Counted from the stretch's first letter, positions 1-64,000 are shown. The stretch: DNA of 64,000 bases from an uncultured Gemmatimonadales bacterium (GCA_963708135.1 OY970192.1:2336001-2400000); one strand, 5' to 3'. The notes: generated by a model not told the origin, from the sequence alone. Program-made: numbers and translations.

Positions 1-937
<937 letters not shown>

Positions 938-1043
938 GACTTCCGGCTTCCTCGTGCACCGCCCCCGGACGCTGGCCGCCCCCGCACGGCCGCAGCACGG
1001 CGGGGGCGGAGCGGGAACGGACGCGGCCCCTCCGCGCCCGCGC

Positions 1044-1709
1044 TCAGCTCTTCGTCGGCTCGATACGGAAGAGCACCTGCCCGAACTCCACCGGCTCCCC
1101 GTTCTCGATCAGGACCTCGCGCACCACCCCCTCCACCTCCGACTCCATCTCGTTCATCAGCTTCATGGCTTCCAGGATACACAGCGTCTGCCCCTTCGAG
1201 ACCCGCGTCCCCACCTCCACGTAGGGCGGGGCCTCCGGCGCCGGAGCGCGGTAGAAGGTCCCCACCATCGGCGACTTCACCTCCGCCAGCGTCGAGCGCG
1301 CCGGCTCCGGCGCGGCGGCGTGCTCCGCGGCAGGCGTACCCCCCGCCGCCGGCGCGGGCGCGGCCGGCGCCGCCACGCTCGCCGGCGTGGCCGGCGCCGC
1401 GCCCGGCTGCGCAAGCGCCGCGGCCGCCACCGGCGGCGGCGTCTTCGCGATCCGGATGCGCGTGCCCGCCCGCGTGATCTCGATCGAGTCGATGCCGCTG
1501 TCGTCGACCGCCTCGATGAGGCCGCGAACAAAATCCAGGTCGATCATCGCGCGACCCGTCGCCCCGTTGCCCTGCCGGGCCGCCACCCCGGCCCCGCTTC
1601 CTGCCGCCGCGCGCCCGTTGCGCGGCTCCTCGGTGCCCGCACGGCCCCGGCGTCCGGCCTCGCCTCCCGCCCTGCCGCGGCTTTCCTTGCGCTCGCCATT
1701 TCCCGGCAT
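1044..1709 (-). CDS. accB: acetyl-CoA carboxylase biotin carboxyl carrier protein
   Basis: SPMVGTFY and EAMKLMNE biotinylation motif, Ala/Pro linker. The conserved domain starts at MIDLDF (1547), but ATG 1709 has a strong GGAGGT SD. Confidence 0.93.
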
Positions 1710-1724
1710 CCCACGACCTCCTCC

Positions 1725-2210
1725 TCAGTCCGAGTCGGCCCGCGCCCCGGTCCCTTCCGCGCGTAGGCGCGAAACCAGACCCCGCAGACCCAGCAGGTAG
1801 CTCTCCGCGCCGAAGCCGCTCACCGTGCCGACCGCGCGCGACGCCAGGAGCGATCTCCGACGGAACGCTTCCCGGGCGTGAAGATTCGACAGGTGCACCT
1901 CCACGAACGGGCGCCCGACCCCCACGAGCGCATCCCGCAGCGCCACGCTGGTGTGCGTGTACCCGCCCGCGTTCACCAGGAACCCATCCGTTCGCGAAGC
2001 AGCCGACTGGATATGGTCGATCAACTCCCCCTCGCCGTTCGCCTGAAACGCCTCCACCACCACCCCGAGCTCCTCCGCGAGCGCGTGGATCCGCCCGTTC
2101 ACCTCCGCGAGCGTCTCCACGCCGTAGACCTCCGGCTCCCGCGAGCCCAGCAGATTGAGGTTGGGCCCGTGGACCACCCCGATTCTCAATGCTTCAGACT
2201 CTGCAGCCAC
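1725..2210 (-). CDS. aroQ: type II 3-dehydroquinate dehydratase
   Basis: HGPNLNLLGSREPEVYG, NAGGYTHTSVALRDA and EVHLSNLHARE motifs. Confidence 0.95.
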   Translation of the reverse strand: MAAESEALRIGVVHGPNLNLLGSREPEVYGVETLAEVNGRIHALAEELGVVVEAFQANGEGELIDHIQSAASRTDGFLVNAGGYTHTSVALRDALVGVGRPFVEVHLSNLHAREAFRRRSLLASRAVGTVSGFGAESYLLGLRGLVSRLRAEGTGARADSD

Positions 2211-4465
2211 GCCCGGAACAGCTCGAGATCGTCATCCTCGGCCTCCACCTCCGCCGGCGGCACCGGACGCGGCCCCCGTCCCGCGGACGACTCGGGCGAC
2301 GCGGGGGCCGGCGAATCCTCGCCGGCCTCCTCCGCGCCAAACAGCCACGACAGGTCATCCTCCGGCGACGTCTCCCCCTCGCCGGCGCCGGTCGCCTCGG
2401 CACCGCCCGCGCTGCCCGCGGCCTCCGTCGCCCCACCAAGGTCGTAGGGCGTCCAGCCGTCCTCGTCCTCCTCCGCTTCCGACTCCTCGGGCTCGGCCTC
2501 CTCCCAGCCCCCGGCCGGCGCCTCCAGCGCCTCGACCTCGATCGGCTCCTCCACCTCCAGGAGCCCCGCCACGGGTTCAGACCCGGCCGATCCGGGCGAG
2601 GCCGGGGAGCCCATCTCGGCGGGCCGCCACTCCAGCAACCCGGAAAGATACGCACCGATGCTCGGCCCCGCCTCCTCTTCCGCCGCCTCCGCCCATACGT
2701 ACGGCGTGGTCTCCGCCGCCGGGGCCGGTCGCGGGTCGGTCCACGGCGTGGCGGATTCTTCCGGCTCTTCCATCGCGGGCGCCGCCCCGAAGGCGTCCGC
2801 TTCGGCCGCCTCCCGCCAGAGGTCGCGCTCCGCGCCGCCCGCGCCGCCCGCAGGTGCCACGGCGTCTCCTCGCATCTCCTGCTCGATCTCCTCGAGCCGC
2901 GCCCGCAGCCGCGCGTCGTCCGGCCGGTCCCGCAGCAGCGACTGGTAGACGTCGGCTGCACGGCTCAGGAGTCCCTGGCGACGGTAGAGCTCCGCCATCG
3001 TCTCCGTCGTCATCGCGGCCGCGGCTTCTTCTTCCTCCGGCCCGGCGTCCGCCCACTCCACCATCCCCGGCGCCTCCAGCTCCTTGACGGGCGGGTGCGC
3101 CGGCGCGACCGCGCCGGAAGCCGGCGCGGACTCCGCCCGCTCGGCGGCATGCGGCTCGCCCACCTCCCCCGCACCGGCTTCGGGAGCGGCCGACTCCGCC
3201 TCGGGCTCGGCGGCCCCGGCCGTCTCCGCCTCCCGCCGGATCTCCTCGCGCGCGGCGGCTTCGGCTTCATCCTCCCGCGCCGCCGGAGGCTCGTCGCCGA
3301 GCGCCGCGCCGTCCGCGACCCCGGCGCCGGTACCCGCCCCGGCATCCTCGGCCTGCGCCGCCGCGGCGGGAGCCTCGCGACTCTCCTCGACGGCGTCGCC
3401 AACGCGAGGCTCCGGAACCGCGGGGCTCTCCGCGAACGCCTCCTCGGCCTCGGCGAGTCCCCCGGCACCTTCCGGGCCGCCGGCCCCCGGCGTCGGCTCC
3501 GCCAGCGAGAGGCCCTCGACCATGAACGCCTCCTCGGGCGGCTGCGCCGCGGTACCTCCCTCCTCCTCCCCCCACGCCTCCACCTCGAAGGAGAACGCCG
3601 CCGCATCCAGGTCGAGGGGCTCCGCCTCCATCCTCTCGCGGGCTGGCTCGAACCCGGCCGGGGGGGCCATCTCCCCCTCCGCCCGCGGCTCGGACCCGGT
3701 CGGAGATTCCGCCTCCACAGCGGACCCGAACACGCTCGGGGACTCCGGCTCCGCGGGCGCCTCGAACCCGCCCACGCCCTCCGGCTCCGACTCCACCAAT
3801 GGCCCCGGCGGCTGCTCGCCGTCCAGGTCCGCGCCCGGCCCGAGCCCGCCGGACTGCGGCCAATCCGGCTCCCCGACGGCGCCGGGCCCCGCCACGGGCT
3901 CCGCGCTGTCCGCCGCTTCGGCCGTGTCTACGGGCTCGCGAAGCTCGGGCGAGCCCCACTCGTCAGCGGCGAGGCCCGGCGCGCCCTCCCCGGCCGGCGC
4001 GGTCCCGGCACCAGTCCCGGGCGCCGTCTGCTCCTCGGTCACCGTCGGCGCGGCGGGCGCCGCCTCCATAGCCGCTATGGTCGCGTTCAGGTCCTCGTCG
4101 GTCGGGTCGAGCGACTGGAGCTGGCGGTAGTAGTCGAGGGCTTCCGCCGCCCGGCCGTCCTCCCGGGCCAGCTCGGCCAATGCCCGGACCGCCACCCGGT
4201 TCTCGGCGTCCAGCTCCAGCACGCGCAGAAAGGCCCGCTCCGCCTCCGCGCGCTCGCCGAGGTCCTGCAACACGCGCCCTCGGACCACGTACGCGCTGGA
4301 GTAGTCGGGGTGGCGCTGGAGTCCATCATCGAGCACTTCACGCGCCCGCTGGAGATCGCCCGCCTTGCGGTACGCCTCCGCCAGATGCGTGAAGAGCCGA
4401 CCCTCCGGGTTGTTCGCGTACAGCGCTTCGAGCTTCGCGATCTCGTCGCGGTGGGACTCGGCCAT
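2186..4465 (-). CDS. TPR-domain protein with long acidic Ala/Glu/Pro-rich linkers (759 aa)
   Basis: N-terminal TPR repeats (FTHLAEAYRKAGD...), internal TPR (TETMAELYRRQG), acidic low-complexity spacers, C-terminal DDDLELFRAWLQSLK helix. Confidence 0.8.
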   Translation of the reverse strand: MAESHRDEIAKLEALYANNPEGRLFTHLAEAYRKAGDLQRAREVLDDGLQRHPDYSSAYVVRGRVLQDLGERAEAERAFLRVLELDAENRVAVRALAELAREDGRAAEALDYYRQLQSLDPTDEDLNATIAAMEAAPAAPTVTEEQTAPGTGAGTAPAGEGAPGLAADEWGSPELREPVDTAEAADSAEPVAGPGAVGEPDWPQSGGLGPGADLDGEQPPGPLVESEPEGVGGFEAPAEPESPSVFGSAVEAESPTGSEPRAEGEMAPPAGFEPARERMEAEPLDLDAAAFSFEVEAWGEEEGGTAAQPPEEAFMVEGLSLAEPTPGAGGPEGAGGLAEAEEAFAESPAVPEPRVGDAVEESREAPAAAAQAEDAGAGTGAGVADGAALGDEPPAAREDEAEAAAREEIRREAETAGAAEPEAESAAPEAGAGEVGEPHAAERAESAPASGAVAPAHPPVKELEAPGMVEWADAGPEEEEAAAAMTTETMAELYRRQGLLSRAADVYQSLLRDRPDDARLRARLEEIEQEMRGDAVAPAGGAGGAERDLWREAAEADAFGAAPAMEEPEESATPWTDPRPAPAAETTPYVWAEAAEEEAGPSIGAYLSGLLEWRPAEMGSPASPGSAGSEPVAGLLEVEEPIEVEALEAPAGGWEEAEPEESEAEEDEDGWTPYDLGGATEAAGSAGGAEATGAGEGETSPEDDLSWLFGAEEAGEDSPAPASPESSAGRGPRPVPPAEVEAEDDDLELFRAWLQSLKH

Positions 4466-4514
4466 CAGCCCAAACTCCCAGGGAAACCAGGCTAGGTTGG
4501 AAGGCGAGTGAGGG

Positions 4515-4544
4515 AAAATAGGGGGCCCTCCGCGGCAGTGTCAA
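4515..4544 (-). promoter_or_regulatory. sigma70-like promoter for the TPR-aroQ-accBC genes
   Basis: Minus strand TTGACA (4544-4539), 18 nt, then TATTTT (4520-4515), in a divergent intergenic region. Confidence 0.55.
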
Positions 4545-4596
4545 CGCGGCCGTCCCCCTCGCCCCGGATGCCGGGAACTCCGCATAGCGACGCGGG

Positions 4597-4625
4597 TTGA
4601 AACTCCCTGGGTGGACGGTTACATT
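4597..4625 (+). promoter_or_regulatory. sigma70-like promoter for the ppiD/surA-like gene
   Basis: TTGAAA (4597-4602), 17 nt, then TACATT (4620-4625), upstream of ATG 4681. Confidence 0.6.
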
Positions 4626-4680
4626 GGCATGTTCCACCGCAACCGTTTTCAATGCCGGAGCCGGCGGGAGCTGTCGTCCT

Positions 4681-6520
4681 ATGATGCGTCAGATGCGAGA
4701 CCAGATGAAGCTGATCATGATCGTCACCTCGGTGGCGTTCGTCGGTCTCATGGTGTTCGGCTGGGGCATGGACATCTCCGGGCGCAGCGGCGCGAGCAAC
4801 GGCCAGATCGGCGAGGTCAACGGCCAGCCGGTGTCGTACCAGGAGTTCAACACCGTCTACCGCAACCTGTACGACCAGCAGCAGCGGACGCAGAAGGCGC
4901 CGATGTCGACGTCCATGACGCACCAGCTCGAGGACGCGGCGTGGCGGCAGATCGTGATGCAGAAGCTGATCGACCAGGAGCTCGACCGGCGCGGGATCCG
5001 GGTGCGGGACGAGGAGATCCGTGAAGCGGCGCGGACGTCGCCGCCGCCGGAGTTCATGCAGAACCAGAATGTTCCAGACGGACGGCCACTTCGACCTCTC
5101 GAAGTACCAGCGGTTCCTCGCCTCGCCCGCGGTGGACAACCAGCTGCTGCTCCAGCTGGAGGGCTACTACCGCGACATGATTCCGCGCAGCAAGCTCTAC
5201 TACCAGGTCACGGCGGGCGGCTACGTGGCGGACAGCGAGTTGTGGCGTCGCTACCAGGACCAGCACGAGAGCGCGAAGGTGCGCTTCATCCTGATCGACC
5301 CCGCGCGCGTCATCCCGCCAGCGGCGATCACGGTGACGGACGGCGAGATCAAGAGCTACTACGAGGCGCATCAGGACGAGTTCAAGCGGCCGGCGCACGC
5401 GAGAATCGAGTACGTCGCGATCGACAAGTCGCCGAACGCGGCGGACACGGCCGCGGCGAAGACGAAGGCCGATTCGGTGCGGGCGGCGATCACGGGTGGC
5501 AAGGACTTCGCCGAGGTTGCCAAGGCGGAGTCGTCGGACCAGGGCTCGGCGGCGCGCGGCGGCGAGCTGGGTGTGATCCGCAAGGGGCAGACGGTGCCGG
5601 CATTCGAGCAGGCGGTCTGGTCGCTGAAGGTGGGCGAGCTGAGCGAGCCGGTGCTCACGCAGTTCGGCTACCATATCATCCAGGTGGAGAGCCGCAAGGA
5701 TGATGAGGCGACGGTGCGCCACGTGCTGATCCCGATCAAGGCCTCGCAGGAGCACGAGGACCGCCTGCTGACGGCGGCGGACTCGCTCGAGAAGCTGGGC
5801 GAGACGATGACGCTCCCCGAGGCCGCTCGGGAGATGGGGCTCCAGTCCCGCACGACCGAGCTGAACCAGCAGGTGCCGGTGATCCCGGGGGTCGGCCGCG
5901 TGGAGGATGGCGCGGACTGGGTCTTCGATGATGCCAGCCCGAAGGACGTCAGCCAGGTCTTCGAGGGCGACAACGCCTTCTACATGCTGCAGCTGGATTC
6001 GCGCACGCCGGCAGGGGTCCTCTCGCTGGCGGAGGCCACCCCGCTGATTCGTGGCAAGCTGACCCAGGAGAAGCGGCTCGTGAAAGCGCGCGAGGTCGGG
6101 CGTCAGATGGTCGACGAGGTGCAGTCCGGCCGTACGCTCGATGCGGTCGCGCAGAACCATTCGCTGAAGGTCCAGGAGGCGGGCCCCTTCACGCGCAACG
6201 ACTTCGTTCCCGGCCTCGGCCGCGACGATGCCGCCATCGGGACCGCGTTCGGGCTGAAGCCCGGCGAGACGAGCGGGCTCGTGGAATCCAACGATCTGCT
6301 CTACATCATCCAGTCGCTGGAGCGGACGCCCGCCGACCGCAAGGCGTTCGAGGAGCAGAAGGACATGCAGCGCGCCCAGCTCATGAACGCGATGAACGAC
6401 CAGCGCTGGAACGAGTTCCTCGCCTCGCTGCGCGAGAAGGCGGATGTCGTGGACAACCGCGCGAAGGTGCTCAAGGCGTCCGAGCAGAACGCGCCGCTGC
6501 CGCAGCAGGCGCAGTTCTGA
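4681..6520 (+). pseudogene. PpiD/SurA-family membrane-anchored peptidyl-prolyl isomerase, apparent +1 frameshift at ~5068
   Basis: N-terminal TM anchor and SurA-N region (MMRQMRDQMKLIMIVTSVAFVGLMVFGWG) lie in one frame. The continuation MFQTDGHFDLSKYQ and the parvulin domain (SAARGGELG...TQFGYHII) lie in the next frame. One extra A in CAG-A-ATG-TTC separates them. May be a sequencing error. Confidence 0.8.
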
Positions 6521-6634
6521 TCCGCTGACGGAGGTCGCGGCACGCTGCCCGCGCCCTCGATCCGTTCCCCGTGCCTGGCCGCCCCCGGGAATACGCCGGG
6601 CTCCCGGCTGGCAGGAGCGCCCCCGGGGACGAAG

Positions 6635-6687
6635 ACGCGAGAGAGCGCCCGCCGACCCTCGAAGAGTCGGCGGGCGCTCTCTCGCGT
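6635..6687. terminator. 22-bp perfect stem-loop between convergent genes
   Basis: ACGCGAGAGAGCGCCCGCCGAC (6635-6656), 9-nt loop, exact reverse complement (6666-6687). Confidence 0.7.
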
Positions 6688-6712
6688 TCTGACTCGTCGG
6701 CCGATCGCCGGC

Positions 6713-7009
6713 TCAGGCCCCCGGCGACTTCTCCTGTGCGACCGGCTGCGGCTGCGGCTGGACCGGCTGCGCGGCCTCGCTGGCCGGCGGGACCGCCGGT
6801 GCCTGGGCTGCGGGGCGGAGCGTCTGCTGCTGCGACGGCGGCTCGTCCGTGCGGTTGATCTCCGACTGGATGTCGTTCATCGAGCGCTTGAACTCCCGGA
6901 TCCCCTTGCCCAGCGAGCCACCGAGCTCCGGCAGTCGCTTGGCGCCGAAGACGAGCAGGAGCACGACCAGGATGAAGATCATCTCCCCGGGCCCAATGTT
7001 GCCGAACAT
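6713..7009 (-). CDS. tatA: twin-arginine translocase TatA/TatE subunit
   Basis: GPGEMIFILVVLLLVFGAKRLPELGGSLGKGIREFK signature. Confidence 0.93.
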   Translation of the reverse strand: MFGNIGPGEMIFILVVLLLVFGAKRLPELGGSLGKGIREFKRSMNDIQSEINRTDEPPSQQQTLRPAAQAPAVPPASEAAQPVQPQPQPVAQEKSPGA

Positions 7010-7031
7010 AAGCTTCTCTCCGCGTAGGTGC

Positions 7032-7307
7032 CTAGAGCCAGGAGCGCATGACGAGCGCCACGATCAGGATGCCGACGAGGCTCAGAGCGTTCAGGTTGAG
7101 TGTCAGCGGCCCGATCACGAACGCGACGGCGATCAGGTCGATGCCCAGTGGCCCGAGTGAGGCGGAAACCGCCGTGGTCAGGAATGCCCGCGCAGCGCTC
7201 TCCGGCATGTAGAGCACGGCGAGCTTGGTGAAGAGCGCGCCGAGGAAGAGCCCGACCACGAGCGTCCACAGAGACCGCGTGAGGCTTTGCCTGCGCGGGC
7301 CGATCAT
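7032..7307 (-). CDS. small membrane protein (DUF4321-like)
   Basis: 91 aa, hydrophobic, PLGIDL...GPLTLNLNALSLVG pattern. Family assignment is from recall. Confidence 0.6.
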   Translation of the reverse strand: MIGPRRQSLTRSLWTLVVGLFLGALFTKLAVLYMPESAARAFLTTAVSASLGPLGIDLIAVAFVIGPLTLNLNALSLVGILIVALVMRSWL

Positions 7308-7355
7308 GATACCGTCCTTGGAGTTCGAGGTTCCATGGCCCCCGGGGTCGCCACG

Positions 7356-8342
7356 CTAGCTGCGCCGGTCGATCACGTAAGCCACGGCATCCGCGAGCCC
7401 GGTGGTCGCCGCACCCTCCGGCAGCGCGGCGATGGCCTCTAGGGCGCGCTCCCCGTACTCGCCGGCCCGAGCCCGGGCCGCCTCCAGTCCGCCGTGCTCG
7501 CGCACCAGCTGGATCACCCGCGCAATTCCATCCTCGTCGGGCTCGGCATCCGCGAAGAAGTCCTCGATCTGCCGGCGTGCGGCGCCGTCCATCGCCCCCA
7601 GCGCCATGATCAGCGGAAGCGTGACCTTGTGCTCGCGCAGGTCGTGGCCGGTCGGCTTGCCCGTGACCGCCTCGCTCTCCGTGTAATCGATCAGGTCGTC
7701 GGCGATCTGGAACGCCATGCCGAGCTCGTGCCCGAACCGTGCCAGCGGCCCGCGGTAGGTCTCCTCTCCCATGATGGCGCCCATCTCGCACGCTGCGGAC
7801 ATGAGCGAGGCGGTCTTGGACGCGATCAGCCGGCGGTAGTCCTCCTCGTCGAAGGCCAGCGCGTCGGAGGAGCCGAGCTGCCGCATCTCGCCGACGCTCA
7901 TCTCGTTGGCCGCGCGCGACAGCACCTCGATCAACTCGAGACGCCCCAACCTTGAGAGCTCCGTGACCGACCGGCTGTAGAGGTAGTCGCCCATGATCAC
8001 TGCGGTCTGGTGCGTCCAGAGCGCGTTGACGGTGGGCATGCCGCGCCGCAGCACGGAATGATCAACGGCGTCATCGTGGACGAGGGTGGCCAGGTGGACG
8101 AGCTCGACGGCCGCCGCCACCACCACGGCCCGCGAGTCGGGGCGGTCGCCGACCAGGTTGGAGAGCAGCAGGAGCGTGGGGCGGAACAGCTTGCCGCGTG
8201 CCCAGAGCAGATGCTCGTTCACCTCCTCGATGGGGGTGAAGTCCGTACGCACGATGCGGCGCAACTCGTCTACGACCGCTTCGAGCCCGTCCTTCACGGG
8301 GCGTTGGATCTGGGCGAGCTTCGGCAGCTTCGTTCGGAGCAT
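7356..8342 (-). CDS. polyprenyl diphosphate synthase
   Basis: GKLFRP, ELVHLATLVHDDAVD (first DDxxD), GDYL, KTASL, FQIADDLID motifs. Confidence 0.93.
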   Translation of the reverse strand: MLRTKLPKLAQIQRPVKDGLEAVVDELRRIVRTDFTPIEEVNEHLLWARGKLFRPTLLLLSNLVGDRPDSRAVVVAAAVELVHLATLVHDDAVDHSVLRRGMPTVNALWTHQTAVIMGDYLYSRSVTELSRLGRLELIEVLSRAANEMSVGEMRQLGSSDALAFDEEDYRRLIASKTASLMSAACEMGAIMGEETYRGPLARFGHELGMAFQIADDLIDYTESEAVTGKPTGHDLREHKVTLPLIMALGAMDGAARRQIEDFFADAEPDEDGIARVIQLVREHGGLEAARARAGEYGERALEAIAALPEGAATTGLADAVAYVIDRRS

Positions 8343-8379
8343 CGACCCCTACCGGGAACCGGTTCGTCGCGGACCCGGA

Positions 8380-8408
8380 AAGCTATCGGCGCCCACGTCG
8401 CATGTCAA
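8380..8408 (-). promoter_or_regulatory. internal sigma70-like promoter for polyprenyl synthase
   Basis: TTGACA (8408-8403, overlapping the upstream TGA), 17 nt, then TAGCTT (8385-8380). Confidence 0.55.
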
Positions 8409-10531
8409 AGCCGCGCCAGCCGTTCCGCGACATCCCGGAAGCGCAGATCCACACCCAGCACGCGCTCGTACGCATCCCGGGCCTCGCCGCGCTTGCCGAG
8501 CTCCTCGAAGCAGCGCCCCAGGTGGTAATAGACGCCCATGAGCTCGGCATCCGCATCGTGGGGAAGCTGCAGCGCCCGCTGCAGCACCTTGAGCGCGACG
8601 TTGTACTGCTGCTTCAGCATGAAGCACTGGCCAAGCTCCTCGTACACCATGAGCCGCTCCTGCCCACCCCTCAACGCCACCTGGAACTCCGCGATCGCCT
8701 CGTCGAGCAGCCCCATCTCCTTGAACGCGAGGCCGAGGTCGTAGTGGCTCGCGGGATCATCCTCGCCCACGCTCTGGGAGACCTTGGCCCTGAACTGCGA
8801 GAGCAGCTCCGCGAAGTCGCGCTCCTCGTCCCCGGTCGGCGTCTTCTCCGCGACGACGAAGCGCGTCAACGCCTCCCCGGGCGGCTCCTCCGGCTCGAGG
8901 AAGCTGGCGAGGTCCACGTAGTCCTCACCCGCCCGGACGGCCGGACCGCTCGGTGAGCGCACGCCCTCCAGCGCCGTGGTGTTCCCCGGGTCCAGGTCCA
9001 GCACGCTCTGGTAGACGACCCGCGCCTTGGTCCGCTCCCCGAGCCGGCGCAGGCAGTCCGCGAGCGCCAGGTAGGCGTCGATCATGCGCCGCCGGTCCGC
9101 GGTGCGGAAAGCATACTCGACGGCGTGCTGGTGGGCCCGCACGTTGTCGCGATCGATCCTCAGCAGCTCACCCACCGCGTCCAGCGCGTGATCGAGGTCG
9201 CCGGCCTGGGCGTACGCGGCGTGCAGCGACTCCAGCGCCCGCAGCCCCGCCGCGCGCTCGCCCCGCGCGAGGGAATCACGCGCCTCCGCCACCGCGCCGG
9301 CAAAGTCGGGCGGCTCCGGCCCCATCGGCGTCGGCGCGGGCGCGCCGGACGGCGCCTCCCCGACCTCCGCATCCGCGAGCCGGTCCGGCTCCGCCATCCC
9401 GGGCGGCTCATCCTCGAATCCATCCGTCCCGAGCAGCGGAAGTGGCGGCGCCTCCTCTTCGTCCTCGAGCTCCGCCTCATCCTCCGGCTCCAGCCCGGCC
9501 CCGAGCCGCGCCCTCGCATCCGCCTCGTGGTCGATCGCGATCAAGGGAAGCGGCGGTCCCGACTCCTCCTCGTCGTCGTCGAGGACCGCGGACGCCTCGT
9601 ACACGTCCTCGGACTCGTCCTCCTCCTCGTATCCGCCGTCGTACTCATCCTCGTCCTCGTCCTCGTCGATCCCCGCGGCCTCGGCGGCGAGGGCCGCCTC
9701 CTCCTCCGGTGTGACGAGCGCGGTCGGCTCCAGCCCGAGATCCTCGCCCACCTCCACGCCGGATTCGGCCGCGCCCTCGTCCGCCAGGCCGGCGGCGCCC
9801 GCGGCGCTCTCCAGCCCGATGTTGGAGAGCCCGGGAAGGCCTGCCGTGTCGGCCTGGACGCCGCCATCGGGCACGTCCGGCGTCGGCGGCGGCTCCTGGA
9901 GGGCAGTGTCCAGGGCATCGGCCGCCGCCGCATCGATCTCGAGCAGCTCGGCCCGGATGGCCTCCGCCTGGTCCGACTCCCCGGCGCGCACGCGTAGCAC
10001 GTAGGCGCGCGTCAGCTCCTCGACGGCTTCCTCGGTGCGGCCGTGTGCCTGGAGCTTGTGCCCCAGCAGCTCACGGACCTCCGGGTCCTCGGAGAGCCGC
10101 GCGAAGTCGGAGAGCGCGGAGAAGGCGTCGTCCAGATCCCCGGCCCTGAACTTCTGCTCCGCGTACTCGAGGAACCATCGCCGGGCGTCAGTATGGAAGC
10201 CCTGGAACGCGCTGAACTGGCCGAGCTTCCGGTACAGCTCGAGGTGCTGCGGGACGTAGCGGAGCGCCTTGTTGCAGAGCGCGATGGCGTTGTTGTAGAG
10301 GCCGGCTTCGGCGTACTTGTCGGCCGCCTGCTCGTAGTAGGACACGGCCTCGGCGGGGCGGCCGACCCGGAGATAGAGGTCGCCGATCCGGTTGAACAGC
10401 GCCAGGTCGGCTTCGGCCTCCCACTGCTCGCCCATGCGCAGGACCTGGAGGTAGGCGCCGATGGCCTTCTCCCAGTCCTCGTTCAGCTCGTGCAGACGAG
10501 CCTGGTCCTTCAGCTTAGAGATCGACTTCAT
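8405..10531 (-). CDS. multi-TPR protein with acidic central linker (708 aa)
   Basis: N- and C-terminal TPR arrays (SHYDLGLAFKEMGLLDEAIAEFQ) around an Asp/Glu-rich linker. ATGA overlap with ftcD. Confidence 0.85.
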   Translation of the reverse strand: MKSISKLKDQARLHELNEDWEKAIGAYLQVLRMGEQWEAEADLALFNRIGDLYLRVGRPAEAVSYYEQAADKYAEAGLYNNAIALCNKALRYVPQHLELYRKLGQFSAFQGFHTDARRWFLEYAEQKFRAGDLDDAFSALSDFARLSEDPEVRELLGHKLQAHGRTEEAVEELTRAYVLRVRAGESDQAEAIRAELLEIDAAAADALDTALQEPPPTPDVPDGGVQADTAGLPGLSNIGLESAAGAAGLADEGAAESGVEVGEDLGLEPTALVTPEEEAALAAEAAGIDEDEDEDEYDGGYEEEDESEDVYEASAVLDDDEEESGPPLPLIAIDHEADARARLGAGLEPEDEAELEDEEEAPPLPLLGTDGFEDEPPGMAEPDRLADAEVGEAPSGAPAPTPMGPEPPDFAGAVAEARDSLARGERAAGLRALESLHAAYAQAGDLDHALDAVGELLRIDRDNVRAHQHAVEYAFRTADRRRMIDAYLALADCLRRLGERTKARVVYQSVLDLDPGNTTALEGVRSPSGPAVRAGEDYVDLASFLEPEEPPGEALTRFVVAEKTPTGDEERDFAELLSQFRAKVSQSVGEDDPASHYDLGLAFKEMGLLDEAIAEFQVALRGGQERLMVYEELGQCFMLKQQYNVALKVLQRALQLPHDADAELMGVYYHLGRCFEELGKRGEARDAYERVLGVDLRFRDVAERLARL

Positions 10532-11469
10532 TCCCGTTCCGAATCCATGGTGGCGCGCGCCAGGTGGTCAACCAGGCGGCGCGACAGCAGGCGCGCGGCC
10601 GCCGACTCCGGCAGCGCGAGGCGCTCCGCCGCCGCCGGCAGCAGGAGCCCGTCCGGGACCATGCCGATGACTTCCGTCTCGACGACGCGGCCCCCGTGCT
10701 CCGCCGCGAGTGCCTCGATGCGCCGGAACACGGCCAGCGGCGACGTCGCCCCGAGGTCCTCCAGGTTCATCGAGATCTGCACCGCCCGCCGCCGCGGCAG
10801 CTCCAGCCCCAGCGCTCGCAGGCCGCGGAACCCGCCGTCCCGCTCCCGGATCGTCCGCGCGATGCGTCGAGCCACCGCCACCGGAACATCCGCCAGAAAC
10901 ACGTTCCAGGCCAGCAGCAGCGCTCGCGCGCCGACGCACGTGGCGCCCGCCGTAGGGTGCGCGCCGGGATGCGGCCAGCCCGGGGGCACCAGATCCGGGG
11001 AGCGGTCGGGGGGCCAGCCGGGGTTGAGCGCTTCGAAGCCGCCCCTGCGCAGGGTCGCGAGCGAACGGCCGGGCGGCTCGGACGCCTGGCCGTAGAAGTA
11101 GACCGGGATCCCGAGCTCCTCCGCCAGCCGCCGCCCGACGCGCCGGGCACTGGCGCGGGCATCCTCCATTCCGAGGCCCACCAGCGGAACGAAGGGGAGG
11201 ACGTCGAGTGCGCCGATGCGCGGATGCAGCCCCTGGTGGCGCCGGAGGTCGATCTGCTCGAGCGCGACGGCGGCGGCCCGGACGCCCGCCTCCTCGACGA
11301 CCTGCGGGCTGCCCACGACCGTGACGACGGCGCGGTGGTGATCCGGGTCGGACGACCAGTCCAGAACGTCCGCCCCGGCGGCGCGCATCGCGTCCACGAT
11401 GGCCGAGATCGTCTCCGCGCTGCGCCCCTCGCTGAAGTTGGGCACCGCCTCCAGCAGGCGGGCGCTCAT
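10528..11469 (-). CDS. ftcD: glutamate formimidoyltransferase (formiminotransferase domain only)
   Basis: EAVPNFSEGR, DPDHHRAVVT, IDLRRHQGLHPRIGALDVLPF, QISMNL motifs. Start placed at ATG 11469. Confidence 0.9.
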   Translation of the reverse strand: MSARLLEAVPNFSEGRSAETISAIVDAMRAAGADVLDWSSDPDHHRAVVTVVGSPQVVEEAGVRAAAVALEQIDLRRHQGLHPRIGALDVLPFVPLVGLGMEDARASARRVGRRLAEELGIPVYFYGQASEPPGRSLATLRRGGFEALNPGWPPDRSPDLVPPGWPHPGAHPTAGATCVGARALLLAWNVFLADVPVAVARRIARTIRERDGGFRGLRALGLELPRRRAVQISMNLEDLGATSPLAVFRRIEALAAEHGGRVVETEVIGMVPDGLLLPAAAERLALPESAAARLLSRRLVDHLARATMDSERE

Positions 11470-11477
11470 CGGCGTCG

Positions 11478-11506
11478 AAGATACAGAGGGTCCATGTGTC
11501 TCACAA
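11478..11506 (-). promoter_or_regulatory. promoter directly upstream of ftcD (near-leaderless)
   Basis: TTGTGA (11506-11501), 17 nt, TATCTT (11483-11478), 8 nt, ATG. Confidence 0.55.
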
Positions 11507-11515
11507 GCGGATCGC

Positions 11516-12732
11516 TCACTCCACGCGCGCGCCGTTCTTCCAGACGCCGCGCACAAGGTTGACACCGTAGCGGTAGGCGATCTCGCGGTGGTCGGCGGTG
11601 GCCCAGAGGACGAGGTCCGCGGGCACGCCGGGGGCCACCGTGCCCCGGCCATCCTCCAGCCGTAGCGCGCGCGCGCCCGCGGCCGTGGCGGCCACCAGCG
11701 CCTCGAGCGGCTCGAACCCCATCTGCGAGCACGCCATGGTCATGACGAGCGCCAGGTTGGGGGAAGGCGAGGAGCCGGGATTGAAGTCGGTGGCCAGCGC
11801 CACCGTGGCGCCGCTGTCCAGCAGCCGCCGCCCGGGGGCGTAGTGGGTCTTGCCCAGGAAGAACAGGGTGCCCGGCAGCAGGGTGGCGACCGTAGCGGAG
11901 CGTGCGAGCGCCCGCACCCCTGCGTCCGTCACGGCGCCGAGATGGTCCGCCGAGGCGGCCCCGACCTCCACCGCGAGCTCGGCGCCGCCCGAGGGCTCCA
12001 GCTCATCGGCGTGCAGCTTCGGCACGAGGCCGTGATCCATGCCCGCCTCGAGGATCCGGCGCGTCTCCGCCGCGGTGAAGACGCCCGGCTCCATGAAAAC
12101 ATCGCAGAAGCGGGCGAGCCCCTCGGCCGCGACGGCCGGGATCATCTCCCGCACGAGCAACTCCACGTACTCGCCGCGGCGCCCGCCACGGTACTCGGGC
12201 GGGAGCTCGTGCGCCCCGAGGAACGTCGGCACCAGGTCGATCGGGCCCTCGGCCTCCAGGCGTTGAACGACCCGGAGCATCTTCAGCTCGTCCTCCGTGC
12301 GAAGCCCGTAGCCGCTCTTCACCTCGGCCGTCGTGGTGCCGTGGCGCAGCATCTCGCGCACCCGCGGCCGCGTCAGCTCGACCAGCTCGTCCTCGCTGCG
12401 CGTGCGCAGGTCCTTCACGGAGGCATTGATCCCGCCGCCGCGGCGCGCGATCTCCATGTACGGCACACCGCGGGCGCGGAGCGCGTACTCCGCCGCGCGC
12501 CACACGCCGAAGACGGCATGGGTGTGGGAGTCCACCAGTCCCGGGCTGACGACGCCGCCGCCGCAGCGCACGCGGTCCGCATCCGGATGGCGGGCGAGCA
12601 GCTCCCCGTCGGACGCCATATCCGTCACCACGCCGTCCTCCACGGCGAGGCCGGTGCCGTGAAGGACACCGCTCTCCGGACCCGCGGACCGGCCGGTCAC
12701 GAGCTGTCCGATGTCGGTGAAGATCGTGGTGC

Positions 12733-12736
<4 letters not shown>
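11516..12736 (-). CDS. hutI: imidazolonepropionase
   Basis: PGLVDSHTH, GGGINASV, EVKSGYGL, TFLGAHE, KLHADE, ATDFNPGSSP. GTG start overlaps the hutH stop. Confidence 0.95.
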
Positions 12737-14265
<1,529 letters not shown>

Positions 14266-14273
14266 GATGGGCG

Positions 14274-14302
14274 AAGATAGACCGGCCCGCGGAGGGCGAC
14301 AA
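14274..14302 (-). promoter_or_regulatory. promoter directly upstream of hutH (near-leaderless)
   Basis: TTGTCG (14302-14297), 17 nt, TATCTT (14279-14274), 8 nt, ATG. Confidence 0.5.
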
Positions 14303-14368
14303 GCGCACCCCGCGGGCAGGGGAGAAGGCGCCGCCGGCCGCGCCGCACGGCCTGGCCGGGCGAACGGC

Positions 14369-17300
14369 TCAAGACGGGGGCAGACCCCGGCGGTACGAGT
14401 TGCCGCCCAGGTCGCGGTAGTCGAACTTGAGGTCGGGGTTGGCGCGCAGGTTCACCCTGAACTGGAAGCTGAAGTTCCCGTTCTGCGCCTTCACGAAGTC
14501 GAAGTGTGCCTCCCACTCGTGGAGGTCGCGCGTGAGCGTCAGGACGTGGTCCAGGAAGCCGTGGTCGCTGAAGGAGTAGCCGGTGCGCCACGTGACGTTC
14601 CAGTGCTCCGTCGGCTGCAGGGTGAGGTTGGCCTGCAGCGTCTGGGTCCCGACGCCGCCCTCGCGCGGGCGGAGCATCGAGTAGTTGAGCGAGGCGCGCC
14701 AGCCGCCGATCGGCCCGGAGCGCTGCGCGAGCCCGAGCTGGTCGGCCTGCGCGCTGGACTGGCCCACGATGGAGAGCCCCTGCTGCGCCGAGATCGCCTG
14801 CGCGCTCGTGTCCGCCGGCGTGGCCGCCTGCTGGACCGGCTTCTTCACGTCCTTGGCGGGGCCGAGCCCGAGAGTCCGGAAGAGCCACGAGTTGCCGTCC
14901 AGCGAGAACGACATGCTCACATTGCTCAGGTGCGGATCGAAAATCTTGCCGTGCGGCGCCGTGGTGTCCGACCGGAACAGGTCCTGCCCGAGAGAGAGGG
15001 AGAGGCCGGGCAGCAGGTCGGAGCGCACCGTGTTCGTCAGGGTGGTATTGCCATCGAAGAAGCCAAAGGGGACGCGGCGTCCCAGGCGCTGAGATGCCAG
15101 CGTGTCCGTCACGAAGTTGTACGCCACGGCGCTCGTGGTCAGCTCGAGCAGCTTCATCTTGCGGGACTGCTCGAGGTGGCGCGGTTCGCCGGGGGTCCCC
15201 AGGTCCGCGGTGTCCTGGGCCACGGTGTCCGGCGCCAGTGTATCCCCCGCCTCCTTCGCCTTCTCCTTGAACTTGGCCTCGATCGACTGAGAGATCCCGA
15301 TCGAGATGGCGTTGACCTGCCGGATCGAGAGGCCGGACGCCCCGAAGACGCTGTCCTGCAGGGGACTGATCGAGCCCGGCGACGGCGCCGGCGAGTAGTT
15401 GTAGCTGAGAGTCGGGCTCACGCGGTGGCGGATCCGGCTGAACGGGCCGAAGCCCGGCCAGAAGCCGTAGACGCTGGTGGCCAGGCCGGCGCCGAAGTTG
15501 AGGCGCAGCGGCGCGGAGACGAGCTGTCCGTGCGAGACGTCGTTGCGGACCGCCTGCCCCTGGAGCGCCAGCTGCGGCGTGAGGGTCGTGCTGCCGATGA
15601 GCTGCTGCTGGTAGTTGATCGAGGTGCTCCAGGTCAGCCGGTCCTGGAGCTGCCCCGCCAGCGCCGTGTCCGGCAGCTCGACGCCCACCGAATCATAGAG
15701 GGGACGGCTGAGCCGGGTGCTCTTGTCGAGGTTCGCGGTCTGCGAGAGCGAGAAGGAGCCCACCCGCAGCGAGGTGTTCGCGCTGGCGCTCAGCGCGCGG
15801 GCGTCCTGCGCGCCGGGGTGCGCCGCGAAGTTGCTGTTGTCGGTCTTCGACCACCGCGCGCTGGCGTTTCCCGTCAGCGTCATGTTGTTGTACCAGCTGT
15901 TGTGCAACCCGGGCGCCGCGAAGAGCGTGACCGGCGAGAGGTTGAGGCCCACGCTCGGCAGCGTCCAGTCAACCTTGTCCTGCGTGACCGACTGGCGGCG
16001 CGAGAGCTGGAGATTGACCGAGCCCCAGTCGAAGCGGCGGTTGAGGCCGGCGTTCGAGGTGATGTCGCGGTTCAGCTCGGTCGGATCGAAGGACTGCTGC
16101 TGCACGAACTGGCTGGACGAGGCATAGGTCCCGTCCACGCGCACCTGCGTCCGCTCGTCCGGCTGCCAGCTGTTGCTGGCGTTCACCGTCAGCTCGCTGC
16201 CGCCCTCCTGCTTCCAGTAGCGCTGCAGCGTGATGGAGCCATCGAGGAACTGCCGCAGCCACTTGTAGTCGAAGCTGCCACGCAGCGCCGTGTAGTTGTT
16301 GCTGAACCAGTCGACCGCCAGCTCGCTTCCGAGATGGTCGCTGATCGCCCAGTAGAAGCCGAGATTGCTGAGCCGCCGGTTGTAGCTCTGCCTGGTGCGC
16401 GCGATGTCGTTGATGTCGAAGCGCGGCATGAGGAGCCCGCTGCGCCGTCCCTGCTTGGTGCTCTGCATCATGAACGGCAGCCAGAAGACGGGCACGTCCG
16501 CGAAGCTGAGCGTGACGTTCCGGGCCACCAGCACGTCGTTCTTGATGATCTTGACCTCGTGCGCCGTGAAGTGGTAGTGAGGCACCTCGAGGTTGCAGTC
16601 GGTGAACTCGGCGTTCTTGCCGTAGAGCAGCTGGTCGCCGACGGGATAGACGTCGCCGTGGACGTACCAGGTGCCCTGCTCGCTGAACTGCGTGCGCGCG
16701 CCCCGGGCCAGCCCGATCTTCCGGTTCACGTCGTAGCATACCTGCTCGCTCTGCACCGGCGCGCTCTGCCCGGCGCCGGTCAGCACCGGCTTGCCGTAGC
16801 CGCACGCCACGGACGTGTCCAGGTTGTAGACCAGCATCGAGTCCGCGGCCATGGCCTGCGTGCCCTGCGCCACCTGCGCCGGCCCCTTCAGCACCAGACG
16901 CGCGCTATCGGCCCGGTAGCGGGCCTCCGAGCCCGAGTACACGGCGGCGCTGTAGCCGGGGATCTTCAGGAGCTCGTCCATGATGGAGTCGCGGGCGATC
17001 GGCTGCGGGGTGTTGCCGCCCCCACCCCCGGGCGCCGCCGGGAGAGCCGGCGTCGCGCGCGCCTGCTGCGCCGCGGCGGCGGCCGCGGAGTCCTGGCGAA
17101 CCCGCACGCTGTCGGGCGTGGTATCGCGCCGCTCCAGCAGCTGCAGCTTGTCGAGGAGCAGCTCGCGCGTGGTCTTCGGCTTCGAGGTGTCGGACACCGC
17201 CGGCCGCACGGCCGTGTCGGGCCGCGGGGTCCGTCGCACCGTATCCGCCCGGACAGGCGTGGGCTGCTGCGCGGCGAGCGGAGCCGCCGCGGCCAGGGCG

Positions 17301-17392
17301 ATGCCGACGGCGAGGGCGGCACGCCGCGCGGCGGCCGCGGGCAGGACCCACGGCCGCCGGCGCTCGCGGCCCGTGCGCGGAGCGCTCCTCAT
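14369..17392 (-). CDS. lptD: putative LPS-assembly outer membrane protein (LptD-like, ~1007 aa)
   Basis: Signal peptide (APLAA-QQ), FTDCNLEVPHYHF, VPVFWLPF, RRSGLLMP, beta-barrel C-terminus (RDLHEW...FSFQFRV). ATGA overlap with tatC. Confidence 0.8.
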   Translation of the reverse strand: MRSAPRTGRERRRPWVLPAAAARRAALAVGIALAAAAPLAAQQPTPVRADTVRRTPRPDTAVRPAVSDTSKPKTTRELLLDKLQLLERRDTTPDSVRVRQDSAAAAAAQQARATPALPAAPGGGGGNTPQPIARDSIMDELLKIPGYSAAVYSGSEARYRADSARLVLKGPAQVAQGTQAMAADSMLVYNLDTSVACGYGKPVLTGAGQSAPVQSEQVCYDVNRKIGLARGARTQFSEQGTWYVHGDVYPVGDQLLYGKNAEFTDCNLEVPHYHFTAHEVKIIKNDVLVARNVTLSFADVPVFWLPFMMQSTKQGRRSGLLMPRFDINDIARTRQSYNRRLSNLGFYWAISDHLGSELAVDWFSNNYTALRGSFDYKWLRQFLDGSITLQRYWKQEGGSELTVNASNSWQPDERTQVRVDGTYASSSQFVQQQSFDPTELNRDITSNAGLNRRFDWGSVNLQLSRRQSVTQDKVDWTLPSVGLNLSPVTLFAAPGLHNSWYNNMTLTGNASARWSKTDNSNFAAHPGAQDARALSASANTSLRVGSFSLSQTANLDKSTRLSRPLYDSVGVELPDTALAGQLQDRLTWSTSINYQQQLIGSTTLTPQLALQGQAVRNDVSHGQLVSAPLRLNFGAGLATSVYGFWPGFGPFSRIRHRVSPTLSYNYSPAPSPGSISPLQDSVFGASGLSIRQVNAISIGISQSIEAKFKEKAKEAGDTLAPDTVAQDTADLGTPGEPRHLEQSRKMKLLELTTSAVAYNFVTDTLASQRLGRRVPFGFFDGNTTLTNTVRSDLLPGLSLSLGQDLFRSDTTAPHGKIFDPHLSNVSMSFSLDGNSWLFRTLGLGPAKDVKKPVQQAATPADTSAQAISAQQGLSIVGQSSAQADQLGLAQRSGPIGGWRASLNYSMLRPREGGVGTQTLQANLTLQPTEHWNVTWRTGYSFSDHGFLDHVLTLTRDLHEWEAHFDFVKAQNGNFSFQFRVNLRANPDLKFDYRDLGGNSYRRGLPPS

Positions 17393-18192
17393 ATCCCCTC
17401 CGGCAGCCCCTGCGCGGCCTCGCGCGCCGCGGCCGCCGCCTCCCTCTTCCGCCGCCGCCGCTCGACCAGCCGGGCGAGGGCGATGCTCATCTCGTAGAGG
17501 AGCATCAGCGGCGCCATGAGGAAGACGGTGAGGGAGACCGCGTCTCCCGGCGTCAGGACGCTGGCCACCACGGCGGTGATGGCGATCGCATAGCGGCGCA
17601 TGGCCACCAGCATCCGGGAGCTCACGATGCCGAGGGTGGAGAGGATCAGCACCACGACCGGCAGCTCGAAGATGGCGCCGAAGCCGATGATCAACTGGAG
17701 GACGAAGCCGAGGTAGGAGTCGATGACGATGTTCTGCTCGAGGCTGCCGGTCTGGAAGCCCATCATGAAGCGGAGCGTGAGCGGCAGCGCGCCGAAGTAG
17801 GCCAGCGATGCCCCCGCGAGGAACAGCACGAGCCCGAGGTAGAGCGCGGGCAGGATCGATCGCTTCTCGTGCCCGTGGAGCGCCGGCGAGACGAAGGCCC
17901 AGACCTGATAGAGCACCACCGGGAACGCGAGCAGCAGACCGACGGTGATGGCCAGCCTGATCGTGATGAAGAAGGGATCCGCGGGGCTCAGGTACTTCAG
18001 CCTCGTGCCGCCGAGGAAGGGGCGGATCGGGGCGATGAGGACGCCCAGGACATCGAACCGGTTGACGAGGTAGAAGCCGACGAGCGTGCCCACCAGCACC
18101 GCCGCCAGGCTCCACAGGATCCGCCAGCGCAGCTCTTCCAGGTGGTCCAGGAAGGGCATCTCATCGGGGGAGGCTCCCCGCTTGAACTTCAT
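17389..18192 (-). CDS. tatC: twin-arginine translocase TatC
   Basis: EMPFLDHLEELRWR, YQVWAFVSPAL, FELP, LLYEMSI motifs. Alternative TTG start at 18201. Confidence 0.95.
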   Translation of the reverse strand: MKFKRGASPDEMPFLDHLEELRWRILWSLAAVLVGTLVGFYLVNRFDVLGVLIAPIRPFLGGTRLKYLSPADPFFITIRLAITVGLLLAFPVVLYQVWAFVSPALHGHEKRSILPALYLGLVLFLAGASLAYFGALPLTLRFMMGFQTGSLEQNIVIDSYLGFVLQLIIGFGAIFELPVVVLILSTLGIVSSRMLVAMRRYAIAITAVVASVLTPGDAVSLTVFLMAPLMLLYEMSIALARLVERRRRKREAAAAAREAAQGLPEGI

Positions 18193-18197
18193 ATCGA

Positions 18198-18695
18198 TCA
18201 AAGAGGCAGCTCGGCCTGGCCCTCGTTCTGCGCCGCCCGGGCGCGACGGGCGCTCAGGTCACGAAGTTCCTCATAGAACTCATCCAGGTCCTGAAAGTTC
18301 CGGTAAACCGAGGCGAATCGGACGTAGGCGACGTGGTCGAGCGACTTCAGCCGCTCCATGACCATCTCGCCCAGGACGCGGCTCTCCACCTCCTCCTCCG
18401 CCAGCTGCGAGAGCTCGTCCTCGATGCCATCCACCACCGATTCGATCTCCGACTGCTGGATCGGCCGCTTGGCGCACGCGAGCCGCACGGACCGCAGCAG
18501 CTTGCGGCGATCGTACGGCTCGGAGGCGCCATCGCGCTTGAGCACGTGGACCGCGCGGTCCTCCACGTACTCGTAGGTGGTGAAGCGGCGGCTGCACGTC
18601 AGGCACTCGCGGCGGCGCCGGATGGCCCGGCCCTCGCGGCTCGTGCGCGAGTCGACCACCCGATCCTCGGTCCCGTGACAGTAGGGGCAGCGCAT
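18198..18695 (-). CDS. nrdR: transcriptional repressor NrdR
   Basis: MRCPYC...DSR...IRRRREC..C.RRFTTYE zinc ribbon, ATP cone, AYVRFASVY. Confidence 0.96.
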   Translation of the reverse strand: MRCPYCHGTEDRVVDSRTSREGRAIRRRRECLTCSRRFTTYEYVEDRAVHVLKRDGASEPYDRRKLLRSVRLACAKRPIQQSEIESVVDGIEDELSQLAEEEVESRVLGEMVMERLKSLDHVAYVRFASVYRNFQDLDEFYEELRDLSARRARAAQNEGQAELPL

Positions 18696-18708
18696 GGCGG
18701 CGCCATCC

Positions 18709-19494
18709 TCAGCGCTTCAGGCGCCTGAGCTTCGCGGCGGCCTCGGTCGCCTCGTCCGACTTCGGGTAGCGGGCCCGCACGCGCTCGAAGTAGTCGCGGG
18801 CCTTCTTCGCGCTGCCGTGCTCCTGGGCCACCACCCCCGCGCGCAGGAGCGCCGCCGGAGCGCGCGGGGAGCTGGGGTAGAGCTCCACCACCTGGTCGAA
18901 GGCGGCGTAGGCGGAGTCGTACTTCTGATCGAGCACGTACGTTTCCGCCAGGCCGAACTGGGCGTCGGGCGCACGGGCATCGTTCGGGTAGCTCTCGAGC
19001 AATTGCTGGAAGGCCTTCCGCGCCGTGGCGGCGGCGCCCTTCTGCAGCTGGTCCGCGCCCAGCTGGTAGAGCACGTCCGGCCCGGGCGTGCCGGCCGGCG
19101 GCGGCGCGACATTGCGCGGGGCGCCGCCAGTCGTGTCCCCGGGCAGCGGCTCCTGCAGCCGCTCCCGGTTGGCCTCCATCTGCTGGTTGAGATCCTGGAG
19201 CCGGCGCTGGCTCTGGCCGACCAGCTCCTGGATCTGGACCAGCTGCTGCTCGAGATCCAGCAGCTGGTGCCCCAGATCGCCGCGCACCCGCACCAGCAGG
19301 TCCGTGCCGGCGCGCACCGAGTCGAGCAGCATGGCCTGGCGCCTCTCGGCCACCCGCGCGAGCGAATCCTGCTTGGCATCCAGCACGGCGATCTGGGCGC
19401 GCAGGTCCCGCACGTCGCGCTTGGTCGCGCACCCGGCGAGGGCCGCCGCGCCCAGGAAGAGCGCGAGCGGCCGCACGATGCGGGTCTCGATCAC
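18709..19494 (-). CDS. cpoB: Tol-Pal associated lipoprotein CpoB/YbgF
   Basis: Lipobox LAGC, coiled coil, C-terminal TPRs; follows pal. Confidence 0.85.
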   Translation of the reverse strand: MIETRIVRPLALFLGAAALAGCATKRDVRDLRAQIAVLDAKQDSLARVAERRQAMLLDSVRAGTDLLVRVRGDLGHQLLDLEQQLVQIQELVGQSQRRLQDLNQQMEANRERLQEPLPGDTTGGAPRNVAPPPAGTPGPDVLYQLGADQLQKGAAATARKAFQQLLESYPNDARAPDAQFGLAETYVLDQKYDSAYAAFDQVVELYPSSPRAPAALLRAGVVAQEHGSAKKARDYFERVRARYPKSDEATEAAAKLRRLKR

Positions 19495-20084
19495 CGCCCG
19501 CCCCCGGGCATGGTCAGCTGCTCACCACCGCTGGTCACCTGGAACACGTCACGGCGATTGCGGGCGTAGGCCGTCTCGTCGTGGCCGGGGTCCGCCGGCC
19601 GCTCCTCGCCCCAGCTCTCCGTCTGGATCCTCGAGCCATCGATGCCGAAGCCCGTGATGTAGGCCTTGGCCGCCTCGGCGCGCCGCTGCCCGAGCGCGAG
19701 GTTGTACTCGGTCGAGCCGCGCTCGTCCGCGTTCCCGGCAACGAGCACGTGCACATCGGGGTTCGCCCGCAGGACGGCGACCTTCTGGTCCAGCGTCGCC
19801 TTCGCGTCATCGCGGATGTCGGACTGGTCGTAGTCGAAGTAGATCTCCTGCGACAGCACGTCGCGGGCACGCTGCGCGGCCGCCGCGGCGGCGCGAGCGG
19901 CCTCCTCGTCCCTCTGCCGGCGCGCGGCCTCGGCGCGCGCGATCGAGTCCGCCCTGGCCCGCGCGTTGGCCGCGGCGGTGTCGGGCGCCTGCGGGGCGGG
20001 CGTGGGGGGTGGCGCCTTCTTGCCGCAGGCGCCCACGGTGAGGGCCGTCAGAAGCACGGTAAGCACGACTCGGCGGTCCATCAT
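19491..20084 (-). CDS. pal: peptidoglycan-associated lipoprotein
   Basis: Lipobox VGAC, IYFDYDQS, GNADERGSTEYNLALGQRRA, RNRR OmpA-like domain. Confidence 0.93.
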   Translation of the reverse strand: MMDRRVVLTVLLTALTVGACGKKAPPPTPAPQAPDTAAANARARADSIARAEAARRQRDEEAARAAAAAAQRARDVLSQEIYFDYDQSDIRDDAKATLDQKVAVLRANPDVHVLVAGNADERGSTEYNLALGQRRAEAAKAYITGFGIDGSRIQTESWGEERPADPGHDETAYARNRRDVFQVTSGGEQLTMPGGGR

Positions 20085-20120
20085 CGGATCTCCTCGAGTT
20101 GGGGGTGGTTTCGAGACTGC

Positions 20121-21503
20121 TCACGGCCCGGCCGCCCCTGCCACTCCGCCCGCCAGCGAAGGCGACCAGGCCGGCACGCGATACCGGCCTCCGAGAAGGA
20201 GGGGGCGCTGCCGCCCGGTGATCGTGTCGATAACATACAGCCCCGCCCCCCCCTCGCGCACCCCGGTAAAAACGAGGTGCCGGCCGTCGGCCGCCCAGCT
20301 CGGGTCCGTGCTGCGGCCGGCCGCCGTGATCTGGCGGACCGTGGAGCCCGGATGGTCGGCGTCCGCGATCATGATCTGGTACTCGCCCCGGGAGCGGCCG
20401 TGGAAGGCGACCCGTGCCCCTTCGGGGGACCAGTCGGGGCCCGCGTATTCGCCCGGCTCGCCGTACGTGTACGGCGAGATCAGGTCCGGCTCGCCGCCTC
20501 CGGCGGGCATGACGTAGATGTGGAGCTGCCCGATGCGGTCCGAGTTGAACGCGATCCGCCGCCCGTCCGGCGAGTAGGCCGGGGAGAGGTCCTCACGCAC
20601 GCCGGAGGTGAGGCGGCGCAGGCAGCAGCGCTGCCTCACGTCGTAGTCGTCGATCTCGGTGCCCCGCCCGTTCCACGAGGCGAAGGCGAGGCGCCCGCCG
20701 TCCGGGGAATAGGCGGGCGTGAGCAGGAGCTGGTCGCGGCTGATCAGGACGCTGGCCCTGCCGGTGCGCATGTCCCGCTCGAGCAGGTCCCAGTGGCCGC
20801 CCTTGCCGCGCAGGTAGGCCAGCCGCGCGCCGTCGGGGGACCACGCCGGCGACATGAGCACCGAGGGGGAGGACGCCACGACACGCGAATCCTCGCCGTC
20901 GGAGTCCACCGTCACGATCTCGTAGGTGCAGCCCTCCCCCTCCCTGGCGCAGGAGGCCGGGCCGCGCCGGCGGACGAAGGCGATTCGCGATGCCGCCATG
21001 CCCGGCTTGCCCGTGGCCCAGAGGACAACGGCGTCGGAGGCGCGGTGCACGGCCATCCGGAAGTCGGGCGACTGCGCGGGCGGCAGAGGGAAGTTCCCGG
21101 CCTGCTTGACGGTGCCGTAGACAATGTCGTAGAGGGCGACGTGGAGCTGATCGCCGCCGGTGGGCGCTGGGACGACGTCGCCGGTCACGAGGTAGACCAC
21201 ACCGAGGCTGTTCCAGGCCTTGAAGTCCACGGCCCCGGAGGCGAGGGCGGCCGGCACCATCTCCTGCAGCTGGAATCGGTCGCTGAAGTCGAGGTCCTGC
21301 CGCAGGATCGCGGTGGCCTCGGTCGCCGTCGCGGCGATCTCGGGGCGCCCACCGACGGGGCGGACCGCGATCTCCGGGCGCGGCAGCGGCTGGTAGGTGA
21401 GGCCCAGCCGGACGCCGGTCGGGACCTTGCTCGTGTCCTGCTGCGCCGCCGCGGGCGCGGCGGCCAGGATGAGGAGAGCCAGGAAAATCAGACTGCGCCG
21501 CAT
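20121..21503 (-). CDS. tolB: TolB periplasmic beta-propeller
   Basis: Signal peptide from ATG 21503 and repeated PAWSPDG/PAYSPDG (PD40) motifs; lies between tolA-like and pal. Confidence 0.88.
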   Translation of the reverse strand: MRRSLIFLALLILAAAPAAAQQDTSKVPTGVRLGLTYQPLPRPEIAVRPVGGRPEIAATATEATAILRQDLDFSDRFQLQEMVPAALASGAVDFKAWNSLGVVYLVTGDVVPAPTGGDQLHVALYDIVYGTVKQAGNFPLPPAQSPDFRMAVHRASDAVVLWATGKPGMAASRIAFVRRRGPASCAREGEGCTYEIVTVDSDGEDSRVVASSPSVLMSPAWSPDGARLAYLRGKGGHWDLLERDMRTGRASVLISRDQLLLTPAYSPDGGRLAFASWNGRGTEIDDYDVRQRCCLRRLTSGVREDLSPAYSPDGRRIAFNSDRIGQLHIYVMPAGGGEPDLISPYTYGEPGEYAGPDWSPEGARVAFHGRSRGEYQIMIADADHPGSTVRQITAAGRSTDPSWAADGRHLVFTGVREGGAGLYVIDTITGRQRPLLLGGRYRVPAWSPSLAGGVAGAAGP

Positions 21504-21526
21504 CGTTCGCTCGCGTGCCGCCGGCA

Positions 21527-22279
21527 TCAGCGCGGCGGCTGGAAGTAGAAGCTGATCGGCAGCTCCGTGCCCTTGAACCCCTTCGGCAGCGGCCCGAACT
21601 CCTTCCGCTTGCCGGCGGCCTCGACGGCCCCCTGCGCCTGCAGGTCGAAGGCGTAGTTGCCGGAGCTGGTGAGCACCCGGATATCCTTCACGCTGCCGTC
21701 CTTCTCGATGACGAAGTATACCTCGGCGGACAGGGCCGCCGCGCCGTTCCATCGGAAATAGCGGCTGATCTGGAAGATGATGTTCTGCAGGTACGCCGGG
21801 TAGGCGAATTCCTCGCCCTCCATGTGGACCATGATCCCGGAGCCGTGTTCCGGCGCGTTCGGGTCCGGGTGCGCGCCCCGGGTGGGCGCGGCCGCTTTCG
21901 GCTGCGAGCTCTTCTCCGCCTTCTTCGGGGGCGCCTCGGTCGCGCGCACGGTGTGCGCCTTGGCCGCCGGTGCCGGCGCCGGCTTCTCCACCTTGGGTGC
22001 CGGCTTCGGCGGGGCCGGCTTCTCGACCTTCGGCGCCGCGGGCTGCGGCGGCGCCAGCTCGGTCGCCATGCCCAGCGCCTGCGGCGGCGGCGAGACGATG
22101 TTCACGCGGTACACCAGGAAGTTGGCCGGCGGCGGTGCCGGGGTGCGGCTGCCGGCCCAGACAGCCGCGCCGAGGAGGGCCAGGTGGAGCGCGACCGACC
22201 CGGCGAGCGCCGCCCGCCCCGGGCCGGGACGCGGGACCGCCGCGGGCAGGTCCGTGCCGGGTGAGGACGCGAGCCGCAC
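21527..22279 (-). CDS. TolA/TonB-family energy transducer
   Basis: TM helix with SVALH motif, Pro/Lys-rich linker, TonB-C-like domain (SSGNYAFDLQA). Confidence 0.8.
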   Translation of the reverse strand: MRLASSPGTDLPAAVPRPGPGRAALAGSVALHLALLGAAVWAGSRTPAPPPANFLVYRVNIVSPPPQALGMATELAPPQPAAPKVEKPAPPKPAPKVEKPAPAPAAKAHTVRATEAPPKKAEKSSQPKAAAPTRGAHPDPNAPEHGSGIMVHMEGEEFAYPAYLQNIIFQISRYFRWNGAAALSAEVYFVIEKDGSVKDIRVLTSSGNYAFDLQAQGAVEAAGKRKEFGPLPKGFKGTELPISFYFQPPR

Positions 22280-22280
22280 G

Positions 22281-22712
22281 CTACTTGCCCTTCTGCTGCA
22301 CCGGCTCGGCGACGAGCCCGACCTCCGCCACGTCCAGCTTCTTCATCATCCCGAGCACCTCCAGGACCCGCCCGTAGGGGACCCGCTCATCCCCCTTCAG
22401 GTAGGCCTGGTGGATGTCGTTCTGGCGCACGAAGCGGGGATAGACCTGGCGAAACTCCTCGGGCGTGGAGACCGGCACGTCCGCGATGTAGATCCTGCCG
22501 TCGGCGCGCACGCTGACGATCACGCCCTGCCTGGCCGGTACGGCGGCCGCCTCCGCCCTGGGGAGCTGCACGTCAATGCCACCCTGCAGGATGGGCGCAG
22601 TGATCATGAAGATGATCAACAGCACCAGCGCCACGTCCACGAGGTTGGTGAGGTTGATGTCGGCGTTCAGCGCGAGCGCCTCGCGGCGGCCGCGTCGCCT
22701 CGAAAAGCGCAT
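22281..22712 (-). CDS. tolR: TolR/ExbD biopolymer transport protein
   Basis: INLTNLVDVALVLLIIFMITAP, LKGDERVPYG. Confidence 0.88.
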   Translation of the reverse strand: MRFSRRRGRREALALNADINLTNLVDVALVLLIIFMITAPILQGGIDVQLPRAEAAAVPARQGVIVSVRADGRIYIADVPVSTPEEFRQVYPRFVRQNDIHQAYLKGDERVPYGRVLEVLGMMKKLDVAEVGLVAEPVQQKGK

Positions 22713-23425
22713 CAGAGCCTCCCCTCACGGGCCAGCGCGCCGATGAACTCGGTGGCGAAGCCCTCCAGCTCGCCGGCGAACGCGTTCAGCCGGCTGACGA
22801 ACAGGTTGTACGCGATGATCGCCGGGATCGCCACCACCAGCCCGGCCACCGTCGTCACGAGCGCCTCCGCGATCCCCGGCGCCACGGCGGCGATGCTCGC
22901 CGAGCCGCGGGCGGTGATGCCGACGAACGCGTCCATGACACCGATCACGGTGCCGAGCAGGCCGAGCAGCGGGGACACGGCGCCGATCACGGCCAGCCAG
23001 GGGAGCCCGCGCACGAGATCGTCCGTCTGCTCGTCCTGCTCCTTCTCCAGCATCATCTTGAGCGCCTGGAGCTCCGCCTCGGAGAGGTGCTCCCCCGCGG
23101 GCGCCTCCTCCCGCAACGCGTTCGGCCGCAGCTCGGTGAAGAAGTTCACGCCCTGCCGGAACACCCGCGTGTAGGGCGTCTCCGGCAGCCGGACCACCGA
23201 CTTGTAGGCGTCCTCGAGGCGCTGCGTTCGCTCGAGCGCCTGCAGGAAGCGCTGCGCCTGCCGGCGGATGCGCCGGAACTGGCCGACCTTCCACAGAATG
23301 ATCACCCAGCTCACCAGCGAGAAGATGGCCGCGACGCCCAGCACGAGCTGCTTGGAGATGGAGCCGCCGAAGATGAGCTGCGCCGTGCTCGTCGCCGGCT
23401 GCTGAAGCTGCAGGGCCAGGATCAT
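22712..23425 (-). CDS. tolQ: TolQ/ExbB proton channel
   Basis: SPLLGLLGTVIGVM, VAPGIAEALVTTVAGLVVAIPA. Start placed at ATG 23425 (ATGA overlap). Confidence 0.9.
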   Translation of the reverse strand: MILALQLQQPATSTAQLIFGGSISKQLVLGVAAIFSLVSWVIILWKVGQFRRIRRQAQRFLQALERTQRLEDAYKSVVRLPETPYTRVFRQGVNFFTELRPNALREEAPAGEHLSEAELQALKMMLEKEQDEQTDDLVRGLPWLAVIGAVSPLLGLLGTVIGVMDAFVGITARGSASIAAVAPGIAEALVTTVAGLVVAIPAIIAYNLFVSRLNAFAGELEGFATEFIGALAREGRL

Positions 23426-24372
23426 TCCGCTCCACCGTTGGAGATGTGTTCGAAGGTCCGCAGCAGCCCCTCGGCGAGGGGCGTCGCGGGTGACCAGCCG
23501 AGCGCCCGCAGGCGGCCCGCATCCAGGGACGAGTGCAGGAGCTCGCCCGCCCGCGCGGGCGCGTGCTCCAGCTCGGTCGCGCGGCCGCTCGCCTCCATGA
23601 GCGCACGCGCCAGGCCGAGCACGGACGTCTCGCACCCGGTGCCGACGTTGAACGCGCGGTCGTCGATCCCTGCGGCCGGCTCGAGCCCCGCGTCGGCGAG
23701 CAGTGCGTTCGCCCGCACCACGTCGCCCACGTACACGTAGTCCCGGGTCTGGGTGCCGTCGCCGAAGATGGTCAGCGGGCGTCCGGCGAGGAGCCGCTTG
23801 CAGAAGATCGCGACCACCCCCGCCTCGCCGTGTGGATCCTGGCGCGGCCCGTACACGTTCGAGTACCGCAGCGCGGCGTACTCGAGGCCGTGCACGACGT
23901 GGTAGTAGTGGAGGTAGTACTCGGCGGCGAGCTTCGAGACGCCGTACGGGGAGTGCGGCGCCTTCGGCGTGGTCTCGGGCGTCGGCCGGACCTCGGGCTC
24001 ACCGTAGACAACGCCGCCGGAGGAGATGAACAGCACCCGGCCGGCGCCGTGGATGCGCGCGGCCTCCAGCACGTTGAGCAGGCCGAGGACGTTCGTGCGG
24101 GCGTCCATGGCTGGATCGGCCACGGAGCGGCGTACGTCGATCTGCGCGGCGTGGTGGCTCACCAGGTCGAAGCCGCCGACGCTCCGGAAGAGCGCCCGCA
24201 CGGCGGCATCGGCGATGTCCATCCGCACCAGCTCGGCGCCGCGAGGCACGTTTTCCTCGCGCCCGGAGGAGAGGTCGTCCAGCACCCAGACCCGGTCGCC
24301 GCGGGCGAGGTGCGCCTCGGCCACGTGGCTACCGATGAAGCCGGCGCCGCCGGTGACGAGCACCCTCTTCAC
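23422..24372 (-). CDS. NAD-dependent epimerase/dehydratase (UDP-glucose 4-epimerase-like)
   Basis: TGGAGFIGSH, HHAAQIDVRRSV, YGVSK, NVYGPRQDPHGEAGVV. GTG start overlaps the hemA stop. Confidence 0.9.
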   Translation of the reverse strand: MKRVLVTGGAGFIGSHVAEAHLARGDRVWVLDDLSSGREENVPRGAELVRMDIADAAVRALFRSVGGFDLVSHHAAQIDVRRSVADPAMDARTNVLGLLNVLEAARIHGAGRVLFISSGGVVYGEPEVRPTPETTPKAPHSPYGVSKLAAEYYLHYYHVVHGLEYAALRYSNVYGPRQDPHGEAGVVAIFCKRLLAGRPLTIFGDGTQTRDYVYVGDVVRANALLADAGLEPAAGIDDRAFNVGTGCETSVLGLARALMEASGRATELEHAPARAGELLHSSLDAGRLRALGWSPATPLAEGLLRTFEHISNGGAE

Positions 24373-25679
24373 GAGTCGCCGCTCTCCCCGGTGGCCTCCC
24401 CCTCCTCGCCCTCCAGCGCGAACAGATAGCGGGCGGCGTCGAGCACCTCGGACGCGCCGCCGTTCGCGGCGGCGGCGCGCAGCCGTGCCGTGGGCGAGTG
24501 CAGGAACTTGTTGAGCAGCTGTCTGGTGAGCACGTCCACGGCCTGTCGATCCTCCTCCGAAAGGTGCGCCATGCGACGCAGCGCCTTCTCCAGCTCCGCG
24601 CGCCGCACCTCCTCCGCCTGCGAGCGCATGGTGCGGATGAAGGGCACGACGTCCCGGGCCGCGTACCACGCCCAGAACTCGTCCACCCCCGCCTGCACGA
24701 TCCGCTCCGCCTTCGGCACCTCGAGCGCGCGCCTCTCGAGGTTCGCGTCCACGATCTGCTTCAGGTCGTCGAGGTGGTAGAGGAACACGTTCGGGATCTC
24801 GCCCACCTCCGGCTCCACGTCCCGGGGCAGCGCGATGTCCACGATCAGCAGCGGGTGCTGCGGCCCATCCGGCAGCGCCGCCTCCACCAGCTCGCGCGTC
24901 AGCACCGCGTGCGGCGCCGCCGTGGCGCTCACCACGATCTCCGCCTGCGCAAGCAGCGGCCGCAGCTCCTCAAAGCGCACCGCGCGGCAGCCGACCCGCT
25001 CCGCCACCGCCCGGGCCCGCGCCTCCGTCCGGTTGGCGACGACGACTCCGGCCACGCCCTCCGCCGTGAGGCATTCCAGCGCCAGCTCGCTCATCTCGCC
25101 GGCGCCGAGCACCACGGCACTGCGGCCGCGCAGCCCGCCGAAGATCTTGCGGGCGAGCTCCACCGCCGCGGAGGGGATCGATGCGGCTCCGGTGCCGAGC
25201 TGGGTCTCCGCCCGCACCCTGCCGCCGATCGAGAGCGCCGTCTGGAACAGCCTGGACAACACCGCGCCGGCCGCCTTGCCGCCATCGTCGAGTTGCGCGG
25301 CGCGCTCGTAGGCGCCCCTCACCTGCCCCTGGATCTGCGCCTCGCCCACGATCATGGAATCGAGGCTCGAGACCACGCGGAACAGGTGCTCCGCGCCCTG
25401 CCGCTCCTCGAACGCGTAGAAATAGCGGCCGGCCTCCTCCACCGCGAGCCCCGCGTGCTCCGCGAGCAGCGCCGGCGCCCGCACGCCGAGGGCGGGGTCC
25501 GCGAGCCGCATGTACAGCTCGGTGCGGTTGCAGGTGGAGAGGAGCACCGCCTCCTCGGCGTCGCCGCTGCCGGTGAGCCGGGCGAGCGCGTCCCCCGCCT
25601 GGGCGGGCGTGAACACGAAGCACTCGCGCACCTCCACGGGGGCGGTGCGGTGGCTGAGTCCGATGACCTTCAGCGCCAC
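24369..25679 (-). CDS. hemA: glutamyl-tRNA reductase
   Basis: GLSHRTAPVEVRE, LSTCNRTE, LDSMIVGEAQIQGQ, GAGEM, DIALPRDV. Confidence 0.96.
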   Translation of the reverse strand: MALKVIGLSHRTAPVEVRECFVFTPAQAGDALARLTGSGDAEEAVLLSTCNRTELYMRLADPALGVRAPALLAEHAGLAVEEAGRYFYAFEERQGAEHLFRVVSSLDSMIVGEAQIQGQVRGAYERAAQLDDGGKAAGAVLSRLFQTALSIGGRVRAETQLGTGAASIPSAAVELARKIFGGLRGRSAVVLGAGEMSELALECLTAEGVAGVVVANRTEARARAVAERVGCRAVRFEELRPLLAQAEIVVSATAAPHAVLTRELVEAALPDGPQHPLLIVDIALPRDVEPEVGEIPNVFLYHLDDLKQIVDANLERRALEVPKAERIVQAGVDEFWAWYAARDVVPFIRTMRSQAEEVRRAELEKALRRMAHLSEEDRQAVDVLTRQLLNKFLHSPTARLRAAAANGGASEVLDAARYLFALEGEEGEATGESGDS

Positions 25680-25701
25680 GCTGGGCCGTCCCTCCGGCCG
25701 C

Positions 25702-26517
25702 TCACAGGAACAGTCGCCCCTGGGCCAGGGCGACCTTGAGGGCGAGGTAGGCCACCACCACCACGACGAATCCCACCACGCTGGTGAGCGCGACGCGGCG
25801 CTCCCGGCCCGCGCCGGTCATGCCGGCGGCGAGCGCGGCGAGGAAGACGAACCAGCTGAGCACACCCCAGATGACCTGCGGGTTGGCGATGGCAAAGGAG
25901 TGCCGGAAGCGGACGGTCCATGCCCAGCCGAGGACCAGCGTCAGCGTGAGCGCAGGGAAGCCGATGCGCAGCGCCTGCCGGCTGATCCGGTCGAGCGTCT
26001 CGAGCGCCGGGAAGAAGCGGAAGATGCGCCCGAAGCGCTTGGCCTTGAGCTCGCGGAACTGGATCAGGTAGAGCACCCCCGCCGCGAACGCGACGGCCAG
26101 GCCCGCATAGCCGATGAAGCCGAGCACCACGTGGAGCGCGAACCAGGGGCCGCGGAACGCGAGCGGCTCGCCGGTCGGGTGCAGTCCGAGAAAAAGCGCG
26201 GCCACGAGCAGCAGGCCGATCAGCGGGATCATGACCAGCCCGAGCGGCCGCGCCTCCCGGAACAGCTGCGCCACCAGCAGGAACGCCGCCATGAGCAGCG
26301 CCAGCGTGGACAGCGACGGCGCGAGCCCCACCAGCGGCAGCTCCGCGTATTGGGTCACGTACAGGACCAGCCCCGCGGCGTGCACCAGCGCACCGCCGCC
26401 CAGCAGGGCGACGCCGCTGGGCGGCGCCATGCGCCGGCCTTCGGCGAGAGAGCCCACCAGGACCGCTGCGGCGCCCGCATACAGCGCCAGAGCCAGGGCG
26501 TGAAGAATCGTGATCAT
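25702..26517 (-). CDS. cytochrome c assembly protein (CcsA/HemX-like)
   Basis: Multiple TM helices, conserved His (ALHVVLG), FPALETLD; upstream of hemA. Confidence 0.8.
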   Translation of the reverse strand: MITILHALALALYAGAAAVLVGSLAEGRRMAPPSGVALLGGGALVHAAGLVLYVTQYAELPLVGLAPSLSTLALLMAAFLLVAQLFREARPLGLVMIPLIGLLLVAALFLGLHPTGEPLAFRGPWFALHVVLGFIGYAGLAVAFAAGVLYLIQFRELKAKRFGRIFRFFPALETLDRISRQALRIGFPALTLTLVLGWAWTVRFRHSFAIANPQVIWGVLSWFVFLAALAAGMTGAGRERRVALTSVVGFVVVVVAYLALKVALAQGRLFL

Positions 26518-26592
26518 ATCCGCCAAAGATGCGGGCGCCGTGAGGCGCCCGACATGAGATACACCACCGTCACGCCCCCGATCCCCGGGCCG

Positions 26593-27753
26593 TCACGGCG
26601 CTTTCGCCACGAGCTGGACCGGCACCCCGCTCCTGAGCCCGGCGTGCGTGACGGACGTGACGCGGACGGTCGAGACCCGCTCTCCCACACGCACCACGGT
26701 GAAACGCGCGAGCGCCACCGGCGGGAGCGTGCGGCTCTCCGCACCCGGCGAGGGCTCCGAGGGCTCGTACGCCTCGAGCTGGTCACCCAGCGCCAGGCCC
26801 TGCGCCCGACCGAGGCTGACGAACGCCACGTCCATCGTGCCGTACAGGGGCTGCTCCTCCAGGAACCCGAGCACCGTCCCCCGCGGCCCGCTCTGCACCG
26901 GCTCCGCGCGCGCGGCCGCCCCTGGATACGCCGGCAGCGCCAGCGCCCTCTGGCCCCGGATCACCGTCCCGAACTGCCGCGCGACCGTGGCCACCGCCAC
27001 CCCGGCGCCCACGCTGTCCACCCGCAGGATCGCCACCGGCTGGATGATCCGGCCGGAGCCCGAAATCTCCCGGCCGACCTCCTCCAGCTGCAGTCGCTGA
27101 CCGACCTCCAGGCGCTGCCCGCCCTCGAAGCCCAGGAACACCGACTCCTGCGGGTGCAGCGACTGCGTCAGCCGATCCTGCCCCGTGCTCGGATCCACCT
27201 CCCGGAGAAGCCGCGCCACCACCGGCAGCGCCTCCGGCTCCGCCACCCACGCCGCCGACTGGAACTCCGTCTCCGGGACCAGCGGCCGCTCCAGGCTCGC
27301 CACCGTGTCCATCCCCGCCGCGCCCTGGCCCGAATCGTAGAACACCGTGCGCGCCTCCGGGGCAGCCGCCACGCCCATGGGCACGGCCTGCGCCGGAGCC
27401 GCCTCGGCCGGCGCCGCCGCAGCCGGCGCGGGAGCCGCCCTCGTCGCGTCCGCCGCCATCACGGGGCCGGCGGGCGGGATGACCAGCCGCTCGGCCGGAT
27501 AGATGAGGTCCGGGTTGCGCACGACCGACCGGTTGGCCTGGTAGATCGCGGGCCAGAGAAACGGGTCGTTCAGATACTGGCGTGCCAGGTCCCAGAGGGT
27601 GTCGCCCTTCCGGACCACGTGCTCCCGCGCCGGGCCGTTCGCCGGCGCGGCCTTCGGCTGCTGCGCGCCGAGGGGCGCGCTGCCCAGCAGGGCCATGCAG
27701 GCGGCTGCCGCCGGCAGGATCCTCGTCCTCAAGGTTCCGCTCTCGTGGCTCAC
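26593..27753 (-). CDS. exported LysM peptidoglycan-binding protein
   Basis: Signal peptide, HVVRKGDTLWDLA...WPAIYQAN...NPDLIYP LysM motif, beta-rich C-terminal part. Confidence 0.85.
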   Translation of the reverse strand: MSHESGTLRTRILPAAAACMALLGSAPLGAQQPKAAPANGPAREHVVRKGDTLWDLARQYLNDPFLWPAIYQANRSVVRNPDLIYPAERLVIPPAGPVMAADATRAAPAPAAAAPAEAAPAQAVPMGVAAAPEARTVFYDSGQGAAGMDTVASLERPLVPETEFQSAAWVAEPEALPVVARLLREVDPSTGQDRLTQSLHPQESVFLGFEGGQRLEVGQRLQLEEVGREISGSGRIIQPVAILRVDSVGAGVAVATVARQFGTVIRGQRALALPAYPGAAARAEPVQSGPRGTVLGFLEEQPLYGTMDVAFVSLGRAQGLALGDQLEAYEPSEPSPGAESRTLPPVALARFTVVRVGERVSTVRVTSVTHAGLRSGVPVQLVAKAP

Positions 27754-27763
27754 GGGGTTCTCC

Positions 27764-28177
27764 TTAGAAGGGGAGATCGTCCTCGAGCGACGCTCGTGGC
27801 AGCTCCGGCTCCGGAGGCCACGTGACCGACTCCGCGGGCGGGCCGTGCGGCTCGCCGAGGAGGATCAGGTCACGCGCGACGATCTCGGTGGCGTAACGCA
27901 TCCGCCCCGAGGCATCCTCCCACGCGCGGTGCTCGAGCCGCCCTTCGACGAACAGGCGGTCTCCCCTGCGGACGAGGCGCTGCACCGTCTCCGCCAGGGC
28001 TTCCCAGGCGATGATGCGGTGCCACTCCGTCCTCTCCGCCGGGCCGGCCGGGCCCCTGGTGCGCCGGCTGGTGGCCACCGAGAAGCTGGCCACGCGAGCC
28101 CCGTCAGCGGTCGTCCGGAGCTCCGGCTCGCCGCCCACGTGGCCGATCAGCATCGCGCAATTCAGGCTCCGGCTCAT
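27764..28177 (-). CDS. ssb: single-stranded DNA-binding protein
   Basis: LIGHVGGEPELRTT, ERTEWHRI, VEGRL, C-terminal DDLPF. Confidence 0.9.
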   Translation of the reverse strand: MSRSLNCAMLIGHVGGEPELRTTADGARVASFSVATSRRTRGPAGPAERTEWHRIIAWEALAETVQRLVRRGDRLFVEGRLEHRAWEDASGRMRYATEIVARDLILLGEPHGPPAESVTWPPEPELPRASLEDDLPF

Positions 28178-28215
28178 CCTGCTCAGCACGGGATGGATGC
28201 CCGGGGAGATGACCG

Positions 28216-28244
28216 AAGATACGCCGCATCTCGGCCCGTGTCAA
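28216..28244 (-). promoter_or_regulatory. sigma70-like promoter for ssb
   Basis: TTGACA (28244-28239, overlapping the hemB TGA), 17 nt, then TATCTT (28221-28216). Confidence 0.65.
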
Positions 28245-29245
28245 TCGAATGCAGCCCCCGCAGCCGGTGTGGCGAGGCGGCGCCGGGCGAACTCGCGGGC
28301 CCAGTAGGTGACGATCATGTCCGCGCCGGCCCGCTTGATCGAGAGGAGCGCCTCCTCCATGGAGCGGTCGAGGTCGAGCCAGCCGAGGCGGGCGGCGGCC
28401 TGGAGGGCCGCGTATTCGCCCGAGACGTGGTAGGCGCACAGCGGATAGCCGGTCTCCTGCTTGACGCGCCAGATGATGTCGAGGTAGGCGAGTGCGGGCT
28501 TGACCATGATCATGTCGGCGCCCTCCTCGATGTCGAGGCGCACCTCCCGCAGCGCCTCGTTGCCGTTGGCGGGGTCCATCTGGTAGGCGCGGCGATCGCC
28601 GAAGGCGGGCGCGCTCTCCGCGGCTTCGCGGAACGGGCCGTAGAAGGCGGACGCGTACTTGGCGGCGTAGGAGAGGATCGGCACCTCGGCGAAGCCCTCC
28701 TCGTCGAGGGTACGCCGGATCGCGGCCACGCGGCCGTCCATCATGTCGCTCGGCGCCACGATGTCGGCGCCGGCGCGCGCGTGGCTGAGCGCCTGCCGGG
28801 CGAGGTGGGAGAGGGTGGCGTCGTTGTCCACGCGTCCGTCACGGAGGATCCCGCAGTGCCCGTGGGAGGTGTACTCGCACAGGCAGACGTCGGTCGCGAC
28901 CAGCAGCTCGGGCAGTTCCCTCTTGATGGCGGCGACGGCGCGCTGGACCACGCCGTGCGCGTCGGCGCCGCTCGAGCCGGTCTCGTCCTTTTCGTCGGGG
29001 ATGCCGAAGAGGAGGACGGCCGGGACGCCGAGGTCGGCCGCCTCGGCGGCATCGCGGACCGCCTCGTCGGCGGAGGTCTGGTCCACGCCCGGCATCGAGG
29101 ACACGGGCCGGCGCACTCCTTCGCCCGGGACCACGAAGAGGGGCAGGATCAGGTCATCGACCGTGACGTGGGTCTCGCGCACGAGGCGGCGCAGCGTCTC
29201 GCTCCCGCGCAGGCGGCGGGGCCGGTATTCGGGGAAGGCGGCCAT
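28241..29245 (-). CDS. hemB: porphobilinogen synthase
   Basis: [50 protein letters not shown]. Confidence 0.96.
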
Positions 29246-29246
29246 G

Positions 29247-29699
29247 TCAGTACGACTCCACTTGCTTCTTCATGACGAGTGCATCCTCCAGTGGCTCCAT
29301 GTAGTAGTTGCGGCGGCGGCCGACCTCGACGAAGCCGTAGCTCTCATACAGCCGGCGGGCGCCGTCGTTCGAGATCCGCACCTCCAGGAACACCTCGCGG
29401 ACGCCACGCTCGGCGGCGCGCTCGAGCACCGCATCGATGAGGGCGCGCGCGACGCCGCGCCTGCGGAAGTCGGGCGCGCTGGCGACGTTGCCCAGCTCCC
29501 CCTGGTCCAGCACGGCCCAGAACACGGCGTAACCAGCGATCTCGCCCTCGATCTCGGCTACGAAGAGGTCGGCGTCGCGGCGCCGGAGCAGGCCGCGGAA
29601 CGTCGCCTCGGTCCAGGGCATGGTGTAGGCCTCGCGCTCGACCTCCATCACCCTCGGCAGGTCATCGCTCCGCATCGCGCGGATGCGCGCCGTGCTCAT
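29247..29699 (-). CDS. rimI: ribosomal protein S18 alanine N-acetyltransferase
   Basis: GNAT motifs [21 protein letters not shown]...EDALVM; adjacent to tsaB. Confidence 0.9.
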
Positions 29700-30388
29700 C
29701 ACGAGCCCGGACTCCATTCGCGCAGGTACGCCGGCTCCCACGCGGCCGGGTCCTCGACCCGCCCCGCGCCTGGATCGGCTCCCGCGAGCCAGAGGAGCGC
29801 CCCCGCCCGCGGGATGCAGAGGTAGGGGGGCGCGAGGGTCCCCCCGGCGTCCGCGATCCTCTCCCGGTAGCGGAGCGCGCCCTCGCCGGCGTAGAGAGGC
29901 GCGTGGGGCGCGAGCGCGTCGAGCAGCCTGTCGAGCGGCAGCGCGACGGGCTCGAGCAGCATCTCGATCCCCGCCCATTGAGGGAAGGCGTAGCAGGCGG
30001 CGTAGACCTCTCCGCGGCGGGCGTCGAAGAGGGCACAGACGGGCCGGGGCCCCGCGCCGAGCGCGGCCGCCAGGCCGAGGAGCCCGGGATACGCGTAGAG
30101 CGGCACGCCCAGCGCGCGCACCAGTCCTTTGGCCGTGGCGCCCGCGATCCGGATCCCGGTGAAGGACCCCGGCCCTCCGGCGACGACGACGCCGCCGAGG
30201 TCGTCCGGCGCGACGCCGGCCCGGCCGAGGACGAAGTCGATGGTGGGCAGCAGCGCCTCCGCGTGCCGGCTGCTGACGCCCACGACGGCCTCGGCCAGGA
30301 TGCGCTCCGGGTGTCCGACGGCGACGCTTCCCGTCGCGGTGGAGGTGTCCACGGCCAGGAGCGGGCGGGGCGGTTCGCGGCGGCTCAC
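29699..30388 (-). CDS. tsaB: tRNA t6A biosynthesis protein TsaB
   Basis: LAVDTST, GPGSFTGIRI, DARRGEVY, EPAYLR. Confidence 0.93.
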   Translation of the reverse strand: MSRREPPRPLLAVDTSTATGSVAVGHPERILAEAVVGVSSRHAEALLPTIDFVLGRAGVAPDDLGGVVVAGGPGSFTGIRIAGATAKGLVRALGVPLYAYPGLLGLAAALGAGPRPVCALFDARRGEVYAACYAFPQWAGIEMLLEPVALPLDRLLDALAPHAPLYAGEGALRYRERIADAGGTLAPPYLCIPRAGALLWLAGADPGAGRVEDPAAWEPAYLREWSPGS

Positions 30389-30831
30389 GGGGCGATGCGG
30401 ATGCCGGGGAGGTCGGGTGGCGTGCCGCGCCGCACGGCGTGGACGCGGCGGTGGTCGGCCGCGGCGGCCGGGTCGAGGTGGATGTCCCAACGGTCGGACG
30501 GCAGGAGCTCCTCGGCACGCTCGGGCCACTCCACGAGCACGATTTCCGGTCCATCCCCGAGCTCGCGCCAGCCGAGCTCCCAGACCTCCTCCGGGTCGTC
30601 CAGCCGGTAGAGGTCGAGGTGGGCGACGTCCAGCCCGCGCGCGCCGTGGTAGCGGAACAGCAGGTTGAAGGTCGGCGACGGAAGGTGCCCCTCGACGCCA
30701 GCGCCGCGCGCCACCGCGCGCGCGAGCACGGACTTCCCCGCTCCGAGCGGCCCGCGCAGCGCGAGGAAGGCGGGCGCATCGACGAGGGCGCCGATGCGCT
30801 CGCCCCAGGCCGTCAGCTCGAGCTCGTTCAT
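30385..30831 (-). CDS. tsaE: tRNA t6A biosynthesis ATPase TsaE
   Basis: [26 protein letters not shown]. Confidence 0.93.
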
Positions 30832-32846
30832 TTCGACGGGGCCGAGCCCGCCTTCCCCCGGCCGAGCCGCGCCTGCACGTCCATCAGCTGGTCCCGCAGG
30901 AGCGCCGCGCGCTCGAAGTCTCGCGCCGCCGCCGCCTCCCGCATCTGGTGCTCCAGGATCTTGGCCCATTCCTCGAGGTTCACCTCCTGGGCGTAGCTGG
31001 CCCGTGGCTCGGCCACCCGGGCGGGGGCCTGGTGCCGCGCGTCGGCCACGCGCGTGGCGAGCATGCGCTCCTCCACGCTCTTCACGATCGTCTGCGGCGT
31101 GATCCCGTGCGCCTCGTTGTAGCTCCGCTGCATCTCGCGGCGCCGGTCCATCTCCTCAATGCAGCGGGACATGGACCCGGTGACCCGGTCCGCGTACATG
31201 ATGGCCTTGCCGGCGGCGTTGCGGGCGGCGCGGCCGACCGTCTGGATGAGCGAGCGCTCGTCGCGCAGGAACCCCTCCTTGTCTGCGTCCAGGATGGCGA
31301 CGAGCGAGACCTCGGGCAAATCCAGCCCCTCGCGGAGCAGGTTGATGCCGACGAGCACGTCGAACCTGCCGAGCCGGAGGTCGCGCAGGATCTCGACGCG
31401 CTCGATGGCGTCGATGTCGGAGTGCATGTACTGCACGCGGATCCCGATCTCCCTGAGGTAGTCGGAGAGGTCCTCCGACATCCGCTTCGTGAGGGTCGTG
31501 ACCAGCACCCGCTCCTGCCGGGCCTCGCGCTCGCGGATCTCTGCGATCAGGTCATCCACCTGCCCCTTCACCGGCCGCACCTCGACCTCCGGGTCGAGCA
31601 GCCCGGTGGGCCGGATGAGCTGCTCGACGACCACGCCGCCGGAGCGCGCGAGCTCGTAGTCCCCAGGCGTCGCCGAGACGAACAGCGCATGCGGCACCAG
31701 CTCCTCCCACTCCTCGAACCGGAGCGGCCGGTTGTCCAGCGCGCTCGGCAGCCGGAACCCGTAGTCCACCAGCGTCAGCTTGCGGGCACGGTCGCCGTTG
31801 TACATGCCGCGGATCTGCGGCACCGTCTGGTGCGACTCATCCATGATGACGAGGAAGTCCTCCGGGAAGTAGTCGAACAGGCATGCCGGCCGCTCCCCCG
31901 GCGCACGCCCGGTCAGGTGCCGCGAGTAGTTCTCCACCCCAGGGCAGGTGCCGATCTCGAGCAGCATCTCGATATCGAAGTTCGTGCGCTGCTCCAGCCG
32001 CTGCGCCTCGAGCAGCTTGCCCACGGCGCGCATCTCGAGCAGCCGGTCCTCGAGCTCGGCCCGGATCAGGTGCACCGCCCGCTCGACGGTCGAGCGCTGC
32101 GTCACGAAGTGGGTCGCCGGGTAGATGGCCGCGCGCCGGAGCCGCGTGATCGCCTCGCCGGTGAGCGGATCGAAACGCGTGATGCGCTCGACCTCGTCGC
32201 CGAACAGCTCGATGCGCACGGCCTGCTCCTCGTAGGCGGGGAACACCTCGATCGTGTCGCCGCGCACGCGGAAGGTGCCGCGCTGAAACTCGAAGTCGTT
32301 GCGGTTGTACTGGATGCCGACCAGCCCCTGCAGGATCTCCCGCCGCCCGATGTGCTGCCCCACGTCCACCGTGAGCATCAGCTGCCGGTACTCGCGCGGA
32401 TCCCCCAGGCCGTAGATGCAGGAGACCGACGCCACCACGATCACGTCCTCCCGTTCCATCAGCGAGGAGGTGGAGCGCAGCCGGAGCCGGTCGATGTCCT
32501 CGTTGATCGAGGAGTCCTTCTCGATGTAGGTGTCCGTGGAGGGGACGTACGCTTCAGGCTGATAGTAGTCGTAGTACGAGACGAAGTACTCGACCGCGTT
32601 CCTGGGAAAGAACTGCTTCAGCTCGCCGTACAGCTGCGCGGCCAGCGTCTTGTTGTGGCTCATCACCAGCGCCGGCTTGCCGTAGGCGGCGATCACCGAG
32701 GCCATGGTGACGGTCTTGCCCGAGCCGGTGACGCCGAGCAGGGTCTGGCTGCGGTCGCCCCGCGCCACCCCCTCGGAGAGCTCCGCGATCGCCTGCGGCT
32801 GGTCCCCCGCGAGCGCGAACGGGAGCTGAAGGTCGAAGGTGGACAT
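30828..32846 (-). CDS. uvrB: excinuclease ABC subunit B
   Basis: [40 protein letters not shown]-terminal UVR domain. True start is ATG 32846; the longer ORF-track start runs through a repeat. Confidence 0.97.
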
Positions 32847-32890
32847 GCGGTAATCTACCCCGGAACGGCGGGAGGGGTCGAGGGGGAGAC

Positions 32891-33000
32891 GCAAGAGCAA
32901 GAGCAAGCGCAAGAGCAAGAGCAAGCGCAAGAGCAAGAGCAAGAGCAAGAGCAAGAGCAAGCGCAAGGCGCAAGCGCAAGGCGCTAGAGCAAGCGCGAGA
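32891..33000 (+). repeat. tandem array of ~18 GCAAG(A/C) hexamer/heptamer units (left arm)
   Basis: GCAAGA/GCAAGC x12, then GCAAGGC GCAAGC GCAAGGC GCTAGA GCAAGC GCGAGA, read directly. Confidence 0.95.
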
Positions 33001-33309
33001 GTGGCGTGCTCTGCCATTCCGACGCCCCGGTGTTCGGGGCAGCGTTGGGGCGTCCAGCACGGGAGCGAACGAATGGAGCCGAAGAAGGTCGAGGCGTGTC
33101 GGGAGAACGAGAGGGCGGGACGCCGAGGGGCGCGATTCGATCACGAGCGCCTGGACGTGTTCCAGGTCTCACTCGATTTCGTGGTCCTGGCGCAGACGAT
33201 CGCGGGCGCCGCCGGGCGAGCCGCACCCGCGCTGGCCGACCAGCTGTCTTGCGCCGCTTTCTCGATTCCGCTCAACATTGCGGAAGGTTCCGGCGAATTC
33301 AGCCTGGGG

Positions 33310-34631
33310 CAGTACTGTCCGGTTAAGCTGAGATGATGATGCCGTAACGGATTGCTACGTGGTGCGTTACGACGTTTTGGTTGCCGCACCGATTTGAACT
33401 TCGCTGCTGCGCCGCTATCCTGCCCGGACCCCCCGGCCGGAGTGGCGCATGAATCCCGGAAGCACGGTTTTCTCACAGGTGATGGCCCACGCATCTCGCT
33501 TCGCGCTCGATCGGTGCATCCGCCGCTACCACGGCAACCGGAGGGTCCGACGTTTCTCGTGTCGGGACCAGTTCCTCGCCATGGCCTTTGCCCAGCTCAC
33601 CTACCGGGAGAGCCTGCGGGACCTCGAGGCCACCCTCGGGGCGGCCCCCGAGAAGCTGTACCATCTTGGCTTCCGTTCGCCGCTCTCTCGCAGCACGCTC
33701 GCCGATGCGAACGAGAATCGCGACTGGCGCATCTACGCCGATTTCGCTCAACGCCTGATCGCAGACGCGCGTCGGCTCTACGCCGACGACACGTTGGGGA
33801 TCGAGCTCACGAACACCGTCTACGCGCTGGATTCCACCACGATCGACCTGTGTTTGTCGCTGTTCCCCTGGGCCTCGTTTCGTACGAGCAAAGGCGGCGT
33901 GAAGCTGCATACACTGCTCGACTTGGCAGGCAGGATCCCCGCCTACGCCTGGATCACGGACGCGAGCACCCACGATGTGCGCATCCTCAATGCGCTCATC
34001 CCGGAGCCCGGATCGATCTACGTCCTGGACCGCGGCTACGTCAACTTCGCCCGCCTCTACCGACTCGATCAGCACCGGGCCACCTTCGTCGTTCGCGCCA
34101 AGGCAAACCTCAAGTTCAACCGGCTCTCCTCAGGACCCGTCGATCGCACCACCGGCGTCTTCTGTGATCAGATCATCCGCCTTGCGCTGCCCCCGTCTGC
34201 CAGGGCCTATCCCGACCGGCTTCGCCGCGTGCGTTTCAAGGACGCAGGGTCCGGGCAGGACCTCGTCCTTCTGACCAACAACGTCGCGCTGCCCGCCGTT
34301 ACCGTGGCCGAGCTCTACCGCCTGCGGTGGCAGATCGAGCTCTTCTTCAAATGGATCAAGCAGCACCTCAGGATCAAGCGCTTCTTCGGCACGAGCGCGA
34401 ACGCTGTGCGCACGCAGATCTGGATCGCGATCAGCGTTTACGTCCTCGTCGCGATCGTCCGCAAGCGGCTCCGGATCGAGCGCGAACTCTACACAATTCT
34501 ACAGATCCTGAGCGTCTATGCGTTCGAGAAAGCCCCTCTCGCACAAGTACTTACGCGTTCGGCCTACACCCCCGAAGTCCCCTCCGATCGTAACCAGTTG
34601 TCGCTCTTCAACTTATAACCGGACACTACTG
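33310..34631 (+). mobile_element. IS4-family insertion sequence, 1322 bp
   Basis: TIRs CAGTACTGTCCGGTTA (33310-33325) and CAGTAGTGTCCGGTTA (revcomp, 34616-34631), 15/16 match. 9-bp TSD AGCCTGGGG at 33301-33309 and 34632-34640. Visibly lower GC. Confidence 0.95.
33449..34618 (+). CDS. IS4-family DDE transposase (DUF4372-type N-terminus)
   Basis: ALDSTTIDL, GVKLHT, DRGY, YRLRWQIELFFKWIKQ (YREK motif). Stop codon lies in the right TIR. Confidence 0.95.
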   Translation: MNPGSTVFSQVMAHASRFALDRCIRRYHGNRRVRRFSCRDQFLAMAFAQLTYRESLRDLEATLGAAPEKLYHLGFRSPLSRSTLADANENRDWRIYADFAQRLIADARRLYADDTLGIELTNTVYALDSTTIDLCLSLFPWASFRTSKGGVKLHTLLDLAGRIPAYAWITDASTHDVRILNALIPEPGSIYVLDRGYVNFARLYRLDQHRATFVVRAKANLKFNRLSSGPVDRTTGVFCDQIIRLALPPSARAYPDRLRRVRFKDAGSGQDLVLLTNNVALPAVTVAELYRLRWQIELFFKWIKQHLRIKRFFGTSANAVRTQIWIAISVYVLVAIVRKRLRIERELYTILQILSVYAFEKAPLAQVLTRSAYTPEVPSDRNQLSLFNL

Positions 34632-34854
34632 AGCCTGGGGGAGAAACGGCGGTTCTACAGGATCGCCCGAAGGTCGGCTACCGAGTGCGCGGCGATCCTG
34701 TCCGTCGCGGAGCGCCTCGAGCTCGGCCAGTCAGCTGCGCGCGACCGCGGCCGTGAGCTCCTCGGTAGGATCGTGCCGATGCTGACCCGCCTGTGCGCCG
34801 CTCACCCACGCACCCACACCGCCCCCGAGCCCCCCGCCTGACCCCCACCCCCCG

Positions 34855-34910
34855 GCGCGCTTGCGCCTTGCGCTTGCCTCTTGCGCTTGCCTCTTGCGCC
34901 CTGCGCCCTC
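34855..34910 (-). repeat. inverted tandem GCAAG-type array (right arm)
   Basis: Reverse complement reads GAGGGC GCAGGGC GCAAGAG GCAAGC GCAAGAG GCAAGC GCAAGGC GCAAGC GCGC. 34857-34877 is the exact reverse complement of 32957-32977. Confidence 0.9.
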
Positions 34911-34913
34911 CGT

Positions 34914-36047
34914 TCACCTCACCAGCCCCTGCCTCTCCATCTCCGCGAAGCTCGCCTCGACCCGGTCCTCGGCGGCCTGCCCGGCGGACCAGGCGAGCAG
35001 CTCGTCCAGGCCCTCGTCGAAGCTCAGGCGCGCCCGGAAGCCGAGGAGCTCCTCGGCGCATCGGGGGTCGCCGATGCAGTGGCGGATGTCGCCGGCGCGG
35101 TAGCGGCCGACCAGGCGGGGGGCGACGTCCACGCCGAGGCGCGAGGCGAGGCGCTCGGCGACCTCCGCGATCGTGACCGGGCGGCCCGTGCACACGTTGC
35201 AGACGCCGCTGCGGGCGGGCGGCGCCTCGAGGGCCGCGAGAACAGAGTCCGCGACGTCGTGCACGTGGATGAAGTCGCGGCTCTGGCGGCCGTCCTCGAA
35301 GACGAGCGGAGGATTGCCGTTCTTCAGCCGCCCCATGAAGATCGCGGCGACGCCGGTGTAGGGGTTCGAGAGCGCCTGGCGCGAGCCGAACACGTTGAAG
35401 AAGCGGAGCGCCAGGGTGGGAATCCGGTACGCCCCGCCGAAGCAGAGGGCGAGCTCCTCCTGCGTCTTCTTCGTGATGGCGTAGATGCTGGTGGCCTGGA
35501 GCGGCTTCTTCTCGGGCGTGGGGAGGGGCGCGAGCGCCTCGCCGCACGCCGGGCAGCGCACGTTCCAGCTGCCACCGGCGAGCTGTGCCTCGGGACGTGG
35601 CAATGGGGCGACGACACCGTGGTTCGGGCAGCGGCCGGCGCCTTCGCCATAGATGCTCATCGAGCTCGCGACGACGAAGCGGCGCCAGCGCGCGGGCTCG
35701 CGCGCCATCTCCTCCATGAGCATGCCCTGCCCGGCCACGTTGACGTCGGCATAGTAGTGGGGCTCGTACATCGACTGCCCGACCCCCACAGCGGCGGCGA
35801 GGTGGCAGACGGCGTCGGCCTCGCGCAGGGCATCCGCCACGGCGGTGCGGTCGCGCACGTCGCCGTGGACGAAGCGGATGCGGCCGGCGTCGAGGTGCGC
35901 CCGGAGGTGGACGGGCGAGGTCGCCTCGGGGCCGTGGACCTGGGGATCGAGGTTGTCGAGGACGGTGGGTTCGTGGCCGGCCTCGAGGAGGCGGTCCACG
36001 ACGTGGGAACCAATGAAGCCGGCGCCTCCGGTGACCAGCACACGCAT
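34914..36047 (-). CDS. NAD-dependent epimerase/dehydratase
   Basis: TGGAGFIGSH, HLAAAVGVGQSMY, ASSMSIYGEG, YAITK, QALSNPYTGV. Confidence 0.9.
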   Translation of the reverse strand: MRVLVTGGAGFIGSHVVDRLLEAGHEPTVLDNLDPQVHGPEATSPVHLRAHLDAGRIRFVHGDVRDRTAVADALREADAVCHLAAAVGVGQSMYEPHYYADVNVAGQGMLMEEMAREPARWRRFVVASSMSIYGEGAGRCPNHGVVAPLPRPEAQLAGGSWNVRCPACGEALAPLPTPEKKPLQATSIYAITKKTQEELALCFGGAYRIPTLALRFFNVFGSRQALSNPYTGVAAIFMGRLKNGNPPLVFEDGRQSRDFIHVHDVADSVLAALEAPPARSGVCNVCTGRPVTIAEVAERLASRLGVDVAPRLVGRYRAGDIRHCIGDPRCAEELLGFRARLSFDEGLDELLAWSAGQAAEDRVEASFAEMERQGLVR

Positions 36048-36093
36048 GCGTCGCTCCGTCGCAACGGGTGGGCGAGTGAACGGGGCGCCGGGA

Positions 36094-38295
36094 TCAGCGC
36101 TCCAGGTCGGACTCTCCGAAGCTTTCCTTGCGCTCGACGGACAGCACGCCGTTGATGCGCCGGATGGCCTTGATGACCTTCTTCAGGTGCGCGAGGTTCT
36201 GCACCTCGACGGCGAAGTTGCCGCGCATGCCGCCCTCGACGGCATGGATCTCGGCCGAGCGGATGTTCGTGCCCGTGCCGGTGATGGCGGAGGCGATGTC
36301 GGAGAGCAGGCCGCGCCGATCATTGCCCTCGACGACGAGGCGCACGAAGAAGCGGTCGCCGGACTCCGCCTGCCACTCGATCTCAATGCGCCGCTCGGGG
36401 TGCTCGCCCAGGTTGAGCACGTTCGGACAGTCCACGCGGTGGACGGAAATGCCGCGGCCGCGCGTGATGTAGCCGATCACGTCATCGCCCGGCACCGGCT
36501 GGCAGCACTGTGAGTAGCGGACCATCATGTTGTCCAGGCCCTGGATGCGCACGCCGCGACCGGAGCCGCGCACGCGGTCCACGAGGCGCTCGAACGCGGA
36601 GGCCGGCCGCGTCTGCGTCGGGTCCTCGCCCGGGTACAGCTCGCGCAGGATGGCCGCGGGGCCGAGCTCCCCGCGGCCCAGGGCGGCATAGACGTAGTCG
36701 AAGTCGGGCAGGTTCAGCGCGCGGGCGGTGCGCGTCATCGCCTCCTCGTCGGGCCGCTCCTTGCGCAGCTTCCTGAGCTCGCGCTCGAGCAGCTCGCGGC
36801 CGAGCTGGACGGAGGAGTCGAACTCCTCCTGCTTGATCCACTGGCGGATCTTCTGCCGCGCCCGCGCCGTCTTGACGAAGGCCAGCCAGTCCCGGGAGGG
36901 GCGCTGGCGGGCGTCGGTGAGCACCTCGACGGTGTCGCCGTTCTTGAGCTCCCTGGAGAGTGGCACGAGGCGCCCGTTCACCCGCGCGCCCGAGCAGTGG
37001 AGGCCGACCTCCGTGTGCACGGCGAAGGCGAAATCGATGGGCGTCGCGCCGCGCGGCAGCTGCTTCACGTCGCCCTTGGGCGTGAAGACGAAGATCTCGT
37101 CCTGGAAGAGGTCAATGCGGAGGAACTCCATGAACTCCTCCGGCTCGCGCGTCTCCTGCTGCCACTCGAGCACCTGACGGAACCAGGTGAGCGTCTCGTC
37201 CACCTCGTCCGACGGCCGGCTCTCCCCCTCCTTGTAGCGCCAGTGCGCCGCGATCCCGTGGTCCGCCGTCCGGTGCATCTCGAGCGTCCGGATCTGGATC
37301 TCGTACAGCCGCCCGCCCGGCCCGAAGATGGTCGTGTGCAGCGAGCGGTACATGTTCGACTTGGGCGTGGCGATGTAGTCGTGGAACCGCTCCTGCAGCG
37401 GCGTCCACTTGTTGTGGATCACGCCCAGCGCGTGGTAGCAGTTGGCGATCGTGTCGGTGACCACGCGGATCGCCATGAGGTCGTAGATCTCCTCGTACGG
37501 ACGGCCCCGCTTGACCATCTTGCGGTGGATCGACCAGAGGTGCTTCGGCCGGCCGTACACCTCGCACGGGATCCCCGCCTGCTTCAGCTCATCCTCGAGC
37601 GGACGGCGCAGCTCCTCGACCTGGTCCTCGCGCTCGCGCCGCCGCTCCGCGATCTTCGCCGCGAGATGACGGTATGGCTCCGGCTCCAGGTGCTTGAACG
37701 CCAGGTCCTCCAGCTCCCACCGGATCTGCGCCATCCCCAGCCGGTGCGCCAGCGGGGCGTAGATCTCGCGCGTCTCCAGCGCGATCCGCCGCCGCTTGTC
37801 GGGCCGCAGGTGCTCAAGGGTGCGCATGTTGTGCAGCCGGTCCGCCAGCTTGATGAGGATGACGCGCGCGTCGTGCGCCATCGACAGCAGCAGCTTGCGG
37901 TAGTTCTCCACCTGCTGCTCGGTGGTGGAGCGGAACTGGACCTTGCCGATCTTCGTGACACCATCGACGATTCGGCCGATCCCCTCCCCGAACTCCGCCT
38001 CCAGCTCGTCGAGCGTGATCAGCGTGTCCTCGACCACGTCGTGCATGAGCCCCGCGGCGATCGAGGCGGAGTCCAGACGCAGGTCGGCCAGGATCTTGGC
38101 CACCTCGACGCAGTGCACGATGTACTCCTCGCCCGACGCGCGCTTCTGTCCGCTGTGCGCCCGCTCGCTCGCCGCGTAGGCACGCGCGATCAGCTCGACG
38201 TCCAACCGGTCGGCGTAGGGCTCGATCGAGTCCCTGAGCCGCTCCGGCAGGCCGTCGAGGGCCGTGCTGCGGGCATCACGCGCGGCGGTGGCCAT
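36094..38295 (-). CDS. relA: bifunctional (p)ppGpp synthetase/hydrolase (long RSH)
   Basis: HD domain (LMHDVVED), KLADRLHNMRT, YRSLHTT, TGS and ACT domains. Start at ATG 38295. Confidence 0.95.
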   Translation of the reverse strand: MATAARDARSTALDGLPERLRDSIEPYADRLDVELIARAYAASERAHSGQKRASGEEYIVHCVEVAKILADLRLDSASIAAGLMHDVVEDTLITLDELEAEFGEGIGRIVDGVTKIGKVQFRSTTEQQVENYRKLLLSMAHDARVILIKLADRLHNMRTLEHLRPDKRRRIALETREIYAPLAHRLGMAQIRWELEDLAFKHLEPEPYRHLAAKIAERRREREDQVEELRRPLEDELKQAGIPCEVYGRPKHLWSIHRKMVKRGRPYEEIYDLMAIRVVTDTIANCYHALGVIHNKWTPLQERFHDYIATPKSNMYRSLHTTIFGPGGRLYEIQIRTLEMHRTADHGIAAHWRYKEGESRPSDEVDETLTWFRQVLEWQQETREPEEFMEFLRIDLFQDEIFVFTPKGDVKQLPRGATPIDFAFAVHTEVGLHCSGARVNGRLVPLSRELKNGDTVEVLTDARQRPSRDWLAFVKTARARQKIRQWIKQEEFDSSVQLGRELLERELRKLRKERPDEEAMTRTARALNLPDFDYVYAALGRGELGPAAILRELYPGEDPTQTRPASAFERLVDRVRGSGRGVRIQGLDNMMVRYSQCCQPVPGDDVIGYITRGRGISVHRVDCPNVLNLGEHPERRIEIEWQAESGDRFFVRLVVEGNDRRGLLSDIASAITGTGTNIRSAEIHAVEGGMRGNFAVEVQNLAHLKKVIKAIRRINGVLSVERKESFGESDLER

Positions 38296-38300
38296 CGTGC

Positions 38301-38996
38301 TCACACCGGTGGAAGGAGTCCTGCCTGCACGAACGAAACGTAACGGGCGTCGCCGATGATGACGTGGTCCACCACGGGAATGCCCAGGAGGCGTCCCGCC
38401 TCCTCCAGCTGCCGGGTCACCGCCCGGTCCTCGGGCGAGGGGGCCGGGTCGCCCGACGGATGATTGTGGACCAGCAAGACGCCGGCCGCGCTCTCCTGCA
38501 CGGCGAGCTTGAAGACCTCCCGCGGGTGCACCGGCGAGGTGTCCAGGGTGCCGCGCGTGACGAGGGCCTCGCGCGTGACGGCGTGCCGCGTGTCGAGCAG
38601 CAGCACCCGGAACTCCTCGTGCGCCAGGTCCCGCATCGCGGGGGCACAGCGCTCGTACACGTCCTCCGGCCCCCGGATCCGGTTCCGCTCGACGGCGCCC
38701 TCGCGTGCGAGCCGCCGCCCGAGCTCGAGCGCCGCGGACACACGGGCCGCCACGGCGGGGCCGACCCCCGCCACCCGGCGCAGCTGCGCGGCCGGCGATG
38801 AGGCCAGGCGCCGCAGCGAGCCGTCCACGTCCCGCAGCAGCTCGGCGGCCACGTCCACCGCCGAGTGCCCTTCCGTGCCGCTGCCGATCAGGATCGCCAG
38901 CAGCTCGCGCGTGGAGAGCGCGGGAGCGCCGTACCCCTCCAGCCGCTCCCGCGGTCGCTCGGTGGCGCACCAGTCCTTGATCGGGTACGTCGGCAT
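38301..38996 (-). CDS. radC: RadC/JAB-domain protein
   Basis: ERPRERL, ELLAILIGSG, HPREVF, HNHPSGDPAPSPED, DHVIIG. Confidence 0.93.
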   Translation of the reverse strand: MPTYPIKDWCATERPRERLEGYGAPALSTRELLAILIGSGTEGHSAVDVAAELLRDVDGSLRRLASSPAAQLRRVAGVGPAVAARVSAALELGRRLAREGAVERNRIRGPEDVYERCAPAMRDLAHEEFRVLLLDTRHAVTREALVTRGTLDTSPVHPREVFKLAVQESAAGVLLVHNHPSGDPAPSPEDRAVTRQLEEAGRLLGIPVVDHVIIGDARYVSFVQAGLLPPV

Positions 38997-39033
38997 GCGG
39001 CCGGCCGCGGCTGGAGGATGAGGGACGGGAGCG

Positions 39034-42375
<3,342 letters not shown>

Positions 42376-42416
42376 CTAGACGTGTCTCAGTCGAGTGAGA
42401 ATTCTATCCGTTGCTG

Positions 42417-43007
42417 CTACACCCCACGGGACGCCCCGATCCGGTAGAGCCCCTCCCGGGCGATGATCCGCTCCACCGCTGCCGGAACCAGATAATGCAC
42501 CGGCTGCGCCTCCGCCACGCGCCGGCGGATCTCGGTGGCGGAGATGTCGATGCGCGTCACGGGCAGCTCGGTACACGCCACCGGCAGCCGCGTCTCGGGC
42601 GCCTCGCCCGCGCGCGAGAAGACGACCAGCCTGGCCAGCCGGGCCAGCTCCTCCGGCGAGCGCCAGGCGTGCAGCTCGCGCACCTGGTCGGCGCCCAGCA
42701 GCAGAAACAGCTCCGCGCCGGGCGAGCCGTCCCGCAGCGCCCGCAGCGTGTCCACGGTGAACGACGGCCCCGGTCGGTCCAGCTCGAGAGTGCTCACCGC
42801 GAAGGCCGGGTTGTCCTCCACGGCCGCGCGCAGCATCTCCAGCCGCAGCGGCGCGGGCGTGAGTTGGCTCTCCCGCTTGTGCGGCGGGATGTGGGCCGGA
42901 ACGAAAAGGACGCGGTCGAGCGCGAGCGCCAGACACGCGTCCTGCGCCACGATGAGGTGGCCGAGATGCGGGGGATCGAAGGTGCCCCCGAAGACGGCGA
43001 GCCTCAC
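42417..43007 (-). CDS. nadD: nicotinate-nucleotide adenylyltransferase
   Basis: FGGTFDPPHLGH, PPHK, SFTVDTL, GAD, ISATEIR. Confidence 0.95.
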   Translation of the reverse strand: MRLAVFGGTFDPPHLGHLIVAQDACLALALDRVLFVPAHIPPHKRESQLTPAPLRLEMLRAAVEDNPAFAVSTLELDRPGPSFTVDTLRALRDGSPGAELFLLLGADQVRELHAWRSPEELARLARLVVFSRAGEAPETRLPVACTELPVTRIDISATEIRRRVAEAQPVHYLVPAAVERIIAREGLYRIGASRGV

Positions 43008-43747
43008 GGCGACCTGGCCGGGGCCTCGGCGATCTGCTTCGCCGACGGGCTGTCCGGGTACTCCTTGAGGAGCCGCTCCCTGGCCGCCTGGGCGTCCTCG
43101 GTGTAGCCGAGCTCCTGGTAGGTCTCGACCATGTGCAGGAGCGCCTCGGGCGCCGTGGGCGTCGTGGGATACTCCTTGAGCACGTCCTCGTAGTAGATCA
43201 GCGCCGAGTCGTACGCGTGGCGCTTGAAGTAGAAGTTGCCGCCGAGTATCACCTTCTGCGCGAGCTTGTTGGTGAGCGTGGCGATGACGTTCTTGGCGCT
43301 ATCCGCGAACTCGCTGGTCGGGTAGTAGAGAATCAGCGACTGGCAGTGCTCGATGGCGGAGCGGGTGTACTCCTGGTCGAGGGCGATGTCGGGCGAGAGC
43401 CGGTCGTAGGCGCGACAGACGCCGAAGCGCGCGTCATCGGCGTACGGGCCGGCCGGGAAGTCGTCCGCGAGGCGCGAGAACTCCGCGGCAGCGGTGACGT
43501 ACTCCTTCTTGCCCACGTAGGCCTGTGCCAGGTCGAAGCGCGCCTCCTGGATCCGCGGCGCCGTGGGATACTGCAGGGCGAGCCGCTCGAAGGCGTCGAT
43601 CGCGCTCTGCCAGTGATGGGCCTGGTACTCCTTGAGCCCGCGGGCGAAGAGCGCATCGGGCGAGAGCGACTCCAGCTTCGGGCCGCCCGCGCAGCCGAGC
43701 GCGAAGCCGAGCAGCAACCCGGCCGGTACTGTCAGTCTCAGACGCAT
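43004..43747 (-). CDS. bamD: outer membrane protein assembly lipoprotein BamD
   Basis: Lipobox ALGC, TPRs, LDQEYTRSA and LAQK...GNFY motifs typical of BamD/ComL. Confidence 0.82.
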   Translation of the reverse strand: MRLRLTVPAGLLLGFALGCAGGPKLESLSPDALFARGLKEYQAHHWQSAIDAFERLALQYPTAPRIQEARFDLAQAYVGKKEYVTAAAEFSRLADDFPAGPYADDARFGVCRAYDRLSPDIALDQEYTRSAIEHCQSLILYYPTSEFADSAKNVIATLTNKLAQKVILGGNFYFKRHAYDSALIYYEDVLKEYPTTPTAPEALLHMVETYQELGYTEDAQAARERLLKEYPDSPSAKQIAEAPARSP

Positions 43748-43888
43748 TCCGCCTCGAAATCGTGATCCGGTCCCCACATCCACCCCTCCTTACACGCGGG
43801 CGGGCCCGAGCGTTTCAAAGATCGTGCGCCGGTGGGGCCCACGCCATGGCCGGATGGGACGGCCGGGGCGCCCGGTCCGCGCGCGGAA

Positions 43889-45007
43889 TCAGTCCTTGTA
43901 GAAAGCCTCGATCGCGGACGCGACCTCCTCGAGCTGCGCCTCCGTCAGCTCCGGGTAAACCGGCAGGCTGATCGCCTCGCCGGCCGCGGCCTCCGCCACG
44001 GGGAGGTCGCCGGGGCGATACCCGAGCGCCGCGAAGCAGGGCTGGAGGTGAAGCGGGACCGGGTAGTAGATGGCGCAGCCGATACCGCTCGCCTCGAGAT
44101 GGGCCTTCAGGCCGTCCCTGTCCCGGGCGCGCAGGGTGTACTGGTTGTATACGTGGTGCGCGTCCTCGTCGGCCGCGGGAGTCGTCACCGCGTCGAGCGC
44201 GCGGAAGCGGGCGTCGTACCAGGCGGCGTTCCGGCGGCGGGCGCCGGCCCAGGCGTCGAGGTGAGGCAGCTTGCGCTCGAGCACGGCCGCCTGGAGCGCG
44301 TCCAGGCGCGAGTTCGTTCCCACGATGTCGTGGTGGTAGAGCCGGGAAGCTCCGTGGCCGCGGAGCAGGCGGACGCGCTCGGCGAGCGCGTCCGCCATGG
44401 CGGTCACGAGCCCACCGTCGCCGAAGGCGCCGAGGTTCTTGCTGGGGAAGAAGGAGAAGGCGCCGAGGTCGCCGAGGGTGCCGGCCTCCCGCCATTCTCC
44501 GCCCACACGACGGCGCGCGCCGATGGCCTGTGCCGCGTCCTCCACGATGGCCAGCCCGTGACGTTCCGCAAGCTCGAGGAGCGGCCCCATCGGCGCCATC
44601 TGCCCGAAGAGATGAACGGCCACGATGGCGCGGGTCCTGTCCGTCAGGTGGGGCTCGACCTCCGCCCCGCCCATGTTGAAGGTGCGCGCGTCGATGTCCG
44701 CGAACACCGGCCGGGCGCCCGCGTTCCAGACGGCGCCGGCGGTGGCGAAGAAGGTGAATGCGGGCACGATGACCTCGTCGCCCGGGGCGAGCTCGAGCGC
44801 GCGCAGCGAGAGCCAGAGGGCGTCGGTGCCGCTGGCGCAGGCCACCACGTGGCGGGCGCCGAGCGCCTCCCGCACCGCGGCCTCGAGGGCCTCCACGTGG
44901 GGGCCGAGGATGAAGCGCTGGGAATCGAGGACCTCCGCCACCGCGGGCTCGATCTCTCCCCTCACCGCCGCCCACTGGGCGCGCAGGTCCAGCAACGGAA
45001 CGCTCAC
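43889..45007 (-). CDS. DegT/DnrJ/EryC1/StrS PLP-dependent sugar aminotransferase
   Basis: SGTDAL, VHLFGQ, EDAAQAIG, SFFPSKNLGAFGDGG, NSRLDALQAA. Confidence 0.93.
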   Translation of the reverse strand: MSVPLLDLRAQWAAVRGEIEPAVAEVLDSQRFILGPHVEALEAAVREALGARHVVACASGTDALWLSLRALELAPGDEVIVPAFTFFATAGAVWNAGARPVFADIDARTFNMGGAEVEPHLTDRTRAIVAVHLFGQMAPMGPLLELAERHGLAIVEDAAQAIGARRRVGGEWREAGTLGDLGAFSFFPSKNLGAFGDGGLVTAMADALAERVRLLRGHGASRLYHHDIVGTNSRLDALQAAVLERKLPHLDAWAGARRRNAAWYDARFRALDAVTTPAADEDAHHVYNQYTLRARDRDGLKAHLEASGIGCAIYYPVPLHLQPCFAALGYRPGDLPVAEAAAGEAISLPVYPELTEAQLEEVASAIEAFYKD

Positions 45008-45050
45008 GGCTGCACCACCCTTCCCGCTCGCGGCCCGGGGCCGCGCACCG

Positions 45051-46151
45051 TCATTGGGGTCGAACCGGCGCGCCCGGGGGCGCGCCGAAGCGGATCTCGT
45101 CGATGCGACGCTGGGCGCGCTGCACGAGCTGGCCCGTGCGCGCGGGGTTCAGCGCGAGCACCTGCATGTAGCACTCGAGAGCCTCGTCGCGGCGCCCCTC
45201 GGCGAGCAGGATCTCGCCGCGGTGGAACCAGGCCTGGTCCTGCAGGTTCTGCGGCACGCCGAGCGTCAGCGTGGTGGCGAGGTCGTCGAGCGCCTGGTCC
45301 TGCTGGCCGGCCTGGATCTCGCGCCGCGCCAGATCGAAGGCGCAGTTGCCGATGTGCCAGCGGGCCTCGTCCGCGTGCGGCCCTTTCGGCGCGCGGTTCA
45401 GGTACGCCTGGAAGTAGCCCATGGCGTCGCGGCAGCTGCCCTGGTTCTCGTCCAGCACACCGGTCTCCCAGAGCAGCGGCCCGGCGCTGTCGGGCGGCGC
45501 GGCGCCGAGCGCGCGCTCGAAGAAGGCCATGGCCCGGTCCGGATCGCCGTTCGCGCTGTAGTAGCGGGCCAGGGCGGGGGCGAAATCCTGCAGCGGCAGC
45601 CCGGGCCGGAGCGCCAGGGCGGCCTCGACGGCGCTGGCCATCCCGAAGCTGTCCCCGCGCGCCAGCGCTTCGTGGGCCATGCGCAGGTAGTCGAAGACGG
45701 CCTGCCCGGCGTAGGACGAGTCCTGCCTGAGCAGCCGGTCGTAGGCATCGCGCGCGGGCGGCAGGCGCTCCGTCCGGGCGTAGGCGTGCGCCACCCGGAC
45801 CAGCACCGCGGCGTCATCCTGGTGACGGCTGAGCGCGAGCCGGTACTCCGAGAGCGCCCCCACGAAATCCGAGTCCGCCCACAACCGGTCGCCGCGCTGC
45901 ACGGCCGTCTGCTCCGCGCCGCACGCCGGGAGCGCCGCTGCCCCGACCATCACGGCCAGCCAGGCGACGAGGCCGCGCCAGCCCCCCGTCCGTCGCGACG
46001 CGCCGGGGCACGGCGGGTCTCCGGCGCGCGCGCGGAGCGCACGGCGGGCGGCGGCAGGGGCGTCGCCTGCTCCAACGACCGGCTTCGGGGACGGGGTCAC
46101 GGCGGGGATCCGGCGAGGCGCCCGGGCCGCGCGGCGCTCAGCTCGCCTCAC
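45051..46151 (-). CDS. TPR-containing putative lipoprotein (start uncertain)
   Basis: Hydrophobic stretch ending LPAC followed by helical TPR-like repeats. Confidence 0.7.
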   Translation of the reverse strand: MRRAERRAARAPRRIPAVTPSPKPVVGAGDAPAAARRALRARAGDPPCPGASRRTGGWRGLVAWLAVMVGAAALPACGAEQTAVQRGDRLWADSDFVGALSEYRLALSRHQDDAAVLVRVAHAYARTERLPPARDAYDRLLRQDSSYAGQAVFDYLRMAHEALARGDSFGMASAVEAALALRPGLPLQDFAPALARYYSANGDPDRAMAFFERALGAAPPDSAGPLLWETGVLDENQGSCRDAMGYFQAYLNRAPKGPHADEARWHIGNCAFDLARREIQAGQQDQALDDLATTLTLGVPQNLQDQAWFHRGEILLAEGRRDEALECYMQVLALNPARTGQLVQRAQRRIDEIRFGAPPGAPVRPQ

Positions 46152-46869
46152 CGCCCGGGGCGACGGCGGCGCGGCGCTGGAGCATGGCCAGGTAGGCCCG
46201 GACCTGCGGGTTGCCCGGCTGCTGCTCGCTGCACTGCTCCCACTGGCGGGCGGCGTTGTCGAAGCGCTCGCGGCGGAAATTGACCAGGCCGAGGTTCAGG
46301 CGTGCGGCGAGGAAGCGCGGATTGCCCTCGAGCGCGAAGCGCAGCTCCTTCTCGGCCTCCTCCAGCTCGCCGAGCTGGAGGAGCGCCTGCGCGAGCTTGT
46401 TGCGGATGTCGAGGAAGCGCGGCCGCATCCGGAGGGCGACGCGGTACTGGTCCGCGGCCTCGGTGGGCGCGCCCGCCTCGAGGTACAGGTCGCCGAGCGA
46501 GGCATGGGCGTTGGCGAGGCGGGCGGAGATCGCGGCGGGGAACGGCCCCTCCGCCTGGCTCTCGCAGCGCCAGGCGTCCTCGAAGGCCTGCTGTGCCTCC
46601 TCGTAGCGGCCGAGCTCGTTCAGCGTGATCGCGCGGTTCAGGTGCGCCTCGATGTACTCGCCGTTCAGCTCGAGGGCGCGGTCGAACTCCTCCAGCGCCG
46701 CCTCCGGCTGGCCGAGAAAGCTCAGGCACAGCCCGGCCAGGTGGCGGACATCCGCGAAGTGGCCGTGCCGGTCGAGCACCTCGCGGAAGTCCGCGAGCGC
46801 GGCCGCGTAGTCGCGTCGCTCGAAGGCCTGCCTGCCGCGATCGATCAACTGGTCGGTGTTGAGCTCCAT
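46138..46869 (-). CDS. TPR protein (243 aa)
   Basis: Multiple TPRs ([22 protein letters not shown]). Preceded by TATCTT-N8-ATG. Confidence 0.85.
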
Positions 46870-47006
46870 GGGCAGGAAAGATAAGCCGCCACGCCGCGGG
46901 GCGCCACTGCGTACGGGCGCCGCCAGCGCGCTTTCCCCGCGGCGCGAAGGGGTCTAACTTCCGCGTGGCCGGAGGGGTCCGGCACGAACCCGAGAGAGGT
47001 CCACAC

Positions 47007-47966
47007 ATGCGCGTTCTGATCACCGGCGCGGCCGGATTCCTGGGGTCCCACCTGTGCGACCGCTTCCTGGCCGACGGCCACGAGGTGGTCGGAGTGGACA
47101 ATTTCGTCACCGGCGACCCGGCCAATCTCGCGCACCTGGAAGACGAGGCGGGCTTCCAGCTCGTGGAGCACGACGTGACCCGCTTCATCGACGTGCCCGG
47201 CCGGCTCGACGGGGTGCTCCACCTGGCCAGCCCGGCGAGTCCCGTGGACTACCTCGAGCTGCCCATCGAGACGCTGAAGGTAGGGAGCGCGGGGACGCAC
47301 AACGCGCTCGGCCTGGCCCGGGCCAGGCACGCCCGCTTCCTGCTCGCCTCCACCTCCGAGGTCTACGGCGATCCGCACGTGCACCCGCAGCCCGAGAGCT
47401 ACTGGGGCAACGTCAACCCGATCGGGCCGCGCAGCGTCTACGACGAGGCCAAGCGCTTCGCCGAGGCGCTGACCATGGCGTACCACCGGCGCCACGGCCT
47501 GGACGTGCGCATCATCCGCATCTTCAACACGTACGGCCCGCGCATGCGCCCCGGCGACGGGCGAGTGGTCTCCAACTTCATCGTGCAGGCGCTCTCGGCC
47601 GAGCCGATCACCGTCTACGGCGACGGCTCACAGACCCGCTCGTTCTGCTATGCCAGCGACGAGGTCGAGGGCATCTACCGCCTCTTCCTTTCGGACGAGG
47701 TCGGGCCGGTGAACGTCGGGAACCCGGACGAGTTCACGATCCTCGAGCTGGCGGAGCTGGTCCTCGAGCTGACGGGCAGCGGCTCCACGATCGGGCGGCG
47801 TCCGCTCCCCGCCGACGACCCGAAGCTCCGGCGTCCCGACATCTCGCTCGCCCGCCGCTCGCTCGGCTGGGAGCCGCGGGTGCCGCTCCGCGAGGGGCTC
47901 GAGCGGACGATCCCGTACTTCCGCGCGCTGGTCGGCCGCGAGGGGGCGGTCGCCCGGACGCTCTGA
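47007..47966 (+). CDS. UDP-glucuronate decarboxylase (UDP-xylose synthase-like)
   Basis: [64 protein letters not shown]. Confidence 0.9.
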
Positions 47967-47984
47967 GCGGCGGTGCCTCCTCGC

Positions 47985-48020
47985 GAAAAGGGCCGCGCGG
48001 CATGCCGCGCGGCCCTTTTC
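47985..48020. terminator. bidirectional intrinsic terminator (perfect 36-bp palindrome)
   Basis: GAAAAGGGCCGCGCGGCA|TGCCGCGCGGCCCTTTTC between convergent stops (47966 and 48059), with a T4 tract on each strand. Confidence 0.8.
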
Positions 48021-48058
48021 CGCGTACTTCCCGGCGGCGCGCCGGCCGCCCGGACGGC

Positions 48059-49396
48059 TCAGTCCGCCGCCACGACCCTGCGGCGCAGCGCCGCGTCGCC
48101 GCGGCCGATGCTCACGTAGTCGAAGCCGAGCTCCCGCATCCGCGCCGGATCGAACAGATTCCGGCCGTCGAGGATGAGCGGCCGACGCAGCACCGACCTG
48201 AGGCGCTCGAAGTCCGGCCGGCGGTAGGGCTTCCATTCGGTGAGCACGAGCACGGCGTCGGCGCCCTCGGCGGCGTCGTAGTAGTTGCGGCAGTATGTGA
48301 CGGCGTCGCCGAAATGGCGGCGCGCCTCGGCCAGCGCCTGCGGATCGTGCACGCGGACGCGCGCGCCGCGCTCGAGGAGGCCGCGTATCACTACGAGCGA
48401 GGGCGCCTCCCGCATGTCATCGGTCTCCGGCTTGAAGCTGAGGCCCCAGACGGCGAAAGTCGCGGAGGCGAGGTCGGAACCGAAGCGGGCCTCGACGCGC
48501 TCCAGCAGCAGCCGCTTCTGCCCATTGTTGATTGCCTCGGCGGCCTCCAGGATGCCGGCATCCACGCCGCGCTCGCGGAGGGTGCGGATCAGCGCCTTCA
48601 CGTCCTTCGGGAAGCAGCTCCCGCCGTAGCCCACGCCGGGGAACAGGAACGCCGAGCCGATGCGCTCGTCGGTGCCGACGCCCATGCGCACCAGGTCCAC
48701 GTCGGCGCCCACCGCGGTGCACAGGCGGGAGATCATGTTCATGAACGAGATGCGGGTGGCGAGCATCGCGTTGGCCGCGTACTTGGTGATCTCGGCCGAC
48801 GCGATGTCCATGAAGAGGATCGGGTTGCCGGTCCGCACGAACGGCGCGTACAGGTCCTCGAGCACGCGCTTGGCGTAGTCGGAGTCCACCCCGACCACCA
48901 CGCGGTCCGGCTTCATGAAATCGTCCACCGCCGCCCCCTCCTTCAGGAACTCGGGGTTGGAGCAGACATGGACCGGGACCGTCGTGTGCTCCTCGATCAC
49001 CGCGCGCACCTTGGCCGCCGTGCCGACGGGGACGGTGCTCTTGGTGATCACGACCTTCTCGGCGTCCAGGTTCTCGCCGATCGTGCGGGCCACCGACAGC
49101 ACGTGCTGCAGATCGGCGCTGCCGTCCTCTTCGGGCGGCGTGCCGACCGCGATGAAGATGGTGTCGGAGCTGCGCACGGCCTCGCCCACGTCCGTGGTGA
49201 AGCGCAGCCGCCCATCCTCGAGGTTCCGCCTCACGAGCGGCTCGAGCCCGGGCTCGTAGATGGGGATCTCGCCGGCGGAGAGCCGCCGGACCTTGTCCGC
49301 GTCGATGTCGGCGCAGACCACGTCGTTGCCGGTCTCGGCGAAGCCGGCGCCGGCCACCAGCCCGACGTACCCGGTGCCGATGATCGCGACCTTCAT
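48059..49396 (-). CDS. ugd: UDP-glucose 6-dehydrogenase
   Basis: GTGYVGL, NPEFLKEG, KYAANAMLATRISF, GYGGSCFPKD, FKPETDDMRE. Confidence 0.93.
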   Translation of the reverse strand: MKVAIIGTGYVGLVAGAGFAETGNDVVCADIDADKVRRLSAGEIPIYEPGLEPLVRRNLEDGRLRFTTDVGEAVRSSDTIFIAVGTPPEEDGSADLQHVLSVARTIGENLDAEKVVITKSTVPVGTAAKVRAVIEEHTTVPVHVCSNPEFLKEGAAVDDFMKPDRVVVGVDSDYAKRVLEDLYAPFVRTGNPILFMDIASAEITKYAANAMLATRISFMNMISRLCTAVGADVDLVRMGVGTDERIGSAFLFPGVGYGGSCFPKDVKALIRTLRERGVDAGILEAAEAINNGQKRLLLERVEARFGSDLASATFAVWGLSFKPETDDMREAPSLVVIRGLLERGARVRVHDPQALAEARRHFGDAVTYCRNYYDAAEGADAVLVLTEWKPYRRPDFERLRSVLRRPLILDGRNLFDPARMRELGFDYVSIGRGDAALRRRVVAAD

Positions 49397-49408
49397 GGAC
49401 CCTCTCGT

Positions 49409-50392
49409 TCAGGCGTTGAGCTCGGCGGCCGCCGCGGCGACCGGGGTGCGCAGGCGTCCCTCGATCCAGCGGTAGGTCCGGCGCAGCCCCTCCTCCAGCG
49501 GGACGCGCGGCTCCCAGCCGAGCACCTCGCGCAGCCGGCGGTTGTCGCTGTTGCGCCCCCGCACGCCCTGCGGCTTGGTCGGATCGTAGCGCTTGTGGAT
49601 GGTCTTGCCGGCGATGTCCGCCACGATGTCCACCAGCTCGTTGATCGTGATCATCCGGTCCTGGCCGAGGTTGATCGGCTCCGCGTGGCCGGAGCCCATC
49701 AGCCGGCAGATCCCCTCCACGCAGTCCTCAATGTAACAGTAGGACCGGGTCTGGCGCCCGTCCCCCCACACCTCGATCGTGTCCTCGACCTCCGCGAGCG
49801 CCACCTTCCGGCAGATCGCCGCCGGCGACTTCTCGCGACCGCCCTGGTAGGTGCCGAGCGGGCCGAAGATGTTGTGGAACCGGACCACCCGCGTCTCGAG
49901 GCCGTAGTCCTCGCGGTAGTGCCGGCACAGCCGCTCCGTCCACAGCTTCTCCCACCCGTAGCCGTCCTCGGGGTCTGCGGGGTAGGCATCCTCCTCGCGC
50001 AGGGGCGCCACGTCCGTCCGGTCCTGCCGGTACCCCGGGTACACGCAGGCCGAGGACGTGTAGAGCAGCCGCGCACAGCCGTTCCGCCGCGCCGCTTCGA
50101 GCGTGTGGACGTTGATCAGCACGTTGTTGTGCATGATCACCGCCTTGTGCGACTCGATGTAGCCGATCCCGCCCATGTCCGCCGCCAGCGCGTACACCTG
50201 CTCGACCCCGCGCGTGGCGGCGAGGCAGGCCTTCTCCGTGCGCAGGTCGAGGCGCAGGAACTCGTGTGCGCGCGTCGGCTCGAACTCCGGCTCCTTCACG
50301 TCCACACCGCGTACCCAACACCCGCGCTCCACCAGATGGTTCACCAGATGATGGCCGATGAAGCCGCCCGCTCCCGTGACCAGAACTCGCAT
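49409..50392 (-). CDS. GDP-mannose 3,5-epimerase-like NAD-dependent epimerase
   Basis: LAADMGGIGYI, SSACVYP, YGWEKL, GREKSPAAICRK, GVRGRNSDN: motifs of the GME subfamily. Confidence 0.82.
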   Translation of the reverse strand: MRVLVTGAGGFIGHHLVNHLVERGCWVRGVDVKEPEFEPTRAHEFLRLDLRTEKACLAATRGVEQVYALAADMGGIGYIESHKAVIMHNNVLINVHTLEAARRNGCARLLYTSSACVYPGYRQDRTDVAPLREEDAYPADPEDGYGWEKLWTERLCRHYREDYGLETRVVRFHNIFGPLGTYQGGREKSPAAICRKVALAEVEDTIEVWGDGRQTRSYCYIEDCVEGICRLMGSGHAEPINLGQDRMITINELVDIVADIAGKTIHKRYDPTKPQGVRGRNSDNRRLREVLGWEPRVPLEEGLRRTYRWIEGRLRTPVAAAAAELNA

Positions 50393-50523
50393 CCCCCTCG
50401 CTCCCATCCTCACTGTTTTCCGTTGTGGCCCCGCCCTTGCTTGCGGGCTGCCGCGGCCGGGGCCCGGCCTCCGGCCATCGGCGGCCCCACGGCGCCCCGC
50501 CCGCACAAAAAGGACCGCGCTCG

Positions 50524-52200
50524 ATGAACTTCAGACTGGCCCTGCTGGCGATCGGCTGCCTGGTGGCCGGCCGGACCGTGCTCCACGCCCAGGGCGCGCC
50601 GGACTCCGCGCACGCCGACGCGGCGGACTCCCCGCCCCTGTCGGTCGACCCGCGCGCGCCCGACGCGGACTACGAGCGCCTGCTCGAGCTCCTCGGGCGC
50701 GCGCCCGCCCGCCCCTGGCTCCTGCTGCGCGGCTCGGACCCGGAGCGCCGCCTCCGCGCGCCGAGCGCGGACGCGGGCCCGTGGGCCGCGCGCCTGAGGC
50801 AGGACGTGCTCCATCCACCCGGTGCCTTCCGCCTGCTGCCGGTGCAGCTGTACTCCGTCTACAACAGCGCCTATCCCGTGCCGGCCGCTGACGGGCCGCT
50901 CTGGGCGGGGCGGGGCGAGTCCGCCAGCGTCGCGTTCGGCTTCACCGCGCGCGCGGGCCCGCTCACCGTCCAGCTCGACCCGATGGCCACCTACCAGGAG
51001 AACCGCGCCTTCGCCTTCCCCGCGTCCACGATCCCCGGGTACTCGCCGTACCTGTACTTCCGGCACGGCGCGACCATCGACTGGCCGCAGCGCTTCGGCG
51101 ACCGGGCCTTCGGCGGCCTCGATCCCGGGCAGAGCGCGGTGCGCCTCGACGTGGCCGGCTTCGCCGCGGGGGCCTCCACGGAGAACCTGTGGTGGGGCCC
51201 CGCGCGCTTCGAGCCGATCCTCATGAGCGACGCGGGGCCTGGCATCCCGCACGTCTTCATCGGGACGGGCCGTCCGAAGGGCATCGGGATCGGCACCGTC
51301 GAGGCGCGGGCGGTCTGGGGTCATCTGTCCGAGTCGAAGTACTTCGATGCCGATCCCACGAACGACACTCGCCTGTTCGCGGGATTCGTCGGCGGTTTCA
51401 CGCCCCGCCCGTTCCCCGCGCTCTCGGTGGGAGGAGCGCGCACGTACGTGGAGGCGATCCCGGCGGGCGGCTTGTCGCTCTCCCGGCAGATCCTGGATGC
51501 CTATCACCACGCCGCCACGAACCTGAGGATGGACAACCAGCTACTCGAGCTGTTCGCCCGCTTCGCGCCGCCGGGCAGCGGGCTCGAGGCCTACGCCGAA
51601 TGGGCGCGCGAGGACTCCTGGTCCACCCTGCGGGACCTGAGCCTCGAGCCGGACCACTCGCAGGGCTACACCCTCGGGTTTCAGGCGGTGGTGCCGCGCG
51701 ACGGCCGGTGGTACCGCATCTATGGAGAGCTCACCCACCTCGGCACGTCCGCCAGCCTGCGCACCGGCCGCGGCGATGTCACCTTCTACGTCCACGGCGA
51801 CGGCGTCTCCTACACGCAGCGCGGGCAGCTCATCGGCGCGCCGATCGGCCCCGGCTCGAACGCCGAGACCCTGGGAGGCGACGTCTTCACCGCCTGGGGC
51901 CGCGTGGGCCTACTGTTCCGGCGAGTGGCGCACGACGACGACGCGTACTATGCGCTCTTCGCTCCGTGGTACGACTACCGGGGCAGCGACGTGGAGCTGG
52001 TGGGCGGGCTCGAGGGTGTCGTCTTCCTCGGGCCCATACAGGCATCCTGGAGCGCCTCGTACCGCCCCCGCTACAACCGCGACTTCCTGGACCTGAACGG
52101 GCAGCAGGCCGCGACGAGCGTGGACCGCGACCTGCGCCTCGAGCTCGGCCTCGGCTGGATCCCCGCTCTCCCCGGGAACGGGGCGGGGGGCCGCCGGTGA
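50524..52200 (+). CDS. Wzi-like capsule assembly outer-membrane beta-barrel
   Basis: Signal peptide, IDWPQRFG, STENLWWGP...ILMSDAGPG, NQL, YAEWARED, GAPIGPGS; lies in a polysaccharide locus. Confidence 0.7.
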   Translation: MNFRLALLAIGCLVAGRTVLHAQGAPDSAHADAADSPPLSVDPRAPDADYERLLELLGRAPARPWLLLRGSDPERRLRAPSADAGPWAARLRQDVLHPPGAFRLLPVQLYSVYNSAYPVPAADGPLWAGRGESASVAFGFTARAGPLTVQLDPMATYQENRAFAFPASTIPGYSPYLYFRHGATIDWPQRFGDRAFGGLDPGQSAVRLDVAGFAAGASTENLWWGPARFEPILMSDAGPGIPHVFIGTGRPKGIGIGTVEARAVWGHLSESKYFDADPTNDTRLFAGFVGGFTPRPFPALSVGGARTYVEAIPAGGLSLSRQILDAYHHAATNLRMDNQLLELFARFAPPGSGLEAYAEWAREDSWSTLRDLSLEPDHSQGYTLGFQAVVPRDGRWYRIYGELTHLGTSASLRTGRGDVTFYVHGDGVSYTQRGQLIGAPIGPGSNAETLGGDVFTAWGRVGLLFRRVAHDDDAYYALFAPWYDYRGSDVELVGGLEGVVFLGPIQASWSASYRPRYNRDFLDLNGQQAATSVDRDLRLELGLGWIPALPGNGAGGRR

Positions 52201-52220
52201 GCGTGGGGCGAGCCCTCCGC

Positions 52221-53147
52221 TCAGGGACCGTAGCGGCCGAGGACGTGGGCCAGACTGCCCGTCACTGCCCCGCGCATCTGGCGCACGGCCCAGCGCCAGC
52301 GGACGGGGATCTCCGGCCACAGAGCGGGCACGAGCAGCGCACGCGCGAACCAGACCCAGATGGCCACGGAATCGCGGGCCACGAGGGCGGCCACGCGTCC
52401 GGTCGAGAGGCCGAAGTTCTTGTGGAAGAAGAGGTAGCGGTTGCGGTTCGTGTAGTGGAAGTAGCCGTGCCAGGGCACGGCGTCCTTCTCTTGCCAGGCG
52501 GCGGCGGCGGTCGCGACGAGGACGGTCCAGCCCGCCTGGCGGACGCGGTGGCAGAGGTCCACCTCCTCGAAATAGATGAAGAAGCGCGGGTCCAGCCCGC
52601 CCGTCTGCTGCAGGGCCTCGCGGCGCAGCAGCATACAGCAGCCGTCCACCCATTCCACCTCGTAGTCGCGCGGCTCCCGCACCGCCCGCAGCTGCGGCGC
52701 CCGAGCGCGCCGGATCTCCAGCGCACCGCCGCCGCTGAAGACGCGCTCCGGCTGGTCCCGGTAGTAGAGGACCGGACCGACGATGCCGGCGCCGGGCGCG
52801 GCGTCCGCCGCGCGCACCATCTCCCGGACCGCGTCGGGCGCGAGGGTCATGTCGCGGGTGAGGAGCAGCGCGTAGGGCGCATCGCTGCCCTCGAGCCAGT
52901 GCTCGATCCCCGCGTTCATGCCGCCTACGTAGCCGGTGTTCTCCGGCAGCGCGAGCACGCGCCCCTCCCCGAAGCGGGCGCGCAGGATGGCGGCGCTGCC
53001 ATCCTCGCTGCCATTGTCCACGATCACGAAATCGAGCGGCACGCCGCGCGAGGCGGCGAGCGAGTCCGCGCAGCGCGTGGCGGCTGGGTGACTCCTCCAG
53101 CTCAGGATCACCCCGAGCACGCGCGGCGCCGTGGGCCCGCCGCTCAC
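52221..53147 (-). CDS. GT2 glycosyltransferase (rhamnosyltransferase-like)
   Basis: VDNGSED, ENTGYVGG, GCCMLLR, FFIYFEEVDLC. GTG start overlaps the upstream stop. Confidence 0.88.
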   Translation of the reverse strand: MSGGPTAPRVLGVILSWRSHPAATRCADSLAASRGVPLDFVIVDNGSEDGSAAILRARFGEGRVLALPENTGYVGGMNAGIEHWLEGSDAPYALLLTRDMTLAPDAVREMVRAADAAPGAGIVGPVLYYRDQPERVFSGGGALEIRRARAPQLRAVREPRDYEVEWVDGCCMLLRREALQQTGGLDPRFFIYFEEVDLCHRVRQAGWTVLVATAAAAWQEKDAVPWHGYFHYTNRNRYLFFHKNFGLSTGRVAALVARDSVAIWVWFARALLVPALWPEIPVRWRWAVRQMRGAVTGSLAHVLGRYGP

Positions 53148-54202
53148 GGGACGGCGCTCGGCTGAACGTGGCCGAGCAGCCGCTGCAGCAGCGCAGGCCG
53201 GCGCAGCGCGGAATACCCCTGCGCGATCAGGGGAGCGGCGGCCCGCCGGGGGAGGCCGGCGACGGCCAGGAACCAGGCCGCACCGAGCCCGCGACGGAGC
53301 GGGCGGGAGGAGCGGTCGCGCAGCGCGGCCGCCGCGCCGCGCGCGGCGAGCACCCCGACGCGGTCGTGGGGATAGGGATGCCCGGGCGGATCGAGCTTGA
53401 GGGAGGCGATACGGGCCTGGAGATGCTCCGGGTTGCGCATGAGCCAGTCCGGGGGCGCCGCTCCGTTGGGCCCCGCCGCCGGCGCGAAGGCGCGCAGCGC
53501 AGTCTCGCGCCGCTCGTCGCACTCGAGGAACGCGCGCAGGCGGCCCGCGGACACGCAGTCCGCCATCCAGAGGTTGCCGCCGTGGATCCGGTAGTAGCCG
53601 AGCGGCCGGTGGATCGAGACGACCTCGCCGAGAAACGGGGCGAGCAGGGTGAGATACGCATCCGCGGAGGCGCGCCACTCCGGCTCCGGCATGGGCAGCA
53701 GCCTCTCCAGCACGACGCGCGGGAACAGGTTGCCGCTCATCGGCGGGCTGGGATAGTGGCCCGAGGCGCGGATGAGCGGCCGGACGTCGCCCTGGGGAAG
53801 CCGCCCGCCCGGGACCCGCAACCCGGCTGGCCGCCCCTCCGCGTCCACGCGCAGCAGCGGGAACTGGACCTTGGCCACACCCGGCCGCCACGCCGCGGCG
53901 GCGACGACAGCCGCGTCCGGGAGGAGGGCGTCATCGGAATCGAGGAACAGCACCAGGTCGCCCCGGCAAGCCGCGAAGCCCGCGTTCAGCGCGGAGGCCT
54001 GGCCGCCGTGCGGCTTGAGCAGCGCGGTGACCGCATCGCCGTAACCGGCGATCAGCTCCCGGGAGCCGTCCGTCGAGCCGTCGTCCACGACCACCACCTC
54101 CACGTCCGCTCCCCGCTGTTCGAGCGCGCTCTCGATGGCGCGGGGCAGGAAGCGGGCGTAGTCGCGGTTGTCAATGACGATGCTGACCAGCGGGCGGACC
54201 AT
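53144..54202 (-). CDS. GT2 glycosyltransferase
   Basis: VSIVI, VVDDGSTDGS, GGQASALNAG, FLDSDD, YRIHG. Confidence 0.9.
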   Translation of the reverse strand: MVRPLVSIVIDNRDYARFLPRAIESALEQRGADVEVVVVDDGSTDGSRELIAGYGDAVTALLKPHGGQASALNAGFAACRGDLVLFLDSDDALLPDAAVVAAAAWRPGVAKVQFPLLRVDAEGRPAGLRVPGGRLPQGDVRPLIRASGHYPSPPMSGNLFPRVVLERLLPMPEPEWRASADAYLTLLAPFLGEVVSIHRPLGYYRIHGGNLWMADCVSAGRLRAFLECDERRETALRAFAPAAGPNGAAPPDWLMRNPEHLQARIASLKLDPPGHPYPHDRVGVLAARGAAAALRDRSSRPLRRGLGAAWFLAVAGLPRRAAAPLIAQGYSALRRPALLQRLLGHVQPSAVP

Positions 54203-54300
54203 GCCTCCCCTCAATGCCGGGCGCGCACCACGCGCCCGGCAGGATTCGAACGAGCCGAAGCTCGGCTCCGGATGCGACCCCGGCGGGTCGGAGGACGCTC

Positions 54301-55497
54301 ATGCACAGAATGACCGGCGGGTGGGCCCTGCTTCCCCTGTCGATGCTGGCCCTTTCCTGCGGCAGGGATGCCGCCGCGCCCACGACGGCCGCCCCGGCCC
54401 CGGCTCCCGTCTCGTGGGCCGTCGTGACCGCCGGCCGGGACCACACCTGCGCCCTCACGACCACCGGCGCGGCCTACTGCTGGGGCCGCGGTGCCGAGCT
54501 CCAGCTCGGCGACGAGGACTCCGCCGCCGCCATCATCCCCGTCCCCGTCGCTGGCGGGCTGCGCTTCGGCACGATCGCGGCCGGGGACCGGCACACCTGC
54601 GCCATCGCCGTGGCCGGCCCGCTCTACTGCTGGGGGACCGGGGACGTGGGACAGCTCGCCTGGGGGAAGGCCGGGACGAGCGGGGCACCCGTGGCCGCGG
54701 CCGGCGGCCACACGCTCGCCGGCGTGCTCACCGCGGGCGACGCCCACACCTGCGCGCTCGATGCGGACGGAACCGCCTTCTGCTGGGGATGGAACTACGA
54801 TGGCCAGCTCGGAGTCGGCGCCAGCTTCAACCTGCTCCAGCCCGAGGCGGTCGTGGGCGGGCTGCGCTTCGTCAGCCTGAGCGCCGGCGGCGACCACACG
54901 TGCGGGGTCACGCGCGATGGCGAGGCGTACTGCTGGGGACAGGGCGCCGACGGCCAGCTCGGCGACGGCCGGACGGAGAGCACGAGGACGCCCGTGGCCG
55001 TGGGCGGCGCCGCCCGCTTCACCGCGATCGCCGCGGGACCGGGCTTCACCTGCGCCATCGCCGGGGGAGGCAAGCCGTACTGCTGGGGGGCCGGGAAGGC
55101 GGGGCAGCTCGGCGACGGCGCCACCGCCGACGCGGCCACGCCCGTGGCGGTCGCGACCGACGTGGCCTTCACCGCGCTCACCGCCGGTGCGGAGCACGCG
55201 TGCGGCCTCGCCACGGACGGCTCCGCGTACTGCTGGGGGCGCAACGACTACGGCCGGCTCGGGACGGGCCAGGCGACGGTCGTGCAGGCCACGCCCGCGC
55301 CCGTGGCCGGCGGGCTCCACTTCACCGCCCTGAGCGCCGGACTGCTGCATACGTGCGGCGTGGCGACGGACGGCGGGCTCTACTGCTGGGGCTTCGCCGG
55401 GTACGGCCAGCTCGGCACCGGCTCCATCCTGTCCTCTCCCGTGCCGGCGCGCGTGGCGGAGCCGCCGGCACACGACTCGACCGGCACCGGCGGCTGA
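54301..55497 (+). CDS. RCC1/BLIP-II repeat beta-propeller lipoprotein
   Basis: Lipobox LALSC, then 7 repeats of AG..HTC...G..YCWG....GQLG. Confidence 0.88.
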   Translation: MHRMTGGWALLPLSMLALSCGRDAAAPTTAAPAPAPVSWAVVTAGRDHTCALTTTGAAYCWGRGAELQLGDEDSAAAIIPVPVAGGLRFGTIAAGDRHTCAIAVAGPLYCWGTGDVGQLAWGKAGTSGAPVAAAGGHTLAGVLTAGDAHTCALDADGTAFCWGWNYDGQLGVGASFNLLQPEAVVGGLRFVSLSAGGDHTCGVTRDGEAYCWGQGADGQLGDGRTESTRTPVAVGGAARFTAIAAGPGFTCAIAGGGKPYCWGAGKAGQLGDGATADAATPVAVATDVAFTALTAGAEHACGLATDGSAYCWGRNDYGRLGTGQATVVQATPAPVAGGLHFTALSAGLLHTCGVATDGGLYCWGFAGYGQLGTGSILSSPVPARVAEPPAHDSTGTGG

Positions 55498-55502
55498 GGG
55501 CC

Positions 55503-57872
55503 TCAGTCGCCGCCGCGGTCCGCCGCGTAATAGGACGACGTCGGGGCATAGGAGCCGTAGTAGCCCTCCTTGCGCACATCGATGTCGTTCAGCACAGCGC
55601 CGAGCGCCGGCGCCCTCACGGCGGCGAGCTGCTCCACGGCGTAGGCCACGGCGCCGCGCTCGCTCGCGCCGGCGCGCGCCACCAGGATCACTCCGTCGGC
55701 GTTCGTGCCGAGCAGCGCCGCGTCCGTGACGAGGTTGAGAGGCGGCGCGTCAAGCAGGATCGAGTCGTAGTCGGCGCCCAGCGTCTCGAGCAGCGCCCGC
55801 ATGCGGTCGGAGCCGAGCAGCTCGGCGGGGTTCGGCGCGAGGAACCCGCGCGGCATGAAGTCGAGCGAGGCGGCGCCGGGCAGGCGGATCGAATGGATCA
55901 CTTCTGCGGCCGTGGCCCGGCCGAGCAGCACGTCGGCGAGGCCCGGCTCGGAGGTGGTCTCCAGGACGCGGTGCAGCACGCCGCGGCGCAGGTCCGCATC
56001 GATCAGCAGGCAGCGCAGCTCCTGCTGCGCCAGCGTGATGGCGAGGTTCGCGGCGGTCGTCGACTTGCCGTCGCCGGGCGTGGGGCTCGTGAAGACCAAC
56101 GTGTGGGGCGCCTGCTCCGGCCGCGAGAAGGTGATGTTGGTGCGGAGCGTCCGGTACGCCTCCGCGATCGGCCCGGTGGGCGCCTGCCTGGCCACCAGGC
56201 TGGAGGCGAACGACGGGGGCGCGGCGCGCCGGCCGGGGCGCCGCCAATGCCCGCCACCGTTGCCGTTTGCCGCCGGCGCCCCGATGCGCGGGATGAGCCC
56301 GAGCACGGGCATTCCGGTGAGCGTCTGGAGATCCTCGCGCGTGTGCAGGGTGGTGTCGAGGTGCTCGCGGGTGAAGGCGGCTCCGGCGCTGAGCGTCAGG
56401 CCGACGACGAGCGCCAGCGCGAGACTCAGCCCTTTCTTGGGCCAGACCGGCCGCAGCGCCAGGATCGCGGGATCGACGACCCGCACGCTGGCGTCCTGCA
56501 CCGCGGCCGCGATCTGCGCCTCCTTCCGCCGCTTCTCGAGCATCGAGAAGATCTCCTGCAGCACCGACGCCTGCCTCTCGAGCCGCGCGTAGCGCACCTG
56601 GGTCGCGGGGATCCGTCCGAGCTGCGTGCCGAAGCGCGCCAGCACGCCGTCCAGCGAGGAAACCTGGTTGGTCAGGCCCTCGAGGTACGTCGTCGTGATA
56701 CCGTGCACCTGGTCCTCGAGCTGGTGCACGCGCTCCGTCACGCGCTGCACGTCCGGATCATCCGGGGTGCGGCGGAGCAGCAGCTGGTTACGCGCGTCCT
56801 CCGCCTCGGCGAGCGACCGGAGCAGCTCGGACGCCGCGGGGCTCTTCAGCAGCGACGGGAACGCGATCAGGCTGCGGTACGGCGAGCGGTCCCCGCTGCG
56901 CTGTGCGGCGACGACGGCGGAGTCCAGCGTCTGCGCCATGGCGGCGCGCTCCGCCTCCGCGAGGTCGCGCTGCCCCTCGAGGTCGGCCAGCCGTTCGATG
57001 TCGGCCTTGGCCTCCGACGTCGGATCGATCACGTGATCCTGCTCGCGGAAGACGCGCAGCGCGTCCTCCGCCTCCGCCAGCTGCCCCTGCAGCGTGTCGA
57101 TCTGCTCGTCCAGGAAGCGCACCGTGCTGCGCGCCTGCGTGCTCAGGTTCGACTGCCGCCACGCGATGAAGCGCGCCGCGAGCACGTTCGGCACCGCCCG
57201 GGCGAGCCGACGGTCGTGATCCTTGTAGCGGAGCACCACGATGCTCGCGTCGTGGTCCGGCCGATCCACCGTGAGCGCGTCCCGCAGCGACTTGACGGCG
57301 TCCTGGAACGGAGTGACGTGGAGCACGATCGTCGGGTGTTCGAGCGCGGCCCGCGTGAGCGTCGCCGTCACACCGCCGATTCGGAAGGGACGCCCCGGCA
57401 CGACGGACACGGGGGCGCGCCCGTCCAGGTCCGCCTCGAAGCCGCGCGCGTCCCGCCGCTCGAGCCGGATCTCCTCCTCCGGTGCCGCGGGGTCCACCTT
57501 CACGGCGTCGAGCAGCCGCGTCCTCTGCAGCCGGCGGGGGCTTCGCACACTCAGCTGGAGGCCGAGCGAATCGACCACCTGCTCCGCCAGAGAACGGCTC
57601 TCGAGGACCTCCATCTCCGTGCTGATCTGGCTGCCGCTCGAGATCGTCTGGAGTGCATCCAGGATCGGCACGTTCGACCGGTTCTCGTCGATGCGCACTG
57701 AGGTGCTGCTCTCGTACACCGGCGGCGCCAGATAGACGAGCGCCGCCGTCAGCCCCAGCACCAGCAGCGGGACGGCCACGAAAACGGCGCGATTGCGCAG
57801 CAGGAAGTTGCGCAGGCTGCGGAGCCCGGTCGTCGCCTGCGCTGGAGTCGGCTCATTCGGGAATCGGATCAC
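55503..57872 (-). CDS. wzc: polysaccharide co-polymerase / BY tyrosine autokinase (Wzc-type)
   Basis: Two TM helices with coiled coil, EAYRTLRTN, Walker A SPTPGDGKST, DADLRR, LDAPP, C-terminal Tyr cluster (GYYGSY...SYY). Confidence 0.92.
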   Translation of the reverse strand: MIRFPNEPTPAQATTGLRSLRNFLLRNRAVFVAVPLLVLGLTAALVYLAPPVYESSTSVRIDENRSNVPILDALQTISSGSQISTEMEVLESRSLAEQVVDSLGLQLSVRSPRRLQRTRLLDAVKVDPAAPEEEIRLERRDARGFEADLDGRAPVSVVPGRPFRIGGVTATLTRAALEHPTIVLHVTPFQDAVKSLRDALTVDRPDHDASIVVLRYKDHDRRLARAVPNVLAARFIAWRQSNLSTQARSTVRFLDEQIDTLQGQLAEAEDALRVFREQDHVIDPTSEAKADIERLADLEGQRDLAEAERAAMAQTLDSAVVAAQRSGDRSPYRSLIAFPSLLKSPAASELLRSLAEAEDARNQLLLRRTPDDPDVQRVTERVHQLEDQVHGITTTYLEGLTNQVSSLDGVLARFGTQLGRIPATQVRYARLERQASVLQEIFSMLEKRRKEAQIAAAVQDASVRVVDPAILALRPVWPKKGLSLALALVVGLTLSAGAAFTREHLDTTLHTREDLQTLTGMPVLGLIPRIGAPAANGNGGGHWRRPGRRAAPPSFASSLVARQAPTGPIAEAYRTLRTNITFSRPEQAPHTLVFTSPTPGDGKSTTAANLAITLAQQELRCLLIDADLRRGVLHRVLETTSEPGLADVLLGRATAAEVIHSIRLPGAASLDFMPRGFLAPNPAELLGSDRMRALLETLGADYDSILLDAPPLNLVTDAALLGTNADGVILVARAGASERGAVAYAVEQLAAVRAPALGAVLNDIDVRKEGYYGSYAPTSSYYAADRGGD

Positions 57873-58540
57873 CGGTGCCTCAGCAGCAGGAGGGTCACCA
57901 GGAGGCTGACGCCGCTCGTGATGAGCGCGGGGACCACGCCCTGGTTGCGCGCGAGCCATCCCCGCTCGGGGACGAAGATCTGGTCGCCCGACTGGAGGGA
58001 CAGCTCGGCGATGCGCGTGGCCTCGTCGATCTTCACATCCACCTGGCGCCCGTTGCGGATCAGCTCGAGGTGGTCGCCGGCGCCCTCCGGCAGGGCGCCG
58101 CCCGCCAACGCGAGCGCATCCGCCACGGTCATGGTGGGATCCACCGGGTATAGCCCCGGCTGCTTCACGGCGCCCAGCACGCTCACGCGCCGCAGGAGGG
58201 TCACGTCGATCGAGGGGTTGCGCAGGTACTTCTGGTAGTCCTCCACGAGCTGCCGGCGGAGCGTCTCGGGCGAGAGGTCCACGACGGGACGGGGCCCGAG
58301 CATCGGGAAGACGACGACGCCCCGCTCATCCACGGGGTAGTCTCCCGAGATGTCGGCCTCGCGCCAGACGCGGAGGCGCACGACATCGCCGGGGCGGAGC
58401 CGCATGGCGGCCGCCGCCGTGTCGGCGTGGGTCGCGGCCGCCGGCGCGGGGGCCGTGCTGTCCGCCGCCTGCGCCCGCAGGGCGGGAGAGAGCAGCGGGC
58501 CCGCAAGCACGAGGGCGGTCAGGAGGTGGAGGCGGCGCAA
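57869..58540 (-). CDS. short polysaccharide export (OPX/Wza-like) protein, Poly_export + SLBB
   Basis: LRPGDVV, VDERGVVVFPMLG, YLRNPSIDV, VLGAVKQPG, LQSGDQIFVP, hydrophobic C-terminal helix. No lipobox Cys. Confidence 0.82.
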   Translation of the reverse strand: MRRLHLLTALVLAGPLLSPALRAQAADSTAPAPAAATHADTAAAAMRLRPGDVVRLRVWREADISGDYPVDERGVVVFPMLGPRPVVDLSPETLRRQLVEDYQKYLRNPSIDVTLLRRVSVLGAVKQPGLYPVDPTMTVADALALAGGALPEGAGDHLELIRNGRQVDVKIDEATRIAELSLQSGDQIFVPERGWLARNQGVVPALITSGVSLLVTLLLLRHR

Positions 58541-58544
58541 GGCT

Positions 58545-59723
58545 TCAATCCCTGGTCGGAAGGATCACTCTGACCGGCTGGGGGGCGACCGAGACGCCGG
58601 CCCCGCCGAGCTCGCCGAACATGCCCTGGCCCCAGCAGTACGCGCCGCCGGCGCCCGAGAGCGCGCAACTGTGCGTGGATCCGCGGGCGCTCACCGCCGC
58701 GAAGGTGGCGGCATCGAGCGGGCGCACGCGCTGCGGCGTCGCATAGTCCAGGTAGCGACCGTTGCCGATCTGCCCCTGGAGGCCCGCGCCCCAGCAGAGG
58801 GCGCCGCCGCCCTGCGTCACGCACGTCCGGTAGGTGCCCGCGCTCACGTTCGTCGCCTTCTGCTCCCCGAAGACCGGGACCGGCACCGTGCTCGCGGGCA
58901 GCGCCGCCGGCTGGAACACGGTGTTGCCCAGCTCGCCGTGCGCGCTGCTGCCCCAGCAGTACGTGACCCCGGTGGTGGCGATCGCGCAGGTGTGCGAGTA
59001 GCCCGCGCTGACCGCGACGAACCGAACGCCGCCGGCCACCCGCACAGGCACGGCCGAAGAGCGGGTGGAGCCGTCGCCGAGCTGGCCCCAGCCGTTGTCG
59101 CCCCAGCAGTACACGGCCGCGTCCACCGCGACCGCGCAGGTGTGAAAGGCGCCCGCGCTGATGGAGGTGAAGCGCAGCCCGCCCGCCACGGCCGCGGGCG
59201 CGCTCCGCTCGTCGAGCGAGCCGTCGCCGAGCTGGCCCTGCCCGTTGGCGCCCCAGCAGAACGCCTCGCCGCCGGGCGTGACGGCGCATGTATCGGTCCA
59301 GCCGGCGCTCAGGTCCGCGTAGCGCTGGTCGCCCACCACCTGGTAGGGACGGGTCACGCCCACGGTCGAGCCGGCGCCGAGCTGGCCGTAGTAGTTCCAC
59401 CCCCAGCAGTAGGCGTCTCCCTCGTCCGTCAGGGCGCACGTGTGCCGCTCGCCGGCGGAGACCGTCGCGAAGCGGGCATCCGACTGGACGCGGACGGGCG
59501 TATCGCTTCTCCCGGCCTGCCCGGTGCCGAGCTCGCCGTTGTCGCCCCTCCCCCAGCAGTAGACGCTGCCGCCCACGCGAAGCCCGCATGTGTGCTCGCC
59601 TCCGGCGCTCACGGCCGCGAAGAAGGGGGGCGTCTGGTCCGTTGGCGCGAGGGCGTCCCGGCAGCCGCCGAGGGCGCCGGCCAGGACGAGCCCCGCCGCC
59701 AGGCGTGCCAGCCGCCTTCTCAC
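58545..59723 (-). CDS. RCC1/BLIP-II repeat beta-propeller lipoprotein
   Basis: Lipobox LGGC, ~7 HTC...YCWG...GQLG repeats. GTG start overlaps the phosphatase stop. Confidence 0.88.
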   Translation of the reverse strand: MRRRLARLAAGLVLAGALGGCRDALAPTDQTPPFFAAVSAGGEHTCGLRVGGSVYCWGRGDNGELGTGQAGRSDTPVRVQSDARFATVSAGERHTCALTDEGDAYCWGWNYYGQLGAGSTVGVTRPYQVVGDQRYADLSAGWTDTCAVTPGGEAFCWGANGQGQLGDGSLDERSAPAAVAGGLRFTSISAGAFHTCAVAVDAAVYCWGDNGWGQLGDGSTRSSAVPVRVAGGVRFVAVSAGYSHTCAIATTGVTYCWGSSAHGELGNTVFQPAALPASTVPVPVFGEQKATNVSAGTYRTCVTQGGGALCWGAGLQGQIGNGRYLDYATPQRVRPLDAATFAAVSARGSTHSCALSGAGGAYCWGQGMFGELGGAGVSVAPQPVRVILPTRD

Positions 59724-60529
59724 CGGCGGACCAGCCGGTTCCAGAGGGTCCGCCGCGGACGCACGAGCCGCTCCGCGGGCTCGAGCCGGCGATCGTGCAC
59801 GATCCGCTCCGGGTTGTCGCGCAGGAGCAGCTCGGCCTGGCCGTCGGCCCCGGCCTCGGCCAGCACCTCCAGCGCCGCCGGCAGGGGTGAGCGGCCACGG
59901 GCGTGGTAGTCGCTCGCCATGGTGTCGGCGAGCCCGTGCTCGAGGAGCATCCATGCCGCCTCGCGCGCGCGACTGCCGTACCAGCCCAGCAACGAGCCGG
60001 CGTTCACCTGGAGCCGGGCGCCGTGGTCGCGCCAGGTCAGCGGCACCTCCGGGTCGCCCGCGATCTGCGGGTAGCGCTCCGGATGGGCGATCAGCGGCAC
60101 GATCCCCTTCGCGGCGATCCGCGCCAGCACGTGGTTGACGTGGGGCGGGATCATCGCGTGCGGAAACTCGATCAGCACGTACGAGCCGCCGGCCAGGCGC
60201 ACGCGCGAATCCGAGAAGTCCGGCTCCGGGGTGTCGAGCATGATCTCCGCACCGCGGTGGAGCGCGACCTCCACCTCCCGACCGGTCACGCCCGAGAAGG
60301 CGACCCAGGCCGCGTCCAGCTCGGCGAGCCGCGCCTCCAGCGCGTCGTCCCGCACCGTCAACTCCGCGGACAGGTGCGGCGTGACCACCAGCCGCCGGAC
60401 CCCATCGCGGGCCAGCGCGGCGAGCCCGCACTCGCTCTCCTCCGCGGAGCGCGCGCCGTCGTCCACACCCGCGAGCAAGTGGTTGTGCAGGTCCGTCAGC
60501 CCGCCAAACGGCAGGTCCGCGCCGCTCAC
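59720..60529 (-). CDS. PHP-family tyrosine phosphatase (CpsB/CapC/YwqE-type)
   Basis: DLHNHLLAGVDDG, TPH, GAEI, AHPERY, QVNAGSL, ASDYH. Confidence 0.9.
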   Translation of the reverse strand: MSGADLPFGGLTDLHNHLLAGVDDGARSAEESECGLAALARDGVRRLVVTPHLSAELTVRDDALEARLAELDAAWVAFSGVTGREVEVALHRGAEIMLDTPEPDFSDSRVRLAGGSYVLIEFPHAMIPPHVNHVLARIAAKGIVPLIAHPERYPQIAGDPEVPLTWRDHGARLQVNAGSLLGWYGSRAREAAWMLLEHGLADTMASDYHARGRSPLPAALEVLAEAGADGQAELLLRDNPERIVHDRRLEPAERLVRPRRTLWNRLVRR

Positions 60530-62007
60530 CGTGCCTCCCGCGCGCCAGCGCCGGGTGAGCGGACGGACGCGCCGACGGCCACGCTCGACCCCGCCGCTCC
60601 GGCCTGCTCCTCGTCCGCGGCGCGGAGCGCCACGATCGCACCGGCGCAGAAGAACGCGACGTACTGCGTGAAGGGTGCGTAGTAGTCGAACGCGTTGTCC
60701 GTGATCGAGATGACCGCCCACGCCACCAGCACGCCCAGCGCCGGCAGCGCGAATTCACGAACCGACCGGTCCAGGTTCCGGGCGGCCGCCAGCGCGACCC
60801 GCCACCACTGGAGCACGGCGAAGCCGAACAGCAGGATGCCGACCACGCCGGTCTCGGCGGCCAGGCGCAGGTACTCGTTATGGACCACCCGGATGTGTGA
60901 GGCGGCGAGCGCCGTGCGCAGGAGCTCCGTCGTCGAGCCGAGGCCGCCGCCGAAGACGGGATGCGCCAGGAAGCGATGGAGGGCGAGCGGCCAGAGCACG
61001 TTGCGGCCCTCCCAGTTGACGGCGTTGTACAGCGCGAGCGGGTGGGTGAGCAGCTGGAACAGCTCCACCGGCGTCGGCACGAATCCCAGCGTGCGCCGCA
61101 GCACGGCGGGCACCAGGGGGATCGCGAGCGCGACCAGCAGCATGAGGCCGCCGACCAGCCAGCGGTAGTTGCGCGTGCGGAGCGCGCCCACCACGCCGAT
61201 CGTGAGCAGCGAGAGCGCGCTGGCGAGGAAGGCGATGCGCGTGAACGTGGCCACGAGCCACGCGGCGAGGACCGCGCACAGCACCAGGTAGCGTACGTCG
61301 CGGCGCGTGACGAAGCGCACGAACGAGAACAGCATCATCGTCAGCAGATAGAACGCGAACGGATTCTCGTGCAGACCGAAGCTGCCGACGCGGAGCCAGC
61401 CGTCGGCACCCGGGCCGACCCCCCCGAACATGATGTAGATCGGGTTCAGCAGCAGCGCGACGAGAGCGGCGCCCCCCAGCATCCAGTCCGCCATGCGGTC
61501 CACGTCGGCGCGCGTGCGGGCCACGGACAGCACGGCCACGAAGACGAGCAGCGGATAGGCGATCTTGAGCAGGAGCCGCAGCCCGTCCAGGCGCGAGTCA
61601 GAGTAGAGGAGCGTCGTGGCGGCATAGAGCAGGAACAGCAGGTACCAGCGCGCCGAGGGCGCGGCGAAGCTCCGCTCCACACGCCGCTCCACCGCCGCGA
61701 GCGCCGCAATGGCCACCACCATGGCGATCAGGCGGATCCCGTTCATGTCGAGGCCGCCCTGGTCGCGCAGCAGGGACTTGAATCCGCCGGTCAGGAACGA
61801 GAGGTCCACACCGCCGATGCCGAGCATCACGCCGAGCATCGGCAGCGGATAGACGATCGTGACCACCAGCAACAGCCCACCGAGGATCGCGCCCAGCGCG
61901 AGCAGGGGCGAGAGCACCAGGCCCACCGCCGCGATCGCCGAGAGCGCCGCCAGCGCGGCCACGGCCGGCAGCGAATCCGGCAGCACCCGTTCCCGGACGG
62001 ACTCCAT
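60526..62007 (-). CDS. Wzy polymerase / O-antigen ligase-family membrane protein
   Basis: Many TM helices, HENP, TFTR, GR..LW, GGGLGS, HNEYLRLAAETG. Confidence 0.85.
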   Translation of the reverse strand: MESVRERVLPDSLPAVAALAALSAIAAVGLVLSPLLALGAILGGLLLVVTIVYPLPMLGVMLGIGGVDLSFLTGGFKSLLRDQGGLDMNGIRLIAMVVAIAALAAVERRVERSFAAPSARWYLLFLLYAATTLLYSDSRLDGLRLLLKIAYPLLVFVAVLSVARTRADVDRMADWMLGGAALVALLLNPIYIMFGGVGPGADGWLRVGSFGLHENPFAFYLLTMMLFSFVRFVTRRDVRYLVLCAVLAAWLVATFTRIAFLASALSLLTIGVVGALRTRNYRWLVGGLMLLVALAIPLVPAVLRRTLGFVPTPVELFQLLTHPLALYNAVNWEGRNVLWPLALHRFLAHPVFGGGLGSTTELLRTALAASHIRVVHNEYLRLAAETGVVGILLFGFAVLQWWRVALAAARNLDRSVREFALPALGVLVAWAVISITDNAFDYYAPFTQYVAFFCAGAIVALRAADEEQAGAAGSSVAVGASVRSPGAGAREAR

Positions 62008-62037
62008 TAGGGCGTCCTCCGCACGACGCGGCCGGCC

Positions 62038-63543
62038 TCAGCGCGCATCACGCGGCCGCAGCACGCGGACGAGCACCGCGCGATCCTGGTCGAGGAGCGC
62101 CCAGCGCCAGAGCAGCGCGAGCGAGGTCACGAGCGCGACGCCGACGCCCGTGAGGCGCGGCACCATCCCGGGCTGAAGCCTCGCCAGCCCGGCCGCCACG
62201 ACCCCGAACCCGCCCAGCACCAGCAGTGCATGCGCCAGCCGCTCCTCCGCCCACAGCCCCCGCGCCGCGGGGAAGAGACGCGCGGCGGCCCAGAACAGCA
62301 GTCCGGCATCGAGGGTCACGCGCAGCGTCCACGCGAGAGCCGCCCCCGCGACACCCCAGTGCAGCACCGCAAACCAGGCGAAGCCCACGTGCAGCGGCAG
62401 CTCCAGCAGATGGAACTTGCCGGTCAGGTCCGCGCGGCCGAAGCCCTGCAGCAGCACGAACGGCACGTGCGCCAGCGCGTTCACCAGCACCCCCAGCGCG
62501 AGGATCCGAAGCGCCAGTCCGCTGCGCGCGGCGAACTCCGGACCGAGCCAGATCCGCAGCACGTCCGGTCCCGCCACGACCAGCGTCACGGCAACGGGAC
62601 CGACCAGGAGCAGCAGGACCTTCACGGACCGCCCCGCCAGCCGCGCAGCCTCCATGCGCCGCGCCGCGCCGAGCGCGCTGAACGCCGGATAAGCCGCCGC
62701 CGTGAGCGCCAGCGGCACCATGAGCATGCGTGCGGCCAGCTCGTAGGGTGCGGCGTAGTAGCCGAGCGCGGCCACGGACACGAGGGTTGCGAGGAAGAAG
62801 CGGTCGAGGTAGGAGAGCGCCGGCGAGACCAGGCTCGAGACCGTCGTCCAGCTCCCGAACCCGAGGATCGCCCGCACCTCGGCCGGCGCGAGGTCGGGCC
62901 GCCGGCGGACGGCCGGCTCGAGGCGCAGGGCCGCGCCGGCGTAGGTGGCCAGCACGGCCAGCCGGACGACCCCGAGCAGGCCGACGATCGCCGGCAGCCG
63001 CCAGCCCGCGAGCGCGCCGGCGAGCGGGATCAGGTACGTCGCCGTGCCGGAGGGGACCACGACCGCCGCGATGCGGTCGAAGCGCCGCGCCGCCTCGAGC
63101 ACCGACCGGAACGGTCCCGTGACGAAGACGACGGGCAGAATCGCCGCCACGGCCAGGAAGGTCTGCCGCGCCTCGGCCACGATGCCCACGCCGCCTCCAC
63201 CACGGGCCGCCAGCAGCCCGGAAAGGCCGAAGAGCGCCAGCGCGGCCAGGAGACCGAGGACGGCCTGCGCCGCCACGGCGGTCCAGACGATGCCGGAGGC
63301 GCGCCGCTCGAACCCGCCCTCCAGCGCTTCGGCCAGGAACTTCGTCGTGGCGCGGGCAAAGCCGATTTCGGCGCACAGGCTGAGCGTCATCCAGGCCAGC
63401 GCCAGCACGCCGAAGCGCGCGGCGCCGAGCGTCCGGGTGAGCACGGGGACGGCCAGCAGCGCGGCGAGCAGCGGCGTCGCCTGGGCCACCAGGTTGAAGA
63501 GGGTGTTGCGCGCGAGACCGGGCGCCGGGCGGTCGGCGGCCAT
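62038..63543 (-). CDS. wzx: Wzx oligosaccharide flippase
   Basis: LARNTLFNL, LGAARFG, YLDRFFL, LGYYAAP, WGVAGAALAW; multi-TM protein. Confidence 0.88.
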   Translation of the reverse strand: MAADRPAPGLARNTLFNLVAQATPLLAALLAVPVLTRTLGAARFGVLALAWMTLSLCAEIGFARATTKFLAEALEGGFERRASGIVWTAVAAQAVLGLLAALALFGLSGLLAARGGGGVGIVAEARQTFLAVAAILPVVFVTGPFRSVLEAARRFDRIAAVVVPSGTATYLIPLAGALAGWRLPAIVGLLGVVRLAVLATYAGAALRLEPAVRRRPDLAPAEVRAILGFGSWTTVSSLVSPALSYLDRFFLATLVSVAALGYYAAPYELAARMLMVPLALTAAAYPAFSALGAARRMEAARLAGRSVKVLLLLVGPVAVTLVVAGPDVLRIWLGPEFAARSGLALRILALGVLVNALAHVPFVLLQGFGRADLTGKFHLLELPLHVGFAWFAVLHWGVAGAALAWTLRVTLDAGLLFWAAARLFPAARGLWAEERLAHALLVLGGFGVVAAGLARLQPGMVPRLTGVGVALVTSLALLWRWALLDQDRAVLVRVLRPRDAR

Positions 63544-63546
63544 CGC

Positions 63547-64000
63547 TCAGAGCGCGGCGCGCGGCGCGGCCCGGGCGGGCCGTCCCGGCGTCCACAGCGC
63601 CTCGAGCCGCTCGATCGACTCGGCGCCGCCGGTGTTGCGCCCGATCGGCACGTACACGACCCCGGGCGCATCGCGCAGGTGGTCGAGCGCGCGCCAGAAG
63701 TCCACCAGGAGCAGCGCGCCGTGGCCGTTCCGGCGGATCCGGTCGGGCCGGATGGCGCGGAACGCTTCATCCGGTGTCGTGACCAGCACGGCCTCGGCCG
63801 CGTCGAGACAGGCATCCGCGGAATCCACGATCGTGACCAGCTCGCCCAGGGCGGCCGCGGCCTGCTCCCCCGCGAGCGGGTCGTACCCCAGCACGCGCGC
63901 GCCGGCGAGCGCCAGCTCGCGCGCGATCACCAGGCTCTGCGAGCCCTCGACGACCGGCGTGCCGGGCTTGTAGGCGAGGCCGAGGACGCCGATCGTCGCG
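63547..64000 (-). CDS. UDP-glucose/GDP-mannose dehydrogenase family, C-terminal part (runs off right edge)
   Basis: Minus strand reads ATIGVLGLAYKPGTPVVEGSQSL...YDP...DFWR, the UDP-binding domain. Confidence 0.8.
   Translation of the reverse strand, partial: ATIGVLGLAYKPGTPVVEGSQSLVIARELALAGARVLGYDPLAGEQAAAALGELVTIVDSADACLDAAEAVLVTTPDEAFRAIRPDRIRRNGHGALLLVDFWRALDHLRDAPGVVYVPIGRNTGGAESIERLEALWTPGRPARAAPRAAL

Follow-up and report, generated by a model that had tools for sequence, protein, structure and literature searches.

The window analysed in this study is a stretch of 64,000 bp (G000:C1:2336001-2400000) from a member of the Gemmatimonadota, whose genome (5.45 Mb, 72% GC) is represented by a single contig and is 97.7% complete. 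Two genes that belong to the host and not to any element, uvrB (30828..32846, minus strand; NF003673/TIGR00631 above cut-off) and a gene for an NAD-dependent epimerase/dehydratase (34914..36047, minus strand), lie on either side of a repeat-bounded cassette, with uvrB downstream of it on the minus strand. The left arm of the cassette (32891..33001, plus strand) is made up of about 18 tandem GCAAG(A/C)/GCAAGGC units (period 6, 18.2 copies, 85% matches; 16 exact occurrences of GCAAG and two variants). The right arm (34855..34909, plus strand) is the reverse complement of the left, with seven to eight CTTGC-type units (7.7 copies according to TRF; six exact occurrences of CTTGC and one variant). 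There is a perfect 21-bp inverted pair between the arms (32957-32977 and 34857-34877), and perfect inverted pairs of at least 21 bp at a spacing of 0.3-2.5 kb are present in just 15 of the 1815 3-kb bins of the genome. Without the insertion sequence (IS) described below, the cassette measures 688 bp from arm to arm and carries an ORF of 145 codons. The first-pass annotation had described inverted GCAAG arrays of about 18 and 8 units enclosing a gene, a perfect 21-bp match between them and, before the IS arrived, a cassette of about 0.7 kb with a 145-aa ORF, placed between the epimerase end (34914) and the uvrB start (32846), both on the minus strand. All of these features are borne out by the values computed here.

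The cassette had also been called the sole counter-oriented unit in a 40-kb minus-strand run, and this holds under a crude gene caller. Plus-strand genes with a Pfam match lie at 5021 and 46965; apart from the cassette, the interval between them contains two called plus-strand ORFs, neither of which matches Pfam. A strand-biased region has been reported for the Gemmatimonadota, and the long one-strand gene run fits that report (PMC11237797). The longest direct match between the outer flanks of the cassette is 4 nt, so there is no target duplication. No rRNA match was found by Rfam in 32400-35400 (there were two chance snoRNA matches below the gathering score), and a promoter and terminator scan of the locus, sigma-70 included, gave no site. 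The stretch is present in one DNA sequencing run (X1), which may be the source sample. Four sequencing runs, as contigs, contain no joint that skips the IS or the cassette and are uninformative on excision; an RNA run matched the repeat alone and is uninformative on expression.

The gene within the cassette is a four-helix-bundle (PF05635/TIGR02436) gene in two parts, a 5' part (33073..33309, plus strand) and a 3' part with the stop codon (34641..34841, plus strand; PF05635 positions 57-105). The two halves match adjacent ranges of the PF05635 and TIGR02436 models, each being below the cut-off when taken alone, and the family assignment made earlier is therefore upheld by both halves. For the intact homologue at the equivalent site in a relative, G002, the score with the PF05635/TIGR02436 family model is 74 bits (cut-off 33.8). 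The halves are separated by an IS4-family element (33310..34631, plus strand; 1322 bp) with a transposase at 33449-34618 (NF033592, E 2.9e-78) and a 9-bp target duplication (left copy 33301..33309, right copy 34632..34640, plus strand). Transposase, terminal inverted repeats, target duplication and multiple copies, as in IS4-family elements, are all present. Because there are six full copies in the genome at 99-100% identity, each with its own 9-bp duplication, the IS4 element is a recent guest, separate from and later than the cassette. Three further copies (G000:C1:5135795-5136907, 332250-333362 and 4828253-4829365) make up another IS4-like family, with about 73% identity to the IS of the window.

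The consensus RxxxSxxxNxxE is given for the PF05635 motif in a paper that also notes PF05635 genes inside cas loci (PMC3936711). The motif Arg is present in 84 of the 93 homologues with a matched motif and is replaced by Cys in none of the 93, but the window copy has Cys at this position (33250-33252). The window copy therefore has neither an intact motif nor, given the IS4 insertion, an unbroken frame. With a recent IS4 element splitting the gene and Cys in place of the motif Arg, the window copy is very probably a dead pseudogene and matters as an example only.

There are 11 PF05635 genes in this genome, and their inverted arms are built of different repeat units at each locus. To compare flanks, we scored each gene by the best local alignment, in inverted orientation, of its two 300-nt flanks and took the 99th percentile of 800 control genes as the threshold. 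The set comprised 104 rows: the 11 genes of this genome, 89 loci from genomes of the same family (29 returned by the search and 60 of about 150 listed rows, picked by position and not by flank) and four second genes that these loci contained. Eleven rows were dropped for short flanks, leaving 93 scored loci. Inverted flanks score above the threshold in 60 of the 93 loci and in 10 of the 11 paralogues here, as compared with 8 of the 800 controls (1%, by construction), and the median score is 47 for the family loci and 23 for the controls. In direct orientation, 14 of the 93 loci exceed the threshold; a high inverted score is absent in 33 of the 93. Clean tandem periodicity over the aligned arm is seen in 26 of 66 armed loci, the rest being composite. 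The flank check proposed in the first-pass annotation, that homologues be examined for inverted arms, thus gave a positive answer. An exact-hexamer bracket score (at a threshold of 3, reached by 5 of 11 PF05635 genes and 10 of 3646 controls) missed composite arms and gave way to the local-alignment score. The class is real and general. It is apparently unpublished; we found no description of PF05635 genes in inverted tandem arms outside rRNA in the full-text literature searched, which includes few subscription papers.

PF05635 is carried by 53 of 61 genomes of the family, with 0-15 copies each. In a tree of 102 proteins, from which a single long branch had been taken out and in which many forks are unresolved, the hexamer period changes to or from other periods 10 times, against a mean of 15.2 in shuffles, and 1 of 500 shuffles was as low; the period labels (45 rows) were automatic and are noisy. 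The window protein groups among hexamer-armed relatives. The repeat period tracks the protein clade, and simple co-inheritance in cis could also give this pattern. A search of species-representative genomes with the G002 homologue returned six non-self matches, the cross-phylum homologues being 45-64% identical. Hexamer arrays of other sequence are present in five of the six (three titled Chlamydiales-group and two uncultured bacteria). In two of these five the gene is bracketed and in three a hairpin lies just downstream, while the most distant of the six has no hexamer array. At L135, L136 and L139 (Chlamydiales-group), both hexamer arms are 3' of the gene as a closed hairpin, which in L135 is repeated in tandem.

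Two of the paralogues in this genome, L006 and L008, are 3.6 Mb apart and have in common the gene, about 30 nt upstream and the downstream arm; L006 has no upstream arm. Their dN/dS is 0.22, so intact PF05635 genes look selected. There is no near-identical pair among the 11 paralogues, all of which differ in arms, ends, units and sequence, and they are orientated both with and against their neighbour genes. Four loci (L074, L082, L052 and L128) each have two PF05635 genes close together. Both full-length GxxExxY (PF13366) genes of this genome (G000:C1:3137568-3137954 and 1205975-1206319) also have inverted short-repeat arms (scores 43 and 41), and the arms are therefore not exclusive to PF05635. 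GxxExxY is a candidate nuclease partner or second cargo. DUF559 genes were considered as further cargo and rejected, one of the seven tested having reached 38, with longer flanks.

Repeats of this kind also occur where there is no PF05635 gene. The genome has 24 GCAAG/CTTGC clusters, and three gene-less GCAAG/CTTGC hairpins (G000:C1:460735-460838, 799346-799426 and 4944276-4944491) have 17-39 exact nucleotides in common with the left arm of the window cassette. The hairpin at 4944276-4944491 contains a perfect run of 19 CTTGCT-type units. The first-pass annotation had raised the possibility that arrays occur genome-wide independently of this gene family, and this is partly the case. Of 281 strong arrays, 17 have a PF05635 gene within 500 bp and 264 are farther away. 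Among 158 distant intergenic arrays, however, 62 have a 14-mer in common with a PF05635 flank and 96 have none, whereas random sets of 11 genes give a mean of 19.8 and 2 of 200 such sets reach 62. Arrays at a distance from the gene speak against a discrete cassette whose ends are fixed and in favour of a system made up of a gene and dispersed repeats. Sampled stretches of eight gene-less genomes contain 3 arrays in 283 kb and those of ten gene-rich genomes 11 arrays in 279 kb (one-sided p 0.03). These genomes are related to one another, their assemblies are in fragments, and the difference is a weak and non-independent sign of a trans link. Larger tandem clusters with periods of about 140-250 bp (G000:C1:539821-541444, 3230675-3235794 and 4709493-4710796) are composed of elements with GAGTGGGA/TCCCACTC octamer ends, and one of them adjoins the paralogue L001. 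At G000:C1:445383-446553, a 343-aa gene, a likely D-Ala-D-Ala ligase to judge from its N-terminus, has inverted heptamer arrays on both sides and a gene-less hairpin immediately upstream.

The uvrB-upstream site was also compared among relatives, in which the first-pass annotation had proposed a search for empty sites. Most of the loci are empty, with relA no more than 360 bp upstream of uvrB in 16 of 29, which leaves no room for a cassette. A candidate empty site is seen in G019, where an epimerase gene (68% identical) lies 141 bp before uvrB and there is no cassette; the upstream neighbours in this genome are other epimerases and not relA. In G002, which has the closest UvrB (85%), the intact homologue lies between relA and uvrB in the same orientation as the window gene. 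The repeat unit of this cassette is the same as in the window but the arm polarity is swapped. Flipping an inverted-repeat cassette, whole or inside, cannot swap polarity, and the arms were therefore rebuilt or assembled separately from the gene. The window and G002 proteins are not sisters in a quick tree, but a single clade is not rejected (p-AU 0.38), so that independent insertion cannot be claimed for this pair. In G036, from another family, two heptamer hairpins enclose a co-oriented gene in which the family motif was recognized by eye. We infer that a double hairpin losing its inner or its outer arms would yield either polarity. Gene-less hairpins are present at the uvrB-upstream site in G009 and G018, with a weaker one in G032. 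The site is therefore patchily occupied, and the cassettes in G002 and G036 are differently built.

There is a -10-like box (GGGGTAGATT; 32852..32861, minus strand) 5 nt before the uvrB ATG, a putative leaderless uvrB promoter. Such a GGGTA- or GGTGTA-led box precedes the uvrB ATG in 14 of 27 loci, the window included, against 1.6% of random 24-mers; the pattern was set post hoc, after viewing uvrB upstream regions (L013-L032 among the loci). It is found with or without a cassette and suggests that the uvrB mRNA is leaderless. Because the box lies just before the ATG in so many of the loci, expression of uvrB is probably independent of read-through across the cassette.

For the IS-free cassette, folding predicts 46.8 arm-arm pairs on the mRNA strand and 42.5 on the other. 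The suggestion that the arms could loop out the ORF on either strand is thus supported by a predicted stem of about 42-47 bp. The arm duplex energies are -88.1 against -68.7 (sd 4.4) for dinucleotide-shuffled arms and -94.2 against -74.7 (sd 4.4), a modest margin, as shuffled low-complexity arms remain partly complementary. The AlphaFold model of the G002 homologue has four helices (pLDDT 89). Each of the closest relatives with a solved structure, 2GSC and 2RLD, contains five chains, and the cassette protein may accordingly be a pentamer. The relationship to Avd proposed in the first-pass annotation was recovered by profile, 13 of 55 aligned relatives matching the Avd model NF033474 (best E 4.3e-11). 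Avd is a pentamer in which each of the five protomers touches an RNA stem-loop and flipped-out bases occupy the inter-protomer crevices (10.1101/2023.10.23.563531). We identified no catalytic partner for the PF05635 cassette.

Taken together, the data lead us to favour a REPtron-like system over a passive hitchhiker, an IVS-like mRNA unit and an autonomous element, with a confidence that falls a little short of even. An intact PF05635 protein would bind single-stranded repeats of this type and aid their persistence or spread, much as REP-associated proteins are thought to do for REP repeats. On either strand, pairing of the arms into the predicted stem (about 42-47 bp) would leave the gene in the loop and make the insert self-contained in a transcript or in single-stranded DNA. 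The protein may form an Avd-like five-membered ring with roughly one repeat unit per subunit, and a five-fold ring would be a natural reader of tandem units. It has no known catalytic role, and cutting and joining would be carried out by host recombination or by a nuclease in trans. The gene would be gained through recombination into existing repeat hairpins and lost through loop deletion, leaving gene-less hairpins behind.

A passive hitchhiker is the less probable but most substantial alternative. Hairpins would multiply by slippage or recombination as neutral or transcript-stabilizing intergenic repeats, and PF05635 and GxxExxY genes would land in them as safe, recombinogenic sites, the job of the protein being unrelated to the arms. 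The 264 of 281 arrays that lie far from the gene are as expected on this account, as are the armed GxxExxY genes and the opposite arm polarity in G002, where the same unit at the same site implies that the arms were rebuilt separately. Similar Xanthomonas heptamers are reported to be dispersed, transcribed and in stable regions (PMC4692102). Ordinary genes, however, are almost never bracketed (8 of 800, against 60 of 93 PF05635 loci). Within a single protein subfamily, the hexamer period is also kept in hosts that are AT-rich and belong to another phylum, where the unit sequence is different; this conservation of period despite a different unit suggests a constraint from the protein.

The other two alternatives are each improbable. 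If the cassette were an IVS-like unit, the arms would pair in the epimerase-uvrB transcript, a nuclease would cut the stem and the ORF would be removed. The protein family is that of the 23S IVS, folding of the mRNA strand gives the predicted stem (46.8 expected pairs), and in the Coxiella burnetii 23S IVS the terminal stem measures 28 bp and the ORF is preceded by tandem heptamers (PMC4990558). Excision of the 23S IVS is by RNase III (PMC4990558), and RNase III was found neither in this genome nor in any of 61 genomes of the family, near-complete ones included, although control genomes were positive. Excision from an mRNA by this known route, as the first-pass annotation had envisaged, is therefore unlikely. 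None of 10 paralogue loci has an Rfam match such as rRNA, and uvrB appears to own a promoter. IVS excision is not known to be followed by religation and would in that case only split an mRNA. The second of these alternatives is an autonomous, transposase-free element with fixed ends, moving as one unit through an RNA or ssDNA circle in the manner of a retroelement, and it is just as doubtful. It would account for the patchy copy number across the family genomes, the differently built cassettes upstream of uvrB in G002 and G036, close paralogues at distant sites (L006/L008) and cross-phylum homologues at 45-64% identity. Against this, there is no match to a reverse transcriptase (PF00078) in this genome and none beside the gene, and reverse transcriptase is present in 13 of the 61 family genomes as compared with 53 for PF05635. 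A Y1 HUH transposase (PF01797) likewise has no match in this genome, the outer flanks share 4 nt at most, L006 has no upstream arm, and ends and units differ among all 11 paralogues, with no near-identical pair.

The REPtron-like reading can be widened, as a possibility that we hold only tentatively, to make PF05635 the missing trans partner of the 6-9-nt tandem hairpins of many bacteria. The pentameric ring of each clade would read one period and promote annealing or template switching at the arms, and gene-bearing and gene-less hairpins would spread without transposase, reverse transcriptase or RNase III. The ORF-bearing rRNA IVS would then be a case that landed in an rRNA helix, and the Avd of diversity-generating retroelements a domesticated member. 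The large PF05635 family, for which structures have been solved, is without an assigned function, and the packaging described here links it to unexplained intergenic 6-9-nt repeats. If each clade binds its own unit, this would be a selfish gene-repeat system without a nuclease, and the origin of the rRNA IVS and of Avd would be explained. The failure to find RNase III in the 61 family genomes is itself unusual for bacteria and bears on rRNA maturation.

Among known systems, MITEs and insertion sequences resemble the cassette in having inverted ends and non-autonomous gene-less forms, but the cassette has no target duplication, conserved terminal repeat or cognate transposase. Avd is related to the family by detectable profile homology, although one tabulated relative matches TIGR02436 and not the Avd model, and a diversity-generating retroelement would have, near avd, a reverse transcriptase with template and variable repeats, whereas this genome has no PF00078 match. 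The heptamers of Xanthomonas (GGGAATC) and Nostoc are, like the arrays here, genome-wide intergenic tandem 7-mers with some inverted pairs; they have been read as G-quadruplexes, whereas the GCAAG arms have no G-tracts (PMC4692102). In the supplement to that paper, repeat no. 15 (GGGAATC), listed outside the inverted pairs, overlaps the start of XCC0516 (PMC4692102). XCC0516 is the solved PF05635 pentamer 2GSC, and neither it nor the PF05635 family is mentioned in the main text of PMC4692102.

The ORF-bearing 23S IVS (S23p/IVP; Coxiella and Leptospira) has a PF05635 protein, its ORF lies in an inverted-repeat stem loop, its distribution is sporadic and decay of the ORF is tolerated (PMC4990558). 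Terminal inverted repeats forming a stem around the ORF are also predicted here. The window cassette is, however, intergenic (epimerase/uvrB) and not within an rRNA gene; there are 11 copies with different units and gene-less arm pairs across the genome; and, as against excision by RNase III, this enzyme was found in 0 of the 61 family genomes. The window cassette thus resembles the Coxiella IVS in build but lacks two defining features of an IVS, and that such cassettes thrive where RNase III was not found sets them apart from the IVS model. REPtrons (tnpA-REP/RAYT with REP/REPIN/BIME) are alike in several respects: the gene lies between repeats of a family that belongs to it, a genome has several such genes with a separate family for each, the distribution is patchy, gene-less inverted doublets are dispersed intergenically and there is no movement as a neat unit (PMC6006769). 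The repeat family that flanks the gene here is likewise also dispersed gene-less in the genome. The protein, in contrast, is an all-helical PF05635 bundle and not an HUH nuclease (there is no PF01797 in this genome), and the repeats are tandem 6-9-mers and not GTAG-tagged palindromes (PMC6006769). The cassette is therefore closest to the ORF-bearing IVS in its build and to REPtrons in its genome-wide pattern, and is a member of neither.
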